A stretch of DNA of 64,000 nucleotides from an uncultured delta proteobacterium (lineage in GTDB: Bacteria > Myxococcota_A > Polyangia > Polyangiales > Polyangiaceae), in the NCBI GenBank assembly GCA_963782055.1, contig CAWAIF010000002.1, positions 416,001 to 480,000 on the forward strand, in the 5' to 3' direction. How positions within the stretch are numbered: position 1 is the stretch's first letter; each line of letters opens with the position of its first letter. The translations under genes and the position numbers were made by a program. The notes under the pieces were generated by a model. It was not told where the DNA came from. It searched no databases and worked only from the letters and a program-made list of their open reading frames with translations. This document shows positions 1 through 64,000 of the stretch, one piece after another.

Positions 1-727
1 TGACGTAGGCAGCGGCCGGAGAGACGAGGTAGGTCACCGCCTCGCACACCTCGAAGATGGATCCCCAGCGCTGCAGGGGCACCCGCTTCTTCAGGTCGCT
101 CTCGGCGCCAGGCGGCGAGAGGCGCGCCATCCCCTCGGTGCCCTCGATGGGGCCGGGCGCGACCGCGTTGACGCGCACACCGAAGCGGCCCCACTCGAGG
201 GCGAGGTCGCGCGTGAGCTTCTCGATGCCGGCCTTGGCGGCGCCGGCGTGCGCCTGCAGCGGGGTGGGGACCTCCGCTTGCGTCGCGGTGATGTTGACGA
301 TGCACCCGCGCGAGCCGGACAGATGGGCGAAGGCGGCGCGCGAGGCGTTGAAGGTGCCGCACAGGTCGATCTCGATGACCGACCGGAAGCCGTTGGCGCT
401 GAGCGAGGCCGCCGGCGAGAGGAAGTTGCCCGCGGCGCTGTTGACGAGCACGTCCAGGCTGCCGTGGGCGGCCGCCGCGTCATCGATGGCCTTCTGCAGG
501 GCGTCGAAATCGCGCACGTCCGCGGGGTGGGTGCTCGCCGTGCCGCCGGCCGCGCGGATCTCCGCCGCGACGGCGTCGAGCTTCTCGGCGCGCCGGCCGA
601 GGAGCGCGACCCTGGCGCCCTGCTCGGCGAGCCGCCCGGCGATGCCGGCGCCGATACCGCTGCCCCCGCCGGTGACGAAGGCGACCTTGCCCCGCAAAAG
701 ACCCGTGACGAAGACGCTCGAGCTCAT
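1..727 (-). CDS. SDR oxidoreductase, 2,4-dienoyl-CoA reductase-like (3' end runs off the window)
   Basis: Manual translation from ATG at 727 gives MSSSVFVTGLLRGKVAFVTGGGSGIG...VLVNSAAGNF...HAGAAKAG...RVNAVAPGPI. It has the TGxxxGIG Rossmann motif and is absent from the ORF track because it is truncated. Confidence 0.9.
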   Translation of the reverse strand, partial: MSSSVFVTGLLRGKVAFVTGGGSGIGAGIAGRLAEQGARVALLGRRAEKLDAVAAEIRAAGGTASTHPADVRDFDALQKAIDDAAAAHGSLDVLVNSAAGNFLSPAASLSANGFRSVIEIDLCGTFNASRAAFAHLSGSRGCIVNITATQAEVPTPLQAHAGAAKAGIEKLTRDLALEWGRFGVRVNAVAPGPIEGTEGMARLSPPGAESDLKKRVPLQRWGSIFEVCEAVTYLVSPAAAYV

Positions 728-805
728 GCCCGTGGACCTAACGCGCCTTGGTCGACGAGGAAAGCGCGAACCCTTCCGCGGCCCGGATGGGTCTAACCTC
801 GGACC

Positions 806-1300
806 ATGCTTGCCCGCACCATCCTGGCCCTCTTCTTCGCCGCCCTCGCCGTCTGCAACGTCACCGGCTGCGATCACCACGCCGGAAAGGACGAGGTGGC
901 GTCGGGTGGGGGGTCGGACGGGCCGCCGGTGCCGTGGACGTCGTCCGACGTGGTGGAGCCGGCGGACCTCGCGAAGGAGATCGGTGGCGCCAGCGGGCCC
1001 ATCGTCATCCACGTCGGGCCGGAGGTGCTCTTCCACCGCGAGCACGTTCCGGGCGCGACGCACGCCGGCGAGGCCAGCACCGACGAGGGGCTCGCCAAGC
1101 TGGAGGCGGTCGCCAGGACGTTGCCGAAGGACCGCGACGTGGTCGTCTACTGCGGCTGCTGTCCGCGCAGCGACTGCCCCAACATCCGGCCGGCCTACAA
1201 GAAGCTCAAGGAGCTCGGCCTGCGTGTGAAGGTGCTGGACCTGCCGACCAACTTCCGGACCGACTGGACGAAGAAGGGCCTGCCCGTCGACAAGGGGTGA
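806..1300 (+). CDS. Rhodanese-like domain lipoprotein
   Basis: Signal peptide with lipobox (VTGC); HVPGA and VVVYCGCCP rhodanese-like motifs. Confidence 0.8.
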   Translation: MLARTILALFFAALAVCNVTGCDHHAGKDEVASGGGSDGPPVPWTSSDVVEPADLAKEIGGASGPIVIHVGPEVLFHREHVPGATHAGEASTDEGLAKLEAVARTLPKDRDVVVYCGCCPRSDCPNIRPAYKKLKELGLRVKVLDLPTNFRTDWTKKGLPVDKG

Positions 1301-1322
1301 GCCAGAGCCCGCGGCGGCGGCC

Positions 1323-1344
1323 GATCGTTCGCCGGCAAGCGATC
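1323..1344. repeat. Copy of dispersed 22 bp palindrome (GATCGTTCGCCGGCAAGCGATC)
   Basis: Lies between convergent genes inside a larger GAGCCCG...CGGGCTC hairpin. Other copies start at 1985, 2089, 6358, 9271, 9341, 9412, 11379, 13816, 17636, 19062, 20715 and 20829. Confidence 0.75.
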
Positions 1345-1397
1345 GCCGGGCTCAGGCGGAGCGCGCTGGAGGGCGGCGTCCACCGCGGCGCCCGGAG

Positions 1398-1844
1398 TCA
1401 GGGCGACGACGACGGCGCCTCGCGCACGCGGAACACCTTCCGCCAGAGGGGATAGCTCCAGCCCAGGAAGACCAGGTGCGTGGTGGCGAGCCGGACGGCC
1501 CAGTAGGCGCCGGCGGTCTGCGGGAAGGTGCGCAGCACGAAGTCGTAGAGCATCGCGTTGAGCGCCAGCGCCACGAGCTCGACGGCGAGGTACCCGACCG
1601 CCTGATGGGTCAGGGAGCCCCCGCGCGCGCGGAAGGCGAAGTGGCGGTTTCCCAGAAAGTTCGCGACGCCCCCCGCGACCAGCGCGGGGAAGCTCGCGAG
1701 GCGCGCGTCCATGTGCAGCAGCGAGACGCATGCCGCGAGGACGCCCACATCGACCGCCGTGGCGACGATTCCGGCGGCGCCCGCGCGGAGCGCCTGGAGA
1801 GCTTCGCGTGACCACGAGCGGACCATGTGCACCTTGGTCTGCAA
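1398..1844 (-). CDS. GtrA family membrane protein
   Basis: Four hydrophobic segments; AGIVATAVD and NFLGNRHFAF are GtrA-like motifs. Confidence 0.8.
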   Translation of the reverse strand: MQTKVHMVRSWSREALQALRAGAAGIVATAVDVGVLAACVSLLHMDARLASFPALVAGGVANFLGNRHFAFRARGGSLTHQAVGYLAVELVALALNAMLYDFVLRTFPQTAGAYWAVRLATTHLVFLGWSYPLWRKVFRVREAPSSSP

Positions 1845-1984
1845 CCTGGAGACCAGCCCGGACCTTCCCGTATCGACGTGCCGATGCGGCGACTTCCCGG
1901 CGAGATGCCCGCGAAACCCGCTGCGCGCGTCCGCGCACGGTACACACCCCAGGCCAGCTGGCCCGTCCAGCCGGTCTGGTTCCC

Positions 1985-2110
1985 GATCGTTGGCAGGCGT
2001 ACGCTCCCGACGCTCCTGCCCGCACCCGAAAGAGCCACCCCCGCCGCCCGGCGGCCATGGGCCCGGCGCTCACCCCGGCGGAGCGCGTGATCGATGGCCG
2101 GCTAACGATC
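1985..2110. repeat. Inverted pair of 22 bp palindrome copies (REPIN-like)
   Basis: GATCGTTGGCAGGCGTACGCTC (1985-2006) and GATCGATGGCCGGCTAACGATC (2089-2110), both intergenic. Confidence 0.6.
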
Positions 2111-2124
2111 GACCGCCGCCGGCC

Positions 2125-2421
2125 TCAATGCGGGGGCTTCCCCGCCCGCTCGTCCTGCTCCGCGACCTCCGCCAGGCCCGCGAGCGCTGCCAGCGGCAAC
2201 GGGTGGAAGGGGGGCCGCGGCGTGAAGGGCAGCGCGGCCTTGCCGCCCCGCTCGGCCAGCAGGCGCGCGCAGAGGGCGACGCACGATTTTCCCTGACACC
2301 AGCCCGTCCCGAACCCTGTGTAGCGCTTGAGCGACTCGAGGTCGTCGTGGCCACGGGCGATGGCCTCCTCCAGCTCGTGGAGGGTCACGTCCTCGCAGCG
2401 GCAGACGAGCGCCTTGCTCAC
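2125..2421 (-). CDS. BFD-like (2Fe-2S)-binding protein
   Basis: GTG start overlaps the queD stop (GTGA). VCRCEDVT...[17 protein letters not shown]ys pattern. Confidence 0.8.
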
Positions 2422-2798
2422 GCGGTCTGCCCCCGGTACTCGCAGCGGGCCTCGCAGGTCTCGAACACGGTGATCTGGTCGAGAGCGGGCAGAGGCACTA
2501 CCAGCCGCTCCCAGAGCCAGCGGGCGAGGATCTCGCTCGTGGGGTTCTCCAGCCCCTCCACGTCGTTCAGGTAGTGGTGATCGAGCACTTCGTGGAGCGG
2601 CTGCCAGGCATCGTAGAGCTCGTTGAAGTCGATGAACCACCCGGTCTCGGGGTTGACCGGCCCCGCCACGGCGATCTCCACCCGGAAGGAGTGGCCATGC
2701 AGCCGCGCGCACTTGTGCCCGGCGGGCACGTGCGGCAGGCGGTGAGCGGCTTCGAAGCGGAATTCGTGGACGAGACGGACGTGCTGCGCGGCGGGCAT
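2418..2798 (-). CDS. queD: 6-carboxytetrahydropterin synthase
   Basis: [24 protein letters not shown] and ENPTSE motifs. Confidence 0.95.
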
Positions 2799-2866
2799 CG
2801 CGGCGAGATGCTAGCAGAAAGCGCGGTGTCGGGTTCGCCGTGAGGCGGCGGGTGTAGACTCGGCGG

Positions 2867-4465
2867 ATGCGCCTCCTTGCCGCCGTTGCCGCCACCGGGC
2901 TCGCCCTCCTCGCCGTCACCGCCGCCTGCGGCTCGGACGATGTCTCCGGCGCTCCGGACGCAGGCGTGGACGCGCCCGCCGACACGGGCGGCCCCGCCTG
3001 CACGGGGAATCAGACGGACTGCGGTGGGACGTGCGCCGAGCTCTCCACCGACGTGCGCAACTGCGGCTCATGCGGTCACGCGTGCCAGGGGGGCGACCTC
3101 TGCTGCGGTGGCGTCTGCGTGAAGTCGTCGGGGTGCGATTTCGCCGTGACGGGCCTCCAGCCGTATCGAGGCAACCAGAGCGGCGGCGACTACGTGACGC
3201 TCACCGGCGCGGGCTTCACCTCCGACATGGCGGTCTACATCGCCGACGGCCGCGCCCCCGTGCTCGTCAAGAGCCCGACGAGCGCGGTCATCCAGACGCC
3301 GCCCGGGCCGGTGGGCACCGACGACATCACCCTGGTCAGCACCAAGGGAACGTCGGTGAGCCGCGGCGTGTTCCAGTACGTGAGCGCGGGCCTGGTCCTG
3401 CCCTGGCAGAAGAAGCCGATGGCCGAGGTGCGCGGCGAGCACCCGGGTATCGCGGTGCTGCAGGACGGCCGTGTGCTCATCGCGGGCGGCACCACCGACC
3501 CCGACGTCGCCGCGAACGCCCTGAAGTCGGCGGAGCTCTACACGCGGAAGACGGACGTGGTCACCCCGGCGAAGGGCGACATGAGCGTCCCGCGCTGGCG
3601 CGACGCGGCCACCACGCTGCTCGACGGCCGCGCGCTCGTCGTGGGGGGCGCCGTGTGCAACGGCACCGACTGTGAGACGGCCGATGTCTTCGACCCGGCG
3701 ACGGACACCTTCACCGCGTCGAAGAGCCTGATGAGCGAGTCGCGTCAGTTCGTGTGGGCGGTGCTCATGGTGGACGGCCGCGTGATGATCACCTCGGGCG
3801 GCTCGGCCACCGCCGAGATCTACGATCCCGTCGCCGACACCTTCTCCACGGTCCCGCTGAAGGTGACGCACCAGTTCGGCCAGCGCATCGTGCGCCTGCG
3901 CGATGGCCGCGTGATGATCATGGGCGGCGACGGGTGCTCCGGCGCCTGCGGCCCGGCGCAGAAGGACGCCGAGATCTACGACCTGAAGACGGGCCAGTTC
4001 GCCTCCGCCGCACCGATGAACCAGGGGCGCTCGCAGTTCACCGCGCACGTGCTGCCGGATGGCCGCGTCATGGTCTTCGGCGGTTCGAGCAGCTCGGCGG
4101 GCGGCGTCAACGCGCCGATGGACTCCATCGAGGCGTACGACCCCAAGGCGGACACGTGGACGGTGATGCCGTACAAGCTCAGCGTCGGCCGCACGTGGCA
4201 GGCGAGCGCGCTGGTGCGGGACGGCACCATCCTGGTGATGGGCGGGTATACCCAGCAGGGCTCCTGCGCGCCCGCCGACACCGTGGATCAGGTCGACCCG
4301 GTCAAGGGCACGGTGACCCCCTTCGGCACGCTCCCGGACCCCAACACGGAGTGGAACGCCGTCACCCTGCTCGACGGTTCGGTCCTCGGCGTCGGCGGGG
4401 GCGCTTGCGGCGCCAACGCCCTGCCCGACCTGGACTTCCTCCCCGGCCAGCCCCTCCCCAACTGA
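2867..4465 (+). CDS. Lipoprotein with Cys-rich repeat, IPT/TIG and Kelch (galactose-oxidase-like) repeats
   Basis: Lipobox [13 protein letters not shown] repeat; repeated L.DGRVL..GG...AE.YDP Kelch units. Confidence 0.85.
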
Positions 4466-4526
4466 TCGAGTTGCACAGGAAGCCGCGTTCGGCTATCAGT
4501 TCGCGCCCAGCCTCCGGAGCCCTCCC

Positions 4527-4658
4527 ATGTTCATCATGCTCTCCAAGAAGCCGCGCAAGGCCGACCGCAACCGCAGCTCTCGTTTCCGCGCCAAGTTGAA
4601 GGCGAAGAACGCGCGGCGGCGGCGTCAGCTCCACACCTGGAAGGCGTCCAAGCTCTGA
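4527..4658 (+). CDS. Small highly basic protein (43 aa), not in ORF track
   Basis: MFIMLSKKPRKADRNRSSRFRAKLKAKNARRRRQLHTWKASKL*, with a GGAG RBS at 4516-4519 and G/C-ending codons typical of this genome. Confidence 0.7.
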   Translation: MFIMLSKKPRKADRNRSSRFRAKLKAKNARRRRQLHTWKASKL

Positions 4659-4772
4659 CGAGCCAGCCGGCCTGAGCGGGCCGGCGGTTCCGGTCCGCGT
4701 GACGTCGGCGCGGCGCGCTGCGTCATGCCCACGCCTTGCACGCGCCCCGGCCGTGCGCGATGCTTCGCGTCC

Positions 4773-5615
4773 ATGCGCTCCTTCGTGGCCGTCCTCCTGG
4801 CAGGCACCGTGCTCGCCGCCGCAGCCTCCATGGCGGCGTGTTCTTCCTCGCCCGACACGACCGCGGCGCCCGACGGCGGCGACGACGCGGCGGTGGATGT
4901 CGCGACGGACACGGCTCAGCCTCCCGACGAGCCCGCGGTGACCTACCACGTCGGGGGCACCGTCCTCGACTTCCAGGACGCCGGCTACGCGACCGCGCAG
5001 GTCACCGTGTGCGCCTCGCTCTGCGTCTACGCCACGGTGGACGACGCCGGGGCCTTCACCGCCACGGTGCCCGCGGGCGACGGCTACCACGTCAAGGCGA
5101 CCGGCACGCCGGGTGATGGCCGCACCGCCTCGGCCCTGGAGCAGCCGATCGGGACGCTCGACAAGGACGTGACGCTCGCCGCGCCCCTCTACCTGCCGGA
5201 GACGGGCGCCGGCACGGTGGTCAGCTCGGCGCAGACGGTCGACCTCGGCGACGTCACGCTCGCCGTCGATCCGGCGACGCTCTCCCTGCCCTTTGGCGTC
5301 ACCACCGCGTACGCAGCCGCGATCGCGGTCCCGGCGGACAAGCAGCCGGGGCTCACGCCTGACGGCAAGGTCGCCGGCAAGACGATCCTCGGCATGTGGG
5401 CGCTCAACCCGTACGGCACCACGAGCAGCACGCCGATGGCCGTGACGTTCAAGAACACGTTCGGGCTCTCGCCGTCGGACCCGGTCACCGTCTATACGAT
5501 GGACGACAACAACGCGCAGCTCGTCGACCCCAGCGACGGCACCGTCTCGGGCGACGGGCAGACAATCACCGGCGCCACGGTGAAGCGCATGACATGGATC
5601 GTCCTCGCCCACTAG
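4773..5615 (+). CDS. Hypothetical lipoprotein (carboxypeptidase-regulatory-like beta domains)
   Basis: Signal peptide ending MAAC; beta-rich Thr/Asp sequence; good codon bias. Confidence 0.7.
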   Translation: MRSFVAVLLAGTVLAAAASMAACSSSPDTTAAPDGGDDAAVDVATDTAQPPDEPAVTYHVGGTVLDFQDAGYATAQVTVCASLCVYATVDDAGAFTATVPAGDGYHVKATGTPGDGRTASALEQPIGTLDKDVTLAAPLYLPETGAGTVVSSAQTVDLGDVTLAVDPATLSLPFGVTTAYAAAIAVPADKQPGLTPDGKVAGKTILGMWALNPYGTTSSTPMAVTFKNTFGLSPSDPVTVYTMDDNNAQLVDPSDGTVSGDGQTITGATVKRMTWIVLAH

Positions 5616-5680
5616 CGCGCGGCCGCGGCCGTCAGACACCGCCTGGCCTCGAGCGTCCGGTGGCGGTCTGCTCGGCGCGG

Positions 5681-6420
5681 CTCACTCGATCATCGGTGCG
5701 GGCCACTCGAACGGGTCGCCGGACGCCCGGCGCCGCTCGATGCGCCTGTTCGCCGCGACCCTGTCCACCAGGTCGAGCCAGGTCCACCCCGACTCGTACG
5801 GATCGCCCTCCGCGGCGTGCAGGGTCGCGAAGTCGCCGAAGGTGTTGCGCAGGCGGCTGTGCAGCCGCGACAGCCACCGTCGGGCGCGGCCGCACGCCTT
5901 CGGGTGGGGCCAGTGGTGCGGGTCCGGCGTGAGCGCCGAGTCCGTCGTCAGGTCGATGAGCCCCGTGCGCACCAGGCTGCGGAACGCTCGCGAGACGCGA
6001 CGGCGCCCCTCCGGCGTGAGCTGCACGTCCACCTGCCGCATGTCCTCGAGCGGCGGCAGCCGCTCCACCAGGCCGATGCCCTGGAGCGACGTCACCATCT
6101 TGCTGATGGTCGACCGCGCCACCCCCAGCGCCTTGCGCAGGTCGCTCTGGTAACAGAAGTGGTGCGGCACCCGAAACAGCGCATACAGCAGGTCGAAGCG
6201 CGCCGGGGTGAGCCCGAAGCGAGCGAGAAGCCGGCGCGTCACACGCAGCGTCGCGTAGTAAGCGCGCTTGGTCCCAAAGAAGAGCGGTGTCATGCCTCCA
6301 CTCCTCAGCACCCCCCATGCCAGCCCCCCCTCCCACGCGCTCCCCAGAAAACAGGGCGCTCGTTTGCCGGCGAACAATCCACGGGTGTCCCCGGACAGAA
6401 AAGGGGTGTCCGGGGACAGG
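5681..6420 (-). repeat. ~740 bp MarR cassette, copy 1 (inverted repeat of 13775-14513)
   Basis: Reverse complement aligns with 13775-14513 from CCTGTCCCCGGACAC to one base after the stop codon. Confidence 0.95.
5682..6293 (-). CDS. MarR family winged-helix protein, copy 1 (203 aa)
   Basis: FGLTPARFDLL...QSDLRKALGVARSTISKMVTSLQGIGLVER...DMRQVDVQLTPEG; GGAGG RBS before the ATG. Confidence 0.88.
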   Translation of the reverse strand: MTPLFFGTKRAYYATLRVTRRLLARFGLTPARFDLLYALFRVPHHFCYQSDLRKALGVARSTISKMVTSLQGIGLVERLPPLEDMRQVDVQLTPEGRRRVSRAFRSLVRTGLIDLTTDSALTPDPHHWPHPKACGRARRWLSRLHSRLRNTFGDFATLHAAEGDPYESGWTWLDLVDRVAANRRIERRRASGDPFEWPAPMIE

Positions 6421-6484
6421 TGGACGGGTAGCGCTTCGTCCCCAGGGGGCGGCGAGGGTGAGGGCGGCCGGGAGGCGCGTCCCC

Positions 6485-7075
6485 CTAGCTCTGGCCCTTG
6501 CGCAGCTCCGTCAGCACCAGCTTGGCCACGGCCTTGAGGGTGTCGAACACCCCCACGCCGGTCCGCGCGACCGCCTCGAACTCCGGCTGGTTGGTCGGGT
6601 TGAGCAGACCGCGCAGCTCCTCGACGCTCGCGACGTTGGGCAGGTCGCGCTTGTTGTACTGCATGACGTACGGGAGCTTGTCGAGCGCGTAGCCTTGCTC
6701 GGCGAGGTTGGTGCGCAGGTTCTCCACGCTCTCGATGTTCGCCTCGGTGCGCTCGATCTGCGAGTCGGCCACGAAGATGACGCCGTCGACGCCCTTCAGG
6801 ATGAGCTTGCGGCTGGCGTCGTAGAAGACCTGGCCGGGCACCGTGTAGAGGTGGAAGCGCGTCTTGAAGCCACGGATCTCGCCGAGCGACAGCGGCAGGA
6901 AGTCGAAGAACAGCGTGCGCTCCGTCTCCGTGGCGAGGCTGATCATCTTGCCCTTCGCCTCCGGGTTGGTGCGCTCGTAGATGTACTGGAGGTTGGTCGT
7001 CTTCCCGCAGAGGCCGGGGCCGTAGTAGACCAACTTGCAGTTGATCTCGCGGGCCATGTAGTTGATGAAGCTCAT
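6485..7075 (-). CDS. mglA: Ras-like small GTPase MglA (gliding motility/polarity)
   Basis: [32 protein letters not shown] and NKRD motifs. Confidence 0.97.
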
Positions 7076-7091
7076 CGCGCGCCCGCTCCGT

Positions 7092-7574
7092 TCAGTCGTT
7101 GAACAGGTTGTCGATGTCTTCGTCCGTGATTTCGGCGAAGGGTGAGTCCGCCCCCGGTTCCGCTACCTTCTTCAAGAGCGACTCGAAGATGTGGTTCAGC
7201 TCTTCGGTCGCCTTCTTCACGCGCAGCCGGACGAGGCCCAGGCTGGAGCGCGAATCGAAGATGACGACCAGGATGACGCGGTTGCCGACGAGCTGGATGT
7301 GGATGTTGGCCTTCTCGCCCTCGTGGAACTGGGTGGCGAACTCGTTCTCCTTGAGGAGCTTGGCCATGCCGCCGGTGGCGGCGATGTTGCCGGCCGTCAG
7401 GGAGGCCAGGCTCGTCGTGTCCACGTTGTCGATGTCGCCGGCGGCCGCGATGAGCTGCCCGTTCTTGTCGACGATGAAGACGACCTTGGCGTTCGCGTCG
7501 CGAACCAGACGGTCGACGACCGCCTGGATCTGATTGAACTCCTCCTCGTACATCACCATCTGGGGATTGACCAT
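7092..7574 (-). CDS. mglB: MglB roadblock/LC7 GTPase-activating protein
   Basis: [18 protein letters not shown]...[15 protein letters not shown]; directly upstream of mglA. Confidence 0.96.
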
Positions 7575-7755
7575 CCGAAGCCTCCACGCCTGCCGAGGCG
7601 CCGGTCCAGGCGGCCTCGACGGGTCCGGCGCTCGAAGCGAGGCTGGGGACCCTTAGGCAGACTTCGGTTCTATCCGAGCGCCGGCATACAGTCCAGGGGT
7701 ACGCTCCGGCGAGCCCGGCCGTGGCGTCGCGGAAAAGACAGCGGTTTCCAGCCCG

Positions 7756-9138
7756 TCAGCGGGCGAACCCCTCCACCGCGTCGAACAGGACGCGCAGCCC
7801 CCAGTGCAACCCGTCCACCGGCACCCGCTCGTCGTGCCCGTGGTACATCCGCGAGAAGCTCACGTCGTGCGTGGGGTCGAACCGGACGGGCGCGAACCCG
7901 TAGCACTTGGAGCCGAGCCGCGCGTAGGCCTTGGCGTCGGTGAACCCCGGGATGACGAAGGGGATGGGCAGCCCCAGCGGGTCGTGCTCCAGCAGCGTTC
8001 GCGAGAGGTGCGCGAACATGGGGGTCTTCTCGGAGACCTCCACCGGCGGAAGCGATCGCATCACCTCCAGCCGTGCGTCGGGCCCCAGCACCTCCCGCAG
8101 CTCGGCGAGGAAGCTGGCGTCGGTCTGGCCGGGCAAGGTGCGGCCGTCGATCTCCACCGAGGCACGGCCCGGGATCACGTTCACCTTGTTGCCCGCGCGC
8201 AGCACCGTGGGCGTCGCGGTGTTGGAGAGCAGCGCGTTGAAGGTGCGCTTCTGGCCCGGGTCGCGCACCAGGTAGTCGACGATGAGGGCCGCCACCTGGG
8301 GCGTGGTGAGCCGCCGGAGCACGGCGCGCTGCGGGCGCGGCAGCTCCCGCGCCATCGCCCCGACGAACTTGCCGACCGCCTCCGTCGGGTGCTGCGGGAG
8401 CCGCCGCCGGCCGAGCTTCTTCACCGCGGCGGCGAGGCGGAGCACGGCGCTGTCCGGGTTGGGCATGGAGCCGTGGCCCGGCTCACCCTCGTAGGTGGCG
8501 CGCACCCAGCACACGCCCTTCTCCGCGGTCTGGATGGGGTAGAAGGTGCGGCCGAAGAGGACGGTGGAGAAGGCGCCAATCTCCCCTAGCGTGTACTCTG
8601 CACGCACCTCGTCGGGGTGCTGGTCGACGAGGAACATGCTGCCGTGGGTGCAGGCGGCCTCCTCGTCGGCCACGCCCGCGAAGATGACGTCGCGGGAGAG
8701 CTTGCCCTTGCCGACGCGCTCGGCGAGCAGGCGCAGCACGCACGCGCTCATCGCCGCCATGTGCTTCATGTCGATGGCGCCGCGGCCCCACACGTAGCCG
8801 TCGTGGATCTCCCCGGAGAAGGGCGGGTGCCGCCACTTCGACGCGTCCGCCTCCACCACGTCCAGGTGCGCGTTGAGGAGGATGGGGGGCTTCTCGCCCG
8901 TGCCCTTCAGCCGCGCCACCACGCTGCTGCGGCGGTTCCCGGGCTCCAGCAGCTTCGGCTCCAGGCCGCCCTCGCGCAGGAACTCCGCCAGGCGCTCGGC
9001 CGCGGGGCGCTCGTTGCCGTCGCCCTCGTCGTTGGTGCCCCGGTTGACCGTCGGGATGCGGAGCAGGTCCTGCAGCAGCGCGACGCAGCGCTCGCCCTCG
9101 GCCTTCCAGTCGATGCCTGCGCGCGCGGCCGTCGTCAT
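7756..9138 (-). CDS. M20/M25/M40 family metallopeptidase
   Basis: LNAHLDVV, WGRGAIDMK, DEEA, GHGSMP and HGHDER motifs. Start could also be 9156 or 9192. Confidence 0.92.
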   Translation of the reverse strand: MTTAARAGIDWKAEGERCVALLQDLLRIPTVNRGTNDEGDGNERPAAERLAEFLREGGLEPKLLEPGNRRSSVVARLKGTGEKPPILLNAHLDVVEADASKWRHPPFSGEIHDGYVWGRGAIDMKHMAAMSACVLRLLAERVGKGKLSRDVIFAGVADEEAACTHGSMFLVDQHPDEVRAEYTLGEIGAFSTVLFGRTFYPIQTAEKGVCWVRATYEGEPGHGSMPNPDSAVLRLAAAVKKLGRRRLPQHPTEAVGKFVGAMARELPRPQRAVLRRLTTPQVAALIVDYLVRDPGQKRTFNALLSNTATPTVLRAGNKVNVIPGRASVEIDGRTLPGQTDASFLAELREVLGPDARLEVMRSLPPVEVSEKTPMFAHLSRTLLEHDPLGLPIPFVIPGFTDAKAYARLGSKCYGFAPVRFDPTHDVSFSRMYHGHDERVPVDGLHWGLRVLFDAVEGFAR

Positions 9139-9270
9139 CTCGGGCAGGGTCTCCACGCCACCTCTATAGCCTGGTGGGGCCGCCGCGGACATCCCCGGAG
9201 GAGGGCGGTTTGCCGCGGCAAGCCCCCCCAGGCGGGCGGGCCCCCCATCGAGCGTCGCCTCTGCTGCGGT

Positions 9271-9433
9271 GATCGTTCGCCTGCAAACGGTCCTCCGTCA
9301 CCTCCCGGCTGCAGGGCTGTTTCCATCGCCGCTCCGCCTGGATCGTTCGCCCGCCAACGAGCCGGCATGGCTGCCCTTCGCCAGGGCCCCCCCGTCGCTA
9401 CCCCGTACAGCGATCGTTCGCCCGCCAACGCTC
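9271..9433 (+). repeat. Three-copy array of the 22 bp palindrome with 48-49 bp unique spacers
   Basis: GATCGTTCGCCTGCAAACGGTC (9271), GATCGTTCGCCCGCCAACGAGC (9341) and GATCGTTCGCCCGCCAACGCTC (9412); period 70/71 bp. Confidence 0.8.
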
Positions 9434-9515
9434 TGGGGAGGGCGCCTCCGCCCGCAGGCCCCCATCAGGGGAGGGGCCGTCGCCCGCGCCGCACCTTTGG
9501 TCTACAGTTCGCCGC

Positions 9516-10721
9516 ATGTTCGACGCCGCGCAGAAGGTCTATGACGCCACCCTCAACGAGATCCGCGAGGCGGGTCTCTTCAAGGAGGAGCGCATCATCC
9601 TCTCGCCGCAGGGCGCGTCCATCCGCTCCAGCCCCCGCGAGGGCGCCCCGGCGAAGGAGGTCCTCAACTTCTGCGCCAACAACTACCTCGGCCTGTCCTC
9701 GCACCCCGAGGTCATCGCGGCGGCGAAGCACGCCATCGACACCCACGGCTTCGGCCTCTCCAGCGTGCGCTTCATCTGCGGCACGCAGGACATCCACAAG
9801 GAGCTGGAGCACACCATCTCCCGCTTCTTCGCGACCGACGACACCATCCTCTACACGTCCTGCTTCGACGCCAACGGCGGCCTCTTCGAGACCCTGCTCG
9901 GCGAGGAGGACGCCATCATCTCCGACGCCCTCAACCACGCCTCCATCATCGACGGCGTCCGCCTGTGCAAGGCGGAGCGCCACCGCTACGCCAACGGCGA
10001 CATGAACGAGCTGGAGGAGGCCCTCAAGAAGACACAGGGCAAGCGCCTGCGCATGGTGGCGACGGACGGCGTCTTCTCCATGGACGGCTACCTCGCCAAG
10101 CTGGACCAGATCTGCGACCTCGCGGAGAAGCACGGCGCGATGGTGATGGTCGACGACTCCCACGCCACCGGCTTCATCGGCAAGACGGGCCGCGGCACGC
10201 CGGAGCACTGCGGCGTGATGAAGCGCATCGACGTGATGACCGGCACGCTGGGAAAAGCGCTCGGCGGCGGCTCCGGCGGCTACACCACCGGCCGCAAGGC
10301 CGCGATCGGCATGCTCCGCCAGCGCTCGCGCCCCTACCTCTTCTCCAACACCGTGGCGCCCGCCATCGTCGGCGCGAGCCTCAAGGTCTTCGAGCTGCTG
10401 GGCAAGACGACGGAGCTGCGCGATCGCTCCGAGGCCAACACGAAGCGATTCCGCGAGGGCATCACGAAGGCGGGCCTCTCCATCAAGGAGGGCATCCACC
10501 CCATCGTCCCGATCATGCTGGGGGACGCCAAGCTCGCGCAGCAGTTCGCGGCCGACATGCTCGAGGAGGGCATCTTCGTCATCGGCTTCTTCTACCCGGT
10601 CGTGCCGAAGGGGCAGGCGCGCATCCGCGTGCAGATCAGCGCGGCGCACACGCCGGAGCAGATCGACAGGGCGGTGGCCGCCTTCGCCAAGGTGGCGCGC
10701 AAGCTCGGCGTCGTGAAGTAG
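9516..10721 (+). CDS. kbl: Glycine C-acetyltransferase (2-amino-3-ketobutyrate CoA ligase)
   Basis: [38 protein letters not shown] (PLP lysine) and [11 protein letters not shown]. Confidence 0.96.
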
Positions 10722-11395
10722 TGGACTTCCGCGTCCCGGTGGGCGCCGGCGCGGTGCCCGCGCGCTTCTACGCGGCGAAGGACGCCGCCGCGGTCCTGGT
10801 GCTCGCGCACGGCGCGGGCGCCGGCCAGTCGCACCCGTGGATGCTCCGGTACGCGGCGGGCCTGGCGGCGCGTGGCATCCACGTCGTCACCTTCGACTTC
10901 CCCTACATGGCGGCGGGCAAGAAGCTCCCGGATCGCAAGGACGTGCTGGAGGACTGCTATCGGGCGGTGGTGGGGCGCGTCGCGTCGATGAAGCGCGCGG
11001 GCGGCAAGCCTCTCTGCGTCGGCGGCAAGTCCATGGGCGGGCGCATCGCCTCCCAGGTGGTCGCGGGCGGACTGTCGGTGGCCGGCCTCCTCTTCTTCGG
11101 CTACCCCCTCCACCCCCCGGGCAAGCCGGAGCAGCGACGCGACGCGCACCTGCCGTCCATCCGCGCGCCGATGCTCTTCGTCCAGGGCGAGCGCGATGCG
11201 TTCGGCACGCCGCCCGAGCTGCGCGCGGTGCTGGCGAAGCTGGGGAAACGCGCGCGCCTCTTCGTGGTGGCCGCGGGCGACCACTCGCTCAGCGTGCCCA
11301 AGCGGGGTGGGCGGTTGCAGGCGGAGGTGGACGCGGAGGTCTGGGACGAGGCCGCCCGCTTCGTCCGTGGCCGGAGCGGATCGCCAGCAAGCTAG
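10721..11395 (+). CDS. Alpha/beta hydrolase (KANL3/Tex30-like)
   Basis: GTG overlaps the kbl stop; LAHGAGA, GGKSMGGR, GYPLHPPG, QGERDAFG and GDHSL motifs. Confidence 0.88.
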   Translation: MDFRVPVGAGAVPARFYAAKDAAAVLVLAHGAGAGQSHPWMLRYAAGLAARGIHVVTFDFPYMAAGKKLPDRKDVLEDCYRAVVGRVASMKRAGGKPLCVGGKSMGGRIASQVVAGGLSVAGLLFFGYPLHPPGKPEQRRDAHLPSIRAPMLFVQGERDAFGTPPELRAVLAKLGKRARLFVVAAGDHSLSVPKRGGRLQAEVDAEVWDEAARFVRGRSGSPAS

Positions 11396-11431
11396 CGGTC
11401 TGGCCGACCCCGCCTCACAGCGCCCGCCCGC

Positions 11432-11683
11432 TCAGGCGCCCTTGAAGCGCACCTCGATCTCCGCCTCCGCCTCCGGCGACGCGCCGCGCGAGACCGGGAT
11501 CGCTTCGAACCCCGGCTCGGAGCGCAGCGCCTGGAAGACGGCGCTCAGCATCCGGGGACGCACCCGCTCCTCCCACGCCCGAAGCCACGCGTAGCCGTCG
11601 TCGTCGCCCTCGTAGTCCTCGTCGAACTCGGCGGCGAGCTCGACGCGCACGACGAAGCGCGCCTCTTCGCGGTGAACCTTCAT
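11432..11683 (-). CDS. Hypothetical acidic protein (83 aa)
   Basis: MKVHREEARFVVRVELAAEFDEDYEGDDDGYAW...; typical codon bias. Confidence 0.6.
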   Translation of the reverse strand: MKVHREEARFVVRVELAAEFDEDYEGDDDGYAWLRAWEERVRPRMLSAVFQALRSEPGFEAIPVSRGASPEAEAEIEVRFKGA

Positions 11684-11705
11684 GGCGCTGTGGTAACACG
11701 AGCGC

Positions 11706-12657
11706 ATGGGAACGCTCGGCGTGCGGCGCGCCCGCGCCGCCACCGTGGTCGAGATGGCGCGCGCCTCCCGGGATGCGCTGTCGCGGCCGCTCCTCCACGA
11801 CGCCGAGCTCCACGTCGGACGCGGGGCGGAGGACGGCGTGCTGGTGGGAGCCTTCCAGCGCGCCTGCGACGCCCGCGCGCTGTCGCCGCTCGCCCGTCGC
11901 GCGACGGGCGGGGCCGCCGTCCGTGTGGGCCCCGGCTCGCTGCACGTGGTCCTCGCCCTGCCGAGCCCCTCCGCCCTCACCCCCTGCCGCGAGGACCAGA
12001 ATCCTCAACCGCTACGTGCGACCTCTGCTCCGCGCGCTGACGAAGGCCGGCGCGCCGGCGCACTACTTCGGGCGCGACTGGATCTCGGTGGCGCACCGCC
12101 CGGTGGGGTGGGTGGGATTCGGTCATCTGAGGGCGAGCGCGCGCACCGTCGTGGAGGCCATCATCGCGCTCGACACGCCTTTTGACGTCTACGCGCGCGC
12201 CTCGTTCGACGGCAAGACCCCCGCCACGCTCGCCGAGCTCGGGTTGCGGCGTGACGGCCACGAGGAGGACGTGGTGCGTGCCTACGCTGCCGCGTTCGAT
12301 CTGGAGCCTCGCTCCATGTCCGGTGAAGCGATGGCGTCGTCCGACGCCGCCGAGGCGGCGCCCGCCCTCGATCCCCCCTGGGCCGCCTGCGTCGACGAGG
12401 CGATCGGGCCCATCTGCGCGGGGCGCGACGTCACGGGCCGACTCCGGGTGGGAGGAGAGCTCCAGGCCTCGACGGAGGCCCTGCGCGACCTGGAGGAGCG
12501 CCTGTCCGCGGCCGCCCGCCTGACCCCGGACGTCGTGGGTGAGGCCGTGGACGCCGCCTTCGGCGCGCCGCACACGGCCCTGCTCGGCGTTCGCTCCCTG
12601 GCCTCCGTCCGCGACGCGATTCTCGCCGCGCTGCGGCATGGCGATCGCGCCCCCTGA
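11706..12657 (+). pseudogene. Lipoate-protein ligase A-like gene split by a +1 frameshift near 12000
   Basis: Frame 1 carries GAFQ and RRATGG...GPG (LplA-like) up to PCREDQ. The protein-like sequence continues as ILNRYVRPLLRAL...YFGRD in the next frame (GAC CAG A ATC). Confidence 0.65.
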
Positions 12658-12704
12658 CCTCAGACTCTCACCGTAGACTACGTTCCGCGGACCAGGAGGA
12701 CAGC

Positions 12705-13730
12705 GTGCGACGCAAACCGGTGGTGCTGATCACGGGCGCGAACGGCGAGATGGGGCACGGACTCATCCACGCGTTGGCGGACCATCCCGACTACGACGTG
12801 CTCGCCCTCGACATCAAGGACCTGGAGCCCGAGCTCGCCAAGCGCTGCGTGGCGACCATCGCGGGCGACATCCTGGACCGCCACCTGCTCCAGCGGCTGG
12901 TGAGCGAGTTCGAGATCCACGCCATCTTCCACCTCGCCGCCCTGCTCTCGACGCGCAGCGAGTTCTCCCCGGAGACGGCCCACGAGGTGAACGTCACCGG
13001 CACGCTCAACCTGCTCGGTCTGGCCATCGAGCAGTCGCGCTGGCACGGGCAGAAGGTCAAGTTCCTCTTCCCGAGCTCCATCGCCGCGTACGGCGTTCCC
13101 ACCCTCGCCCGCAAGCGGGAGATTGGTCGAGTCGCGGAGGACCAGTGCCTCCAGCCAACGACCATGTACGGCTGCAACAAGCTGTACTGCGAGCACCTCG
13201 GCCGCTACTTCACGCGCCACTACCGGCAGCTCGCGAAGGAACCCGAGACCAAGGGCGTGGACTTCCGCGCCATCCGCTTCCCCGGGCTCATCAGCGCCTT
13301 CACAGTGCCAAGCGGCGGAACGAGCGACTACCTGCCCGAGATGCTGCACGCCGCCGCGCAAGGACAGCCCTACGAGTGCTTCGTCCGGGAAGACACGCGC
13401 ATCCCCTTCATGGCGATGCCCGACGGTATCAACGCCCTCCTCGGCTTGCTCCACGCCCCCGCCGAGAAGCTCTCCGGCTGCGTGTACAACATCGCGGCGT
13501 ACGCGCCGAGCGCCGGCGAGTTCGCTGACCTGGTGCGCCGGGCGTTCCCGGGCGCCGACATCCGCTTCGTCCCCGACGTGCGCCGCCAGGGGATCGTGGA
13601 TTCGTGGCCGGAGGACGTCGACGACCGCTGCGCGCGCCGCGAGTGGGGCTTCTCGCCGAAGTACGACATGACCCGGAGCTTCGACGAGTACCTGCTCCCG
13701 AACATCAAGGCACGCTACAGCTCCATTTGA
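12705..13730 (+). CDS. NAD-dependent epimerase family, probable SDR-type L-threonine 3-dehydrogenase
   Basis: ITGANGEMG, FHLAALLS, PSSIAAYG, PTTMYGCNK and GGTSDY motifs of UDP-galactose-4-epimerase-like TDH; kbl is nearby. Confidence 0.85.
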   Translation: MRRKPVVLITGANGEMGHGLIHALADHPDYDVLALDIKDLEPELAKRCVATIAGDILDRHLLQRLVSEFEIHAIFHLAALLSTRSEFSPETAHEVNVTGTLNLLGLAIEQSRWHGQKVKFLFPSSIAAYGVPTLARKREIGRVAEDQCLQPTTMYGCNKLYCEHLGRYFTRHYRQLAKEPETKGVDFRAIRFPGLISAFTVPSGGTSDYLPEMLHAAAQGQPYECFVREDTRIPFMAMPDGINALLGLLHAPAEKLSGCVYNIAAYAPSAGEFADLVRRAFPGADIRFVPDVRRQGIVDSWPEDVDDRCARREWGFSPKYDMTRSFDEYLLPNIKARYSSI

Positions 13731-13776
13731 GGGGCGCACTCCCAGCCACCCACGCCCAGCAAGCGTCAGCCCCGCC

Positions 13777-13809
13777 TGTCCCCGGACACCCTTTTTCTGT
13801 CCGGGGACA
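13777..13809. promoter_or_regulatory. Double palindrome TGTCCCCGGACA-N9-TGTCCGGGGACA at the cassette 5' end (also 6386-6418)
   Basis: Two TGTCC-NN-GGACA boxes 21 bp apart that are also mutual reverse complements. Candidate operator or element terminus. Confidence 0.6.
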
Positions 13810-13900
13810 CCCGTGGATCGTTCGCCGGCAAACGAGCGCCCTGTTTTCCCGGGAGCGCGTGGGAGGGGGGGGTGGCATGAGGCGTGCTGAGGAAGGGGGG

Positions 13901-14512
13901 ATGACACCGCTCTTGTTCGGGACCAAGCGCGCGTACTACGCGACGCTGCGTGTGACGCGCCGGCTTCTCGCTCGCTTCGGGCTCACGCCGGCGCGCTTCG
14001 ACCTGCTGTACGCCCTGTTTCGCGTGCCGCACCACTTCTGTTACCAGAGCGATCTGCGCAAGGCGCTGGGGGTGGCGCGGTCGACCATCAGCAAGATGGT
14101 GACGTCACTCCAGGGCATCGGCCTGGTGGAGCGGCTGCCGCCGCTCGAGGACATGCGGCAGGTGGACGTGCAGCTCACGCCGGAGGGGCGCCGCCGCGTC
14201 TCGCGAGCGTTTCGCAGCCTCGTGCGCACGGGGCTCATCAATCTGACGACGGACTCGGCGCTCACGCCGGACCCGCACCACTGGCCCCACCCGAAGGCGT
14301 GCGGCCGCGCCCGACGGTGGCTGTCGCGGCTGCACAGCCGGCTGCGCAACACCTTCGGCGACTTCGCGACCCTGCACGCCGCGGAGGGCGATCCGTACGA
14401 GTCGGGGTGGACCTGGCTCGACCTGGTGGACCGGGTCGCGGCGAACAGGCGCATCGAGCGGCGCCGGGCGTCCGGCGACCCGTTCGAGTGGCCCGCACCG
14501 ATGATCGAGTGA
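13901..14512 (+). CDS. MarR family winged-helix protein, copy 2 (203 aa)
   Basis: Differs from copy 1 at only 2 aa (F5L and D to N in GLIDL/GLINL). Confidence 0.88.
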   Translation: MTPLLFGTKRAYYATLRVTRRLLARFGLTPARFDLLYALFRVPHHFCYQSDLRKALGVARSTISKMVTSLQGIGLVERLPPLEDMRQVDVQLTPEGRRRVSRAFRSLVRTGLINLTTDSALTPDPHHWPHPKACGRARRWLSRLHSRLRNTFGDFATLHAAEGDPYESGWTWLDLVDRVAANRRIERRRASGDPFEWPAPMIE

Positions 14513-14612
14513 GGGCGTTCCCCTCGGTGGCGCTCGCCGCAACGCTTCGCGCCGCCGGCGTCATCGCGCCCGCCCGCGCCCACACCGGCGCCACCGCGCC
14601 ACGCGCCGGCCG

Positions 14613-15182
14613 CTACTCGCGCGCCGCCGCGCCGAACGCCATGTTCATGATGACGGCCTTGCCCGGGCACTTCGAGCCGTCGAAGTGCGCGTCGGTCGCC
14701 ACCTTCTTCATGCACGCCACCGCCTCGGCGCTCAGGTCCTTCGGGTCCTTCGGGTTCGCGACCTCGATCTTCTTGACGTGCCCCTTCACGTCGATGCGCA
14801 GCGTGACGCGCACATGGCCGGTCATGTCCGGCTTCTTCGCGCGCGCCTTGAAGAAACAGCGCTTCACCTTGGGCCGCAGCGCCTGCTCGAAGGGCACCGC
14901 GGGCGCGCCGCACGTGTCGGCCTCCTCGGGCGGCGCGCTCGCCATCGCGCTCGCGCTCGGCGCCGCCGACGCGCTCGGTGCCGCCGACGCACTCGGTGCC
15001 CCCGCGGCACCCGCGGTCGCGCTCGCCGCCTCGCCCGGCGCCGATGCGCTCGGCGCGACCGTTGCGCTCGCGCTCGCCGTGCTCGTTGGCTCCGGCATGG
15101 CGTGCGTCTCCGCCTGACCACCACCGCACGCGCACGCCCACACACACGCCGCCACCAGCACCCCGATGCGTCCCTTTTGCAT
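14613..15182 (-). CDS. Lipoprotein with Ala/Ser/Pro linker and TonB-C/AgmX-PglI-like C-terminal domain
   Basis: Lipobox ACAC; APSASA repeats; VKRCF...PDMTGHVRVTLRID..G.V...C pattern. Confidence 0.65.
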   Translation of the reverse strand: MQKGRIGVLVAACVWACACGGGQAETHAMPEPTSTASASATVAPSASAPGEAASATAGAAGAPSASAAPSASAAPSASAMASAPPEEADTCGAPAVPFEQALRPKVKRCFFKARAKKPDMTGHVRVTLRIDVKGHVKKIEVANPKDPKDLSAEAVACMKKVATDAHFDGSKCPGKAVIMNMAFGAAARE

Positions 15183-15325
15183 GCGCGCATCTTACTCGCG
15201 CCACGCGCTCCCTCCAATCAAACGCAATTGTTTGAAGAGATTTCAATCAATCATTTGACACATCAAACATCGAGCTTTCACCCCTGTCCGCACTGCGCCC
15301 CGGAAATCAGCCTCGACCGAGAATG

Positions 15326-15369
15326 TGTGGATAACTTGAGGAGAACGCTGTGGGCTTCGGTGTGGACAA
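15326..15369. promoter_or_regulatory. DnaA boxes in AT-rich region
   Basis: Perfect TGTGGATAA at 15326-15334 and one-mismatch TGTGGACAA at 15361-15369; AT-rich tract about 15216-15280 with TTGACA at 15255. Confidence 0.6.
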
Positions 15370-15429
15370 AAAAAGTGATTGAGCCGCCACTTTTTTTGTT
15401 GAACCCGGTCACCGTTCTGGTGCACATAT

Positions 15430-17619
15430 GCCCTCGCAGTTCGCGGTACGTCAGTTCCGCGAGCCAACAATCGTAGAAGCCGTAAGGGGCGCTGCGGTCG
15501 GGGGCCGTCCGGGGTCTTCGGACCTCGGGGGGTCGGCCGACCGGGCCCGCAGGCGACGCTTGGACGTCAAATCCAGGCGCACGCGGCGGGTTCGAAAAGG
15601 CGCGGACACTTCGCTCGGCAAGGCCCGTACAAGGCGGCGTCGTTCGAAGGTCCTGCCGGACGTTTCCAGGGAGCAATCCCTTCTGGCGTCCGGTTCTCAC
15701 GGTGGAAGGCACCTCGGTCTCCGGAATGGCATCACCCTTCGCGGGGTGGCGTCGGAACGGAGGCCTCGGCCGGCGATGCATTCGCGGACGGGCTCCAACC
15801 CGGCTCGCGGTCACCGTCGGTGACAGGAGGGGCCTGTCCTCGCACCAAGGAGGGACCCGCCCGGCGAAAGCCGCGCGGGGCAGGAGCTCCGAGGGCACCA
15901 CGCCCTCGTCTCTTTCGCCTTCGCTCGAGCGAGGACGACCCGCGCGACTCTCATGTCATCGCGTCAGCCCGACAAAAGGCCGGCGCGGTGGGCTCTGGTG
16001 AATTCGGACCGGAGGGGTCCGGGCGCAAGCCCGGGCGTCGGAGAGATCGCGTGGCTCGCTGCAGCGTCGTGGCACGGGTGGCTTCGAAAGAGGCTGCTCG
16101 TGGCAGGTGCGCAAGCACCAGACACACGCGCGGCAAACGCTGGCGGGGCAATCCCCCGCGGCGGGCGAGGATCGCGCTCGGACGGAACGTGTCCGTGCGT
16201 CGTAAAGAAAAGTCGTTGCAGAAGTCGAGAGGCCGCGCAGGTCCAAAGAAGCGCCACCCACGCAAGCGGGGGCGTGAACGGGGGCCTGGCCATGGGAACC
16301 GCTCTTGCCCAAAGCAGAGCGCCATCCCCACGGTGAAGAGGCGCGGTGGCGGCGGGATCCTGGCGGCAAAACCAGGCCCGGCGCAGGCTCGTTCGTCCGG
16401 CGCAAGCCAGGCGGGCGCGGTTCGGGGCCTACGGTCTCCGAGCAGCAGGAAGAAGCTCCTTTCGACGGAAGGCGTCTCGGGTCGAGGAAGCGGCGTTGCC
16501 TTCACGGGCGCGTCGAACAGCCGGCCTCGGCGTCTTCGAATCGCCGTTCGGCACCGCGGAGCAATCCGCGACCGGGCGCGAGGAGAGGGCGCGACAGGGA
16601 CGTCAGAGGCTCGGTCGATCGCGCAGGCGGTGGGAACAACACGCCCCCCGGAATGCACGGCGGCCCGCCGAAGCGAGCCACGCGTCGTGAAGCGCAGGGC
16701 TCCTTGATCACGCACCCGACGGGGCAACCTCCACGGTGCGTGGCGCACGCAGGGCCGAGAAACCCCTGCGGACGCGAGGCGCGACCTCATCAGGAACGGA
16801 CGAGGCACGGGTGCTCGCAGTGAAGTTGTCGATGGCAGACGCTGGTCGTACGCATCGCGCGTGCGCGCACGGGATGTCGCAAGGCACCCCGCGGGCGTGC
16901 GCTAGCCCTCAGCCTCCGAGGTCACCGCCCTGAACGCGGTCCCCGGCCAAAGCGGAGTGCGAAACGGTGTGCGAGTACCGCGGGGATTTCATTCCGAAAC
17001 CCCAGGTGCTCGATCCGCGGGCTCGAATCCCACGGAACATTCGACACGGCGGAAGGCGCTCTGGGTCGTGGCTACATCACCCTCTCAACGGGGTGGCGAA
17101 AGCGCGGCTCTGGCTCCGCAGGTGGAAGCACGTGTCGTCGTCGCAAGACGAAGGCGCGCGCGGTCGGGCGCTCGGCGCGAGTCGAGTGTGCGGCGAGCTC
17201 GGTGAGGAATGGATCCCCATCGGGTGCCTGTGGGCGACACGGAGCGTCAGAGGTCGGTCTCTCGTCGGTCAAGGCTCCTCCAGCCGTAACAAGGCGCGGG
17301 GGGTCCGCACGCAGCACGCCGAAAGGCGACAAGCTCGCGTGCACCGGCGGCGAATCGTACCGAAGCAGGTGGTCGGTAATACCGCCACCATCCTCTCCAG
17401 GCCCTGCCGGCGCGAACCGCGCGGGGCCCGTGACGAAGGCATCGGCACCACTGGATGACGCGCGGAGCGGCGCTCGATCCTCGAAAGCGGAGATCGAGAC
17501 GCGCTCTGCGGGTGGATCGTGAGAGGCACGAAGACTGTCTCCGGGGCCAAGCGGCCCGCCACGATCAAGCGACTCCACGAAGGGCGGCCTGGGTGACCAG
17601 GTCGCCCTCGTGCTTTTTT
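15430..17619 (+). ncRNA. Candidate very large structured non-coding RNA (~2.2 kb); 5' end approximate
   Basis: No ORF with native codon bias. At least 13 hairpins capped by GCAA/GAAA/GTGA/TTCG on the + strand with frequent G-U pairs, T-loop-like hairpins, and a terminal intrinsic terminator. Confidence 0.7.
17576..17619 (+). terminator. Rho-independent terminator
   Basis: CACG-A-AGGGCGGCCTGG GTGA CCAGGTCGCCCT-CGTG followed by CTTTTTT. Confidence 0.85.
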
Positions 17620-17694
17620 GTCGCGCAAGCCTTGCGATCGTTCGCCGGCTTGCGAGCGGGGCACGGGGCGGCAGAAGGCGCTACCCTTCTCCCC

Positions 17695-19035
17695 GTGGAC
17701 AAGGCCCTCCTCTCCCGGCTCTACGACAAGCACGTCGCCACCCTCACCGAGGCCTATGCCAAGGCCCTCGCGAGCGCGGGCTTCGACGCCGCCGTGCTGC
17801 ACTCCGGCTCCCTCGTCCGCAAGACGCGCTTCGACGATCAGGACTGGCCGCTCCGGGTGGTCCCTCACTTCGCGCACTGGCTCCCCCTCGCCGAGCCGGA
17901 CTGCGCGCTCGTCGTCGCCCAGTCGGGCCCGCCGAGGCTCATCCACCCGCACACCACCTCCTTCTGGGAGGCCCCGCCCGCCCCCGAGTCGGACCATTTC
18001 TGGCCGTCCTTCCAGCTCGTGCGGCCCGCCTCGGTGGAGGCGGTGCGGTCCGAGCTGCCCAGCGGTCGGGTGGCGTTCGTCGGGGACGATGAGCGGCGGG
18101 CGGCGGGGTGGGACTTCGCCCCCGAGGCCGTCAATCCGCCTGCCCTCATCGTGGCCTTCGACGCCATCCGCACCCGCAAGACCGCCTACGAGGTGGAGTG
18201 CATCGCCGAAGCCAACCGCCGGGCCTCGCGCGGCCACGATGCGCTGCGCGAGGCGTTCGCCAGCGGCGAGACCGCCGAGCTCGCCCTGCACCTGCTCTTT
18301 TTGAAGGCCACCGCGCAGGACGATCCGGAGACGCCCTACAAGAACATCGTCGCGGGCGGCCGCCACGCCGCCACCCTGCACCACGTGAGCTACCGCAAGG
18401 ACGCCTCCGGCGCGCCCAGCCTGCTCGTCGACGCGGGCGCCGTCTGCCTTGGCTACTGCTCCGACATCACGCGCACCTGGGTCAAGGGCGACGGGGCGGG
18501 CGCCAGCGCCTTCGCCTCCCTCGTGGCGGCGGTGGAGGCGATGCAGAAGCGGCTGGTGGAGCGCATCGCCATCGGCCTGCTGTACGAGGAGCTGCATGAC
18601 GAGTCGCACCGGCAGGTGTCCGCCATCCTCCACGAGCTGGGAGTGGCCCGCATGTCCCCCGAGGCCATCGACCACGAGGGCATCAGCCGCGCCTTCTATC
18701 CTCACGGTCTGGGTCATTCGCTTGGCCTCCAGACGCACGACGTCGGCTGCGCCACCACCAGACCGCGCGCGGACAACCCCTTCCTGCGCAACACCGCCCG
18801 GATCGAGACCGGGCAGGTCTTCACCATGGAGCCGGGCGTCTACTTCATCGAGGAGCTGCTCGCCCGCCTGAAGGCCGGGCCGCACGCGGGGGACATCGAC
18901 TGGGACGTGGTGGGGGCGCTCGCGCCGTTCGGCGGGGTGCGGGTGGAGGACGACATCCTGGTGCGCGCCGAGGGCGAGCCGGTGCGGAATTTCACCCGGG
19001 AGGTGCTGCCGTGGGGCGGAGGCCTGGTCCGGTAG
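17695..19035 (+). CDS. pepQ: Xaa-Pro dipeptidase (M24 prolidase)
   Basis: PYKNIVA, LVDAGA...YCSDITRT, PHGLGHSLGLQTHDVG, TMEPGVYF and GGVRVEDDI. GTG start inferred. Confidence 0.9.
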   Translation: MDKALLSRLYDKHVATLTEAYAKALASAGFDAAVLHSGSLVRKTRFDDQDWPLRVVPHFAHWLPLAEPDCALVVAQSGPPRLIHPHTTSFWEAPPAPESDHFWPSFQLVRPASVEAVRSELPSGRVAFVGDDERRAAGWDFAPEAVNPPALIVAFDAIRTRKTAYEVECIAEANRRASRGHDALREAFASGETAELALHLLFLKATAQDDPETPYKNIVAGGRHAATLHHVSYRKDASGAPSLLVDAGAVCLGYCSDITRTWVKGDGAGASAFASLVAAVEAMQKRLVERIAIGLLYEELHDESHRQVSAILHELGVARMSPEAIDHEGISRAFYPHGLGHSLGLQTHDVGCATTRPRADNPFLRNTARIETGQVFTMEPGVYFIEELLARLKAGPHAGDIDWDVVGALAPFGGVRVEDDILVRAEGEPVRNFTREVLPWGGGLVR

Positions 19036-19136
19036 CCCCTCCCGTCGGCCGCCCCTCGCCCGATCGTTAGCCAGCCAACCCTTCCCGCCCACCGTGGGCG
19101 TTGACGGGGCGGGGGTGCCGGGCAACCCTTCGGTCG

Positions 19137-19892
19137 ATGGGTATCGGCTTCGTCGGGCATGGCGCACCCACCCTCGCGCTGGACCCGAAAAAGGGAGCAG
19201 AGGTGGCATCGGTCACGGAGGCCGAGCCCACACCAGCTGCCATCCTGGTCGTCTCGGCGCACTGGGAAGAGGAGGAGCCCACCCTCGGAACAACGGAGAA
19301 GCGCCCCCTCATCTACGACTTCTACGGCTTCCCGGAGCCGCTCTATCGCGTGCAGTACCCCGCGCCGGGCGCGCCGGACCTCGCCGAGCGGGTGCGGGGG
19401 CTCGTCCCGGGGGTCCGCCAGGTCGATCGAGGGCTGGACCACGGCGTGTGGGCACCCCTCATTCACATCTCACCAGGAGGGAAGGTGCCCGTGCTCCAGC
19501 TCTCGCTGGCCTATCCCGGGGACCCTCGCAAACTCTTCGACCTTGGCGCGTCGCTCGCGCCCCTCTCCGCCGAGGGCGTGCTCCTGCTCGGAAGCGGCAA
19601 CGTGGTGCACAACCTCCGCGCCATCGACTTCCATGATCGCACCCCGCCGCCAGGCTGGGCGATCGAGTTCGATGCGTGGTGCGAGGATGCGCTGGTGCGC
19701 AAGGACTACGACCTGCTGATCGACTTCGCGCGTCGCGGGCCAGGCGCCTCCCTCGCCCACCCCACCCACGAGCACTTCCTGCCGCTCCTCCTCGCTGCCG
19801 GGGCCGCGAGCGCAGGAGCTCTCGCCCCCCACTTCCCGCTGACAGGCTTCGAGTACGCGACGATCGGTCGTCGCTGCGTCGTCTGGTCGTAG
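19137..19892 (+). CDS. Class III extradiol ring-cleavage dioxygenase (DODA/YgiD-like)
   Basis: FVGHGAP, VSAHW, IYDFYGFP, RGLDHGVW, GSGNVVHNL and HPTHEHFLP motifs. Confidence 0.92.
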   Translation: MGIGFVGHGAPTLALDPKKGAEVASVTEAEPTPAAILVVSAHWEEEEPTLGTTEKRPLIYDFYGFPEPLYRVQYPAPGAPDLAERVRGLVPGVRQVDRGLDHGVWAPLIHISPGGKVPVLQLSLAYPGDPRKLFDLGASLAPLSAEGVLLLGSGNVVHNLRAIDFHDRTPPPGWAIEFDAWCEDALVRKDYDLLIDFARRGPGASLAHPTHEHFLPLLLAAGAASAGALAPHFPLTGFEYATIGRRCVVWS

Positions 19893-19952
19893 CCGTCGCG
19901 CGGGTCGCGAGCGCCTTGCCCCTCCCGCCCGCGGCTGAGGTATCCTCGCGCC

Positions 19953-20663
19953 ATGGCCTCCTCCAAGACGCATGGTCCCCGCACCCTCGCCATCGACATC
20001 GGTGGCACCGGGCTCAAGGCGACGATCCTCGACCCGAAAGGCAAGCAGCTCGTCGACCGCGTGCGCGTCGAGACCCCGCACCCGGCGACTCCCTCCGCGG
20101 TGCTCGAGTCCCTGGTGAAGCTCGTCGCCCAGCTCGGGCCCTACGACCGCATCTCGACGGGCTTCCCTGGCGTCGTCGTCGACGGCACCACCCGGAGCGC
20201 ACCCAACCTCGACCCCGCCTGGCGCGGCTTCCCCCTCGCGTCGGAGCTCACGCGTCGCCTGAAGAAGCCCGCCCGCGTCCTCAACGACGCCGGCGTCCAG
20301 GGCTTCGGCGTGATCAGCGGCAAGGGCACCGAGATGGTGCTCACCCTGGGCACCGGCATGGGTTGCGCCATCTACGTCGATGGCAAGTACGTGCCCAACA
20401 TCGAGCTGGCGCACCACCCCCTCAAGGGCAGCAAGACATACGAGGACTACATTGGCCAGAAGGCGCTCAAGAAGGTGGGCAAGAAGCGCTGGAACAAGCG
20501 CGTCAAGCACGTGCTGGAGCAGATCGAGCCCATCTTCAACCCCACGCGCGTCTACCTCGGTGGTGGCAACGCCAAGCGGATCGACTTCAAGCTCCCGCCG
20601 CACGTCTCGGTGACCGACAACGTGGCGGGCCTGCTGGGCGGCATCGCCCTCTGGCACCACTGA
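19953..20663 (+). CDS. ROK family sugar kinase (polyphosphate glucokinase-like)
   Basis: AIDIGGTGLK, GFPGVV, LNDAGVQG, LTLGTGMG, NIELAH and YLGGGNA. Confidence 0.85.
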   Translation: MASSKTHGPRTLAIDIGGTGLKATILDPKGKQLVDRVRVETPHPATPSAVLESLVKLVAQLGPYDRISTGFPGVVVDGTTRSAPNLDPAWRGFPLASELTRRLKKPARVLNDAGVQGFGVISGKGTEMVLTLGTGMGCAIYVDGKYVPNIELAHHPLKGSKTYEDYIGQKALKKVGKKRWNKRVKHVLEQIEPIFNPTRVYLGGGNAKRIDFKLPPHVSVTDNVAGLLGGIALWHH

Positions 20664-20714
20664 GTCTGGCCCGCTGCTGCGGGCTCCTTCGGGGTGGCAT
20701 CAGGCCACCTGGCC

Positions 20715-20850
20715 CATCGCTAGCCGGCGAACGATCCCGTCCAGCTTGCGCGGGCGCCGAGGGGATGGCCGGAACGCGGACGCACAAACGACCGGCCGGT
20801 CCGTCGCCTCTCCCCGCCCCGCACGTCCCATCGCTAGCCGGCTAACGATC
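20715..20850 (-). repeat. Two copies of the 22 bp palindrome between convergent genes
   Basis: CATCGCTAGCCGGCGAACGATC (20715) and CATCGCTAGCCGGCTAACGATC (20829). Confidence 0.7.
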
Positions 20851-20893
20851 GCGCGTTCCGCCGCGTTTCCGCGGCGAAGGGCCCCCGCGGGGG

Positions 20894-22528
20894 CTACGAC
20901 GCCGTCGCCGTGGTGCCGCGGGCGGTCTCGGCGTACGTGATGCCGCTGAAGGTCCGCTTGGCGCTGTTGAGCTGCCAGTCTCCGGCGAACAGGACCACCG
21001 GCCGGTCGCGCACGTCCATCACCGGGATCCCCACGCGCTCGCGGTCGAAGGCGCGCATGTCCACCGGCTGACCGTCCTCGCGCGCCACCCACCGCGCGAA
21101 CTCCACGCTCATCGGCTCCAGGCGCACGTCCACGTCGTACTCGTTCTTGAGGCGGTACTTGACCACCTCCAGCTGCAGCCGCCCCACCGCCCCCAGCACC
21201 GGATCGCCCGGGAGGCCGTCCGCCGGCCGGTAAAGCTGGATGGTGCCCTCCTGCGCGAGCTGCTCCAGCCCGCTCTTGAGCTGCTTGCGGCGCATCGGGT
21301 CCGCCATCACCGCGCGCACGAAGTGCTCCGGCGCGAAGCTGGGGATCTCCTCGTAGCGGAACTCCGGGCCACTGGTGATGGTGTCGCCGATCTCGAAGAC
21401 CCCCGGGTCGTAGACGCCCATCACGTCGCCTGCGTAGCCCTCCTCCACCAGGCTGCGCTCCTGCGCGAGGAAGGTCGTCGGGTTGGCGAGGCGCATCTCC
21501 TTGTGCGTGCGCACCAGCTTCACCTTCATCCCGCGCTCGAAGCGCCCGGAGCTCACCCGCACGAAGGCGACGCGATCGCGGTGCGACTTGTTCATGTTCG
21601 CCTGGATCTTGAAGACGAAGGCGCTGAAGACATCGCTGTCGGGCGGGATGGGGCCCTTGTCGCTCATGCGCGGCGCGGGCGGCGGCATGAGGCTGCAGAA
21701 GGAGTCGAGGAACGCTTCCAGGCCGAAGTTGTTGATGGCGCTCCCGAAGAACATGGGCGACACGTCGCCGGCGATGAACCGTTCCATGTCGAAGGCGTCG
21801 CCGGCGGCGTCGAGCAGCTCGGCCTCCTCGCGGAGCTGCGCGTAGCCCGCCTCGTCCAGCTCCTCCTTGAGGAGCGGATCGTCCAGGCCGGTCACCCGCA
21901 CGGGCGCGACCTCGCTGCCCGCCGCCGCGCTGGAGGTGGCCCGCGACGCGTCGAAGAGGTGCACCGCCTTGTTGAGCCGGTGGTAGACGCCGCGGAAGGT
22001 CGCCCCGCGGTAGATGGGCCAGGTCACCGGGAAGACGCCGATACCCAGCACGTGCTCCACCTCGCCGATGAGCTCGAAGGGCTCACGCCCCGGCCGGTCC
22101 ATCTTGTTGACGAAGGTGAAGATGGGCATCTTGCGCTGCTTGCACACGCGGAAGAGCTTCTTCGTCTGCGCCTCGACGCCCTTGGCGCAGTCGAGCAGCA
22201 TCACCGCTCCGTCCACCGCGTGCAGCGTGCGATAGGTGTCCTCGCTGAAGTCGGCGTGACCGGGCGTGTCGAGCAGGTTCATCTGCAGCCCGCGGTAGGG
22301 GAACTGCATGACGCTCGTGGTGATGGAGATGCCACGCTCGCGCTCCATCTCCATCCAGTCGGAGAGGGCGCCGGCGCGGCCGCGCTTGGCCTTCACCGCG
22401 CCCGCGAGCTGGATCGCGCCCCCGTAGAGCAAGAGCTTCTCGGTGAGGGTGGTCTTGCCCGCGTCGGGGTGGGAGATGATGGCGAAGGTCTTTCGCTTCC
22501 GGATCTGCGCGGCCAGCTGCTCGGACAT
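20894..22528 (-). CDS. prfC: Peptide chain release factor 3
   Basis: RKTFAIISHPDAGKTTLTEKLLL, DWMEMERERGISITTS, LLDTPGHADFSEDTYR and FKIQANM...HRDR. Confidence 0.97.
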   Translation of the reverse strand: MSEQLAAQIRKRKTFAIISHPDAGKTTLTEKLLLYGGAIQLAGAVKAKRGRAGALSDWMEMERERGISITTSVMQFPYRGLQMNLLDTPGHADFSEDTYRTLHAVDGAVMLLDCAKGVEAQTKKLFRVCKQRKMPIFTFVNKMDRPGREPFELIGEVEHVLGIGVFPVTWPIYRGATFRGVYHRLNKAVHLFDASRATSSAAAGSEVAPVRVTGLDDPLLKEELDEAGYAQLREEAELLDAAGDAFDMERFIAGDVSPMFFGSAINNFGLEAFLDSFCSLMPPPAPRMSDKGPIPPDSDVFSAFVFKIQANMNKSHRDRVAFVRVSSGRFERGMKVKLVRTHKEMRLANPTTFLAQERSLVEEGYAGDVMGVYDPGVFEIGDTITSGPEFRYEEIPSFAPEHFVRAVMADPMRRKQLKSGLEQLAQEGTIQLYRPADGLPGDPVLGAVGRLQLEVVKYRLKNEYDVDVRLEPMSVEFARWVAREDGQPVDMRAFDRERVGIPVMDVRDRPVVLFAGDWQLNSAKRTFSGITYAETARGTTATAS

Positions 22529-22662
22529 GAAGCCAGCGCGCTTTAGCATGACCACCCACCCTGAGGGGTTCATCATGCTCGTTTGCGATGGCGTATTGCA
22601 GACATGCAATGCGAGCGCACAGCTAGGGCGAGGATTTGCCGAGAAAACGGGGGTGGGACCCA

Positions 22663-22678
22663 TGGCACGGCACCTGCA
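22663..22678 (+). promoter_or_regulatory. Sigma54 (-24/-12) promoter
   Basis: TGGCACGGCACCTGCA fits GG-N10-GC. An upstream palindrome ATTGCA-GACA-TGCAAT (22595-22610) may be an enhancer-binding site. Confidence 0.65.
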
Positions 22679-22689
22679 AAGGGAGTTCT

Positions 22690-22747
22690 TGCCTGCGCGG
22701 AGTGTGGCTGCCCCCCCCGGCCCCTTTGCGCAGGCACTTTTCTTTTT
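22690..22747 (+). terminator. Hairpin plus U-tract just downstream of the sigma54 promoter (candidate sRNA or attenuator)
   Basis: TGCCTGCGCGGAG/CTTTGCGCAGGCA 13 bp stem, C-rich apical loop, then CTTTTCTTTTT. Confidence 0.6.
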
Positions 22748-22803
22748 GTCTCGGGCGCGCCTCGCCGGACCTGTGGTCCGCACGGCTGGCGGCCCGATGC
22801 CGT

Positions 22804-25758
22804 ATGCTGCGGGTCGTGCGCTCCCGACAGCTTGCTTGGCCCATCGCTCTGGCCCTCCTGCCCGTTCTAGCCCGGTGTGACGGCACATCGTCGCCGCCCG
22901 CCCCACCCCCGGACGAGAACCTGCCGGGGGAGCAGGCGTGCGACCCGACGACCATCACCACCTTCGCCCTGTCCTTCGACCCTCCGTCGGTCGTGGTGGC
23001 GCCCGGCCAGTCGCGTCCGGTCCGGCTGACGGTCGACCCCGACGTCTGCACCGTGAAGTCGGTCGACTTCTCCAGCGCCGACGGGAGCGTGGCCGCCGCG
23101 CCCCCCAGCGCGAAGGTGGACCTGCGCCACGCGACCTACGACTTCAACGTCATCGGCGGCGCGGCTGGCAAGACGACGCTCACCGCGAGCCTCGCCAACT
23201 ACGACGGCACGACCGTCACCGTGGACCTCCCGGTGGACGTGCGCGACGCCGCCGCGCCCGCGTGCGCCCTGGGTGACACGGCGGACGCCACGATCGACCA
23301 GGGCGCTCCCTCGATGAAGGGCAAGGGCGGGCTCGCGGACGCCGCGCTGGCCACCAACGCCAACGCCTTCGTGCGCACCGACGCGTGGAAGCTCCCCCCC
23401 TTCGACGCCAGCATCAGCTGCGGCTCGGACCTGGTCGGCCCGTCCGGCATCGACTACGTCGCCCTCTCGCCGGCCGTCACCTTCACCGCCAAGACCGCGC
23501 TCGACACCACCCGGCCGCTACGCCGCGAGCTGGACTTCACCATCCCGGTCAACCCCGCCGCGTTCCCCGGGCCCGCGCGCATGCGCCACCTGGAGGTGCT
23601 CTTCTCCAGCCCCGCCGCCAAGGTGCCGCGGCCGATCGTCATCGCCAGCCCCCGCATCGAGGCCGTCGGCAGCGGCTACGTCCTTCACTTCTCCTCGCCG
23701 TGGCTGGGCACCTACCAGGCGGTGGTGCGCAAGGACGCCGGCTCGATCGTGCGCACGCGCCACCTCACCCACCGCGCCGTCATCGGCTTCTCGATGGGCG
23801 GCGGCGGCGCGGCCACCTTCGGCTTCCGGCACCACGACGAGTTCGACGCCATCGCCCCGATGGGCGGGCCGAGCGACTGGACCTGGCTGCTCTGGTTCGT
23901 GGAGAACTACGCTCTCGGCGGCTTCTGCCCGAAGGGCCAGACCTGTCCGCAGACGGCGCCGGGCGACTACCCCATGCGCGACACCTTCGCGCACAGCGAG
24001 GACTTCAACCACTGGTGGTACGAGACCGGCAGCGGCAACGGCGGCCACTTCCCCCGCGACGAGTACGTCCAGATCTTCACCGACCTGGCGCTCATGGAGC
24101 AGAACCCCAACGGCGACAACGCCGACGCGGGCCTCTCCTTCTTCGCGCGTGGACCGAAGGCGAGCGATCCCTGGGTCGCGGGCGATACGACGGGCCTGCC
24201 GCCGGGGACGAACTGCGCCTTCACCGTCGAGCCCATCAAGAACGACCCGAACAACGCGCTGCAGAACCAGATCAAGAAGCAGTGCGCCAAGTCGCGGTGC
24301 GACCCGAAGAACGCGTGGATCGTCCCGAGCGGCTACTACGACGACGAGTTCAACCCCGACGGCTCCGAGCAGGTCATCAGCGTGTGCGACGGCGCGCAGG
24401 TGGGCGAGACGGACAGCCCGTACTCCAACACCTGGGCGCCGCCGTCGGCGGACCAGGCCTACCCCATGGACCTCGCCCTGGCGGTGGACCTGAACAAGAA
24501 CGGCGTGCGTGACGAGAACGAGCCCATCATCCGCAGCGGACACGAGCCGTGGAGCGACGTGGGCGTCGACGGCCTCGCCGACAAGAACGAGCCGGGCTAC
24601 GACGCGGTCACCAACCCGGACCCGGACCAGGACGACTACGACTTCCAGATGAACCCGTCGGGCACCGAGGGCGACCACCGCTACGAGCAGGGCGAGCCCT
24701 ACGAGGACTACGGCCTGGACGGCGTGCCCAACACCAAGTCTTCGCCCTACGACGTGGGCGAGGGCGACGGGAAGTTCACCATGGCCAAGGGGCTGGAGAA
24801 CTTCTACGCGGTGGACCCGCACAGCATCCTGCGCGGCTGGTCGACCGACATCCCCGGCGGCCCCATGACCGACCAGGCGCTCGCCAACCTCGCCGTGTGG
24901 AGCGACGGCGGCGTGCGCGACCTGTTCAACTTCGCCGCGGTGGCCGACAACCTGGAGGGCGCGATCGCGTCGCGCCGCACCGCCGACGGCCACTTCGTCT
25001 CGTCGGTCGCCTTCTACAACGGCTTCCAGGACCTGCCGGGGCAGGACCCCACGCGCCCGGACGACTTCGCCCCCGCGCACATGCGCTGGGCGGACCTGGT
25101 CGCCTCGCCGAGCCTCCGCTACGGCAACGTGGACGCCACCAAGACGCAGATCGAGTCGGGCGATGGTCAGCACGTCGGCACCGGCGCGCAGATCCTCTAC
25201 CGCCTCGAGGCGGCGTTCTACTTCGTCGCGCACCAGTGGCCCGACGCCGACCGCTTGCTCACCGAGCCGGACGTGGACAATCCGGAGACCGCCACCAAGA
25301 ACGAGCTGGGCATCGACTGCGAGCTCAAGGGGCGCTGCGAGAAGATCTTCACCGGACCCAAGACCAACCGCACCGGGCCCATCGCCATCACCTTGCCGCC
25401 CGGCTACGGCAACGAGGACAACCGCCTGCGCGACGTCCGCTACCCGGTCGTCTACGTGCTGCACGGCTACGGGCAGGACCCGCGCGACCTCGAGGCGCTC
25501 GCGGTGATCAGCAACAACTTCATGAACGACGGGACGCGGTCGGCGCCCAACCGCCTCGCCAAGTTCATCACCGTGTACGTCGACGGCCGCTGCCGGGTGG
25601 GCGCCGACGGGCAGCCGGAGTGCATCCAGGGCAGCTTCTACCTGGACTCCAAGCGGCAGGGCGGCCCGCAGTTCGACTCGTGGTTCGACGAGGTCGTGAA
25701 GTACATCGACCAGAACTACCGGACGATGGCCCCGAGCGACGTGGAAGAGGCGCCGTAG
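22804..25758 (+). CDS. Large lipoprotein with esterase-type alpha/beta hydrolase motifs
   Basis: Signal peptide ending LARC; RAVIGFSMGG; C-terminal LPPGY...YPVVYVLHGYG...IDQNYRT; Asp/Gly-rich Ca-binding-like repeats. Confidence 0.8.
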   Translation: MLRVVRSRQLAWPIALALLPVLARCDGTSSPPAPPPDENLPGEQACDPTTITTFALSFDPPSVVVAPGQSRPVRLTVDPDVCTVKSVDFSSADGSVAAAPPSAKVDLRHATYDFNVIGGAAGKTTLTASLANYDGTTVTVDLPVDVRDAAAPACALGDTADATIDQGAPSMKGKGGLADAALATNANAFVRTDAWKLPPFDASISCGSDLVGPSGIDYVALSPAVTFTAKTALDTTRPLRRELDFTIPVNPAAFPGPARMRHLEVLFSSPAAKVPRPIVIASPRIEAVGSGYVLHFSSPWLGTYQAVVRKDAGSIVRTRHLTHRAVIGFSMGGGGAATFGFRHHDEFDAIAPMGGPSDWTWLLWFVENYALGGFCPKGQTCPQTAPGDYPMRDTFAHSEDFNHWWYETGSGNGGHFPRDEYVQIFTDLALMEQNPNGDNADAGLSFFARGPKASDPWVAGDTTGLPPGTNCAFTVEPIKNDPNNALQNQIKKQCAKSRCDPKNAWIVPSGYYDDEFNPDGSEQVISVCDGAQVGETDSPYSNTWAPPSADQAYPMDLALAVDLNKNGVRDENEPIIRSGHEPWSDVGVDGLADKNEPGYDAVTNPDPDQDDYDFQMNPSGTEGDHRYEQGEPYEDYGLDGVPNTKSSPYDVGEGDGKFTMAKGLENFYAVDPHSILRGWSTDIPGGPMTDQALANLAVWSDGGVRDLFNFAAVADNLEGAIASRRTADGHFVSSVAFYNGFQDLPGQDPTRPDDFAPAHMRWADLVASPSLRYGNVDATKTQIESGDGQHVGTGAQILYRLEAAFYFVAHQWPDADRLLTEPDVDNPETATKNELGIDCELKGRCEKIFTGPKTNRTGPIAITLPPGYGNEDNRLRDVRYPVVYVLHGYGQDPRDLEALAVISNNFMNDGTRSAPNRLAKFITVYVDGRCRVGADGQPECIQGSFYLDSKRQGGPQFDSWFDEVVKYIDQNYRTMAPSDVEEAP

Positions 25759-25776
25759 CCGCTTCCCCAGGCCGGT

Positions 25777-26115
25777 TCAGCGGACCACGATCTCGACCGG
25801 GTCCCAGACGACCACCTCGTCGCCCTCCAGCATCGCCACGAAGCGTCGCTGGTCGTCGCAGAGCCCGCGCGGGGCGACCAGCGCGCCGGTGCGCAGGGAG
25901 AAGACGTACCCGTGCATCGGGCACACCACGCACTCCGGCCGCATCTCGGAGCGGCCGCCGTCGGTGAGGCTCGCGCCGGCGTGGTTGCAGGCGTCCTCGA
26001 TGGCGTACGGCTCACCGTCGACCAGCCCCACCGCCACGTCGAAGGGCGGGTAGTGCAGGCGCACCAGCGCCCCCGACTCGAGCTCCGCCCGCGCGACACG
26101 GCCCACGAGGCGCAT
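25777..26115 (-). CDS. Rieske (2Fe-2S) ferredoxin
   Basis: IEDACNHAGASL...VVCPMHGYVF Rieske motifs. Confidence 0.9.
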   Translation of the reverse strand: MRLVGRVARAELESGALVRLHYPPFDVAVGLVDGEPYAIEDACNHAGASLTDGGRSEMRPECVVCPMHGYVFSLRTGALVAPRGLCDDQRRFVAMLEGDEVVVWDPVEIVVR

Positions 26116-26762
26116 CAGTTGAGGACCCGGCGCTCCCCGCCCATCGCGTGCTCCTGCACCGTGAGCTCGCGCGTGACGAACGCCACGCGGTCGCCGTCGT
26201 CGAGCTGCTCGAGCATCGCCTGCCGGGCGCGCGGGTCTGCCAGCAGGTGCGCCGCGCACACGTCCGCCACGGCGCCGGCGTCCAGGCTCTCCGGGACGTC
26301 GAAGGAGAAGCGGGGCTCGCGCGCTCGCACCGTCCGCACGAAGGAGCGGGCGGCCGCGATCAGCGCGGCGCGATCCAGCTCGGTGACCGCGCCCGCGACG
26401 GTATCGAGCACGGTGGCGCGCGCGCGCCGGAAGGGCGCGACGAAGGGCAGCTCGTCCAGGCGCACGCGCACCTGGCCCGCGAGCAGGATGTTGGAGCGGC
26501 CGTCGGGCAGCACCTCGTGGCGCGCGATGAGACCCGCGCCCGCCACGCCGGCGATGCGCGGCTGATCGCCCGCCGCCCCCGCGGCCTCCTCGTCGAGCAT
26601 GACGACGGCCATCGCCCCGTGTGTCTTCAGGCAGTGAGAGAGCAGGGCGCGGTAGCGCGGCTCGAAGACGTGGAGCGGGAGCACGGTGTGCGGGAAGAAG
26701 GCGAGCCGCGGCAGCGGGAACACCGGCAGCTCGCCGAGGGCGGCGCGCAGGTCGGGCGTCAT
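26115..26762 (-). CDS. LON peptidase substrate-binding domain protein
   Basis: LPVFPLP..AFFPHTVLPLHVFEPRYR and LPDGRSNILL motifs. Confidence 0.88.
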   Translation of the reverse strand: MTPDLRAALGELPVFPLPRLAFFPHTVLPLHVFEPRYRALLSHCLKTHGAMAVVMLDEEAAGAAGDQPRIAGVAGAGLIARHEVLPDGRSNILLAGQVRVRLDELPFVAPFRRARATVLDTVAGAVTELDRAALIAAARSFVRTVRAREPRFSFDVPESLDAGAVADVCAAHLLADPRARQAMLEQLDDGDRVAFVTRELTVQEHAMGGERRVLN

Positions 26763-27451
26763 GGGCCGAACATCTCCACCGCGCTGCCGTTCATGGCGTC
26801 GGGCGCGTCCAGGCCGGCGAAGACCACCGCGCGGGCCACGTCGTCGGCGTGCATCCGCGGGGCGAAGCCGCTCCCCTCGAGCATCCTCGTGTCCACCGAG
26901 CCGGGCAGCACGCACATGGCCTGCAGCCCGGTGCCGCGCAGCTCCTCCGCCAGCGACTTCACGAAGCCCACGACGCCCCACTTGGCCGCGCAGTAGGCGC
27001 TCTGGCGCGCCGTGCCGATGGTCGAGGAGATGCTGCCGATCGCGACGAACCGGCCGCGGCCGCGCTCGAGCATGGGCGGGAGGAAGGCGCGCGCGGTGAG
27101 GAAGACGCCGGTGAGGTTCACCGCCAGCACCTCGTCCCACTCGCCCTCGCTCATCTCGTGGACGGGGGCGCGACGGACCACGCCCGCGTTGGCGACGACG
27201 ACGTCGGGCGCGCCGAGCTCACGCGCCACCTCCGCGGCGGCGCGCGCCACCTCGTGCGACTGCGTGACGTCGCACCGGAGCGCGAGCGCGCGGCGGCCCG
27301 CCTGCACCACGCGCCCCGCGGTCTCCTCCAGCGCCTCCACCGTCCGCGCGAGCAGCGCGACGTCCATCCCACGCGCCGCCAGCGCGAGCGCCGCCGCGCG
27401 ACCGATGCCGCGGCTCGCCCCGGTGACCACCGCCACCTTCGGCGCGGTCAA
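26759..27451 (-). CDS. SDR family oxidoreductase
   Basis: TTG start overlaps the folE stop; VTGASRGIG, VVANAG and YCAAK motifs. Confidence 0.9.
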   Translation of the reverse strand: MTAPKVAVVTGASRGIGRAAALALAARGMDVALLARTVEALEETAGRVVQAGRRALALRCDVTQSHEVARAAAEVARELGAPDVVVANAGVVRRAPVHEMSEGEWDEVLAVNLTGVFLTARAFLPPMLERGRGRFVAIGSISSTIGTARQSAYCAAKWGVVGFVKSLAEELRGTGLQAMCVLPGSVDTRMLEGSGFAPRMHADDVARAVVFAGLDAPDAMNGSAVEMFGP

Positions 27452-28008
27452 CGTCGATCCCTCACCGCCGCGAGCGCCTCGGCGCGGTCCGCCGGGGTCC
27501 CCGCGCGCACCGCGATCGTCTCCAGCGCCGCGCCGTGGCGCCGCTCGCCCCGCGCGGTCATGCACGTGTGCGTCATGACGATGCGGCACGCCACCCATCG
27601 CGGCGCCAGTCCATGCTCCAGCGCGCCCGCCACCCCTTCGCCGATGGTCTCCTGAAGGGTCAAGCGGTGGGCGAAGGCGTCCACCAGCCGCGCGATCCCG
27701 CCCACGCCGAGGGCCCGCCCGCGCGGCGCGAAGGCCACCAGCGCGGTGCCGGTGCCGGGCATGAGGTGATGCGGACAGGTCGTCGTCACGCCGAGATCGC
27801 GCAGCGCGACCACGCCGCTCGCCTCCACCTCGAGCGTCTCCGCCTTCACCAGCGCGTCCACGTCCACCGCGTAGCCCGCGCACAGCTCGTCGAGGAACGC
27901 CGCGGCCACGCGCTCCCCGGTGCCGGCGAGCTCCGGCTCGGAGTCCGGGTTGCGGCCGATCGCGCGGAGGAAGGCGTCGATCGCCCGCGCTGCTTCGGCG
28001 CGGTTCAT
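27448..28008 (-). CDS. folE: GTP cyclohydrolase I
   Basis: EPELAGTGERVA, TTCPHHLMP, RLTLQE and HTCMTARG (Zn ligands C/H/C present). Confidence 0.85.
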   Translation of the reverse strand: MNRAEAARAIDAFLRAIGRNPDSEPELAGTGERVAAAFLDELCAGYAVDVDALVKAETLEVEASGVVALRDLGVTTTCPHHLMPGTGTALVAFAPRGRALGVGGIARLVDAFAHRLTLQETIGEGVAGALEHGLAPRWVACRIVMTHTCMTARGERRHGAALETIAVRAGTPADRAEALAAVRDRR

Positions 28009-28099
28009 CCGGACGGCATTGTGCCACAGGTCGCGGGGGCGGCACGCGCCACCCCTCCCCGCCCAGCGAAAATTGCGCGCGGCCCCGTGGAGAACGCGC

Positions 28100-29269
28100 T
28101 CAGCCCCCGCGCATGGCCGACATCGGGTCGACGATGGACGCGCGCCACGCCGGCACGACGCTCAGCCCGACGAACGGACCGACGACCGCCGCGGCGATGG
28201 CGAGCAGCTGCGCGAAGTCCACCGCTGGGGTGAGCGGCACGGTGGGGTAGAGCACGCTCCAGCCGACGAGCGCGGGGCGCAGGCCGGGCGCCCCGAGCCA
28301 GAAGACCCAGGCGTAAGCGGCCAGCAGCCCCAGGGCGCTGGCCAGCGAGGCGACCATGAGCGACTCGATGAGCTTGACCCACAGCACGTGCCGCGTGCCG
28401 AACCCGACGGCCTTCAGGATGGCGATCTCCCGCTGCTCCTCCGGCCCGACGCCGCTCGCACGGTCCCACGCGAGCACCAGGAGCGCGATGAGCGCGGGGA
28501 TGGAGGCCGCCAGCAGCAGGCCCGCGCGCCGCCCGTAGGAGAGGGTGTAGACACGCGCCAGGATGCGCTTGTCCACCACGCGCGCCTCCGGCATGCGATC
28601 GAGCACCGTGCCCGCCACCACGCGCGCCTCCTCCGGGTTGGCGAGATCGAGCGAGATGTCGGTCCCCTCGTCGGGGGCGAGGCCGAGGATGGCGCGGGCG
28701 TCGTCCTCGTCGCACAGCACCACGTCCGCCGTGTAGAGCTCGACGGGGCTGCCGAAGACGCCGACCAGCTTCAGCGAGGGCGACGGGGCCGTCGTCGGCA
28801 GGCCGAGCTTGTCCCCCGGGGCGAGCCCCATGATCCGCGCGAAGTCGGCGCCGGCCACCATCTCGTGCGCGCCGAAGTGCAGATCGCGCCCGGAGGAGAG
28901 CTCGCCCTTCACCTGCCCGAGCGGCGGCGCCCCCTTCGGGACGCCCACGATGGTGACGTTGCCCTGGATGGCCGGGAGAAAGACGTAGCCCCACACGCGC
29001 ACGCGCGCGCTGCGCACCGAGTCGATCTGCCCGAGCCGCGCGACGTCCGCCTCGTGCACGGTGGTCGGCCGCCCGGCCACGAGCCGCTGCACCACCACGT
29101 CGGGCAGCGACGCGGTCGCACGCGCCGCTTCCCCGCGCAGCGACTCGGTCAAGAACACCACCGAGGCGAGCAGGGTGACGGTGATGGCGAGCCCCGCCCC
29201 GAGGGCGAAGGCGCGGCCGCGCCGGCGGCCGAGAGCGGCCACCGCGTAGGCGAACAGCGAGCGTGTCAT
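28100..29269 (-). CDS. ABC transporter permease (FtsX/MacB/LolE-like)
   Basis: N-terminal TM plus periplasmic domain; REIAILKAVGF; C-terminal PAWRASIVDP. Confidence 0.85.
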   Translation of the reverse strand: MTRSLFAYAVAALGRRRGRAFALGAGLAITVTLLASVVFLTESLRGEAARATASLPDVVVQRLVAGRPTTVHEADVARLGQIDSVRSARVRVWGYVFLPAIQGNVTIVGVPKGAPPLGQVKGELSSGRDLHFGAHEMVAGADFARIMGLAPGDKLGLPTTAPSPSLKLVGVFGSPVELYTADVVLCDEDDARAILGLAPDEGTDISLDLANPEEARVVAGTVLDRMPEARVVDKRILARVYTLSYGRRAGLLLAASIPALIALLVLAWDRASGVGPEEQREIAILKAVGFGTRHVLWVKLIESLMVASLASALGLLAAYAWVFWLGAPGLRPALVGWSVLYPTVPLTPAVDFAQLLAIAAAVVGPFVGLSVVPAWRASIVDPMSAMRGG

Positions 29270-29610
29270 CGAGCTCCTTTGCGCGGGGCGTCCACCCACG
29301 CCTGTACCGGGGGCGCCATCGCCCCGCCGGCCGGGTCCGGATCGGGCACCGCGATGCCGTCGGCGAAGGCCGCGCCGGGTTCTTCGAGAGAGGGAAAGCG
29401 AAGCCACCGGGCCCCGCCGGAGAGCGCCAGATCGCCGCTGGGCAGCCGCGCCACGACGGCGTCCACGGCCGCGACGTCGTGCGCGCGGGCGCGCTCGCGC
29501 AAGCGCGAGTCCACGCCGAGCACCACGAGCACCAGCGGGAGGGCCAGCACGGCCAGCGCCCCGAAGACCACGGTCCGGACGCGGAGCACGGAGGTGGGGC
29601 GTACGCTCAT
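29266..29610 (-). CDS. Hypothetical membrane-anchored protein
   Basis: ATGA overlaps with both neighbours; DLALSGGARWLRFPSL motif. Confidence 0.6.
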   Translation of the reverse strand: MSVRPTSVLRVRTVVFGALAVLALPLVLVVLGVDSRLRERARAHDVAAVDAVVARLPSGDLALSGGARWLRFPSLEEPGAAFADGIAVPDPDPAGGAMAPPVQAWVDAPRKGAR

Positions 29611-30461
29611 GGCGGAAGGAAGGTGAGAAAGAGCTTGGTGAGGAAGAAGTCGGCGATGAGGATCGCGATGGAGACCACCACCACGGTCTTGGTGGTGCTG
29701 GTGCCGACGCCCTCGGTGCCGCCGCTCGTGTGCAGGCCGAAGTGGCACCCGACGATCGCGATGATGAAGCCGAAGACCGGCGTCTTGCCGAGCCCGGAGA
29801 AGAGGTCGGACATGTGCACGACCGAGAGCGACGAGCGCAGGAAGAACTCGCGGCTGATGCCGTACTGCACGTCGCAGATGAGCATCGCCCCCAGCACGCC
29901 GAGGAAGATGGCGAAGAGGCTGAGCACCGGCAGCACGATGATCGCGGCCACCATGCGCGGCAGCACCAGCTTCTTGTGCGGGTCCGCGCCGAGGGCGCGG
30001 ATGGCGTCCACCTGCTCGGTGACGTTCATCGCGCCCACCTCCGCCGCCATGCCGCTGCCGATCCGCCCGCCGACGATGACCGCGGTCAGGGTGGGGCCCA
30101 GCTCGCGGAGGAAGGAGAGGGTGACGACGCGCGGGATGTACTCCAGCCCGCCGAAGCGCTGCAGACCGAAGGCGAACTGGATGGTCATGACCATCCCGAT
30201 GAAGACGCTGGTGACCGCGACGATGCCCGTCGACTGCACGCCGAGCGACTCCATCTGGTAGACGATCGACCGCAGCTCCAGCGGGCGGCGGAACGCCGCG
30301 CGGAAGGTGCGCCCGATGAGCAGCGCCACCTGGCCGAGCTGCACGACGAGGTCCGAGACGCGGTCGGCGAAGCCGGGCGGGGGCATCCGCGGCGGCGGTC
30401 GTAGCGAGAGGCGCGAGCTCTCCGGCGGCAGGTCGGACGGGCGGTCGGCGTCGGTCGTCAC
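29607..30461 (-). CDS. mlaE: MlaE family ABC transporter permease
   Basis: RELGPTLTAVIVGGRIGSGMAAEVGAMNVTEQVDAIRALG and GGTEGVG.STT motifs. Confidence 0.92.
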   Translation of the reverse strand: MTTDADRPSDLPPESSRLSLRPPPRMPPPGFADRVSDLVVQLGQVALLIGRTFRAAFRRPLELRSIVYQMESLGVQSTGIVAVTSVFIGMVMTIQFAFGLQRFGGLEYIPRVVTLSFLRELGPTLTAVIVGGRIGSGMAAEVGAMNVTEQVDAIRALGADPHKKLVLPRMVAAIIVLPVLSLFAIFLGVLGAMLICDVQYGISREFFLRSSLSVVHMSDLFSGLGKTPVFGFIIAIVGCHFGLHTSGGTEGVGTSTTKTVVVVSIAILIADFFLTKLFLTFLPP

Positions 30462-31030
30462 GGCGCGCCCGCGTCCACCGTGTGGAAGTCCGCGACGAAG
30501 CGCTCGAAGGTCGAAGCTCCCGCGTCGAACCGCGCGGGCGGTGCGGCGTAGACCAGGTCGTAGACGCAGCCGTTCTTCTTCAGGACGTAGATGTCCCAGA
30601 CGAGCGGGACCCCGTCCAGCTTGGCGTGGAGGACGGTGTGCCGCGCCTCGCGGCGATCGAAGGGGATGACCTCTTCCTTCGCGTACTGCCGGTCCGTCGT
30701 GCCGATGATGAGCTGGTTGGTGAGCGCGACGAGCGGCACGTCGTCGGAGGCGACGCCGCACTGCGCGGCCACCAGGACGGACGCCTCGCCCGTGTCGTCG
30801 CGGAAGGCGAGCGCGTCGTCGCTCACGTGCACGCGCCGCCACGCGGTCGGGACGGTCCCCACGGCGAAGGCCACCTGACCGCTGTGGTAGACGTGCCCGT
30901 CGAAGGCGGCCGACGCCCCGCCGCACCCCGCGGGGGTCAGCGCAAGCAGGACGAGCGCAGCCAGGCGGGCGAGCGCGGCGGGCTCGCGCCAAGACCGACC
31001 GAGGCCGTAGGCCGAGGGAAGGTCGTGCAT
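30458..31030 (-). CDS. Hypothetical lipoprotein
   Basis: Lipobox PAGC; DGVP...YVLKKNGCVYDLVY; coupled to mlaE. Start uncertain. Confidence 0.7.
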   Translation of the reverse strand: MHDLPSAYGLGRSWREPAALARLAALVLLALTPAGCGGASAAFDGHVYHSGQVAFAVGTVPTAWRRVHVSDDALAFRDDTGEASVLVAAQCGVASDDVPLVALTNQLIIGTTDRQYAKEEVIPFDRREARHTVLHAKLDGVPLVWDIYVLKKNGCVYDLVYAAPPARFDAGASTFERFVADFHTVDAGAP

Positions 31031-31178
31031 TCGCATCGCGACGACCGGGTGATAGCACGTAACGCGCTTGATTGGACCGGTCGATGGTTCAGGCGCGAGG
31101 GGCGTCGCGCGTCGGTTGGACAGGCGGCCCGAAAGCGCGGTCACGCCGGAGGAGTTGCGGTATATGCGACCACGCACC

Positions 31179-32705
31179 ATGTCCCTGCGCCTGTACAATA
31201 CCCTCACGCAGCGCCTGGAGGCCTTCACGCCGCTGGAGCCGGGCAAGGTCCGCATGTACGTGTGCGGTCTCACCACCTACGACCTCGCGCACGCCGGTCA
31301 TGGCCGCACGCTCACGACATTCGACGTGCTCGCGCGTCATCTGCGCGCCCGCGGGCTGGAGGTCACCTTCGTCCGCAACGTCACCGACGTCGACGACAAG
31401 ATCCTCGCCCGCGCGCGCGAGCGTGGGGAGGAGCCGCTCGCCCTCTCCGCGCGCATGAGCGATCTGTGCGACGCGCAGCTGCGCACCATCGGCTGCGCGG
31501 ACCCGACGCACGAGCCCCGCGTCTCCACGCACATGGCGGAGATCATCGCCATGATCGAGGGCCTGATCGCGAAGGGCAACGCCTACGTCGTCAAGACGCC
31601 GAAGGGCGAGGACGTCTACTTCGCGGTGCGCAGCTTCCCGTCGTACGGCAAGCTCTCCCGCCGCAAGATCGACGATCTGATGAGCGGCGCCCGCATCGAG
31701 GTCGGGGAGACCAAGCGCGACCCGCTCGACTTCGCCCTCTGGAAGGGCGATGAAGCCGAGGAGGCGTGGGGCATGCCCAGCCCCTGGGGCAAGGGACGGC
31801 CCGGCTGGCACATCGAGTGCTCCGCCATGAGCCGCAAGTACCTGGGCGAGCACTTCGACATCCACGGCGGCGGGATGGACCTCGTCTTCCCCCACCACGA
31901 GAACGAGATCGCCCAGAGCGAGGCGCTCTCCGGCCCGGAGATGGCGCGCTTCTGGCTGCACGGCGGCTTTCTGGAGGTGGACAACGAGAAGATGTCCAAG
32001 TCGCTGGGCAACTTCGTCACCATCAAGGACGTGCTCGAGCGCAACGACCCGGAGGGCTTCCGCTACTTCCTGCTCGGCACCCACTACCGCGGCCCGCTCA
32101 GCTTCGACTTCGACAAGAAGGAGGACGGCCGCGTCGTCTTCCCCGGCGTGGACGAGGGCGAGCGTCGCGCGGAATACTTGTATTCTACACTGGAGGCGCT
32201 GCGCGCCGCCGCGGCGGGGGAGCCGGAGGGCGAGGGCCCGCCCGCGCTCAAGGCGCAGAGCAAGGTCGTGGCCGCCGCGGAGGAGGGCGTCCTCGCCGCG
32301 CTGGACAAGGATCTCAACGCGCCGCAGGCGCTCGCGGTGCTGGCGGAGCTGGCCAAGGCCGGCAACGAGATCGTCATCCAGGTCGGCAAGCTGAAGAAGG
32401 ACCCCGCCGCGCAGAAGGCCGCGCGCGGCCTCGCCGCCCGCGCCGCCGGGACGCTGCTCCGCGCGTGCGCGCCGCTCGGCCTGCTCCAGGCGAAGCCCGC
32501 CGACTTCTTCGCCCGCACGCGCGAGCAGCGCCTGCACCTGCGCAAGCTCGACCCGGCCGCCATCGAGGCGAAGGTGGCGGAGCGCACCGCCGCACGCGCG
32601 GCGAAGGATTTCGCCCGCGCCGACGCCATTCGCAAGGAGCTCGCCGCCACCGGTGTCGACCTCGCCGATGGTGACGCCGCCACCACCTGGCGGGTCATGA
32701 TCTGA
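31179..32705 (+). CDS. cysS: Cysteine--tRNA ligase
   Basis: MYVCGLTTYD.AHAGH, RNVTDVDDKI, GRPGWHIECSAM, DIHGGGMDLVFPHHENE and KMSKS. Confidence 0.97.
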   Translation: MSLRLYNTLTQRLEAFTPLEPGKVRMYVCGLTTYDLAHAGHGRTLTTFDVLARHLRARGLEVTFVRNVTDVDDKILARARERGEEPLALSARMSDLCDAQLRTIGCADPTHEPRVSTHMAEIIAMIEGLIAKGNAYVVKTPKGEDVYFAVRSFPSYGKLSRRKIDDLMSGARIEVGETKRDPLDFALWKGDEAEEAWGMPSPWGKGRPGWHIECSAMSRKYLGEHFDIHGGGMDLVFPHHENEIAQSEALSGPEMARFWLHGGFLEVDNEKMSKSLGNFVTIKDVLERNDPEGFRYFLLGTHYRGPLSFDFDKKEDGRVVFPGVDEGERRAEYLYSTLEALRAAAAGEPEGEGPPALKAQSKVVAAAEEGVLAALDKDLNAPQALAVLAELAKAGNEIVIQVGKLKKDPAAQKAARGLAARAAGTLLRACAPLGLLQAKPADFFARTREQRLHLRKLDPAAIEAKVAERTAARAAKDFARADAIRKELAATGVDLADGDAATTWRVMI

Positions 32706-32708
32706 GGG

Positions 32709-34121
32709 TCAGTCGGCCGCGCCGAGCTTCCGCTCGATGGCCTCCAGGTGCGCGCGCACCTCGGGATCGTTGGTCCGCAGGCCCTCCACCTTGCGCACCG
32801 CGCTCATCACCGTCGTGTGATCCCGGTTGCCGAAGGCGCGCCCCAGCTCCGGGAAGCTGCACTTCAGCCGCTGCTTGCACAGGTACATCGCCACGTGCCG
32901 CGCGAAGGCGATGCTCTTGTGGCGGTCCTTGCTGAGCAGATCCCCGCTGCGCAGCTTGAAGTGGTGGCAGACGACGCGCTGGATGTCCTCCACGCTCGAC
33001 TCCGTCGGCCGCGCGCTGGACGCCGCGAGGATCTCCTGCCGGGCGAAGTCCACCGACATGGGCTTGCCGAGCAGCGACGCCTTCGCCGCGATGCGGATGA
33101 GCGTGCCCTCCAGCTCGCGCACGTTGCTGCGCACCGACTGGGCGATGCAGAGCACCACGTCGTGCGCCACCTCGATCTTCTCGAGCTGCGCCTTCTTGCG
33201 CACGATGGCGACGCGCGTCTCCAGCTCCGGCGGCTGGATGTCGGCCACCAGCCCGGAGGCGAAGCGCGAGACGAGCCGCTCCTCCATCCGCTCGAGCTGC
33301 TGGGGGTACTTGTCGCTCGTCAGGATGATCTGCTTGTCCGCCTGGTGCAGGGCGTTGAACGCGTGGAAAAACTCCTCCTGCGTCTGCGTCTTGGAGGCGA
33401 GGAACTGGATGTCGTCGACGAGGAGCAGGTCGCAGCGCTCGCGGTAGCGCGCGCGGAACTCGTTCATCCGGTTGTCCTGCAGCGCCTGGACGAAGTCGTT
33501 GATGAACTTCTCCGCCGAGATGTACAGGATGCGGGCATCCGGGCGCTCCTCGCGCACGCGGTGGGCGACGGCGTGCACCAGGTGGGTCTTGCCCAGGCCG
33601 GTGCCGCCGCAGAGAAAGAGCGGGTTGTGCCGGGGCCCACCGCCGCCGGCGGCCGCGATGGAGGCGGCGTGGGCGAGCTGGTTGGACGGCCCCACGACGA
33701 AGTTGACGAAGGTGTACTTCGGGTTGAGACCCTCGATGGGCGGCGGCGCCGGCGCCACGCTGGGGCGGCGCGTCCGCGGCGCGGGCTCCTCGTCGTCCTC
33801 CCGGACGATCAGCGGGCGAGGCCGTACCGGCGGCACGCTGGGGTGCGACGCCACGGGTCGCTCGACCTGGCCGCCCACCGTCCACGCCACCTGGACGCTC
33901 CACCCCGTCTTGCTCCGGATGAAGTCGGTGATGGTCGGGAGGAAATGCTGGTCCACCCACTCGCGGACGAACTCGTCGCGCGCCCGCAGGCCCAGCACGC
34001 CGTCGGTCAGGCCGTCGAACTGGATCCCGGAGAACCACTGATCGAAGCTCGCCGGCGAGCGCTCACGCGTAAAGGCGATTGCCTCTGTCCAGAGCCCTTG
34101 CTCCATCTCCACCTCGGTCAC
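32709..34121 (-). CDS. dnaA: Chromosomal replication initiator
   Basis: LNPKYTFVNFVVGPSN, NPLFLCGGTGLGKTHL, LLVDDIQF, QEEFFH, SNVRELEG and RDHTTV. Confidence 0.97.
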   Translation of the reverse strand: MTEVEMEQGLWTEAIAFTRERSPASFDQWFSGIQFDGLTDGVLGLRARDEFVREWVDQHFLPTITDFIRSKTGWSVQVAWTVGGQVERPVASHPSVPPVRPRPLIVREDDEEPAPRTRRPSVAPAPPPIEGLNPKYTFVNFVVGPSNQLAHAASIAAAGGGGPRHNPLFLCGGTGLGKTHLVHAVAHRVREERPDARILYISAEKFINDFVQALQDNRMNEFRARYRERCDLLLVDDIQFLASKTQTQEEFFHAFNALHQADKQIILTSDKYPQQLERMEERLVSRFASGLVADIQPPELETRVAIVRKKAQLEKIEVAHDVVLCIAQSVRSNVRELEGTLIRIAAKASLLGKPMSVDFARQEILAASSARPTESSVEDIQRVVCHHFKLRSGDLLSKDRHKSIAFARHVAMYLCKQRLKCSFPELGRAFGNRDHTTVMSAVRKVEGLRTNDPEVRAHLEAIERKLGAAD

Positions 34122-34322
34122 GCTTCTTGCCTCGTGCGGGAGCCGCGACCCCCGAAAAAAGAAAAAGCACCCTCCGCGCGCACGGGAACTGCTTCCCGGG
34201 CGGCTCCGTCTCTCCGGAACCGGCCGGACGCCATGCGACCGACCTGCGCACCCCAGCCCTGCTCGTCGCCCGGACGGGGACCCCCACGATGAATCGGGTA
34301 GGAGCTACACCTACTTCACAAG

Positions 34323-34343
34323 TTATCCACAGCCTGTGGAAAA
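34323..34343. promoter_or_regulatory. Paired DnaA boxes upstream of dnaA (autoregulation or oriC candidate)
   Basis: Perfect TTATCCACA at 34323-34331 and inverted TGTGGAAAA at 34335-34343; AT-richer tract about 34490-34630. Confidence 0.75.
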
Positions 34344-34796
34344 CCTTCCACCATGCGCTCCGCGCCGCCGTTTCTGGCCTGGGCCATGCTTGGGGGGCTT
34401 GGCGCCCTCCCTCGGCGAGCGAGGAAGTCACGGTGGCGCTGGGCAACCGCGACGTAAAGAGAGTGGCTACCACCGGCCGATTAGCCTCGTCCACGGCGAT
34501 CATATCGAAACGGATCAAGTCGACGAAATGACTCGGGATTATTGGGTGTAGATCCCCTGTGAATTCCATTGCCGCGGCCTGCACGCAGCTGCCCTGGCCG
34601 CTAGCTGCATGATTTGCAAAAGGATTTGGGCGGGTTCTCGCGGGGGCGAGGGCAAAATGGGCCGTTTTTGCCCCGATCTGGGCTGTCAAGACACGACGTT
34701 CCGGCGGCGTTTTCGCGACGGACGCGTGAAGCGCGGCTGCGTGATCCTGCCGCCGAAAAGTGGCCGGGGCAGCAGGAGGTGTGGTTAGGGTGCCGC

Positions 34797-35822
34797 GTGG
34801 TGAGCAGCGTCGATCGACCTTCGCGGGCAGGGGCTACGGGCCGGGCTCTTGGTGCGCGCGTGGTCGCCGGCCTGGCGCTCACAGCGGGACTCTTGACGGG
34901 GTCAAGCGTTCGGGCCGATCCCTCCTCGACGTCGCCTCAGCAGGGCTTCGACCTGGGCCAGATCCCCTCCCCACGGTCGCTCGCCTTCGGCGGCGCGCAG
35001 GCGGCGCTGGGCGGCTCGACGACTGCCGTCTACCTCAACCCTGCGAACATGCCCTTCACGCACGTCTACCACTTCGAGGCGCTCGGGGGCTGGATCCCCG
35101 AGGCGGCGCGGCAGACCTACGGCGGGGCGGTGGCCGACTCGGTCACCAACAAGGTCGCCGGCGGCTTCGGCGGCTCGTGGTCGACGATGGACCCGGAGGG
35201 GCTGGACCGCACCTGGACCGACCTGCGGCTCGCCACCGCGTATCCCATCGCGCCCAGCTTCGCGCTCGGGCTGACGGGGCGGTACCTGCGCGTGGACCAG
35301 ACCGTGGGGCGCGGGCCCTTCGGACCGAGCCTGGCCTCCGACGGCACGCCCGACTCCGCGCTCTCCAGCCTCTTCACCTTCGACGCCGGGCTGACCTTCC
35401 GGCCCATCCCGCAGCTCTCCATCGCCGCGCTGGGTAAGAACCTCACCAACCCGGGGCGCGGCTTCGCGCCGACCACGGTGACCGGAGCGGTGGGCTACAC
35501 CACGCCCAGCGAGATCTTCTCCGCCGAGTTCGACGCCCTCGTCGACTTCACGACCTGGGGCGACCCGCGGGGGACCTACTCGCTCGGCGCCGAGCTGTTC
35601 TTGGTCAACCACCTGCTGCTGCGCCTCGGCTACCGCATCGACACCGGCATGAAGACCCACGCGCTGAGCGGCGGGCTCGGCTACGTGGACCGTCGCTTCA
35701 GCGTGGAGACGTCCATTCGCCGCGACATCGTCGCCGACCACCCCTCGACGATGTTCGTGCTGGGGCTCAAGTACTTCTACGACGCCGGCGCGACGCCCGA
35801 CCAGGCGATGAGCGCGGACTGA
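34797..35822 (+). CDS. Probable outer-membrane beta-barrel protein (FadL/PorV-like)
   Basis: Signal peptide; RSLAFGGA...AVYLNPA N-terminal motif; alternating beta strands with LRLGY. Start uncertain. Confidence 0.7.
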   Translation: MVSSVDRPSRAGATGRALGARVVAGLALTAGLLTGSSVRADPSSTSPQQGFDLGQIPSPRSLAFGGAQAALGGSTTAVYLNPANMPFTHVYHFEALGGWIPEAARQTYGGAVADSVTNKVAGGFGGSWSTMDPEGLDRTWTDLRLATAYPIAPSFALGLTGRYLRVDQTVGRGPFGPSLASDGTPDSALSSLFTFDAGLTFRPIPQLSIAALGKNLTNPGRGFAPTTVTGAVGYTTPSEIFSAEFDALVDFTTWGDPRGTYSLGAELFLVNHLLLRLGYRIDTGMKTHALSGGLGYVDRRFSVETSIRRDIVADHPSTMFVLGLKYFYDAGATPDQAMSAD

Positions 35823-35909
35823 GAGCACCGAATGAAGTCACGTCGCTCGTGAGGGCGTGCGTGGGAGGGGCGACGCGCCGAAGGGCGTGCGGACCGACCC
35901 GCGCTCGCG

Positions 35910-36698
35910 TCAGGGCGGCGCCCAGTAGGTGAGGCAGAGATCGTCGCTCGGGTGGCGCGCGACGAGCAGCGGGTCGGCGGGCAGCGGGTAGCCCGACGAC
36001 GGCGCGCCGCTCACCGCGAGGGGGTAGGGGTCGGCGTCCGGACCGCAGTAGTGAGCGGCCGCACGCCGCAGCCACGCGGCCGGCTCCGGCGAGGCGATCT
36101 CCAGCCGCCACACCGGCAGCGGCGCGCCGCCGGGGGCGCCGAGGCGCATGACCAGCTCGTGCCCGCCCGTCGCGTCGGCGGTGGGAGGCGCGAGCACGGT
36201 GCGCAGGCGCAGGGCGGCGACGTCGCTCGACGCCACCGCGCGGCGGAAGGCGGGCTCGCTGACGCGCACCACCTCCCCGGCCATCGTCGGGGGGCCGAGC
36301 AGCAGCAGCGCGCCGGAGGGCTTGCGCGCGGCGCGCTGGGTCACCAGCGGCTCGCCGGCGTCTCCCGGCGCGGGGGCGCGGGCGCCGGGTGGGACGGCGA
36401 GCAGGTGGGCGTCGAAGGCGCGGGGCATCCCCGGCGCGCCGAAGGCGACGAAGAGGTCAATCTCCCCCGCGTGCCACGCGCCGCGCGCCAGGGTGAGCTC
36501 GTGCTCCACCAGCACGTGGTCGCGGGAGGGCTCGACGCGCACGTGCGTGAGGACGGGCAGCGACGGCAGGGGCGCGGAGCGCAGGCGCGGTCGTGGCGGC
36601 GGCCGGTGTGTGGGGTGATGGTGGTGCACGACGTGCTTGCCCGGGCGCGCGGCGACGAGGAAGGGCACCAGCAACAGGAGCGCGCCGAGCCGCCTCAC
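35910..36698 (-). CDS. Hypothetical secreted protein
   Basis: GTG start overlaps the upstream stop; signal peptide; protein-like C-terminal part of a long shadow ORF. Confidence 0.6.
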   Translation of the reverse strand: MRRLGALLLLVPFLVAARPGKHVVHHHHPTHRPPPRPRLRSAPLPSLPVLTHVRVEPSRDHVLVEHELTLARGAWHAGEIDLFVAFGAPGMPRAFDAHLLAVPPGARAPAPGDAGEPLVTQRAARKPSGALLLLGPPTMAGEVVRVSEPAFRRAVASSDVAALRLRTVLAPPTADATGGHELVMRLGAPGGAPLPVWRLEIASPEPAAWLRRAAAHYCGPDADPYPLAVSGAPSSGYPLPADPLLVARHPSDDLCLTYWAPP

Positions 36699-37990
36699 GC
36701 GAGGGCCTCCTCGAGGCGACGGGCGAGGCGCGTCGCGTCCTCCTCGCCCGGCTCGGCCGACGCCTCCGGCTCCGTCGCGGCGAGCGTGCGCAGGTACGCC
36801 GGCGCGCGGGGGTTGTCGAACCAGTCCTCGTCGAAGCGGTCGCGCAGCGCGTCGAGCAGGGGCAGCGTCGCCACGACCGCGCGAAGGGTGTCGGCGTCGG
36901 CGTCGCGCGGGCGAAGGAGCATCGCCGCGGCGGCCGGCGGCACCTCGGGGCCGAGCGCGCGCGCCGTGAGCTCCTCCTGCGACGCGCGCGAGCCGTCGTG
37001 CAGCGTGCGCGCGACGAGGTGGCGCACCTGCAGCAGCGCGACGGCGGAGAGCGCCCGCGCCTGGTCGCGGCACGTGCCCGGCGACAGGCCCATGCGGCGC
37101 TTGTAAAAGGCACGGATCGCCGGCAGCCCGCCGATCGCGCAGCCGATCGTACGCGCGCGGACGGAGCGCACGGGCTGCCGCAGGGCGAAGGGGCCGGCGG
37201 GGCGGGCGGCCGCCGCGAACGCCTCGCCGAAGGCGCGCAGGGCGCGGGCGAAGCTGGCGGCGCCGAAGACCTCCGGCGCCCACCCCATGCGCGGCGCGGC
37301 GACGGCGCCGAAGGCGGGCAGCATCTCCGCGACCCAGCGCCAGCCCAGGTGGGCGGGCCAGCCCTCCACCGCGGCGCGGCCGAGACGCATGTCCAGGTGC
37401 AAGGGGAAGGGCGCATCGCCCGGCCGGACGCGGCACACCTCCCCCGCGATGTCCTCGGTGCGCTCCAGGAGGACGCGGGCCACGCCCGCGGGCGCCGGCG
37501 GCGACGGCGCGCCCAGCCGGGAGAGCACCTCCGCGCGCGTGGCGCGGCGCTCGGCGTCCAGCGCGAAGATCTCCGGCGCCGCGCGGTCGAGCTCCGCCAG
37601 GTGGGTGCGCGCCTCCCCGGCGCTCGTCGAGCCGAGCAGGCCTCGCATCGCCTCGCGCCACGTGGCGGCCGCGCGTCCGGCGCCGGCCCGACCCGCGGGC
37701 GCGCTCGTCGCGTGCGCGAGCTTCACGTCCAGCGAGAACGCGAGGCGGCGCGCGGTGAGCTCCGCCACCCATGTCGCCAGGGCGTCGCGCATCGGCACGT
37801 CCACCGCCGAGACGTCCGCCTCGCGCAGCGCGGAGAGGGCGCGCTGGCCGGACACCTCGCGATGCGCCGGCCACGGGTCCGGCGGCGCCTCGCCGCCCTC
37901 GTCCAGGCGGGCGAGCGCCGCCCGCACGCGCGCGTCGGCGGCGACGGCGGCCGCGACCTGACGATCGATGCGCGCGAGATCCACCAGCAT
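36695..37990 (-). CDS. Hypothetical protein
   Basis: Ala/Arg-rich with LRDRFDEDWFDNPRA motif; operonic spacing with miaE. Confidence 0.65.
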   Translation of the reverse strand: MLVDLARIDRQVAAAVAADARVRAALARLDEGGEAPPDPWPAHREVSGQRALSALREADVSAVDVPMRDALATWVAELTARRLAFSLDVKLAHATSAPAGRAGAGRAAATWREAMRGLLGSTSAGEARTHLAELDRAAPEIFALDAERRATRAEVLSRLGAPSPPAPAGVARVLLERTEDIAGEVCRVRPGDAPFPLHLDMRLGRAAVEGWPAHLGWRWVAEMLPAFGAVAAPRMGWAPEVFGAASFARALRAFGEAFAAAARPAGPFALRQPVRSVRARTIGCAIGGLPAIRAFYKRRMGLSPGTCRDQARALSAVALLQVRHLVARTLHDGSRASQEELTARALGPEVPPAAAAMLLRPRDADADTLRAVVATLPLLDALRDRFDEDWFDNPRAPAYLRTLAATEPEASAEPGEEDATRLARRLEEALA

Positions 37991-37993
37991 GCG

Positions 37994-38623
37994 TCACCCG
38001 TGGATCGCGGCGCGGCCGGAGCGCGTCGCGAGCCGTCCTGTGATGACGCCCTCGGCCGCGGCCGCCTCGGCGAACCGCGCGTCCACCAGCTCCTGCCCGC
38101 CGGGGCCGGCCGTGCGCACCGCGAGGTCGCGGAACTCCCGGTAGTGCCGCGCCTCGGCCTCGAAGAGGTCTGTGTAGAATGCAAATACATCGTCCTCGCG
38201 GCCCATGGCGTCGCAGAGGGTCTTGAAGCGCTCGCACGAGCGCGCCTCGATGAGGGCGCACACCACGAAGCGGTCCACCGCGGGCGGCGCGGTGACGGGC
38301 TCGCCCCGCACGCGCACCTTGCGGGGCAGCGCCGCGATCGCCGCGCGCAGCTCGGCCGCGTAGGTGTCGACGGGCGGGGCGCCGAGCGACAGGCCGCGGG
38401 CGCGGAGCATGCCGAGCACCTGGTCGAAGTGGCGCATCTCCTCCTGGGCGATGGCCGTCAGGCGCGCCGCCACCTCCAGATCCGCGCCGTGGCGCGCGAT
38501 CAGCGACATGGCGTTGGTGGCCGCCTTCAGCTCGCAGTGCGCGTGATCGACCAGCACGGCGTCCAGGTCGGCGAGCGCGAGGCGGGCCCACGCGGGGTCT
38601 GTCGGCACCGTCAGGCCCAGCAT
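37994..38623 (-). CDS. miaE: tRNA-(ms2io6A) hydroxylase
   Basis: LVDHAHCELKAA, EEMRHF, ALIEARSCERF and EARHY di-iron motifs. Confidence 0.93.
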   Translation of the reverse strand: MLGLTVPTDPAWARLALADLDAVLVDHAHCELKAATNAMSLIARHGADLEVAARLTAIAQEEMRHFDQVLGMLRARGLSLGAPPVDTYAAELRAAIAALPRKVRVRGEPVTAPPAVDRFVVCALIEARSCERFKTLCDAMGREDDVFAFYTDLFEAEARHYREFRDLAVRTAGPGGQELVDARFAEAAAAEGVITGRLATRSGRAAIHG

Positions 38624-38671
38624 GACCGTGCGTTAGCACACGGCGCGGCCGCTGCCGAGCTGGGGGACGCG

Positions 38672-39202
38672 TCAGCGCCGCGCGCGCGTCCCGCGCCAGC
38701 CGCCCAGGGCAGCGCCCGCGGTCGCCAGCGCGAGCGCCACGGCGGAGGTGGAGAGCGCCGCGACGACGCCCGGCCCGGACAGCCCGCTGGAGCCCAGGGC
38801 GGTGAGGCTGGCGATGAGGCCGACCATGAGCCCGGCGAGGGCGGCCTCGCGCACGCCGGTGCCGCGGCCGAAGCGCCCGACCACGTACCCCCCGCCCGCG
38901 GCGCCCAGCAGCAGCGCCAGAGCGTGCACGGCGGCGAGGGTGAGGAGGTGGAGCCGGCGCTCGCCGGCGGGGAGGGCGGCCAGGCGGGCCGCGGCGCCGG
39001 CGTCCAGGGGGCCGAGCCGCGCGATGGTGATCCGCTCGGCCACCATGCGCGCCACCACCGAGAGCGGGAGCCACGCGGCGAAGATGAGCACGGTGCCGAA
39101 GCCGACCCAGTGCCACGGCGGCCGGGCCTCCGCCTCCGCTTCAGCCGGATCGGAGGCGATGACCGGCAGCCGCCGCTTCGTGGAAGAACCATTGCCGGCC
39201 AC
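38672..39202 (-). CDS. Hypothetical membrane protein
   Basis: RPPWHWVGFGTVLIFAAWLPL plus three more hydrophobic segments. Confidence 0.65.
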   Translation of the reverse strand: MAGNGSSTKRRLPVIASDPAEAEAEARPPWHWVGFGTVLIFAAWLPLSVVARMVAERITIARLGPLDAGAAARLAALPAGERRLHLLTLAAVHALALLLGAAGGGYVVGRFGRGTGVREAALAGLMVGLIASLTALGSSGLSGPGVVAALSTSAVALALATAGAALGGWRGTRARR

Positions 39203-39245
39203 GCGGTCACCATGGCAGAAACACCCGTCCGAGGCCAACGACCGC

Positions 39246-39683
39246 ATGACCGAGACCGCCCTCGACCCCTCCGCCGCCACCAGCCACGTCGAGCTGCGCG
39301 TGCGTTTCTGCGAGACGGACCTCATGGGTATCGTCCACCACGGCAGCTACCTCACCTACTTCGAGGCGGCGCGCGTGGAGTGGCTGCGGCGGCGGGGGGT
39401 CGCCTATGCCGAGTGGGCCGAGCGTGGCCTGCACCTGCCCGTGGTCGAGGCGTCGACCCGCTACAAGGCGCCGGCGCGCTTCGACGACGTGCTCACGGTC
39501 GAGACGCGGCTCTCCGAGCTCCGCTCCCACTCGGTGCGCTTCGACTACCGGGTGCTGCGCGGGACCCACGTCATCGCGGAGGGCTCGACGCGGCTGGCGT
39601 GCGTGGGGCCGGACCACAAGCTTCAGCGCATCCCCCAGGAGGTCGCCTCGGTGCTCTGCGCCGCGGAGCTGAGCGGGACCTGA
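39246..39683 (+). CDS. Acyl-CoA thioesterase (YbgC/4HBT family)
   Basis: RVRFCETDLMGIVHHGSYLTYFEAAR and YKAPARFDD. Confidence 0.9.
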   Translation: MTETALDPSAATSHVELRVRFCETDLMGIVHHGSYLTYFEAARVEWLRRRGVAYAEWAERGLHLPVVEASTRYKAPARFDDVLTVETRLSELRSHSVRFDYRVLRGTHVIAEGSTRLACVGPDHKLQRIPQEVASVLCAAELSGT

Positions 39684-39703
39684 ATGGTGGTACTGTGGTC
39701 CTG

Positions 39704-40078
39704 ATGCGACGGACCTCCGCTCTGCTGGTGATCGGCTTCGCGACCCTCACGCTCTCCGCCTGTCACAAGGGCGCGGCGCGGCTCGAGGGCCACTGGAAGG
39801 GGATCAAGGCGACGGGCGTGTCCGACGACGCCGTCACCAACGCCAACCTCTTCGCCTCCGCGATGGAGCTCGACTTCCACGGCGACAAGATCTCGGTCAA
39901 GACGGACGACGAGAAGCAGTCCGGTCGCTTCAAGGTGGTGCGCGAGGACAAGACGAGCGTCGTCATCATCACCGACGAGGACGGCCCGCGCGACCAGCAG
40001 ACCTTCACCTTCAAGGACGACAAGACGATGGACTGGGGTGTGATGCCCGGCAAGACCATCCAGTTCGTGAAGCAGTGA
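39704..40078 (+). CDS. Hypothetical lipoprotein
   Basis: Lipobox LSAC; LEGHWKG lipocalin-like start; strong codon bias. Confidence 0.7.
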   Translation: MRRTSALLVIGFATLTLSACHKGAARLEGHWKGIKATGVSDDAVTNANLFASAMELDFHGDKISVKTDDEKQSGRFKVVREDKTSVVIITDEDGPRDQQTFTFKDDKTMDWGVMPGKTIQFVKQ

Positions 40079-40099
40079 CCGCGCCAGCGCGGTGAAGGC

Positions 40100-43000
40100 T
40101 CAGCGGCGGACCTCCTCGCGACCGACACGCACCGCGAGCGTCCGGCCGCCGCGGCGGATCTGCAACACAACGTCCGCCTCCAGCGGGCCGCTCATCTTCG
40201 CCCGCGCCTGCTCGATGGTGTGCACCGCCGTGCCGTCGACCGACAGCACGACGTCGCCGGGGAGGAGCCCGGCGCGCTCCGCCTCGCTGCCCTCCGCGAC
40301 CAGGACGATGACCACCTCCCGCGGGTCGCCCGTCTCACCGAGCGTCACCGCCACGCTGCCGGCGGCCATCGGCACCCGCTCCGGCGCGCCCTCGCTCTCG
40401 AGCGTGATCCGGACGTCGTCGGTCGTGCGGCCGGCGGTGACGCGCACGCCCTCGACGCGCCCGCGGCCCACGTCCGGCGCGTACGCCTCCAGCGAGACCG
40501 TCCCCTCCGCCAGGCCGCCGAGGTGGAAGTGGCCCTCGGCGTCGGTGACGGCGACGCCCGGGGGGGCGGTGCCCGCGGCGAGGTAGACGGGCACGCGCCC
40601 CTGCGCGACGCGCGCGCCCGCTACCGGGTCGCCGTGACCGTCACGGACCACCCCCTCGACCACGCCCTCCGCGGACAGGTCGAACGGCGCCAGCGCCGCC
40701 GGGCGCGCCTCGCCCCCGCGGAGCGTCGCCCGGCGCTCCGCCGGCGCGTAGCCCGCGGCGGTGACGCGCACGCGCACCGATCCCGGCGCGAGGTCGGCGA
40801 GGGTGAAGGCGCCCTGGTCGTCGGTGCGCGCGTGGCGCACGCCGACATCCGTGTAGAATACAACATCGGCGTCGGACACCGGGTCCCCGCCCCGCGCCGC
40901 GCGCACCTCCCCGGTGACGGCGGCGCCGGCGGCGAGCGCCACGTCCAGCCGGTCCGGCGCGGCCGCGAGGGTGACGTCGTGCGGCGCGAAGGACGGCGCG
41001 GTCACCTCGAGGCGCAGGTGCAGCCCCCGCACGCCGGCGAGGGTGGCGTCGCCGTCCGCGTCGGTGAAGGCGGTGAGGCGCACCGGCGCGGAGGGGTCGA
41101 GTGACGTCGCCGACACCTGCGCCTTCTCCACGGGGTAGCCGCGGTCGTCGCGCACGCGCACGGCCGTGGCCTCGCGCGGGGCGGGGAGGGTGATGGTGAT
41201 CTCCCGGCGCTCTCCCTCCTTCACCGAGACCGACACGCGCGTCGCCGGGTGGAGCGCGTCCTCGTCGGCGTAGACGTCCAGGGCGAGGTCCTGCGGGACG
41301 GCGGCGAAGGCGAAGGTGCCGTCGCTCGCGGTCCGGGTGGAGCGCTCGAGGGTGCCGTGCACCGCGAGCAGGTCCAGGCGGGCGCCGGAGACGGGGGTGC
41401 CGGAGGCGTCGACCACGCGGCCCTGCAGGTCGCCGCCGCGCCGCAGGACGATGGTCACGTCAGCCTCCCCGCCAGGCGCCAGGGTGACCATGTCGCTGTA
41501 CGTCTCGACGTACTCGGGGTGACGGACCACCGCCCGCACCCGGCCGGGGGTGACCGGGGACGCCCGGAAGGTCCCGTCCTGCCGCGTCACCCAGGGCTCC
41601 GGCGGAGGGATCGTTGGCAAGCTACCGTTCGCGCCGGCGGCCGCGCCCCAGGGGGAGGGGCCTGCCGCGGCCCACGGCGAGCCGCCCAGCCCGACCGACT
41701 GCCCGGGCGCCGGGATGGGCGGGACCGGGCCGGGCATCACCCCCAGCTCGCCCGCCGGGACCAGCGGCGCCGGCCCGCCCAGCGCCGAGCGGAACTCCGA
41801 CTCGCGGAAGCTCGCTCGCCGCGGGTCGTCGTCGATGGGGCCGCCGGCGAAGTCGGTCCCCACGATCTCCAGCGTCGCGCCGCCCACCGGGAAGCCACGG
41901 GCGTCCACCACCCGCCCGGTGAGCGTGGCCGCGCGCGAGAGCACCACCCGCACCGGGCCCTGCAGCGGCTCGGGCACCTGCACCGGCGCGCGTCCCACGT
42001 AACCGTCGGCGCGGGCCGACACCGTCGCGTCGCCCCCCGCGATGGGTCCGAGCAGCGCCCGGCCGCGGCGGTCGGTGGTCGCCTCCATCGGGAACGGCGA
42101 GACGCCCCCCTCCGCCAGCACCACGCGCGCGTCGCGCACGGGGGCCGCGTCGTCGGCGTCGCTGTCGGTGACGAGCACCTGCACCATGCGGCCGGGCACG
42201 AGGCGCAGCGTCAGCTCCTTGTTCTCGCCGGCGCCGAGGGGGAAGGCGAGCTCGATGGGCGAGGCCTGGGTGCCGTGCACCGCGCGCAGGGCGTAGGAGC
42301 CGGCGTAGAGGCCGGCGAGCTTCACGCCCCCGTGCGGCCCCGTCTTGCCCTCCCGCGCCGGCCAGAGCGACGCGCCGGCGATGCGCACGACAGCGTCCTG
42401 CACCGGCTTGCCGCCCGGGTCCTCCACGTGCACCACGATCGACCCCAGGCGCTTGAGGGCGACGTGCAGCGCGTCACCGTCGTGAACGTCGCGCAGCGTC
42501 GTCTCGTCGTAGCCCGGCGCGCTCACCGTCACCACCCACGGCGGCGCCCCCAGGCGTCCGACGCGCGCGTGACCCTGGGCGTCGGTCCGCGCGCCGACCG
42601 GGAGTGGGTCGGCGCCCGCCACCTCGATCGTCGCGCCCTCGATGGCGTCCCCGCCCTCCGCTGTCACGTCGGCGGTGAAGGTGTGCTCCGGTCCGAGCAC
42701 CAGCGTCGCGGCGCGCGAGCCGCCGGTGCCTGGCCCGAAGATGAGCACGTGGCTGGACCCGCGCGCGAAGCCGTCGCGGTCCGCGACCAGCCACGCCTCG
42801 CCGCGCGGCAACCCCTCCAGGTGCGCGCGACCGTCGTCGCCGGTGCGCGCGGTCGCGGCGCGAAAGACACGCCCTTCGACCTGGACCAGCACCTGCACGA
42901 AGGCGCCCCCCACCGCCGCGCCGTGCGCGTCGCGGGTGACGACGTCCAGGGTGCCGTCCCGATCGGCGGCGGCGGCGGGCGGCAGAGGCGGGGGTGCGGT

Positions 43001-43144
43001 CTGGTAGGTGACCGACGTCAGGATGGAGCCCGGCACCGTGGCGACGGCGATGAGCGCGAGAAACGCCAGCAGCACGGCCCAGGCGTGCGGCGCGCGTCTC
43101 GCGAGGCTCGTCCTCTTCGCCACACCTTGTGGACGGTCACCCAT
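40100..43144 (-). CDS. Carboxypeptidase-regulatory-like repeat protein with C-terminal PDZ domain
   Basis: Repeated G.V.D..G.PV.GA...TD..G.F units; GSEAERAGLLPGDVVLSVDG PDZ motif. Confidence 0.85.
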   Translation of the reverse strand: MGDRPQGVAKRTSLARRAPHAWAVLLAFLALIAVATVPGSILTSVTYQTAPPPLPPAAAADRDGTLDVVTRDAHGAAVGGAFVQVLVQVEGRVFRAATARTGDDGRAHLEGLPRGEAWLVADRDGFARGSSHVLIFGPGTGGSRAATLVLGPEHTFTADVTAEGGDAIEGATIEVAGADPLPVGARTDAQGHARVGRLGAPPWVVTVSAPGYDETTLRDVHDGDALHVALKRLGSIVVHVEDPGGKPVQDAVVRIAGASLWPAREGKTGPHGGVKLAGLYAGSYALRAVHGTQASPIELAFPLGAGENKELTLRLVPGRMVQVLVTDSDADDAAPVRDARVVLAEGGVSPFPMEATTDRRGRALLGPIAGGDATVSARADGYVGRAPVQVPEPLQGPVRVVLSRAATLTGRVVDARGFPVGGATLEIVGTDFAGGPIDDDPRRASFRESEFRSALGGPAPLVPAGELGVMPGPVPPIPAPGQSVGLGGSPWAAAGPSPWGAAAGANGSLPTIPPPEPWVTRQDGTFRASPVTPGRVRAVVRHPEYVETYSDMVTLAPGGEADVTIVLRRGGDLQGRVVDASGTPVSGARLDLLAVHGTLERSTRTASDGTFAFAAVPQDLALDVYADEDALHPATRVSVSVKEGERREITITLPAPREATAVRVRDDRGYPVEKAQVSATSLDPSAPVRLTAFTDADGDATLAGVRGLHLRLEVTAPSFAPHDVTLAAAPDRLDVALAAGAAVTGEVRAARGGDPVSDADVVFYTDVGVRHARTDDQGAFTLADLAPGSVRVRVTAAGYAPAERRATLRGGEARPAALAPFDLSAEGVVEGVVRDGHGDPVAGARVAQGRVPVYLAAGTAPPGVAVTDAEGHFHLGGLAEGTVSLEAYAPDVGRGRVEGVRVTAGRTTDDVRITLESEGAPERVPMAAGSVAVTLGETGDPREVVIVLVAEGSEAERAGLLPGDVVLSVDGTAVHTIEQARAKMSGPLEADVVLQIRRGGRTLAVRVGREEVRR

Positions 43145-43222
43145 CGCCGTTCCTTCCAGGCGCGATTGTGAACGAGCCCGCCCGGCCCCGCAGAACAATC
43201 AGCGGTGCTACGCTACAAGACG

Positions 43223-44380
43223 ATGCCGTCCCTCGCCGCACGCACCGCCTGCGTGATCGGGTGCGCCGCCATGGTGGTCGGAGTGGCCGGCGGTTGCGGC
43301 GACGACAACCCCCCGCCCCTCGGCAGCGTGACGAGCCACGTCGAGGCCGGCCCGCCCGTCTTCAACACCGACGCGGGCGGTCCGCCGGACTGCACGAAGG
43401 CGGACCCGGAGGCGGGCGTGTGCGGCTGCACCGAGCTCGACCTGCTGGGCGACGCGCCCAACATGTACTTCGTGCTGGACCGCTCCGGCAGCATGGCGAA
43501 CGGCAACGAGTGGACGACGGTGCGCACCGTCGTCTCGCAGACGATGGAGAAGATCGGCCCGCGCGCCAGCTTCGGCGTGGCGGTCTTCCCCAAGCCGGGC
43601 CAGCAGTGCGCCGCGGGCGGGCAGGTGATGTCGGTGCGTCGCGGCGACTCTCCCGCCGGGACGTTCGGGCCGACGACGAAGGTGATGCTCCAGGTGACCT
43701 CCGCCGCGCCCTCCGGGGGCACGCCCACCGCGGCGACGCTGCGCGCGCTGACGCCCACGCTGGAGGGGCTCGCCGGTCAGACCTTCGTCATCCTGGCGAC
43801 AGACGGCGGGCCCAACTGCAACGACAGCGCGACCTGCGGCGCGTCGGAGTGCCAGCTCAACATCGAGGGCATGCAGGGCTGCCCGCCGGGCGGCCCGCTC
43901 GACTGCTGCGACCCCAGCTCCTACGGGCCGGAGTTCTGCCTGGACGCGCAGCCCACCATCGACGCGGTGAGCGCGCTGGCGGCCGCGAGCATCCCCACCT
44001 ACGTCATCGGCGTCCCGGGCAGCGAGACGTACGCCGCGCTGCTCGACCAGCTCGCCACCGCGGGCGGCACCGCGCGCGCCGGCTCGCCGCGCTACTACCG
44101 CGTGGACACCACCGACGCGGCGGACTTCGCGGCCGCCCTGGCGAAGGTGGCGGCCAAGATCACCGCGACGTGCACGCTCTCGCTCGACCAGCCGCCGCCG
44201 GACCCGGATCAGGTCAACGTGTACCTGGACGGCGTGGCGGTGCCCCAGGACCCGACCGACGGATGGTCGCTGGATGGCGCGACGGTGACGCTGCTCGGCG
44301 CGACGTGCCAGAAGGTGATGGCGGGCGACGTGCTGTCGCTGCGCGTCGTCGCCGGCTGCCCGACCCTCAAACCGAATTGA
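43223..44380 (+). CDS. VWA domain Cys-rich lipoprotein (CglB-like)
   Basis: Lipobox AGGC; VLDRSGSM, GGTPT and LATDGGPNC MIDAS motifs. Confidence 0.85.
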   Translation: MPSLAARTACVIGCAAMVVGVAGGCGDDNPPPLGSVTSHVEAGPPVFNTDAGGPPDCTKADPEAGVCGCTELDLLGDAPNMYFVLDRSGSMANGNEWTTVRTVVSQTMEKIGPRASFGVAVFPKPGQQCAAGGQVMSVRRGDSPAGTFGPTTKVMLQVTSAAPSGGTPTAATLRALTPTLEGLAGQTFVILATDGGPNCNDSATCGASECQLNIEGMQGCPPGGPLDCCDPSSYGPEFCLDAQPTIDAVSALAAASIPTYVIGVPGSETYAALLDQLATAGGTARAGSPRYYRVDTTDAADFAAALAKVAAKITATCTLSLDQPPPDPDQVNVYLDGVAVPQDPTDGWSLDGATVTLLGATCQKVMAGDVLSLRVVAGCPTLKPN

Positions 44381-44416
44381 GGGGCCGCACCAGGGACGGG
44401 CGGCGCGTGCCGCCTC

Positions 44417-45529
44417 TCAATGCACGGTGTAGATGCGGCCCTCGTGCTCGACGGTGGGGATGTTCGCCGAGGCCAGCGGGGCGAGCGTGGCCTCCGCCTC
44501 CACCGGGACGACGGCGCGGGCGAGCATCTCCTCCCGCGCCTCCTCCGCCTCCCACTTCGCGAGCGTCTCCTTCGACCTGCGGCGGCGCTTGACGTACGCC
44601 GCCACCATGATGCCGGCCGCGCCGACCCACAGCAGCGTGCCGCCGGTGAGCACCGGCCAGATGCTGAAGCGCCGGTCCAGCTCCTCCCGCCACTCGTACT
44701 CCAGCTTGCGCTCGTCGGTGCCGTAGGCGTCTTCCATCCCCCGGTCGAAGCGGGTGCCGTTGCGGACGCGCTCGATGAGGGACTGGAAGCGCGCGCGGTC
44801 GGCGTCTCGCGTCAGGAAGCGGACGAAGTCCGCCGACTCGGCGTAGGCGATGCTGACCTCGTAGTTCTCGTCGGGGAAGCTCTTGTCCAGGTCGTCGAGG
44901 GGGATGACCGACTTGGAGAGCGTCGCGTCCCAGAGGGTGTGCAGGCGCTCCCACGACTTCTCCCCCGACGCGTCCACGGCGAGGCCCTCGTTGAACCACA
45001 GGGGCACGTGGTGGCCGGCGACGGCGTCCTCCAGCGCGACGTGCACAAGCTCGTGACGGAAGACCTCCCCGATGTCGCTCGCCTCCGCCGTCCTGGGCTC
45101 GCGCAGGGAGAGGAGCACCAGATGCAGGCTGGAGTACGCCACGCCCACCGCGTACTGCGGTGGGGGGTGGCCGACCGGGGCGAGGTCGTCCATGTCTTCC
45201 GGGGAGCGCGCGACGCGCACGTCGACGTGATCGAGCACCTTCTGCCCGAGCAGATCGGCGAGGGTGGCCTTCACCTCGTCGGCGTGATCGATGAGGGGCT
45301 GCACGCGCTCCTTCACCGTGGAGGGGTAAGCGATGGTGAGCCAGTCGTGCTTCACCGTCACCATGTCGCGGGGGAGTGGGGGGAGCTTCACCGTGCTCGG
45401 CTCGAGCACGATGGGCACGTCGCGCGGGGTGTTGCCCACCGGCTCGCCCGCGCGGGCGGCCGCGGGCCACGACACCACCAGCGCGAGGAGCGTCGCCACA
45501 AAGGCGAGGGCGCGGACCAGCCGGCTCAT
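44417..45529 (-). CDS. Peptidase MA-like zinc metalloprotease, C-terminally anchored
   Basis: FRHELVHVAL...VPLWFNEGLA (HExxH...E); signal peptide and C-terminal TM. Confidence 0.85.
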   Translation of the reverse strand: MSRLVRALAFVATLLALVVSWPAAARAGEPVGNTPRDVPIVLEPSTVKLPPLPRDMVTVKHDWLTIAYPSTVKERVQPLIDHADEVKATLADLLGQKVLDHVDVRVARSPEDMDDLAPVGHPPPQYAVGVAYSSLHLVLLSLREPRTAEASDIGEVFRHELVHVALEDAVAGHHVPLWFNEGLAVDASGEKSWERLHTLWDATLSKSVIPLDDLDKSFPDENYEVSIAYAESADFVRFLTRDADRARFQSLIERVRNGTRFDRGMEDAYGTDERKLEYEWREELDRRFSIWPVLTGGTLLWVGAAGIMVAAYVKRRRRSKETLAKWEAEEAREEMLARAVVPVEAEATLAPLASANIPTVEHEGRIYTVH

Positions 45530-46383
45530 GGCGGGCCTTGCATCTGGAGGTGGATGGTGTCGCTCGAGCCCACCTGGGTGGCGAGCAGCACGCCGCCGGC
45601 GGCGAGGGCCGCGACGCCCACCGCGGCCCAGAACCACGGCGACTTGTAGAAGGCGCCGGAGTGCGTGGAGGTCTCCTTCTTCTCCGGCGCGGCCGCGCTC
45701 TCCACGCGCAGGGGGATGCGCGTGCGGGTGGCCGGCGCACCGACCACAGGCTGCGGGGCGAGGGCGCGCTCGAGCGAGCCGACGGCCCCCTTCCACGCGA
45801 GGGGCGCGCCGGGCTGGCTGGCATCCGGCTCGTAGCGGGCGGCGTCGAAGGTCCTGGTGTCGGCGAAGAAGAGGCGCGCGGACGCCGAGTCCCCGGCGGC
45901 CGAGACGACGAGCAGGGCGCGCACGTCCAGCTTGCCGGCCATCGCTCCGAGGAGCTCGCGGGAGGCGGCGTCGTCGCCCTTCACGCCGGCGCGGAGCTCG
46001 GCGAGATCGAGCAGATCGGCGGGGGCGCCGGCGGGCGGCGCCTCCCCCGCGAGGACGCGGGCGTGGGCGTCGTCCAGCGCGCGCGGCCGGAGCGAGGCGC
46101 TGCCGTAGACGCCCTGCGCGAGGGGCCACGCGGCGTCGGTGGCGCCGCCCGTCGCGACCACCGCGACACCGGAAGGCGCGGCGGCAGGCGCGGGCGCGGC
46201 GCTCGCCGCCGGCGGAGGCGTGGCGCTCGCCGTGGTGGCGGCGACGGCCGAGGGCGCGGGGGCCGTGGCCGTGGCGGGCGCGGTGGTGGGCGGGGGCGCG
46301 CCAGCCCATGCGGGGACCGCCAGCGCGGCGGCCAGACCGGCGGCGCAGACTCCCGCCGCGATGACGTGCTGGGAGGCGCGCAT
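45526..46383 (-). CDS. Hypothetical secreted or membrane protein
   Basis: Signal peptide; FYKSPWFWAAVG C-terminal motif; ATGA coupling. Confidence 0.65.
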   Translation of the reverse strand: MRASQHVIAAGVCAAGLAAALAVPAWAGAPPPTTAPATATAPAPSAVAATTASATPPPAASAAPAPAAAPSGVAVVATGGATDAAWPLAQGVYGSASLRPRALDDAHARVLAGEAPPAGAPADLLDLAELRAGVKGDDAASRELLGAMAGKLDVRALLVVSAAGDSASARLFFADTRTFDAARYEPDASQPGAPLAWKGAVGSLERALAPQPVVGAPATRTRIPLRVESAAAPEKKETSTHSGAFYKSPWFWAAVGVAALAAGGVLLATQVGSSDTIHLQMQGPP

Positions 46384-46385
46384 GA

Positions 46386-47141
46386 TCAGCGGTCGCGCGA
46401 CGAGGCGAGGATGCGGAGCAGGAAGAGGAAGAGGTTGACCACGTCGAGGAAGAGGCGCAGCGCGGCGCCGACGGCGTCGTCCGTTCTGTCTCGCAGGATG
46501 CGGGAGGTGTCGTAAAGGACGTACCCGGCGAAGAGCAGCACGCCCACGCTGGCGACCGCGAGCTGGAACACCTGCGCCTGCAGGATGATTCCGAGCACCA
46601 TCGCCGCGAGCAGGACCCAGAGACCCGCGCTGAGACCGGCCCCGAGGAAGGAGAAATCCCGCCGGGAGAGGACGGCGTAGCCGGAAAGCCCCACGAAGGC
46701 GGCGCCGGTGAGGAGGAAGGCGTCGCGCACCGGCGACGGGTCCAGCGTCTGCCCGTGGTTGGCCATGAGCATCGCGAAGTATAGCGAGGGCGCGATGAAC
46801 AGACCGGTGACGAAGGTGTAGCCGAAGAGCGCCAGCAGGTTGACGCCCCGCACCCTGCGCAGCATGTTCGCCGCGAAGAAGACGCCGATGTAGCCGAGCA
46901 GCGAGAGCAGCCAGTGCTGCACGCCGAAGGCGACGATGGGCGGCAGCACCGGCGCGCCGAACGCCCCCGCGGCGTACGCGCCGGCCGGGGCGCCCGCGTA
47001 CAGTGCCACCATGGCGCCGGCGATGGCGAAGCCGATGCCCACGGTGAAGAGCCCGTAGACACGCCTCAGGAAGGGCAGCGAGGTGACCCGGGCGTAGACC
47101 CTGGCCCGCCGGGCGGCCTGAAGCGAGGACGGCATCATCAT
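46386..47141 (-). CDS. Bax inhibitor-1/YccA family membrane protein
   Basis: FLRRVYGLF, RRDFSFLG, YVLYDTSRI and ALRLFLDVVNLFL. Confidence 0.92.
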   Translation of the reverse strand: MMMPSSLQAARRARVYARVTSLPFLRRVYGLFTVGIGFAIAGAMVALYAGAPAGAYAAGAFGAPVLPPIVAFGVQHWLLSLLGYIGVFFAANMLRRVRGVNLLALFGYTFVTGLFIAPSLYFAMLMANHGQTLDPSPVRDAFLLTGAAFVGLSGYAVLSRRDFSFLGAGLSAGLWVLLAAMVLGIILQAQVFQLAVASVGVLLFAGYVLYDTSRILRDRTDDAVGAALRLFLDVVNLFLFLLRILASSRDR

Positions 47142-47171
47142 CGGTACAAGTTAATGGCGCCGGGGCGCCCG

Positions 47172-47963
47172 TCAACCGAAGGGCAGCAGCGATCGGAGGG
47201 CGGCGAACAGGGGCGCGCGCGCGGCGAAGACCTCCGTGGCGCCGGACCACCTGCTCAGAAGGTGCCACGCGAGGCCGACCGCCGCCGCGGCGAAGGGCGG
47301 GCCGAGCAGGGTGAGCACCCGCCGCTGCTCGAAGGAGCGCCGTGCGGCGAACAGGGCGCAGAGTCCCAGTGCCAGGCCGTCGACCACCCACGCCCGCGCC
47401 CCGGGGGTCAGCTCCGGCACTGCGTGGGCCACGCGGGCGGCCAGCAGCGCCAGCGGGGCGAGCGAGGCGAGCAGGGCCGCGGTCACCGCGCGCGCCGTCG
47501 ATCGGGCGGACAGCGCGCGGAGCAGCCCGGCGAAGCGCACGGAGAGGAGGGCGAGCAGCACGCCGAGGGCGAGCCCGCCCAGCGCGAAGGTCACGCCCGC
47601 CAGCGCGTGGTGGTGGGTCTTCGCGCGCAGCACGCTGCCGAAGAGCGCCACGCCAAGGAGCATCCACGCCGACCACGCCACCGCGGCCAGCGCCCGCTCC
47701 AGCGCACCCAGGCCGGCGAAGGCGCGCAGGCCCTCGCGCGCGGCGCGCAGCACGCCGATGACGAGGAGCAGCGGCAGCACGCCGATGCCGGTGAGCGCGA
47801 GCCATGCCCGCGCGGTGTCGACGGGCGGGTCGGCCACGCTGGCGACCCGCAGCGCGGCAGGCACCGCGGCCACCGCGGCGGCCAGCGTGGCGACGCCTGC
47901 CAGCGTGCCGAGCCGCCCGACGAGCGACGGGGAATCGGTCTGGGGCGGCGGATGGCTCGCCAT
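47172..47963 (-). CDS. Hypothetical membrane protein
   Basis: Multiple TM segments; LRAKTHHHALAGVTFA motif. Confidence 0.65.
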   Translation of the reverse strand: MASHPPPQTDSPSLVGRLGTLAGVATLAAAVAAVPAALRVASVADPPVDTARAWLALTGIGVLPLLLVIGVLRAAREGLRAFAGLGALERALAAVAWSAWMLLGVALFGSVLRAKTHHHALAGVTFALGGLALGVLLALLSVRFAGLLRALSARSTARAVTAALLASLAPLALLAARVAHAVPELTPGARAWVVDGLALGLCALFAARRSFEQRRVLTLLGPPFAAAAVGLAWHLLSRWSGATEVFAARAPLFAALRSLLPFG

Positions 47964-47964
47964 G

Positions 47965-49176
47965 TCAGAACTTGTCCAGGGCGAAGAAGGGGGGGAGCGC
48001 GAGCAGCGCGTCGAGCGTGTCCAGGGCCGTCGCGTCGCCCGAGACGAGGCCGAGCCGCTCGGCCGCGCGGACGCCGAGGCCGCCGAAGGCGATCTGCGTG
48101 AGCGCCGCGGCGGTGGTGCGCACGGCGGTCTCGCCCCGCGGGCACGCGGTGACGCGCGCGCGTCCCTCGGCCACACGCAGGCGGAAGGCGCCGCCGTCCT
48201 CCAGCGCGAACGCCGCCTCCCCCGCAGCGTCGTAGCCTCGCGCCTCGAGCGCCCGCGGGACGTCCAGGACGCGCAGCATCGGCCCGGCGACGACCAGCCC
48301 TACGGCGTGCTCCACCTGCTCGGTGCCGTGGCGCCGGGCGTCGGCGTCGAGCAGGGCGAACGGGAGAGGATCGCGCGCGTCGACCTCCAGCTCCACCTGG
48401 GCGGCCTGGTCCGCCTGCTGGCCGAGGAAGCCAAGCAGCGCGCGTCGCGCGGGGTCGTCGTCGGCGACGAGCTCGTGCACGACGAGTTGCGTGGCTGCGT
48501 GCGCCTCCGCCTGGGCCAGCGCGAAACGGATGTATCCTGCAACAATCTCGCCACGGCGCAGAACAACGACGCGCGAGCGCTCGCCGAGGAACCGGGCGTT
48601 CCACAGCGCGGCCGGCCGGACCAGCCAGCCGGTGTGGCGGAGTGCGGCGCGGGCGTAGCAGGCCATGACGGCCTCGCGGTCCTGCTCCTCCACCGCGCAG
48701 AGCTCGGCCCGCCGCGCCTCGTCCACCCACGCCGCGGGGACAGCCTCCGGCGCGAGGCTCAGGCGCTGCCGCGAGGCCACCTTCGCGTAGCCCAGCCTCG
48801 CGTAGAAGCGCTCGCGAAAGGCGTAGAGGAGGCTCAGCGCCGCCCCCCGCCGCGCGGCGAGCTCGTGAAGGTGGCGGAGCAGCGCGCCCGCCACGCCGCT
48901 GCGCCGCGCCTCCGGGGCGACCCCGACGGTGGCCACGCCGGCGGTGCGCACGACCGCGCCGCCGAAGGCGACGCCGAGGTCGAAGAGGAAGGCGTGGCCG
49001 ACGACGCCCCCGTCGCGCTCGGCGACGTGGAGATCGCCGAGTGGACCGAGCGGGTTGGCGGTGAAGTTGTGGAGGCGCTCTCGGACACCTCTGGCGTCGG
49101 GAAAGGCGGAGCCGTGGACCTCGACCAGCCGGTCCAGGTCGGCCTCGCGGGCGGGGCGAAAAAGCAGGGCTGACAT
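47965..49176 (-). CDS. Eis-like GNAT acetyltransferase with SCP2-like C-terminus
   Basis: VGVAPEARRSGVA, LYAFRERFYARLGY and MLRVLDVPRALEARGY. Confidence 0.88.
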   Translation of the reverse strand: MSALLFRPAREADLDRLVEVHGSAFPDARGVRERLHNFTANPLGPLGDLHVAERDGGVVGHAFLFDLGVAFGGAVVRTAGVATVGVAPEARRSGVAGALLRHLHELAARRGAALSLLYAFRERFYARLGYAKVASRQRLSLAPEAVPAAWVDEARRAELCAVEEQDREAVMACYARAALRHTGWLVRPAALWNARFLGERSRVVVLRRGEIVAGYIRFALAQAEAHAATQLVVHELVADDDPARRALLGFLGQQADQAAQVELEVDARDPLPFALLDADARRHGTEQVEHAVGLVVAGPMLRVLDVPRALEARGYDAAGEAAFALEDGGAFRLRVAEGRARVTACPRGETAVRTTAAALTQIAFGGLGVRAAERLGLVSGDATALDTLDALLALPPFFALDKF

Positions 49177-49277
49177 GGCTGCGCGCGCGGCGGGAGCCTA
49201 CCACGGAGGGTCGGAAAGGCCCGCAAACTGGAGTTTTTGCCGCCAGGCGTGTTAGCGAGGAGTGGGAAGGTCCAGAC

Positions 49278-52200
49278 ATGGCGACGGAGGCAACCGACAA
49301 GGACGAGAGCACGGCCGAAGCAGGCCAGGGCCTCGGTGGGGCGCGCGCCGACTTCGTGGCGTCACTCGGGCGCAAGGTCGCCGACGCGCGCAAGGTGCTC
49401 GATGCGCTGGAGGGAGATCCCTCGTCGCCCTCGCACCGCGACGACCTCCGGCGCAAGCTCCACGCGCTCGGCACCAGCGCGCGCATGATGCGCTTCGACG
49501 CGATGGCGCAGGCGCTCGCCGAGGCGGAGGCGCAGCTGGAGGCCGCGGCCGAGACGGGCGGCGCGAGCATGCGCAGCCTGAGCGAGGTCGCCCGCACGCT
49601 GGACGATCTGCCCGCGCTCGCCTGGACGGAGCCGCGGCGCGCGGCCGAGGCCGCGGCGCCGCCGCCGGAGGAGCTGTCGGCCCCGGTCGTCTCGGCGAGC
49701 CCGCCGATGACCGGCCTGGTCGTCGGGCCGGAGTCGGTGGCGGAGGCGCTGGTGGAGGAGGCCGAGGGCGGCGTCGGGTCGCGCGCGCTGGAGTGCGAGC
49801 GCACGGAGGACGCGCAGGCGGCGCTCGGCCTCGCCCGCTCCTACGCCCCCGACGTGGTGATCCTCGACGCGAGCGTCCCCGACGCCGGCGAGCTCATCGA
49901 GGCGCTCGCCGACGACCCGCTCACCGAGCCGGTGCCGGTCGTCGTCGTCGGCAAGCTGGATCACGCCGCGGTGGCGCGGTTCACAGCGCTCGGCGTGGCG
50001 CGCACCGTCACCGAGCCGTACACCGGCGAGGCGCTCCGGAGCATCTGCGAGGAGGTCGTGGATCAGCGGGAGGGGCGCACCGTGCGCATGTCGCTCGGCG
50101 AGCCGACGATCGAGCAGCTCGGGGACCGGCTCGCCGACGAGCTGCGCCGCGCGCTGGTGGACTCGGTGGACGTGCTCTCCCGCGCCAAGCGCGTCTCGCT
50201 CGGCGAGGGCACCGAGGTGATGGCCGCGCTCTGGGGCGCCATCGCGCGCGTGCGCGAGGTGGTCACGGCGCGCACCGGTGGCGGCGTGCGCTTCGCCGGC
50301 CGCGGGCCGGAGGGCTCGGTCGCGCTGGCCTTCCAGCCGGAGGTCCCCGGGGCCGACCGCACGCGTCGCCGCGGGGCCGCCGCCGACGTGTCGCTGGAGG
50401 GGCGGCGCGTCGTCGTGGCCGACGACAATCCTGGCGTGACCTGGTTTCTCTCCGACCTGCTGCGCACCACCGGCTGCGTGGTCCACGAGGCGCTCGACGG
50501 CGAGACAGCCCTCGACCTCGCGCTGCGTCTCTCCCCCGACGTGGTCATCAGCGACATCCTGATGCCCAAGATGGACGGCTTCGCCCTCTCGCGCGCGCTC
50601 AAGCGCGACGTCGCGCTGCGGGACATGCCGGTCATCCTGCTCTCGTGGAAGGAGGACCTGCTCCAGCGCGTGCGCGAGCTCGGCGCGAGCGCCGCCGCGT
50701 ACCTGCGCAAGGAGAGCGACGCCCGCGCCATCCTCGCCCGCGTGCGCGAGGTGCTCTGGCCGCGCGCGCGCGTGGAGGCGCGCCTCAAGGGCACCGGCGA
50801 GGTGCGCGGCCGCCTGGACGGCCTCACGGTGCGCTCGCTGCTGGAGTTCGTCTCGGTGCTGCGCCAGAACGCGCGCGTGTCGGTGCGCGACGCCTCGTGC
50901 CTCTACGAGGTGGAGCTGCGCGACGGCGCGCCGCGCCGGGCCACGCGCACCGCCGGGGACGGCGGCTTCCTGCGCGGACCGAGGGTGCTCGGCGAGATGC
51001 TGGGTATCGGCGCGGGGCGCTTCGTGGTCGCGCCGGCGACGCCCGGGGCGATGCAGGGCGGGCTCTCCGGCACGCTTCACGAGCAGCTCCAGCACCACAT
51101 CGCCGCCGCGCGCGGCGCCATGGCCACGACGACGGGCGCGCAGACCACGCGCGTCGCCCGCGTCACGCTGGACCCCGACGCGCTGGAGACCTACCTGCGC
51201 GCCACGCCGGAGCCGGCGCGCAGCCTCATCGTGCGCATCGCCAAGGGCGCGTCGCCGCGCGACTTGCTGCTGGAGGGCCGCGTCGTGCCGAGCCTGTTGG
51301 ACGACGTGCTCGTCGACCTCGCCGCGCGCGGGGCGATGACCGCGGTCGTCGACGAGGAGGGGCAGGACCTGCTCGGGCCGGCGGTGGAGTCGGCGCTCGC
51401 CACCCTTCGCGGCAGCCCGCCGCGCAACGCCGCGCCGCTCACCGCGCTGCGCTCCAGCGCGATGCCGCCGCCGATGCTGGGCAACGACAAGGATCGCGGC
51501 CCGCCCGCGACGACCGAGACGTCCGTCGCCACCTCGCTCCAGGAGCTCATCGAGCAGGAGAAGAGGGAGCGGGCCTCGGTCCCGCCGCCCGCGGCCTCGT
51601 CGTCGGAGCCGCCCTCCTCCCTGGAGGACGCCGTGATGCAGGAGCTCGGCGAGCGCTCGCCGGAGCCTGTCGCCGCCGAGCACCGCTCGTCGCCCCTGCC
51701 GCCGCCCATCGTGGAGCCGAGCGCGCTCAAGCCGCGCGTCTCGTCCTCGCCGCCGGAGAAGCCGGCGTCCAACCCGCCCGCGACGCACGCGAAGGCCGAC
51801 GAGCCCACCGAGGCGGAGACGGTCTACGAGGCGAAGGTGGCCACGCCGGAGGTGCCGGTCACCACCGGGACGCCGGCGGACGTCAGCGCGGTGGCGGATC
51901 GCACCGAGCCCGCGGCGCCGGTGCACAGCGTCGAAGAGGAAGAAGAGGACGAAGAAGAAGAAGAGGAAGAGGAAGAGGGAGCAGGAGAGGAGCAGCCCGA
52001 CGGCACCGAGCCGGTGCCGCTGACGCGCCCGGCGGACGAGGAGACCGCGCCGAAGAAGGTGGCGGTGCCGGTGCCGTCGAGCGCGACCACGCAGAAGGGC
52101 GGCAGCGCCTGGTGGCTGGTGGTGATCGTGGGGATCGCGCTGGCGACGTGGCTGGCCATCCGCTTCTCGGTCACCCCGGCGCCGCCGGAGCCTACCTCCC

Positions 52201-52454
52201 ACGGCGCCGCCGCCGAGCAGGGCCTCTCGGTCGACTACGGCGACGTTCCCCCCGGCGTCACCGTGCCGGACGGCCAGGGCTGGCTCGCCGTGGAGAGCGA
52301 GGACCAGTCGGTGCTGGTGGACGGCGTCGTCACGGGTCGCGGCACAGTGGGCGTCCCCCTGCCGCCGGGTCGTCATGATGTGCGGGTGGGCGGCCGCGAT
52401 TGGTCGGTCGACGTGCGCGCCGGGCAGAGCGTGCGCGTCCACCTCACGCCCTGA
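49278..52454 (+). CDS. Multidomain response regulator (Hpt-like, two REC, DUF4388-like, Pro-rich linker, TM, PEGA-like)
   Basis: LHALGTSA; PDVVILD; VVVADDN...PDVVISDILMPKMDG; poly-Glu tract; TM near the C-terminus. Confidence 0.82.
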   Translation: MATEATDKDESTAEAGQGLGGARADFVASLGRKVADARKVLDALEGDPSSPSHRDDLRRKLHALGTSARMMRFDAMAQALAEAEAQLEAAAETGGASMRSLSEVARTLDDLPALAWTEPRRAAEAAAPPPEELSAPVVSASPPMTGLVVGPESVAEALVEEAEGGVGSRALECERTEDAQAALGLARSYAPDVVILDASVPDAGELIEALADDPLTEPVPVVVVGKLDHAAVARFTALGVARTVTEPYTGEALRSICEEVVDQREGRTVRMSLGEPTIEQLGDRLADELRRALVDSVDVLSRAKRVSLGEGTEVMAALWGAIARVREVVTARTGGGVRFAGRGPEGSVALAFQPEVPGADRTRRRGAAADVSLEGRRVVVADDNPGVTWFLSDLLRTTGCVVHEALDGETALDLALRLSPDVVISDILMPKMDGFALSRALKRDVALRDMPVILLSWKEDLLQRVRELGASAAAYLRKESDARAILARVREVLWPRARVEARLKGTGEVRGRLDGLTVRSLLEFVSVLRQNARVSVRDASCLYEVELRDGAPRRATRTAGDGGFLRGPRVLGEMLGIGAGRFVVAPATPGAMQGGLSGTLHEQLQHHIAAARGAMATTTGAQTTRVARVTLDPDALETYLRATPEPARSLIVRIAKGASPRDLLLEGRVVPSLLDDVLVDLAARGAMTAVVDEEGQDLLGPAVESALATLRGSPPRNAAPLTALRSSAMPPPMLGNDKDRGPPATTETSVATSLQELIEQEKRERASVPPPAASSSEPPSSLEDAVMQELGERSPEPVAAEHRSSPLPPPIVEPSALKPRVSSSPPEKPASNPPATHAKADEPTEAETVYEAKVATPEVPVTTGTPADVSAVADRTEPAAPVHSVEEEEEDEEEEEEEEEGAGEEQPDGTEPVPLTRPADEETAPKKVAVPVPSSATTQKGGSAWWLVVIVGIALATWLAIRFSVTPAPPEPTSHGAAAEQGLSVDYGDVPPGVTVPDGQGWLAVESEDQSVLVDGVVTGRGTVGVPLPPGRHDVRVGGRDWSVDVRAGQSVRVHLTP

Positions 52455-52463
52455 GCGCTCCCG

Positions 52464-54737
52464 GTGGAGCGACGAGGCACAACGCGGCGAGGGTGGGCGA
52501 TCATCGCGCTCGCGCTGGCGTGCGGGTGCCATCACGACCACCCGCCGGCCGCCAGCGACGCCGCGACGCCCCCGCCGCCGTCGCCGAGCGCGACGGCCGC
52601 CGCGCCGTCGGTCCGCACCGTCTTCGACCCGCTCGCCACCGGGCAGTCCTCCTGCGTGCTGGGTCATCACGGCGTGCTGCTCGACCTGGGCATCCCCGCG
52701 CTGCGTCCGGAGCTCGGCATCGCCCACGCCACCGGCCTGGAGGCGACCGAGCGCCAGGGGTCCACCTGGGAGCGCATCAGCGCGCGCTCGCTCACGCTGC
52801 GGTTCATCGGACCCACCGACGCGCCGCCCCTCCCGCCGGATGGCGGCAAGGCGGAGGTCTACGTCGACATGCGCGTGCGCGGCCTGGGCGCGCGCTCGCT
52901 CAGCGTCTACCTCAACGGCAAGGCGATCGGCGCCATCCGTCTCTCGCGCGGCGAGGAGATCCGGAGCGTGCACTCGCCGGTGCCCAGCATCGCCTCGGGC
53001 GACAACGAGCTCCTGCTCCGCGTCAACGGCATGCCCAAGGGGAGCGCGGACGCCGGCGTGGAGGTGGACTGGGTGCGCGTGGGCACCGAGCCGGCGCCGG
53101 AGTACGCGGCGCCCACCTTCAGCGACGCCACCATGAGCGCCGCCGTCGGCGGCGTGACGCGTCGCGCGCTGGCCCTCCGCGCGCCGGGCTACCTCCGCTG
53201 CAGCGGCCCCATCCCTCACGGCGCCACCGTCGACCTGCAGCTCGGGGTCCTGGGGCGCGGGGCTGCGGACGTGGAGGTGCGCGTGCTCCGCGATCGCAAG
53301 CTCCCCCTGGTGCTGGGCACCTACCACGCCACGGATCAGGGCGGCTGGCGCGCCATCCACGTGCCCGTCCCGGAGGCCGCCACGGGCACGCTGGGTGCGG
53401 TCGAGATCGCCGCGGTGCGCGCGAGCGAGGGGTCGCGCGTGCTGCTGGGCGAGCCGCGCGTCACCGTCCCGCTACCGAAGGCGCCGCCCGCCGCGCCCGC
53501 CCGCGGCGTGGTGCTGCTGGTGCTCGGGCAGATGCCGCCCTCGATGCTCTCGCCCTTCGGCGGGGCGGCGGCCACGCCGGAGCTCGGCGAGCTGATGAAG
53601 TCCTCGTACGTCTTCGACGGCGCGCGCGCCACGACCACGTGGCCGGCGGGATCGCTCGCGTCGATGCTCACCGGCCTCTTGCCGCGCGACCACGGCGTGG
53701 TGGACGACCTGTCGCGGCTCTCGTCACGGGTGACCACCATCGCCGACGCCGCCCGCGACGCCGGCGTCTCCACCGCGTACTTCACCGCCAACCCGACGAC
53801 CACCGCGGCGTTCGGCTTCGACCGCGGGTGGCAGACGTACGCCGCGTACCTGCCCGGCGCGCAGGGCGGGGCCTCCCGCGTGGTGGAGGAGGCGACGAAG
53901 TGGATCGCCGCGCACAAGTCGGACCGCTTCCTCGTGGTCATCCACGCGCGCGGCGGGCATCCACCGTGGGACATCCCCGCCGCGGCGCTCGGCGCGATGC
54001 CGCCGGACGGCTACGGCGGCGCGATCGATCCCGTCCACGCCGCGGAGATGATGGCGAAGGCGCGCCACGTCCCCCCGCTGGTGCGCTTCACCGACGACGA
54101 CCGCACCCGCGCGATGGCGATCTACACGCTCGCGGTGAAGGGCCAGGACGCCGCGCTCGCCCGGCTGCGCGCGGGACTGCGCGACGCGGGTCGGGACGGC
54201 GACACCATGCTCGTGGTCGCCGGGGACACCGGCCTGAGCGACGCCGCGCGCGTTCCCTTCGGCGACGGCGAGCCGCTCGATGACCGCGCCCTGGCCTCCC
54301 TGATGGTGGTGCGTCCACCGGGGGGCGTCGCCGGCGCCCGCGTGCCCGCGCCCGTCTCCACGCTGGACGTGGCGCGCACGGTGCTGAGCGCGCTGGGGCT
54401 CACCCCGCCGTCATCCTTCCACGGCGTGGACCTGCGTCGCTCGGCCGTGGCGGCGGACGACGCGCGCTGCCTGGACGCCCAGCTCGGCCCCAGGCGCTTC
54501 AAGAAGTGCTTCGGTTTCGTCTGGCACGGCGAGGCTCGCAGGGAAGAGCTCTGTGACCTCACGCTCGACCCCGCCTGCGGGACCGATGTCTCCGAGTCCT
54601 ACCCTTACGCGGCCGAGGTGATGCGCCGGGTGACCATCACCGCGGACCAGGACGCCGCCGGGGACATCCCCCCGAGGGAGCCCGCCAGGCTGGACGCGCC
54701 GACCCTCGCGGCGCTCTCGGTGTGGGGGCGCTTGTGA
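52464..54737 (+). CDS. Sulfatase-like lipoprotein
   Basis: ATPEL..L.....FDGA, ASMLTGLLPRDHGV, FGFDRGW, HPPW and VSTLDVARTVL alkaline-phosphatase-superfamily motifs. Confidence 0.78.
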   Translation: MERRGTTRRGWAIIALALACGCHHDHPPAASDAATPPPPSPSATAAAPSVRTVFDPLATGQSSCVLGHHGVLLDLGIPALRPELGIAHATGLEATERQGSTWERISARSLTLRFIGPTDAPPLPPDGGKAEVYVDMRVRGLGARSLSVYLNGKAIGAIRLSRGEEIRSVHSPVPSIASGDNELLLRVNGMPKGSADAGVEVDWVRVGTEPAPEYAAPTFSDATMSAAVGGVTRRALALRAPGYLRCSGPIPHGATVDLQLGVLGRGAADVEVRVLRDRKLPLVLGTYHATDQGGWRAIHVPVPEAATGTLGAVEIAAVRASEGSRVLLGEPRVTVPLPKAPPAAPARGVVLLVLGQMPPSMLSPFGGAAATPELGELMKSSYVFDGARATTTWPAGSLASMLTGLLPRDHGVVDDLSRLSSRVTTIADAARDAGVSTAYFTANPTTTAAFGFDRGWQTYAAYLPGAQGGASRVVEEATKWIAAHKSDRFLVVIHARGGHPPWDIPAAALGAMPPDGYGGAIDPVHAAEMMAKARHVPPLVRFTDDDRTRAMAIYTLAVKGQDAALARLRAGLRDAGRDGDTMLVVAGDTGLSDAARVPFGDGEPLDDRALASLMVVRPPGGVAGARVPAPVSTLDVARTVLSALGLTPPSSFHGVDLRRSAVAADDARCLDAQLGPRRFKKCFGFVWHGEARREELCDLTLDPACGTDVSESYPYAAEVMRRVTITADQDAAGDIPPREPARLDAPTLAALSVWGRL

Positions 54738-54748
54738 GGACGCGCCGG

Positions 54749-54835
54749 CGGAGAGAGAGGGATTCGAACCCTCGGTACCCTTGCGGGCACACATGATTTC
54801 CAGTCATGCACCTTCGGCCACTCGGTCATCTCTCC
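54749..54835 (-). tRNA. tRNA-Ser(GGA)
   Basis: GGAGAGA acceptor stem, CATGA-CT-GGA-AA-TCATG anticodon arm, long variable arm, GTTCGAATC T-loop, G discriminator; CCA not encoded. Confidence 0.96.
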
Positions 54836-54955
54836 AGGGCCGGTCCTCATAGCACGGGTTTTGGCCGGAAGCCGAGCCCGAAGCCCCGCCCCCGCGCGCC
54901 CCGCTCCGCGGCCCGACCGCATTTCTCCCTGAAGGACGTTCCGCCCCCGACCGTC

Positions 54956-54985
54956 TTGACAACGCCCGGGCCAATCCAGCAGGTT
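54956..54985 (+). promoter_or_regulatory. Sigma70-type promoter for tRNA-Ser(CGA)
   Basis: TTGACA at 54956, an 18 bp spacer, then CAGGTT just before the tRNA. Confidence 0.5.
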
Positions 54986-54992
54986 GCGCGGC

Positions 54993-55079
54993 GGAGAGAT
55001 GACCGAGAGGCCGAAGGTGCCTGATTCGAAATCAGGTGTGCCCGCAAGGGTACCAGGGGTTCGAATCCCCTTCTCTCCG
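54993..55079 (+). tRNA. tRNA-Ser(CGA)
   Basis: CCTGA-TT-CGA-AA-TCAGG anticodon arm, long variable arm, T-loop, G discriminator; CCA not encoded. Confidence 0.96.
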
Positions 55080-55134
55080 CCGAGCTGACCTGCCGCGGCC
55101 ACCGCGCGCGAGGACGTGGACGGGAGGGAGAACC

Positions 55135-55839
55135 TCAGTCCACGCAGGTCACCGCGAGCCTCACGCGGCCTGCCGTCCGCGTGTGGGTCCCCGCGCGCAC
55201 CCGCGCGAGGCACCCGAAGTTCTGCGTGTGCGCCGAGCAACGCCCGACGAGGCGGTAGCTCTCGGCGTCGATGTCCTCGACCTGCGGCTCCAGGCAGTCC
55301 CCCTCGCACTCGCTCGCGTCGTGGCACACCCTCCCGGCGTCGGTCGTGCGGCAGTCGCAGCCCTCGCTCTGCATCATGCCCCACCGCCCCCACGTGCCGT
55401 GACACGCGTCGCACGCCGCCAGGGCCTTCTCCCGCGCCAGGTCGCGCACGCGCGCGGTGGTGCGGGCGGCGACGGCCGCGCCGAAGCGGTCGCGCAGGCT
55501 GACCACCACGCTCCACGAGCCCGCCCCGTAGACCTGCGGGGAGACCTTCCACGTGCCGTGCGCCGGGACGGTGGTCGTCGGGTAGTCCCACCGGATGGTG
55601 GCGTCCGCCCCCGCGCGGCTGGCCGTGATGCTCTGCAGGGTGACGGGCGTGTCGCCGCCGTTGGCGATCGTCAGCGGGAGCCCGGCCGCGCACGGCGCGG
55701 CTGCGGGGCAGTCGACCTCCGCGGGGGCCGTCACCGAGATCACCGACGCGGCGGCGGGCGCGGTCGTCGGGGCGGGCTCCACGCTGGAGCCGCAGGCGAG
55801 CAGCAGGACGGTGAGCACGCACGCGAGACGGGAGCGCAT
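55135..55839 (-). CDS. Cys-rich hypothetical lipoprotein
   Basis: Lipobox LLAC; C..C.GTW...CDCRTTDAG.VC.D...CEG.C. Confidence 0.7.
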   Translation of the reverse strand: MRSRLACVLTVLLLACGSSVEPAPTTAPAAASVISVTAPAEVDCPAAAPCAAGLPLTIANGGDTPVTLQSITASRAGADATIRWDYPTTTVPAHGTWKVSPQVYGAGSWSVVVSLRDRFGAAVAARTTARVRDLAREKALAACDACHGTWGRWGMMQSEGCDCRTTDAGRVCHDASECEGDCLEPQVEDIDAESYRLVGRCSAHTQNFGCLARVRAGTHTRTAGRVRLAVTCVD

Positions 55840-55890
55840 GTCACAGAGGACAGCCGCGGGGCGCGAACGTTCCTCACCGCGCGGAGGCGG

Positions 55891-56841
55891 TCACTGCGCG
55901 GGGGCCTTGGGCGGCGCGAGGACGGTGCCGGGAATGCCGTACATCGGGTCGGTGCCGTCCAGCGGGACCACCTTGTTGCCGACCAGGTCCTGCACGTCCA
56001 CCGAGACCTCCACCGCCACGTTCATCGGCTCGTAGGAGCGCAAGCCCAGGTCGAAGCCGGTGATCGCCGGCACCACCGCGGGGATGTACGGGGTGATGAG
56101 CGGGTCGTAGCCGTTGGACCGGTTCTGCAGGTTGAAGACGTGGTTGAAGAGGGCGTTGCCGCTGGTGCCGTTGGGATCGTTCGCGTTGGCCGGCGGGTTG
56201 GCGTTGATGTTCATCACCGTCGCCAGGTCCACCGCCAGCTCGTGCGTGTCGTCGGGGGTGAGGGTGCCCTCGGTGCGCGACTTCGGCTGCAGGACGAAGA
56301 ACTTGTCGTACCCGGAGAGGTCGGGGAGCGTCTCCTCGTCGCTGATGATCTGGATGCCCGGCTGGTAGCGGACGAACTCGTTCCACGGGTCGACGAGCAG
56401 CTCCACCGAGTGCTTCTTGTCGTCCAGGTTGGTGATCGTGTAGCGGATCGTGACCTTGACGTCGTCGACCTTGATCCACGGCTCGCGCGGGTACGGCGCC
56501 GCCTTGCCGAGCTTCGCCTTCTCGTCGGCGTTGGGGCGGCGCATGCGCAGGCCGTCCTTGCCGTCCGCCCACTGGACCGGCGTCTGCACCTGGTAGATCG
56601 TCATCTGGCCGTCGGAGTAGTACGAGGCCATCTGGTCATCCATGCCGACGACGGTGGGCGTGGTCACCTGACCGTCCGCTCCCCCACACGCCCCGACACT
56701 GGCGGCCAGGGCGGCGAGCACGACGAGGGCAGGGAGGTGGGGGCGAAGGCCCACGCGCCTGGGGGGCGGCGCCCCGGGTGCTTCCGGAGAGACGTGTGCG
56801 TTCGAGGCGTTTTCCTGCATCCGCGGGTCATGCGCGTCCAT
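55891..56841 (-). CDS. Hypothetical lipoprotein
   Basis: Lipobox VGAC; LLVDPWNEFVRY; strong codon bias. Start uncertain. Confidence 0.75.
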   Translation of the reverse strand: MDAHDPRMQENASNAHVSPEAPGAPPPRRVGLRPHLPALVVLAALAASVGACGGADGQVTTPTVVGMDDQMASYYSDGQMTIYQVQTPVQWADGKDGLRMRRPNADEKAKLGKAAPYPREPWIKVDDVKVTIRYTITNLDDKKHSVELLVDPWNEFVRYQPGIQIISDEETLPDLSGYDKFFVLQPKSRTEGTLTPDDTHELAVDLATVMNINANPPANANDPNGTSGNALFNHVFNLQNRSNGYDPLITPYIPAVVPAITGFDLGLRSYEPMNVAVEVSVDVQDLVGNKVVPLDGTDPMYGIPGTVLAPPKAPAQ

Positions 56842-56868
56842 GGGGGGCCCTCTCTTCGTAGTGTGACT

Positions 56869-56884
56869 TGCCAGAGCCGTGCCG
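56869..56884 (-). promoter_or_regulatory. Sigma54 (-24/-12) promoter
   Basis: Minus strand CGGCACGGCTCTGGCA fits GG-N10-GC; lies between the sigma54 activator gene and the lipoprotein gene. Confidence 0.55.
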
Positions 56885-56917
56885 TCCATCGTCGTCGAGG
56901 CGGCACGCGCCGCCCGC

Positions 56918-59194
<2,277 letters not shown>

Positions 59195-59274
59195 GTGTCC
59201 GAAAATGGGACACCCTGCGGGCGCCGTGGTCAAGCCGATGTGCCGCGCGTCGCCGGATGGGATATGGAGTCGGC

Positions 59275-60147
59275 GTGACCGAGCCGCTCTTGATCGCCGA
59301 ACGCGCGCGTGTCGACGTGGACGGTTCGCCCGTCCTGGACGGTCTCGACCTGCGCACGACGGGCGCGGCGGTGGCGATCGTCGGCGCCCCGCGCGCGCTG
59401 TTCGAGGCGGTGGCCGGCATGCGCCCGGTGCGCAGCGGGGCGCTGCGGGTCGCCGGGGCGAGCCCGGAGACGGCGCTCGCCGAGGTGCGGGCCGCGGCGT
59501 CCACGCGCGAGCTGGCCACGCCGCCGGGCTGGTCGGCGCACGACCTGGCGTGGTGGAGCGCGCGGCTGGTGGGTCACGGCGCGGCCGCCGCCCGCGCGAA
59601 CGCCGCCGAGGCGGTCGAGCGTCTGCAGATGGCGGCCACGGCCGCCACGCCGCTCAAGCGGGCGCCGGAGCACGTGCGGCGTGTCGCTTCGGTGGCGGCG
59701 GCGCTCGCGACCGGCGCGCCCCTGCTCCTGCTGGAGGACCCGACGGAGGGCCTGGCCCTGGACGTGGCCCGGACGGTGGCGCGGCTGGTGTGCGGCGCGC
59801 TGGAGGGGCGGTCGTGGGTGCTCTTCGCCTCCCGCCTGCGGATGACCTCGCCCTTCGCGCACCACAGCGACGAGGTGCTGCTGCTCTCCGGCGCGCGCGT
59901 GCTGAGCAGCGGGCCGCCGGCAGAGCTGGCCACGCGCGACCGGCAGTGGTCGGTCCGGGTGGAGGGCGCGGGTCGCGAGGCGCTCGCCGGCCGCCTGCGC
60001 GACCGCGGGGCGAAGGTGGACGAAGACGCCGGCGCGTGGGTGGTGGATCTGCCGGAGGGGCTGGAAGCGCGCGACGTGGTGGCGATGGCGACGGAGGAGC
60101 ACGCCCTGCTGCTGGAGATCACGCCGATCGCTCCCGCCTTCGCGTAG
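59275..60147 (+). CDS. Degenerate ABC-ATPase-like protein
   Basis: VLDGLDL, G.LRVAG and [11 protein letters not shown] resemble an ABC NBD, but Walker A is missing ([10 protein letters not shown]). Confidence 0.7.
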
Positions 60148-60178
60148 CGAAGCCGATTTTTGTTGTACCTTTGCTTGC

Positions 60179-60838
60179 ATGACCACCCCCGTGCATCGAC
60201 CCTCCGACGCTCTGGGCGCGGCGCATGCTCGCGTCGAGCCGAGCCGGGTGAGCAGCTACGTGATGATGGGCGCGCTCGCCGGCGCGGTCGCGCTGCCCTT
60301 CGTCCCCGGCTCGCTGACGGTGCGCGTGCGCGGTGCGCTGCTGTACGACGTCGCCTCGCGCTACGGGCTCTCCATCACCCCCGACGCGCGGCGCGTGCTC
60401 TCCGCGCCCGGCCTCGCCGAGGGTCCGCAGGGGCTCGTCGGCGCGGCGGTGCGCTTCGCCACCACGCGTGTCTTCGCGCGTCTCGGTCCGCTCACCGTCA
60501 TCCCGCCCATCCGCAGCGCCATCTTCACCTTCGCGCTGGGCCACCTCTTCGAGCGGTATCTCTCCACGCAGCGCGAGTCGCGCGCGGTGCGGGTGGACGA
60601 GACGGAGGCGCGCCGCGTGCGTCGCGCCGTCGATCACGCCATCGTCGGGCTGGTCAGCACGCCCGCCCGCCCGGAGGATCGCACCGAGGCGGCGCCGGAG
60701 GAGCTGCGCGATCAGATCACCCAGGCCACTGACGGCTTGCTGGTGATCGCCGCCGGGCTCCCCGCCTGGATCGTGCGGCGTCTGGACGCGGCGTTCGACG
60801 CGGCCATGGCCGAGGGCGCGCCTCCCACGGGGGGCTGA
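60179..60838 (+). CDS. Hypothetical protein (DUF697-like)
   Basis: GALAGAVALPFVP...RGALLYDVASRYGLS; good codon bias. Confidence 0.65.
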   Translation: MTTPVHRPSDALGAAHARVEPSRVSSYVMMGALAGAVALPFVPGSLTVRVRGALLYDVASRYGLSITPDARRVLSAPGLAEGPQGLVGAAVRFATTRVFARLGPLTVIPPIRSAIFTFALGHLFERYLSTQRESRAVRVDETEARRVRRAVDHAIVGLVSTPARPEDRTEAAPEELRDQITQATDGLLVIAAGLPAWIVRRLDAAFDAAMAEGAPPTGG

Positions 60839-60848
60839 CCCGCGCTCG

Positions 60849-61949
60849 ATGCCCCGCCCCCGCCGTCCCGCTCACCAGGGAGGACCGCGCGCGCGCGTGC
60901 GCAACGCGACGCGCGTCGTCGTGAAGGTGGGCTCCAGCACCCTCGCGCGGGACCCCCACGCCATCCGGCGGCTCGCCTCCGCCGTCGCCGTGCTGCGCGC
61001 GCAGGGCAGGCAGGTCGTGCTCGTCTCCAGCGGGGCGATCGCCCTCGGCTTCAGGAAGCTCGGCTACAAGACGCGGCCGAAGGAGACGGCCAAGCTGCAG
61101 GCCTCCGCCGCCGCCGGGCAGAGCTCGCTCATGCGCGCCTACGAGGACGCCTTCGAGGCGCTCGGGTTGCCGGTCGCGCAGGTGCTGCTCACCCACGCAG
61201 ACCTGGCCGAGCGCACGCGCGTCCAGAACGCGCGCGCCGCGCTGGCCGCGCTCCTCGCCGCGGGCGCCGTGCCGGTGCTCAACGAGAACGACTCGGTCGC
61301 GGTGGACGAGATCAAGTTCGGCGACAACGACCAGCTCGCGGCGATGGTCACGCCGCTGGTCGACGGCGAGCTGCTGCTGCTCCTCTCCGACGTGGAGGGC
61401 CTGCTGGACCCGCGCGGGCAGCGCGTGCCGGTGGTGAACGACGCGCGCGAGGTGGCCGGCTTCGTCAAGAAGTCGACGGGCGGGCTGGGCGCCGGCGGGA
61501 TGCACGGCAAGGTGGAGGCGGCGCGTCGCGCGGCGCTGGCGGGGGCCGACGTCATCATCGCCCACGCGGGCCGGGACGGCGTCATCGAGGCGGCGGCCGC
61601 CGGTGAGGACGTGGGGACCCTCTTCCCTGCCGCCGCCGAGCGCATGAGCGCGCGCCGGTCGTGGATCGCCTTCACCCTGCGGCCGCGCGGGGACGTGGTG
61701 CTGGACGCCGGCGCGGTGCGTGCGCTTCACGCCGACAAGAGCGTGCTCCTGGTGGGCGTGCTGGGCGTGCGCGGCACCTTCCGCCCCGGTGACGCCGTGC
61801 GGGTGCTCTCCCCCGAGGGCCAGGAGGTGGGGCGCGGCCTCGCCCGCCTGGGCGCCGAGGACGCCGCGCGCGAGGCGGGCAAGAAGACCGAGGGCGCCGC
61901 CGGCGTGCTCGTCCACAAGGACGAGCTGGTGGTCTGGCCGGAGGGCTAG
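60849..61949 (+). CDS. proB: Glutamate 5-kinase with PUA domain
   Basis: VVVKVGSS, LVSSGAIA, AAAGQ, PVLNENDSV, FGDNDQL and GGMHGK. Confidence 0.96.
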   Translation: MPRPRRPAHQGGPRARVRNATRVVVKVGSSTLARDPHAIRRLASAVAVLRAQGRQVVLVSSGAIALGFRKLGYKTRPKETAKLQASAAAGQSSLMRAYEDAFEALGLPVAQVLLTHADLAERTRVQNARAALAALLAAGAVPVLNENDSVAVDEIKFGDNDQLAAMVTPLVDGELLLLLSDVEGLLDPRGQRVPVVNDAREVAGFVKKSTGGLGAGGMHGKVEAARRAALAGADVIIAHAGRDGVIEAAAAGEDVGTLFPAAAERMSARRSWIAFTLRPRGDVVLDAGAVRALHADKSVLLVGVLGVRGTFRPGDAVRVLSPEGQEVGRGLARLGAEDAAREAGKKTEGAAGVLVHKDELVVWPEG

Positions 61950-64000
61950 GGGGTCGGAGGCGGGCCTTCCTCGGGGCCGCGATCGCCTGGGGCCTTGTCC
62001 AGGTCGGTCGGGAGCTGCCCGCGCGCCTGCACGTCGGAGGCGGAGGTGAGCAGGTCGGGCTTCACCGCCGCGTCGATGGCGCGACCGCTCACCGCGCCGT
62101 GGCACGCGGCGCACAGGCCGTCGAAGAACTGCGTGCGGAAGGACTGGTGCGAGTACTCGCCCGGCGAGAAGGACATGGCCTCGCGCTGGTAGCGGGGGTA
62201 GCCGTTCTTCTTCGACTCGGCGGTGTCGGGGAGGTGCAGCACGATGGGCAGGCCGCCGGGGATGAGGAAGCTCGCCGACTTGTCGTCGTTGAGGTTGACC
62301 GTCCCGAGCAGGCGCCGGCGCACGTACACCTGGCCGTAGTCGTCCTTGACGACGTTGCTGCCGCCGGCGCCGAAGCTGGTCACGCTGAGCGGAGGCGGCA
62401 TGTCCTCGTAGACGTCGAAGTGGTCGAGGTCGGGCTCCACCGCCCGCCCCGTCGGCGTGTTCTGGAAGAGCAGCGAGCCGAGGATGCCCATGTCGAGCAC
62501 CTCGATGGCGGCCTCCGGGCGATCCGGGTGCTGCAGCTTGTCGAAGGGCAGCACCGAGGTGTTGCCGTTGGGCTCGTCGATCGTCGAGGCGAAGATGCCG
62601 TGCGAGGCGCGGCCGAAGACGGCGACAGCCTGGATATCCGCCTTGCCTGCGGCGCCGAAGAGCTTGACCTTCGTGCCGTCGATGGGGTCGACCTGGTAGA
62701 CGTCGTAGTCACCGTTGAAGGTGGCCGGATCCCCGGGGCCGTAGCTCACCAGGATGTGATCGTCGGGGAGCACCGCCGGCGACATGTACGTGCCGCTGGA
62801 GGGCTTGCCGGTGTCCGGCGCGTCGATGAACTTCAGCGAGTGCAGGAAGAAGCTCGGCTCCGGCGAGCTCGGCGCGTTGGGATCGATGACGCCCTGGTCA
62901 ATCGGGTAGTCGGTGGCGTCCTGGCTCTTGAAGTCGATGCCCAGCGAACGGTTGAAGATGCCGAGCGCGCCGCCCTGGTGCGGGTAGTTCTGCTCGCTGA
63001 AGATGGCGGCGAAGTCCTTGTCGGACAGCTCGGCCACCTGCGAGGCCTCGTGGAAGCCGATGGACCCGCGCTGCGCGAAGAGGGGGTGGTAGTCGCCGCC
63101 GTCCAGGTTCTCGCGGCGAAGCGCGAGCTGGTAGAAGTTGGGCGCCCGCTTCTCGACCGTCATGATGATGCGGCCGTCCGCCATGAAGTTGGGGTACCGC
63201 TCCACGTTGAGCTGGAAGGTGAGCTGGCGGATGCGGTGCTTGCCCGCGTTCGCAGGGTCGGGCTCCCAGACGAAGAGGTCGGCGTTGGGCTTCGTGGGGT
63301 CCGCCGGCGTGCGCTGCGTGCCCTGGTAGTCGAAGCTGGGGTTGGTCGGGTCGTTGCCGCGCGTCGACGAGAAGACGATGCTCTCGGTGCCGTCGGGCCC
63401 GGGCGGGCTGTAGACGGGGTCGAAGTTGTGCACCAGCAGGCCGTTGCTCGTCGTCTGGCCGGCGTTGATCTCGGCGTGCTTCTGGCAACCTGTGCCGTCC
63501 CCGTTCATCTCGTAGATGGCGAGCGGCTCGGAGGCGCTGGCGCGGGCGGCGAAGGCCACCTTCGCGCCGTCCCAGGAGACCGCCGGGCGCTTGATGTCCG
63601 CGGTCGACGGGTCCAGGCCGCAGCCCGCCGTCAGCGACGTCTCGGCGCCGGGCACCACGTTGCCGGTGGCGTCGAGCGTGGCCTGGACCATGCGCAGGTC
63701 GGAGCCGGGGGCGTAGACATCGAAGTCCTGCGGGCGGTCCGAGCCGCTGGGGATGTCGCGCTGCACGTAGATGATCGCGCTCAGCGGGGCGAGCGTGCGC
63801 GCGGCGCGCTCGCGCCGGTGCCACTCGCGGATCATGCAGAACGCCGGGACCTTGTCGACGTTGTTGTCGTAGTCGTAGCTGGCGTCGAAGCCGGCGGCGT
63901 CGCACGCCGCGCCGGAGGCCGGCGTCCCGCCGAAGTCCTCGAAGAGCGGCCCGCCGCGGTGCGCGATGCCCCGACCGCCGGGGAAGAGCGCCGGGCGGTA
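61946..64000 (-). CDS. Large PD40/TolB-like beta-propeller protein with C-terminal CXXCH (5' end outside the window)
   Basis: Frame is open to 64000; PAVSWDGAKVAF, NFDPVYSP and RQLTF..N.E.YP.FMADGRI repeats; GLCAACHG. Confidence 0.8.
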   Translation of the reverse strand, partial: YRPALFPGGRGIAHRGGPLFEDFGGTPASGAACDAAGFDASYDYDNNVDKVPAFCMIREWHRRERAARTLAPLSAIIYVQRDIPSGSDRPQDFDVYAPGSDLRMVQATLDATGNVVPGAETSLTAGCGLDPSTADIKRPAVSWDGAKVAFAARASASEPLAIYEMNGDGTGCQKHAEINAGQTTSNGLLVHNFDPVYSPPGPDGTESIVFSSTRGNDPTNPSFDYQGTQRTPADPTKPNADLFVWEPDPANAGKHRIRQLTFQLNVERYPNFMADGRIIMTVEKRAPNFYQLALRRENLDGGDYHPLFAQRGSIGFHEASQVAELSDKDFAAIFSEQNYPHQGGALGIFNRSLGIDFKSQDATDYPIDQGVIDPNAPSSPEPSFFLHSLKFIDAPDTGKPSSGTYMSPAVLPDDHILVSYGPGDPATFNGDYDVYQVDPIDGTKVKLFGAAGKADIQAVAVFGRASHGIFASTIDEPNGNTSVLPFDKLQHPDRPEAAIEVLDMGILGSLLFQNTPTGRAVEPDLDHFDVYEDMPPPLSVTSFGAGGSNVVKDDYGQVYVRRRLLGTVNLNDDKSASFLIPGGLPIVLHLPDTAESKKNGYPRYQREAMSFSPGEYSHQSFRTQFFDGLCAACHGAVSGRAIDAAVKPDLLTSASDVQARGQLPTDLDKAPGDRGPEEGPPPTP

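What the first reader, a model, noticed from the sequence alone, without database searches (positions are those of the whole stretch)
15430..17619. Candidate ~2.2 kb highly structured non-coding RNA with no ORF
Seen: in an otherwise wall-to-wall coding window, about 2.2 kb has only Arg/Gly-rich shadow ORFs. The + strand carries a dense series of hairpins closed by canonical RNA tetraloops: CCGGGGTC-TTCG-GACCTCGG (15509), GGGA-GCAA-TCCC (15669), CGGC-GAAA-GCCG (15862), CCGGGC-GCAA-GCCCGG (16019), GTGGCTTC-GAAA-GAGGCTGC (16078), GGTGC-GCAA-GCACC (16106), GGC-GCAA-GCC within CGTTCGTC/GGCGGGCG (16399), CGCGGA-GCAA-TCCGCG (16555), GGG-GCAA-CCT (16721), TGTC-GCAA-GGCA (16875), TCGTC-GCAA-GACGA (17138), CGCC-GAAA-GGCG (17317) and CTCGATC..GAAA..GATCGAG (17473). 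There are also T-loop-like hairpins (GGG-CTCGAAT-CCC near 17019, GGCG-TCTTCGAAT-CGCC near 16529). Many stems depend on G-U pairs that work only on the + strand, and the block ends in an intrinsic terminator (17576-17619). Established: GNRA/UUCG loops and T-loops are hallmarks of large folded RNAs such as rRNA, RNase P, group I/II introns, OLE, GOLLD and ROOL. I could not recognise rRNA, RNase P, tmRNA or group II intron domain V signatures. Inference: this is a very large, independently transcribed structured RNA, possibly of an undescribed class. It is longer than OLE, GOLLD or ROOL.
Basis: partly seen in the sequence, partly recalled or inferred. Interest (0 to 1): 0.92.

Follow-up and report, generated by a model that had tools for sequence, protein, structure and literature searches.

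The report
Giant structured non-coding RNA, new class
A 2.2-kilobase stretch without any gene for a protein turns out to be a very abundant, intricately folded RNA that is conserved across one order of soil myxobacteria, matches no known RNA family, and is about three times longer than the largest such bacterial RNAs described so far.

Summary
Window ~15437-17615 (+) is a discrete ~2.18 kb non-coding transcript. It shows no codon periodicity in composition or substitutions. No Rfam family matches it. It has 12 GNRA-capped hairpins on the + strand, against 1 on the - strand and ~2 in shuffles. A terminator closes it. Metatranscriptome contigs from three studies cover only 15445-17615, at depths of about 100-900, with nothing on either flank. 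One contig carries a non-templated A24 tail after 17615. Full-length homologues (1.77-2.44 kb) occur in all 7 genomes of the genus, and I verified 29 copies in 28 genomes across 10 families of Polyangiales. None was verified in 128 other Myxococcota genomes. Covariation is strong. New points: the RNA contains three paralogous ~150-230 nt modules. Its promoter is preceded by conserved DnaA-box-like repeats, which in this window otherwise occur only upstream of dnaA, 16 kb away. Function is not shown. My best guess is a compactly folded scaffold RNA, either a ribonucleoprotein or a self-assembling RNA, whose expression is tied to DnaA. Eight literature searches found no description of it.

The parts
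15326..15369 (+). Two DnaA-box-like 9-mers: TGTGGATAA at 15326-15334 and TGTGGACAA at 15361-15369
   Evidence: four matches to TGTGGATAA (up to 1 mismatch) in 64 kb, these two and two upstream of dnaA (34323, 34335); shuffles gave 0.98 +/- 0.95; 31 TGTGGAnAA 9-mers in the 7.58 Mb genome; two or more TGTGGA copies in 24 of 30 homologous upstream regions (counted by eye). That DnaA binds here is inferred.
15368..15430 (+). A7 tract (15368-15374), T7 tract (15391-15397), and a promoter-like TTGAAC (15399-15404) with a weak -10-like CACATAT (15423-15429)
   Evidence: The layout A-tract, T-tract, TTG(A/C)nn, then 17-18 nt, then GGCATAA-like is conserved in the homologues. Against: the tool's sigma-70 consensus scan found no promoter in 15000-17800.
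15437..15615 (+). 5' end of the RNA (start good to about +/-8 nt): P1 hairpin GUUCGCGG/CCGCGAGC (15439-15464), GUAGAAGCCG (15473-15482), GGCGCUGCG
   Evidence: This is the best-conserved sequence of the family. P1 keeps pairing through double changes in G025 and G248 (alignment, read by eye). RNA contigs start at 15445 (X1, X3) and 15453 (X9).
15693..15836 (+). Module M1: outer helix GGCACCU/AGGGGCC, helix GGUCUCCG/CGGAGGCC, hairpin with conserved loop UUCGCG, a long helix carrying a UCCA-loop hairpin, and junction GUGACA
   Evidence: RNAalifold on 12 sequences gave 36 pairs, 24 with compensatory changes. Model R1 scores 134.6 bits here.
16456..16620 (+). Module M2, a paralogue of M1, ending in GCGACAGGGACGUCAGAGGCUCGG
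   Evidence: R1, built from M1 only, matches 16456-16606 end to end at E=9e-4. nhmmer cross-hits between M1, M2 and M3.
17040..17266 (+). Module M3, a paralogue with a larger insert, ending in GGCGACACGGAGCGUCAGAGGUCGG
   Evidence: The M2 profile hits 17047-17269 at E=1.4e-4 and the M3 profile hits M2 at E=1.3e-5. R1 matches 17040-17174 at E=0.036.
16785..16975 (+). Conserved core between M2 and M3: CGAGGCACGGGUGCUCG, GAUGGCAGA, GUCGCAAG hairpin, GCUAGCC, GACGCGG, GAAACGGUG
   Evidence: This region gave the BLAST hits in the most distant homologues. RNAalifold found 34 pairs, 21 with compensatory changes, but the fold is poorly resolved.
15437..17615 (+). The whole transcript, ~2.18 kb
   Evidence: Contigs from RNA libraries cover 15445-17615 only. 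No coding signal. 591 local pairs in 71 helices, 211 of them with changes on both sides.
17581..17619 (+). Intrinsic terminator: 12-bp stem, GUGA loop, then CGUGCUUUUU
   Evidence: Conserved in homologues. A contig in run X2 ends at 17615 followed by 24 non-templated A.

Best explanation
Window ~15437-17615 (+) is the gene for a single, very abundant, ~2.18 kb structured non-coding RNA. It belongs to a previously undescribed family restricted, as far as searched, to the myxobacterial order Polyangiales. Shown here: it has its own upstream control region and an intrinsic terminator; it is transcribed as a discrete unit while its neighbours are silent in the same libraries; it is not protein-coding; and its helices are kept by compensatory changes. 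Its layout is a conserved 5' domain, three paralogous multi-helix modules (M1-M3) separated by conserved cores, and many peripheral GNRA-capped hairpins that come and go between lineages, so length runs from 1.77 to 2.44 kb. Inferred: the RNA folds into a compact tertiary structure, with GNRA loops docking into helices, and acts as a scaffold. The three like modules would each bind the same partner or the same kind of RNA surface, giving either a ribonucleoprotein or an RNA-only assembly of the OLE/ROOL/GOLLD type. Also inferred: transcription is controlled by the replication initiator DnaA through the conserved TGTGGAnAA boxes, which would tie RNA level to growth and replication state.
For: Non-coding: flat codon-position GC. 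No 3-periodicity of substitutions in six pairwise comparisons (p 0.30-0.82), against p=1.8e-13 for the neighbouring pepQ. The longest + strand ORF ranges from 77 to 343 aa among homologues. Transcript: 12 RNA runs from 3 studies hold the sequence. Four of them were laid on 14000-19000 and cover only 15445-17615, at contig depths of 99-923, with zero on 14000-15335 apart from one unrelated 41-nt piece at depth 0.66, and zero on 17674-19000. One contig has an A24 tail after 17615. Structure: the module alignment (57 rows, 36 pairs) is 87.8% paired against 63.6% shuffled, with 418 double-change cells against 149 +/- 10 (0 of 500 shuffles reach it) and a covariation score of 0.486 against 0.056-0.109 for slid partners. 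For the whole RNA within the genus (7 sequences, plain MAFFT alignment, 591 local pairs), 211 pairs show double changes against 91 +/- 6.5 (0 of 500), and the score is 0.303 against 0.066-0.087 for slid partners. GNRA hairpins 12 against 1. Conservation: 7 of 7 genomes of the genus. 29 copies with ends defined in 28 genomes. The 5' model hits 24 of 151 order genomes at E<=1e-9, plus 3 weaker hits corroborated by a module or BLAST hit at the expected spacing, in 10 families. Modules. DnaA link.
Against: No function, partner or phenotype has been shown. The scaffold idea rests only on architecture. Contigs cannot prove exact ends, strand or true abundance, and the A-tail suggests at least one library may favour polyadenylated RNA. 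The tool's sigma-70 scan found no promoter, and the window's -10 element is weak. The alignment was fitted to the model, and the structure was derived from the same alignment, so both lean towards the structure; the slid-partner controls argue the signal is real. Long-range pairs and the 16785-16975 core are poorly resolved. Evidence for M2 and M3 as paralogues is moderate in any single sequence (E 1e-3 to 4e-2) and rests on recurrence across many genomes. DnaA binding is inferred from a sequence match only. No RNA-related gene is a conserved neighbour. Many genomes of the order gave no hit, which could mean loss or divergence beyond detection.
Confidence: 0.88

Rival explanations
1. The transcript is a precursor that is cut into several smaller RNAs, for example one per module. 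Those act separately, as protein sponges or base-pairing regulators.
For: There are three like modules. An apparent short form of ~1.06 kb with one clear module exists in small-genome relatives (read by eye). In run X1 the RNA is assembled in pieces with different depths: 240 for 15445-16980 and 923 for 17027-17580.
Against: Single contigs of 2.0-2.1 kb span nearly the whole RNA in three of the four runs laid (X2, X3, X9). Conserved sequence and covarying helices also fill the regions between the modules. No internal terminators or promoters are conserved.
Confidence: 0.1
2. The important thing is the DNA locus or the act of transcription, not the RNA. On this view it is a DnaA-box cluster near oriC that titrates or regulates DnaA, like datA/DARS or the Bacillus DnaA-box clusters, and the transcript is a by-product.
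For: DnaA-box-like repeats are conserved upstream. The gene lies 16-38 kb from dnaA, in the same relative orientation, in the 4 genomes of the genus checked (G000, G001, G004, G006).
Against: A by-product RNA would not keep 2 kb of helices through hundreds of compensatory changes, nor conserved loop and junction sequences across 10 families. In G019 and G028 the gene and dnaA are on different contigs.
Confidence: 0.05
3. It is a long cis-acting leader or 3' UTR of a neighbouring gene: pepQ downstream, or the conserved cell-wall enzyme gene upstream in other lineages.
For: pepQ follows on the same strand 80 nt after the terminator, and again follows in G004. A conserved ~750-aa protein gene lies upstream on the same strand in 7 genomes.
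Against: There is a strong conserved terminator, and pepQ has zero RNA cover where the RNA has a depth of 100-900. Neighbours differ between genera. The RNA has its own conserved upstream control region.
Confidence: 0.03
4. It is a degenerate or highly diverged member of a known large RNA: an rRNA fragment, an ORF-less group II intron, RNase P, or OLE/GOLLD/ROOL.
For: It shares general features with these: size, GNRA loops, multi-domain build.
Against: cmscan against 4227 Rfam families found nothing at gathering score in the window except two tRNAs elsewhere. With permissive filters on 2.65 kb the best hit was E=0.68, to an unrelated sRNA.
Confidence: 0.03
5. It is protein-coding DNA or a decayed pseudogene.
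For: Long ORFs are present on both strands, as is usual at 70% GC.
Against: No codon periodicity in composition or in substitutions, and ORF lengths are not conserved. About 10% of the gap runs in the alignment of the seven genus genomes are multiples of 3 (rough count that includes shared gaps).
Confidence: 0.01

Closest known systems
OLE, ROOL and GOLLD ('ornate large' bacterial non-coding RNAs)
   Same: All are large, highly structured bacterial non-coding RNAs with many conserved helices and GNRA-type loops. Each has its own transcription unit and is highly expressed, and biochemical function is unknown or only partly known. According to the abstract of PMC12286853 (seen in a search listing), these three form homo-oligomeric RNA assemblies.
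   Different: No sequence or structure similarity by Rfam models. This RNA is about 3-4 times longer (their sizes of ~580-800 nt are recalled, not measured here). It is chromosomal, single-copy and confined to Polyangiales. It contains three internal paralogous modules, so any symmetry would lie within one chain. It is preceded by DnaA-box-like repeats. No associated protein genes like those beside OLE were found.
Ribosomal RNAs and group II introns
   Same: Kilobase size. Multi-domain fold with peripheral helices capped by GNRA loops that vary in length between lineages, like expansion segments. High abundance.
   Different: No match to rRNA or intron models. No intron-encoded protein. One copy per genome, and not part of an rRNA operon.
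Multi-site protein-sequestering RNAs (CsrB/RsmZ, 6S RNA)
   Same: Abundant non-coding RNAs built from repeated units that bind several copies of one protein.
   Different: Those are 100-400 nt with simple repeated hairpins. Here the units are ~150-230 nt multi-helix domains. The genome has no CsrA gene and no Ro/TROVE gene.
DnaA-regulated promoters and DnaA-box clusters outside oriC
   Same: Two to four close matches to the DnaA box (TTATCCACA, read on the other strand) lie just upstream of the promoter, as at dnaA itself in this window.
   Different: The controlled product is a 2 kb structured RNA, not a protein. Binding has not been tested.

Membership tests
Any Rfam 15 family (including rRNA, RNase P, tmRNA, 6S, SRP, group I/II introns, OLE, GOLLD, ROOL, HEARO, if in that release) | Covariance-model score at or above the family's gathering threshold | tested here: not met
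   only two tRNAs in the window, at 54.7-55.1 kb; five sub-threshold hits on 15100-17750, the best E=0.68 (15.1 bits against a gathering score of 37). That the named families are in release 15 is recalled, not checked.
Structured non-coding RNA gene (generic) | Base pairs maintained by compensatory substitutions beyond controls | tested here: met
   0 of 500 shuffles reach the observed covariation score or the count of double-change cells (for the count of pairs with a double change, 2 of 500 and 0 of 500); slid-partner controls are 3-8 times lower.
Structured non-coding RNA gene (generic) | Absence of a protein-coding signal | tested here: met
Structured non-coding RNA gene (generic) | Discrete transcript | tested here: met
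   from contigs only. Exact ends and strand are not proven.
Rho-independent terminator | GC-rich hairpin followed by a U-run at the 3' end, conserved | tested here: met
   RNA contig end plus A-tail at 17615.
DnaA regulon / DnaA-box cluster | Clustered 9-mers matching TTATCCACA with at most 1 mismatch | tested here: met
DnaA regulon / DnaA-box cluster | DnaA binding and DnaA-dependent transcription | not testable with these tools
   Needs ChIP, EMSA or reporter assays.
CsrA-sponge RNAs | A CsrA protein in the genome | tested here: not met
   no PF02599 match in a genome that is 97% complete.
Y RNA / Ro RNP | A Ro (TROVE) protein in the genome | tested here: not met
   no PF05731 match.
OLE/ROOL/GOLLD-like self-assembling RNAs (works-like, not membership) | Homo-oligomeric or compact RNA-only 3D assembly | not testable with these tools
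   Needs cryo-EM, SEC-MALS or mass photometry of the transcript.

The most novel reading that the evidence does not exclude
This would be the largest non-ribosomal structured RNA known in bacteria: a single-chain 'pseudo-trimer'. Its three paralogous modules would fold around a conserved core into an RNA machine, either a ribozyme or an RNA-only or RNP nano-assembly. Its synthesis would be wired directly to the replication initiator DnaA, making it a growth- or cell-cycle-control RNA specific to Polyangiales.
Probability: 0.25. Interest if true: 0.95.

Novelty: categorically new. Interest (0 to 1): 0.9.

Why it matters
Very few large structured non-coding RNAs are known in bacteria. Each one found (RNase P, group II introns, OLE, GOLLD, ROOL) has opened a line of work on RNA catalysis or RNA architecture. 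This one is 2.2 kb and abundant enough to assemble from small soil metatranscriptomes. It already has dozens of diverged homologues for covariation analysis and an internal three-fold repeat that should help structural work. It also offers a testable regulatory lead (the DnaA boxes) in a group of bacteria known for complex life cycles and large genomes. It shows that kilobase-scale RNAs can still be missed in well-sampled phyla, because at 70% GC such genes are hidden under chance ORFs.

Tried and rejected
1. Rfam, at gathering and at permissive thresholds: nothing.
2. The coding reading: rejected.
3. CsrA-sponge and Y-RNA ideas: no CsrA or TROVE gene.
4. T-loops: not conserved.
5. A larger ~650-nt triplicated unit: the regions before the three modules do not cross-hit by nhmmer (0-2 of 27-29 sequences). 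Only a short GYAGAAGYCG-like motif recurs 216-250 nt before each module (15473, 16217, 16835). Left as a hint.
6. The genome contigs pattern scan was too loose. It stopped at 120 rows, almost all chance hits in GC-rich genomes. It gave only L037 (=G002), L098, L108 and L130 (=G028), plus the organism labels 'Polyangiales/Polyangiaceae/Myxococcales bacterium'.
7. RNAalifold on plain MAFFT alignments of all 29 sequences gave no structure for module 1 and only 4 pairs for the 5' end, because the stems were misaligned. I used a 12-sequence seed and a covariance model instead.
8. E-values of model R2 are unreliable. Hits outside the order at 2.5e-7 to 9e-6 (G407, G370, G397) lie in what read as ordinary coding genes. 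I therefore counted only E<=1e-9 or corroborated hits.
9. R1 over a sample of the phylum found only family f1. The search scores only 20 candidates per genome, so this is weak evidence of absence.
10. The f9/g27 partial hits were first taken for false anchors in a coding gene. They were then found to be a short form of the RNA next to that gene.
11. Neighbour analysis of 20 loci: no RNA-related gene is conserved.
12. First fold z-score script timed out. Repeated with smaller windows.
13. The search of earlier findings, three look-ups: nothing.
14. Literature, eight searches: no paper on a large non-coding RNA of Myxococcota or Polyangia. One search was badly posed (30,956 hits). Only listings and abstracts were seen; no paper was read.
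15. Complex prediction, structure prediction and the protein-homology tools were not used.
Full report
WHAT IS THERE. The window is G000:C2:416001-480000 of a 7.58 Mb, ~70% GC genome. Genomes of the same genus and order carry the labels 'Polyangiales', 'Polyangiaceae' or 'Myxococcales bacterium'. Between the start of a TonB_C-like gene on the - strand (14616-15182) and a Xaa-Pro dipeptidase gene (17695-19032, +) lie ~2.5 kb in which GC content is the same at all three codon positions. The flanks show GC3 of 0.9 or more. ORFs of up to 295 aa exist on both strands, as expected by chance at this GC content.

A mechanical scan finds 12 hairpins with GNRA loops and at least 4 contiguous pairs on the + strand, and 1 on the - strand. 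In 300 dinucleotide shuffles the count was 1.9 +/- 1.3 (max 6). In 54 other 2.2-kb pieces of the window it was 1.4 +/- 1.2 (max 5). The terminator is found at 17581-17608 plus a T-run. Fold z-scores in 300-nt windows are -2.20 on average for the + strand (best -5.08), -0.71 for the - strand, and -0.46 +/- 1.62 for coding controls. That is supportive but not decisive. The two T-loop-like hairpins are not conserved as such within the genus.

NOT CODING, NOT A KNOWN RNA. Substitutions between the window and each of six genomes of the same genus show no 3-periodicity (p 0.30-0.82). The adjacent pepQ gene gives p=1.8e-13. The longest + strand ORF varies from 77 to 343 aa among 29 homologues. Rfam 15 (4227 models) gives no hit at gathering score apart from two tRNAs elsewhere in the window. 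A permissive scan of 15100-17750 gives five sub-threshold hits, the best at E=0.68.

IT IS TRANSCRIBED AS A DISCRETE, ABUNDANT RNA. Twelve metatranscriptome runs from three studies (two soil, one sediment) hold the sequence. Eight of them, only 30-42 million letters each, hold 87-91% of its sampled words. I laid four runs on 14000-19000. Contigs cover 15445-16980 plus 17027-17580 (X1), 15445-17534 (X3), 15571-17615 (X2), and 15453-17456 from a 96%-identical relative (X9). Contig depths are 99-923. Nothing lies on 17674-19000. Nothing lies on 14000-15335 except one 41-nt piece at depth 0.66 with unrelated flanks. The X2 contig continues after 17615 with 24 A that are not in the genome. These are contigs, so exact ends, strand and level are not proven, and the A-tail hints that some libraries favour polyadenylated RNA. 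The silent flanks argue against DNA carry-over. The A-tail sits seven bases past the terminator stem, which fits a + strand RNA ending there.

CONSERVATION. BLAST finds colinear, full-length homologues at 65-73% identity in all six other genomes of the genus. That is about as conserved as pepQ (69-72%), while the upstream flank is not conserved. A profile of these sequences then found homologues in another genus (G019) and another family (G028). A BLAST with the G028 copy over 301 genomes of the order, followed by nhmmer on 29 of the fetched loci (L152-L180) plus L150 (G041, fetched separately) and L151 (G028 itself), found many more. I defined 5' and 3' ends for 29 copies in 28 genomes; G037 has two copies. 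Lengths with a recognised terminator are 1,774-2,442 nt. Small-genome relatives (family f9, genus g27) carry an apparent short form of ~1.06 kb (read by eye). A covariance model of the first 72 nt (R2) hits 67 of 151 sampled genomes of the order at E<=1e-3. Its E-values are unreliable, however: three hits outside the order, at 2.5e-7 to 9e-6, lie inside what read as ordinary coding genes. Counting only E<=1e-9 (24 genomes) plus three weaker hits corroborated by a module or BLAST hit at the right spacing (G099, G119, G141), the RNA is in at least 27 of 151 genomes and 10 families (f1, f2, f5, f9, f11, f14, f18, f22, f23, f24). Outside the order none was verified in 128 genomes sampled across the phylum. 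The search is not very sensitive, so this means 'not found', not 'absent'.

STRUCTURE AND COVARIATION. Within the genus I used 7 sequences in a plain MAFFT alignment (A1), with the local helices (span <=60) of its RNAalifold consensus, giving 591 pairs in 71 helices. Of these, 91.3% of cells are paired against 83.0% after shuffling. 211 pairs have a change on both sides, against 90.8 +/- 6.5 in shuffles (0 of 500 reach it). The covariation score is 0.303, against 0.163 shuffled and 0.066-0.087 when partners are slid by 1-3 columns. The structure was derived from the same alignment, which favours it. The four-fold gap to the slid controls is hard to get from that alone. For the best-defined domain (below), a 12-sequence seed gave 36 pairs, 24 with compensatory changes. 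After aligning 57 instances to the model, 87.8% of cells pair (63.6% shuffled), 418 cells carry double changes (149 +/- 10; 0 of 500), and the score is 0.486 against 0.056-0.109 slid. That alignment is fitted to the model. Long-range pairs and the 16785-16975 core remain poorly resolved.

THREE PARALOGOUS MODULES. Profiles of three regions cross-hit one another in register. The M2 profile hits M3 (17047-17269, E=1.4e-4) and M1 (E=4e-4). The M3 profile hits M2 (E=1.3e-5). A covariance model built from M1 alone (R1, 147 positions) matches M2 and M3 end to end in many genomes, for example window 16456-16606 (E=9e-4), window 17040-17174 (E=0.036), G019 M2 (2e-6) and G124 M2 (9e-6). Each module has the following parts:
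- GGAAGGC opening an outer helix.
- A second helix enclosing a hairpin with a conserved UUCRCG-type loop.
- A long helix bearing a small hairpin with a UCC-containing loop.
- A junction G(U/C)GACA.
- The closing strand, which in M2 and M3 is followed by CGUCAGAGG.
The evidence in any one sequence is moderate. It becomes convincing through recurrence. A larger repeat unit is only hinted at.

CONTROL REGION AND DnaA. Upstream of the conserved 5' end, the homologues share the following, in order: 2-4 copies of TGTGGA(T/A/G/C)AA, an A-tract, a T-tract running into TTG(A/C)nn, 17-18 nt, a GGCATAA-like hexamer, and then GAAG(U/G)UCGCGG. By eye, 24 of 30 printed upstream regions have two or more TGTGGA copies and 29 have at least one. 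TGTGGATAA is the DnaA box read on the other strand (established knowledge). In the 64-kb window it occurs, with at most 1 mismatch, four times: twice here and twice just upstream of dnaA (32712-34121, -). Shuffles give 0.98 +/- 0.95. The genome holds 31 TGTGGAnAA 9-mers. In the four genomes of the genus where both lie on one contig (G000, G001, G004, G006), the RNA gene is 16-38 kb from dnaA in the same relative orientation. In G019 and G028 they are on different contigs. Control by DnaA is therefore a well-founded inference, not a result. The tool's sigma-70 scan found no promoter in the window.

WHAT IT PROBABLY DOES. Nothing here shows function. The build is kilobase-sized and multi-domain, with conserved junctions and loops and many GNRA caps on helices whose length varies between lineages. 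That is the build of compactly folded RNAs such as rRNA, group II introns and the ornate large RNAs, rather than of simple sponge RNAs. Three like modules suggest three equivalent binding surfaces. I therefore favour a scaffold, either an RNP with a repeated partner or an RNA-only assembly, expressed under DnaA control. The genome has no CsrA or Ro gene. Flanking genes in 20 loci are heterogeneous. The recurrent neighbours are envelope genes: ExbD/TolR, TonB_C-like, OmpA-like, and a conserved ~750-aa protein with an L,D-transpeptidase-like HG...SHGCHRLHN motif. The motif reading is recalled; Pfam and NCBIfam gave no family for that protein. This looks like inherited synteny and not a functional link.

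NOVELTY. There is no Rfam match. Nothing turned up in this scan's earlier findings. Eight full-text searches found no paper (only listings and abstracts were seen, and subscription journals are largely outside the library). The closest known kind is the ornate large bacterial RNAs OLE, ROOL and GOLLD (abstract of PMC12286853 in a search listing). This RNA shares no detectable similarity with them, and it differs in size, internal repeats, host range and promoter. I rate it categorically new as an RNA class, with function open.

Noticed in passing
window 34122-34613 (with dnaA at 32712-34121, - strand): The dnaA upstream intergenic region holds the only other DnaA-box matches in the window (34323 TTATCCACA, 34335 TGTGGAAAA). 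The cumulative GC skew of the window turns near 26-30 kb, so oriC is probably close by. The gene after it (34614-35819, +) has no Pfam match at E<=1e-3.
   Followed up: partly
L194:1943-4156 (G028), L196:5339-7594 (G049), L209:4294-6717 (G248); also L197, L199, L200 and L171 upstream of the RNA: A ~690-810 aa protein with no Pfam or NCBIfam family is 60-66% identical between different families of the order. It lies just upstream of the RNA gene on the same strand in 7 genomes. It carries an HGS...SHGCHRLHN stretch that recalls the L,D-transpeptidase catalytic motif (recalled, not tested).
   Followed up: partly
L171 ~1040-2100 (G194) and L172 (G297), family f9 genus g27: Small-genome (3-5 Mb) relatives carry an apparent short form of the RNA of ~1.06 kb. 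It has an inverted pair of DnaA-box-like motifs, one clear module, the core and a terminator. It could mark the minimal functional RNA.
   Followed up: partly
L153 (G037:C8) and L190 (G037:C23): One genome has two full-length copies of the RNA gene on different contigs, each with boxes, promoter and terminator. The genome is 85% complete with 2% contamination, so a mixed bin is possible.
   Followed up: no
L159 (G248) near the 5' domain; L169 (G212) ~1700-2500 nt after the 5' end: Short tandem repeats lie inside the RNA in two lineages (for example GCAGCGATGCCTTCGG x3, and CCGTCCAGCGAAGGGCAG repeated). They look like lineage-specific expansion segments.
   Followed up: no
window 15353-15411: The A7 and T7 tracts in the control region form an 11-bp inverted repeat in the window (CAAAAAAAGTG...CACTTTTTTTG), which gave a chance-level miRNA hit in Rfam. 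In homologues only the A- and T-tracts are kept, not the pairing.
   Followed up: partly
window 54749-54835 (-) and 54993-55079 (+): Two divergently oriented tRNA genes, the only Rfam hits in the window.
   Followed up: no
window 14616-15182 (-) and L212:4292-4801 (G004): The gene upstream of and divergent from the RNA gene matches the myxobacterial AgmX/PglI C-terminal (TonB_C-like) domain found in gliding-motility proteins, below the curated cut-off.
   Followed up: no
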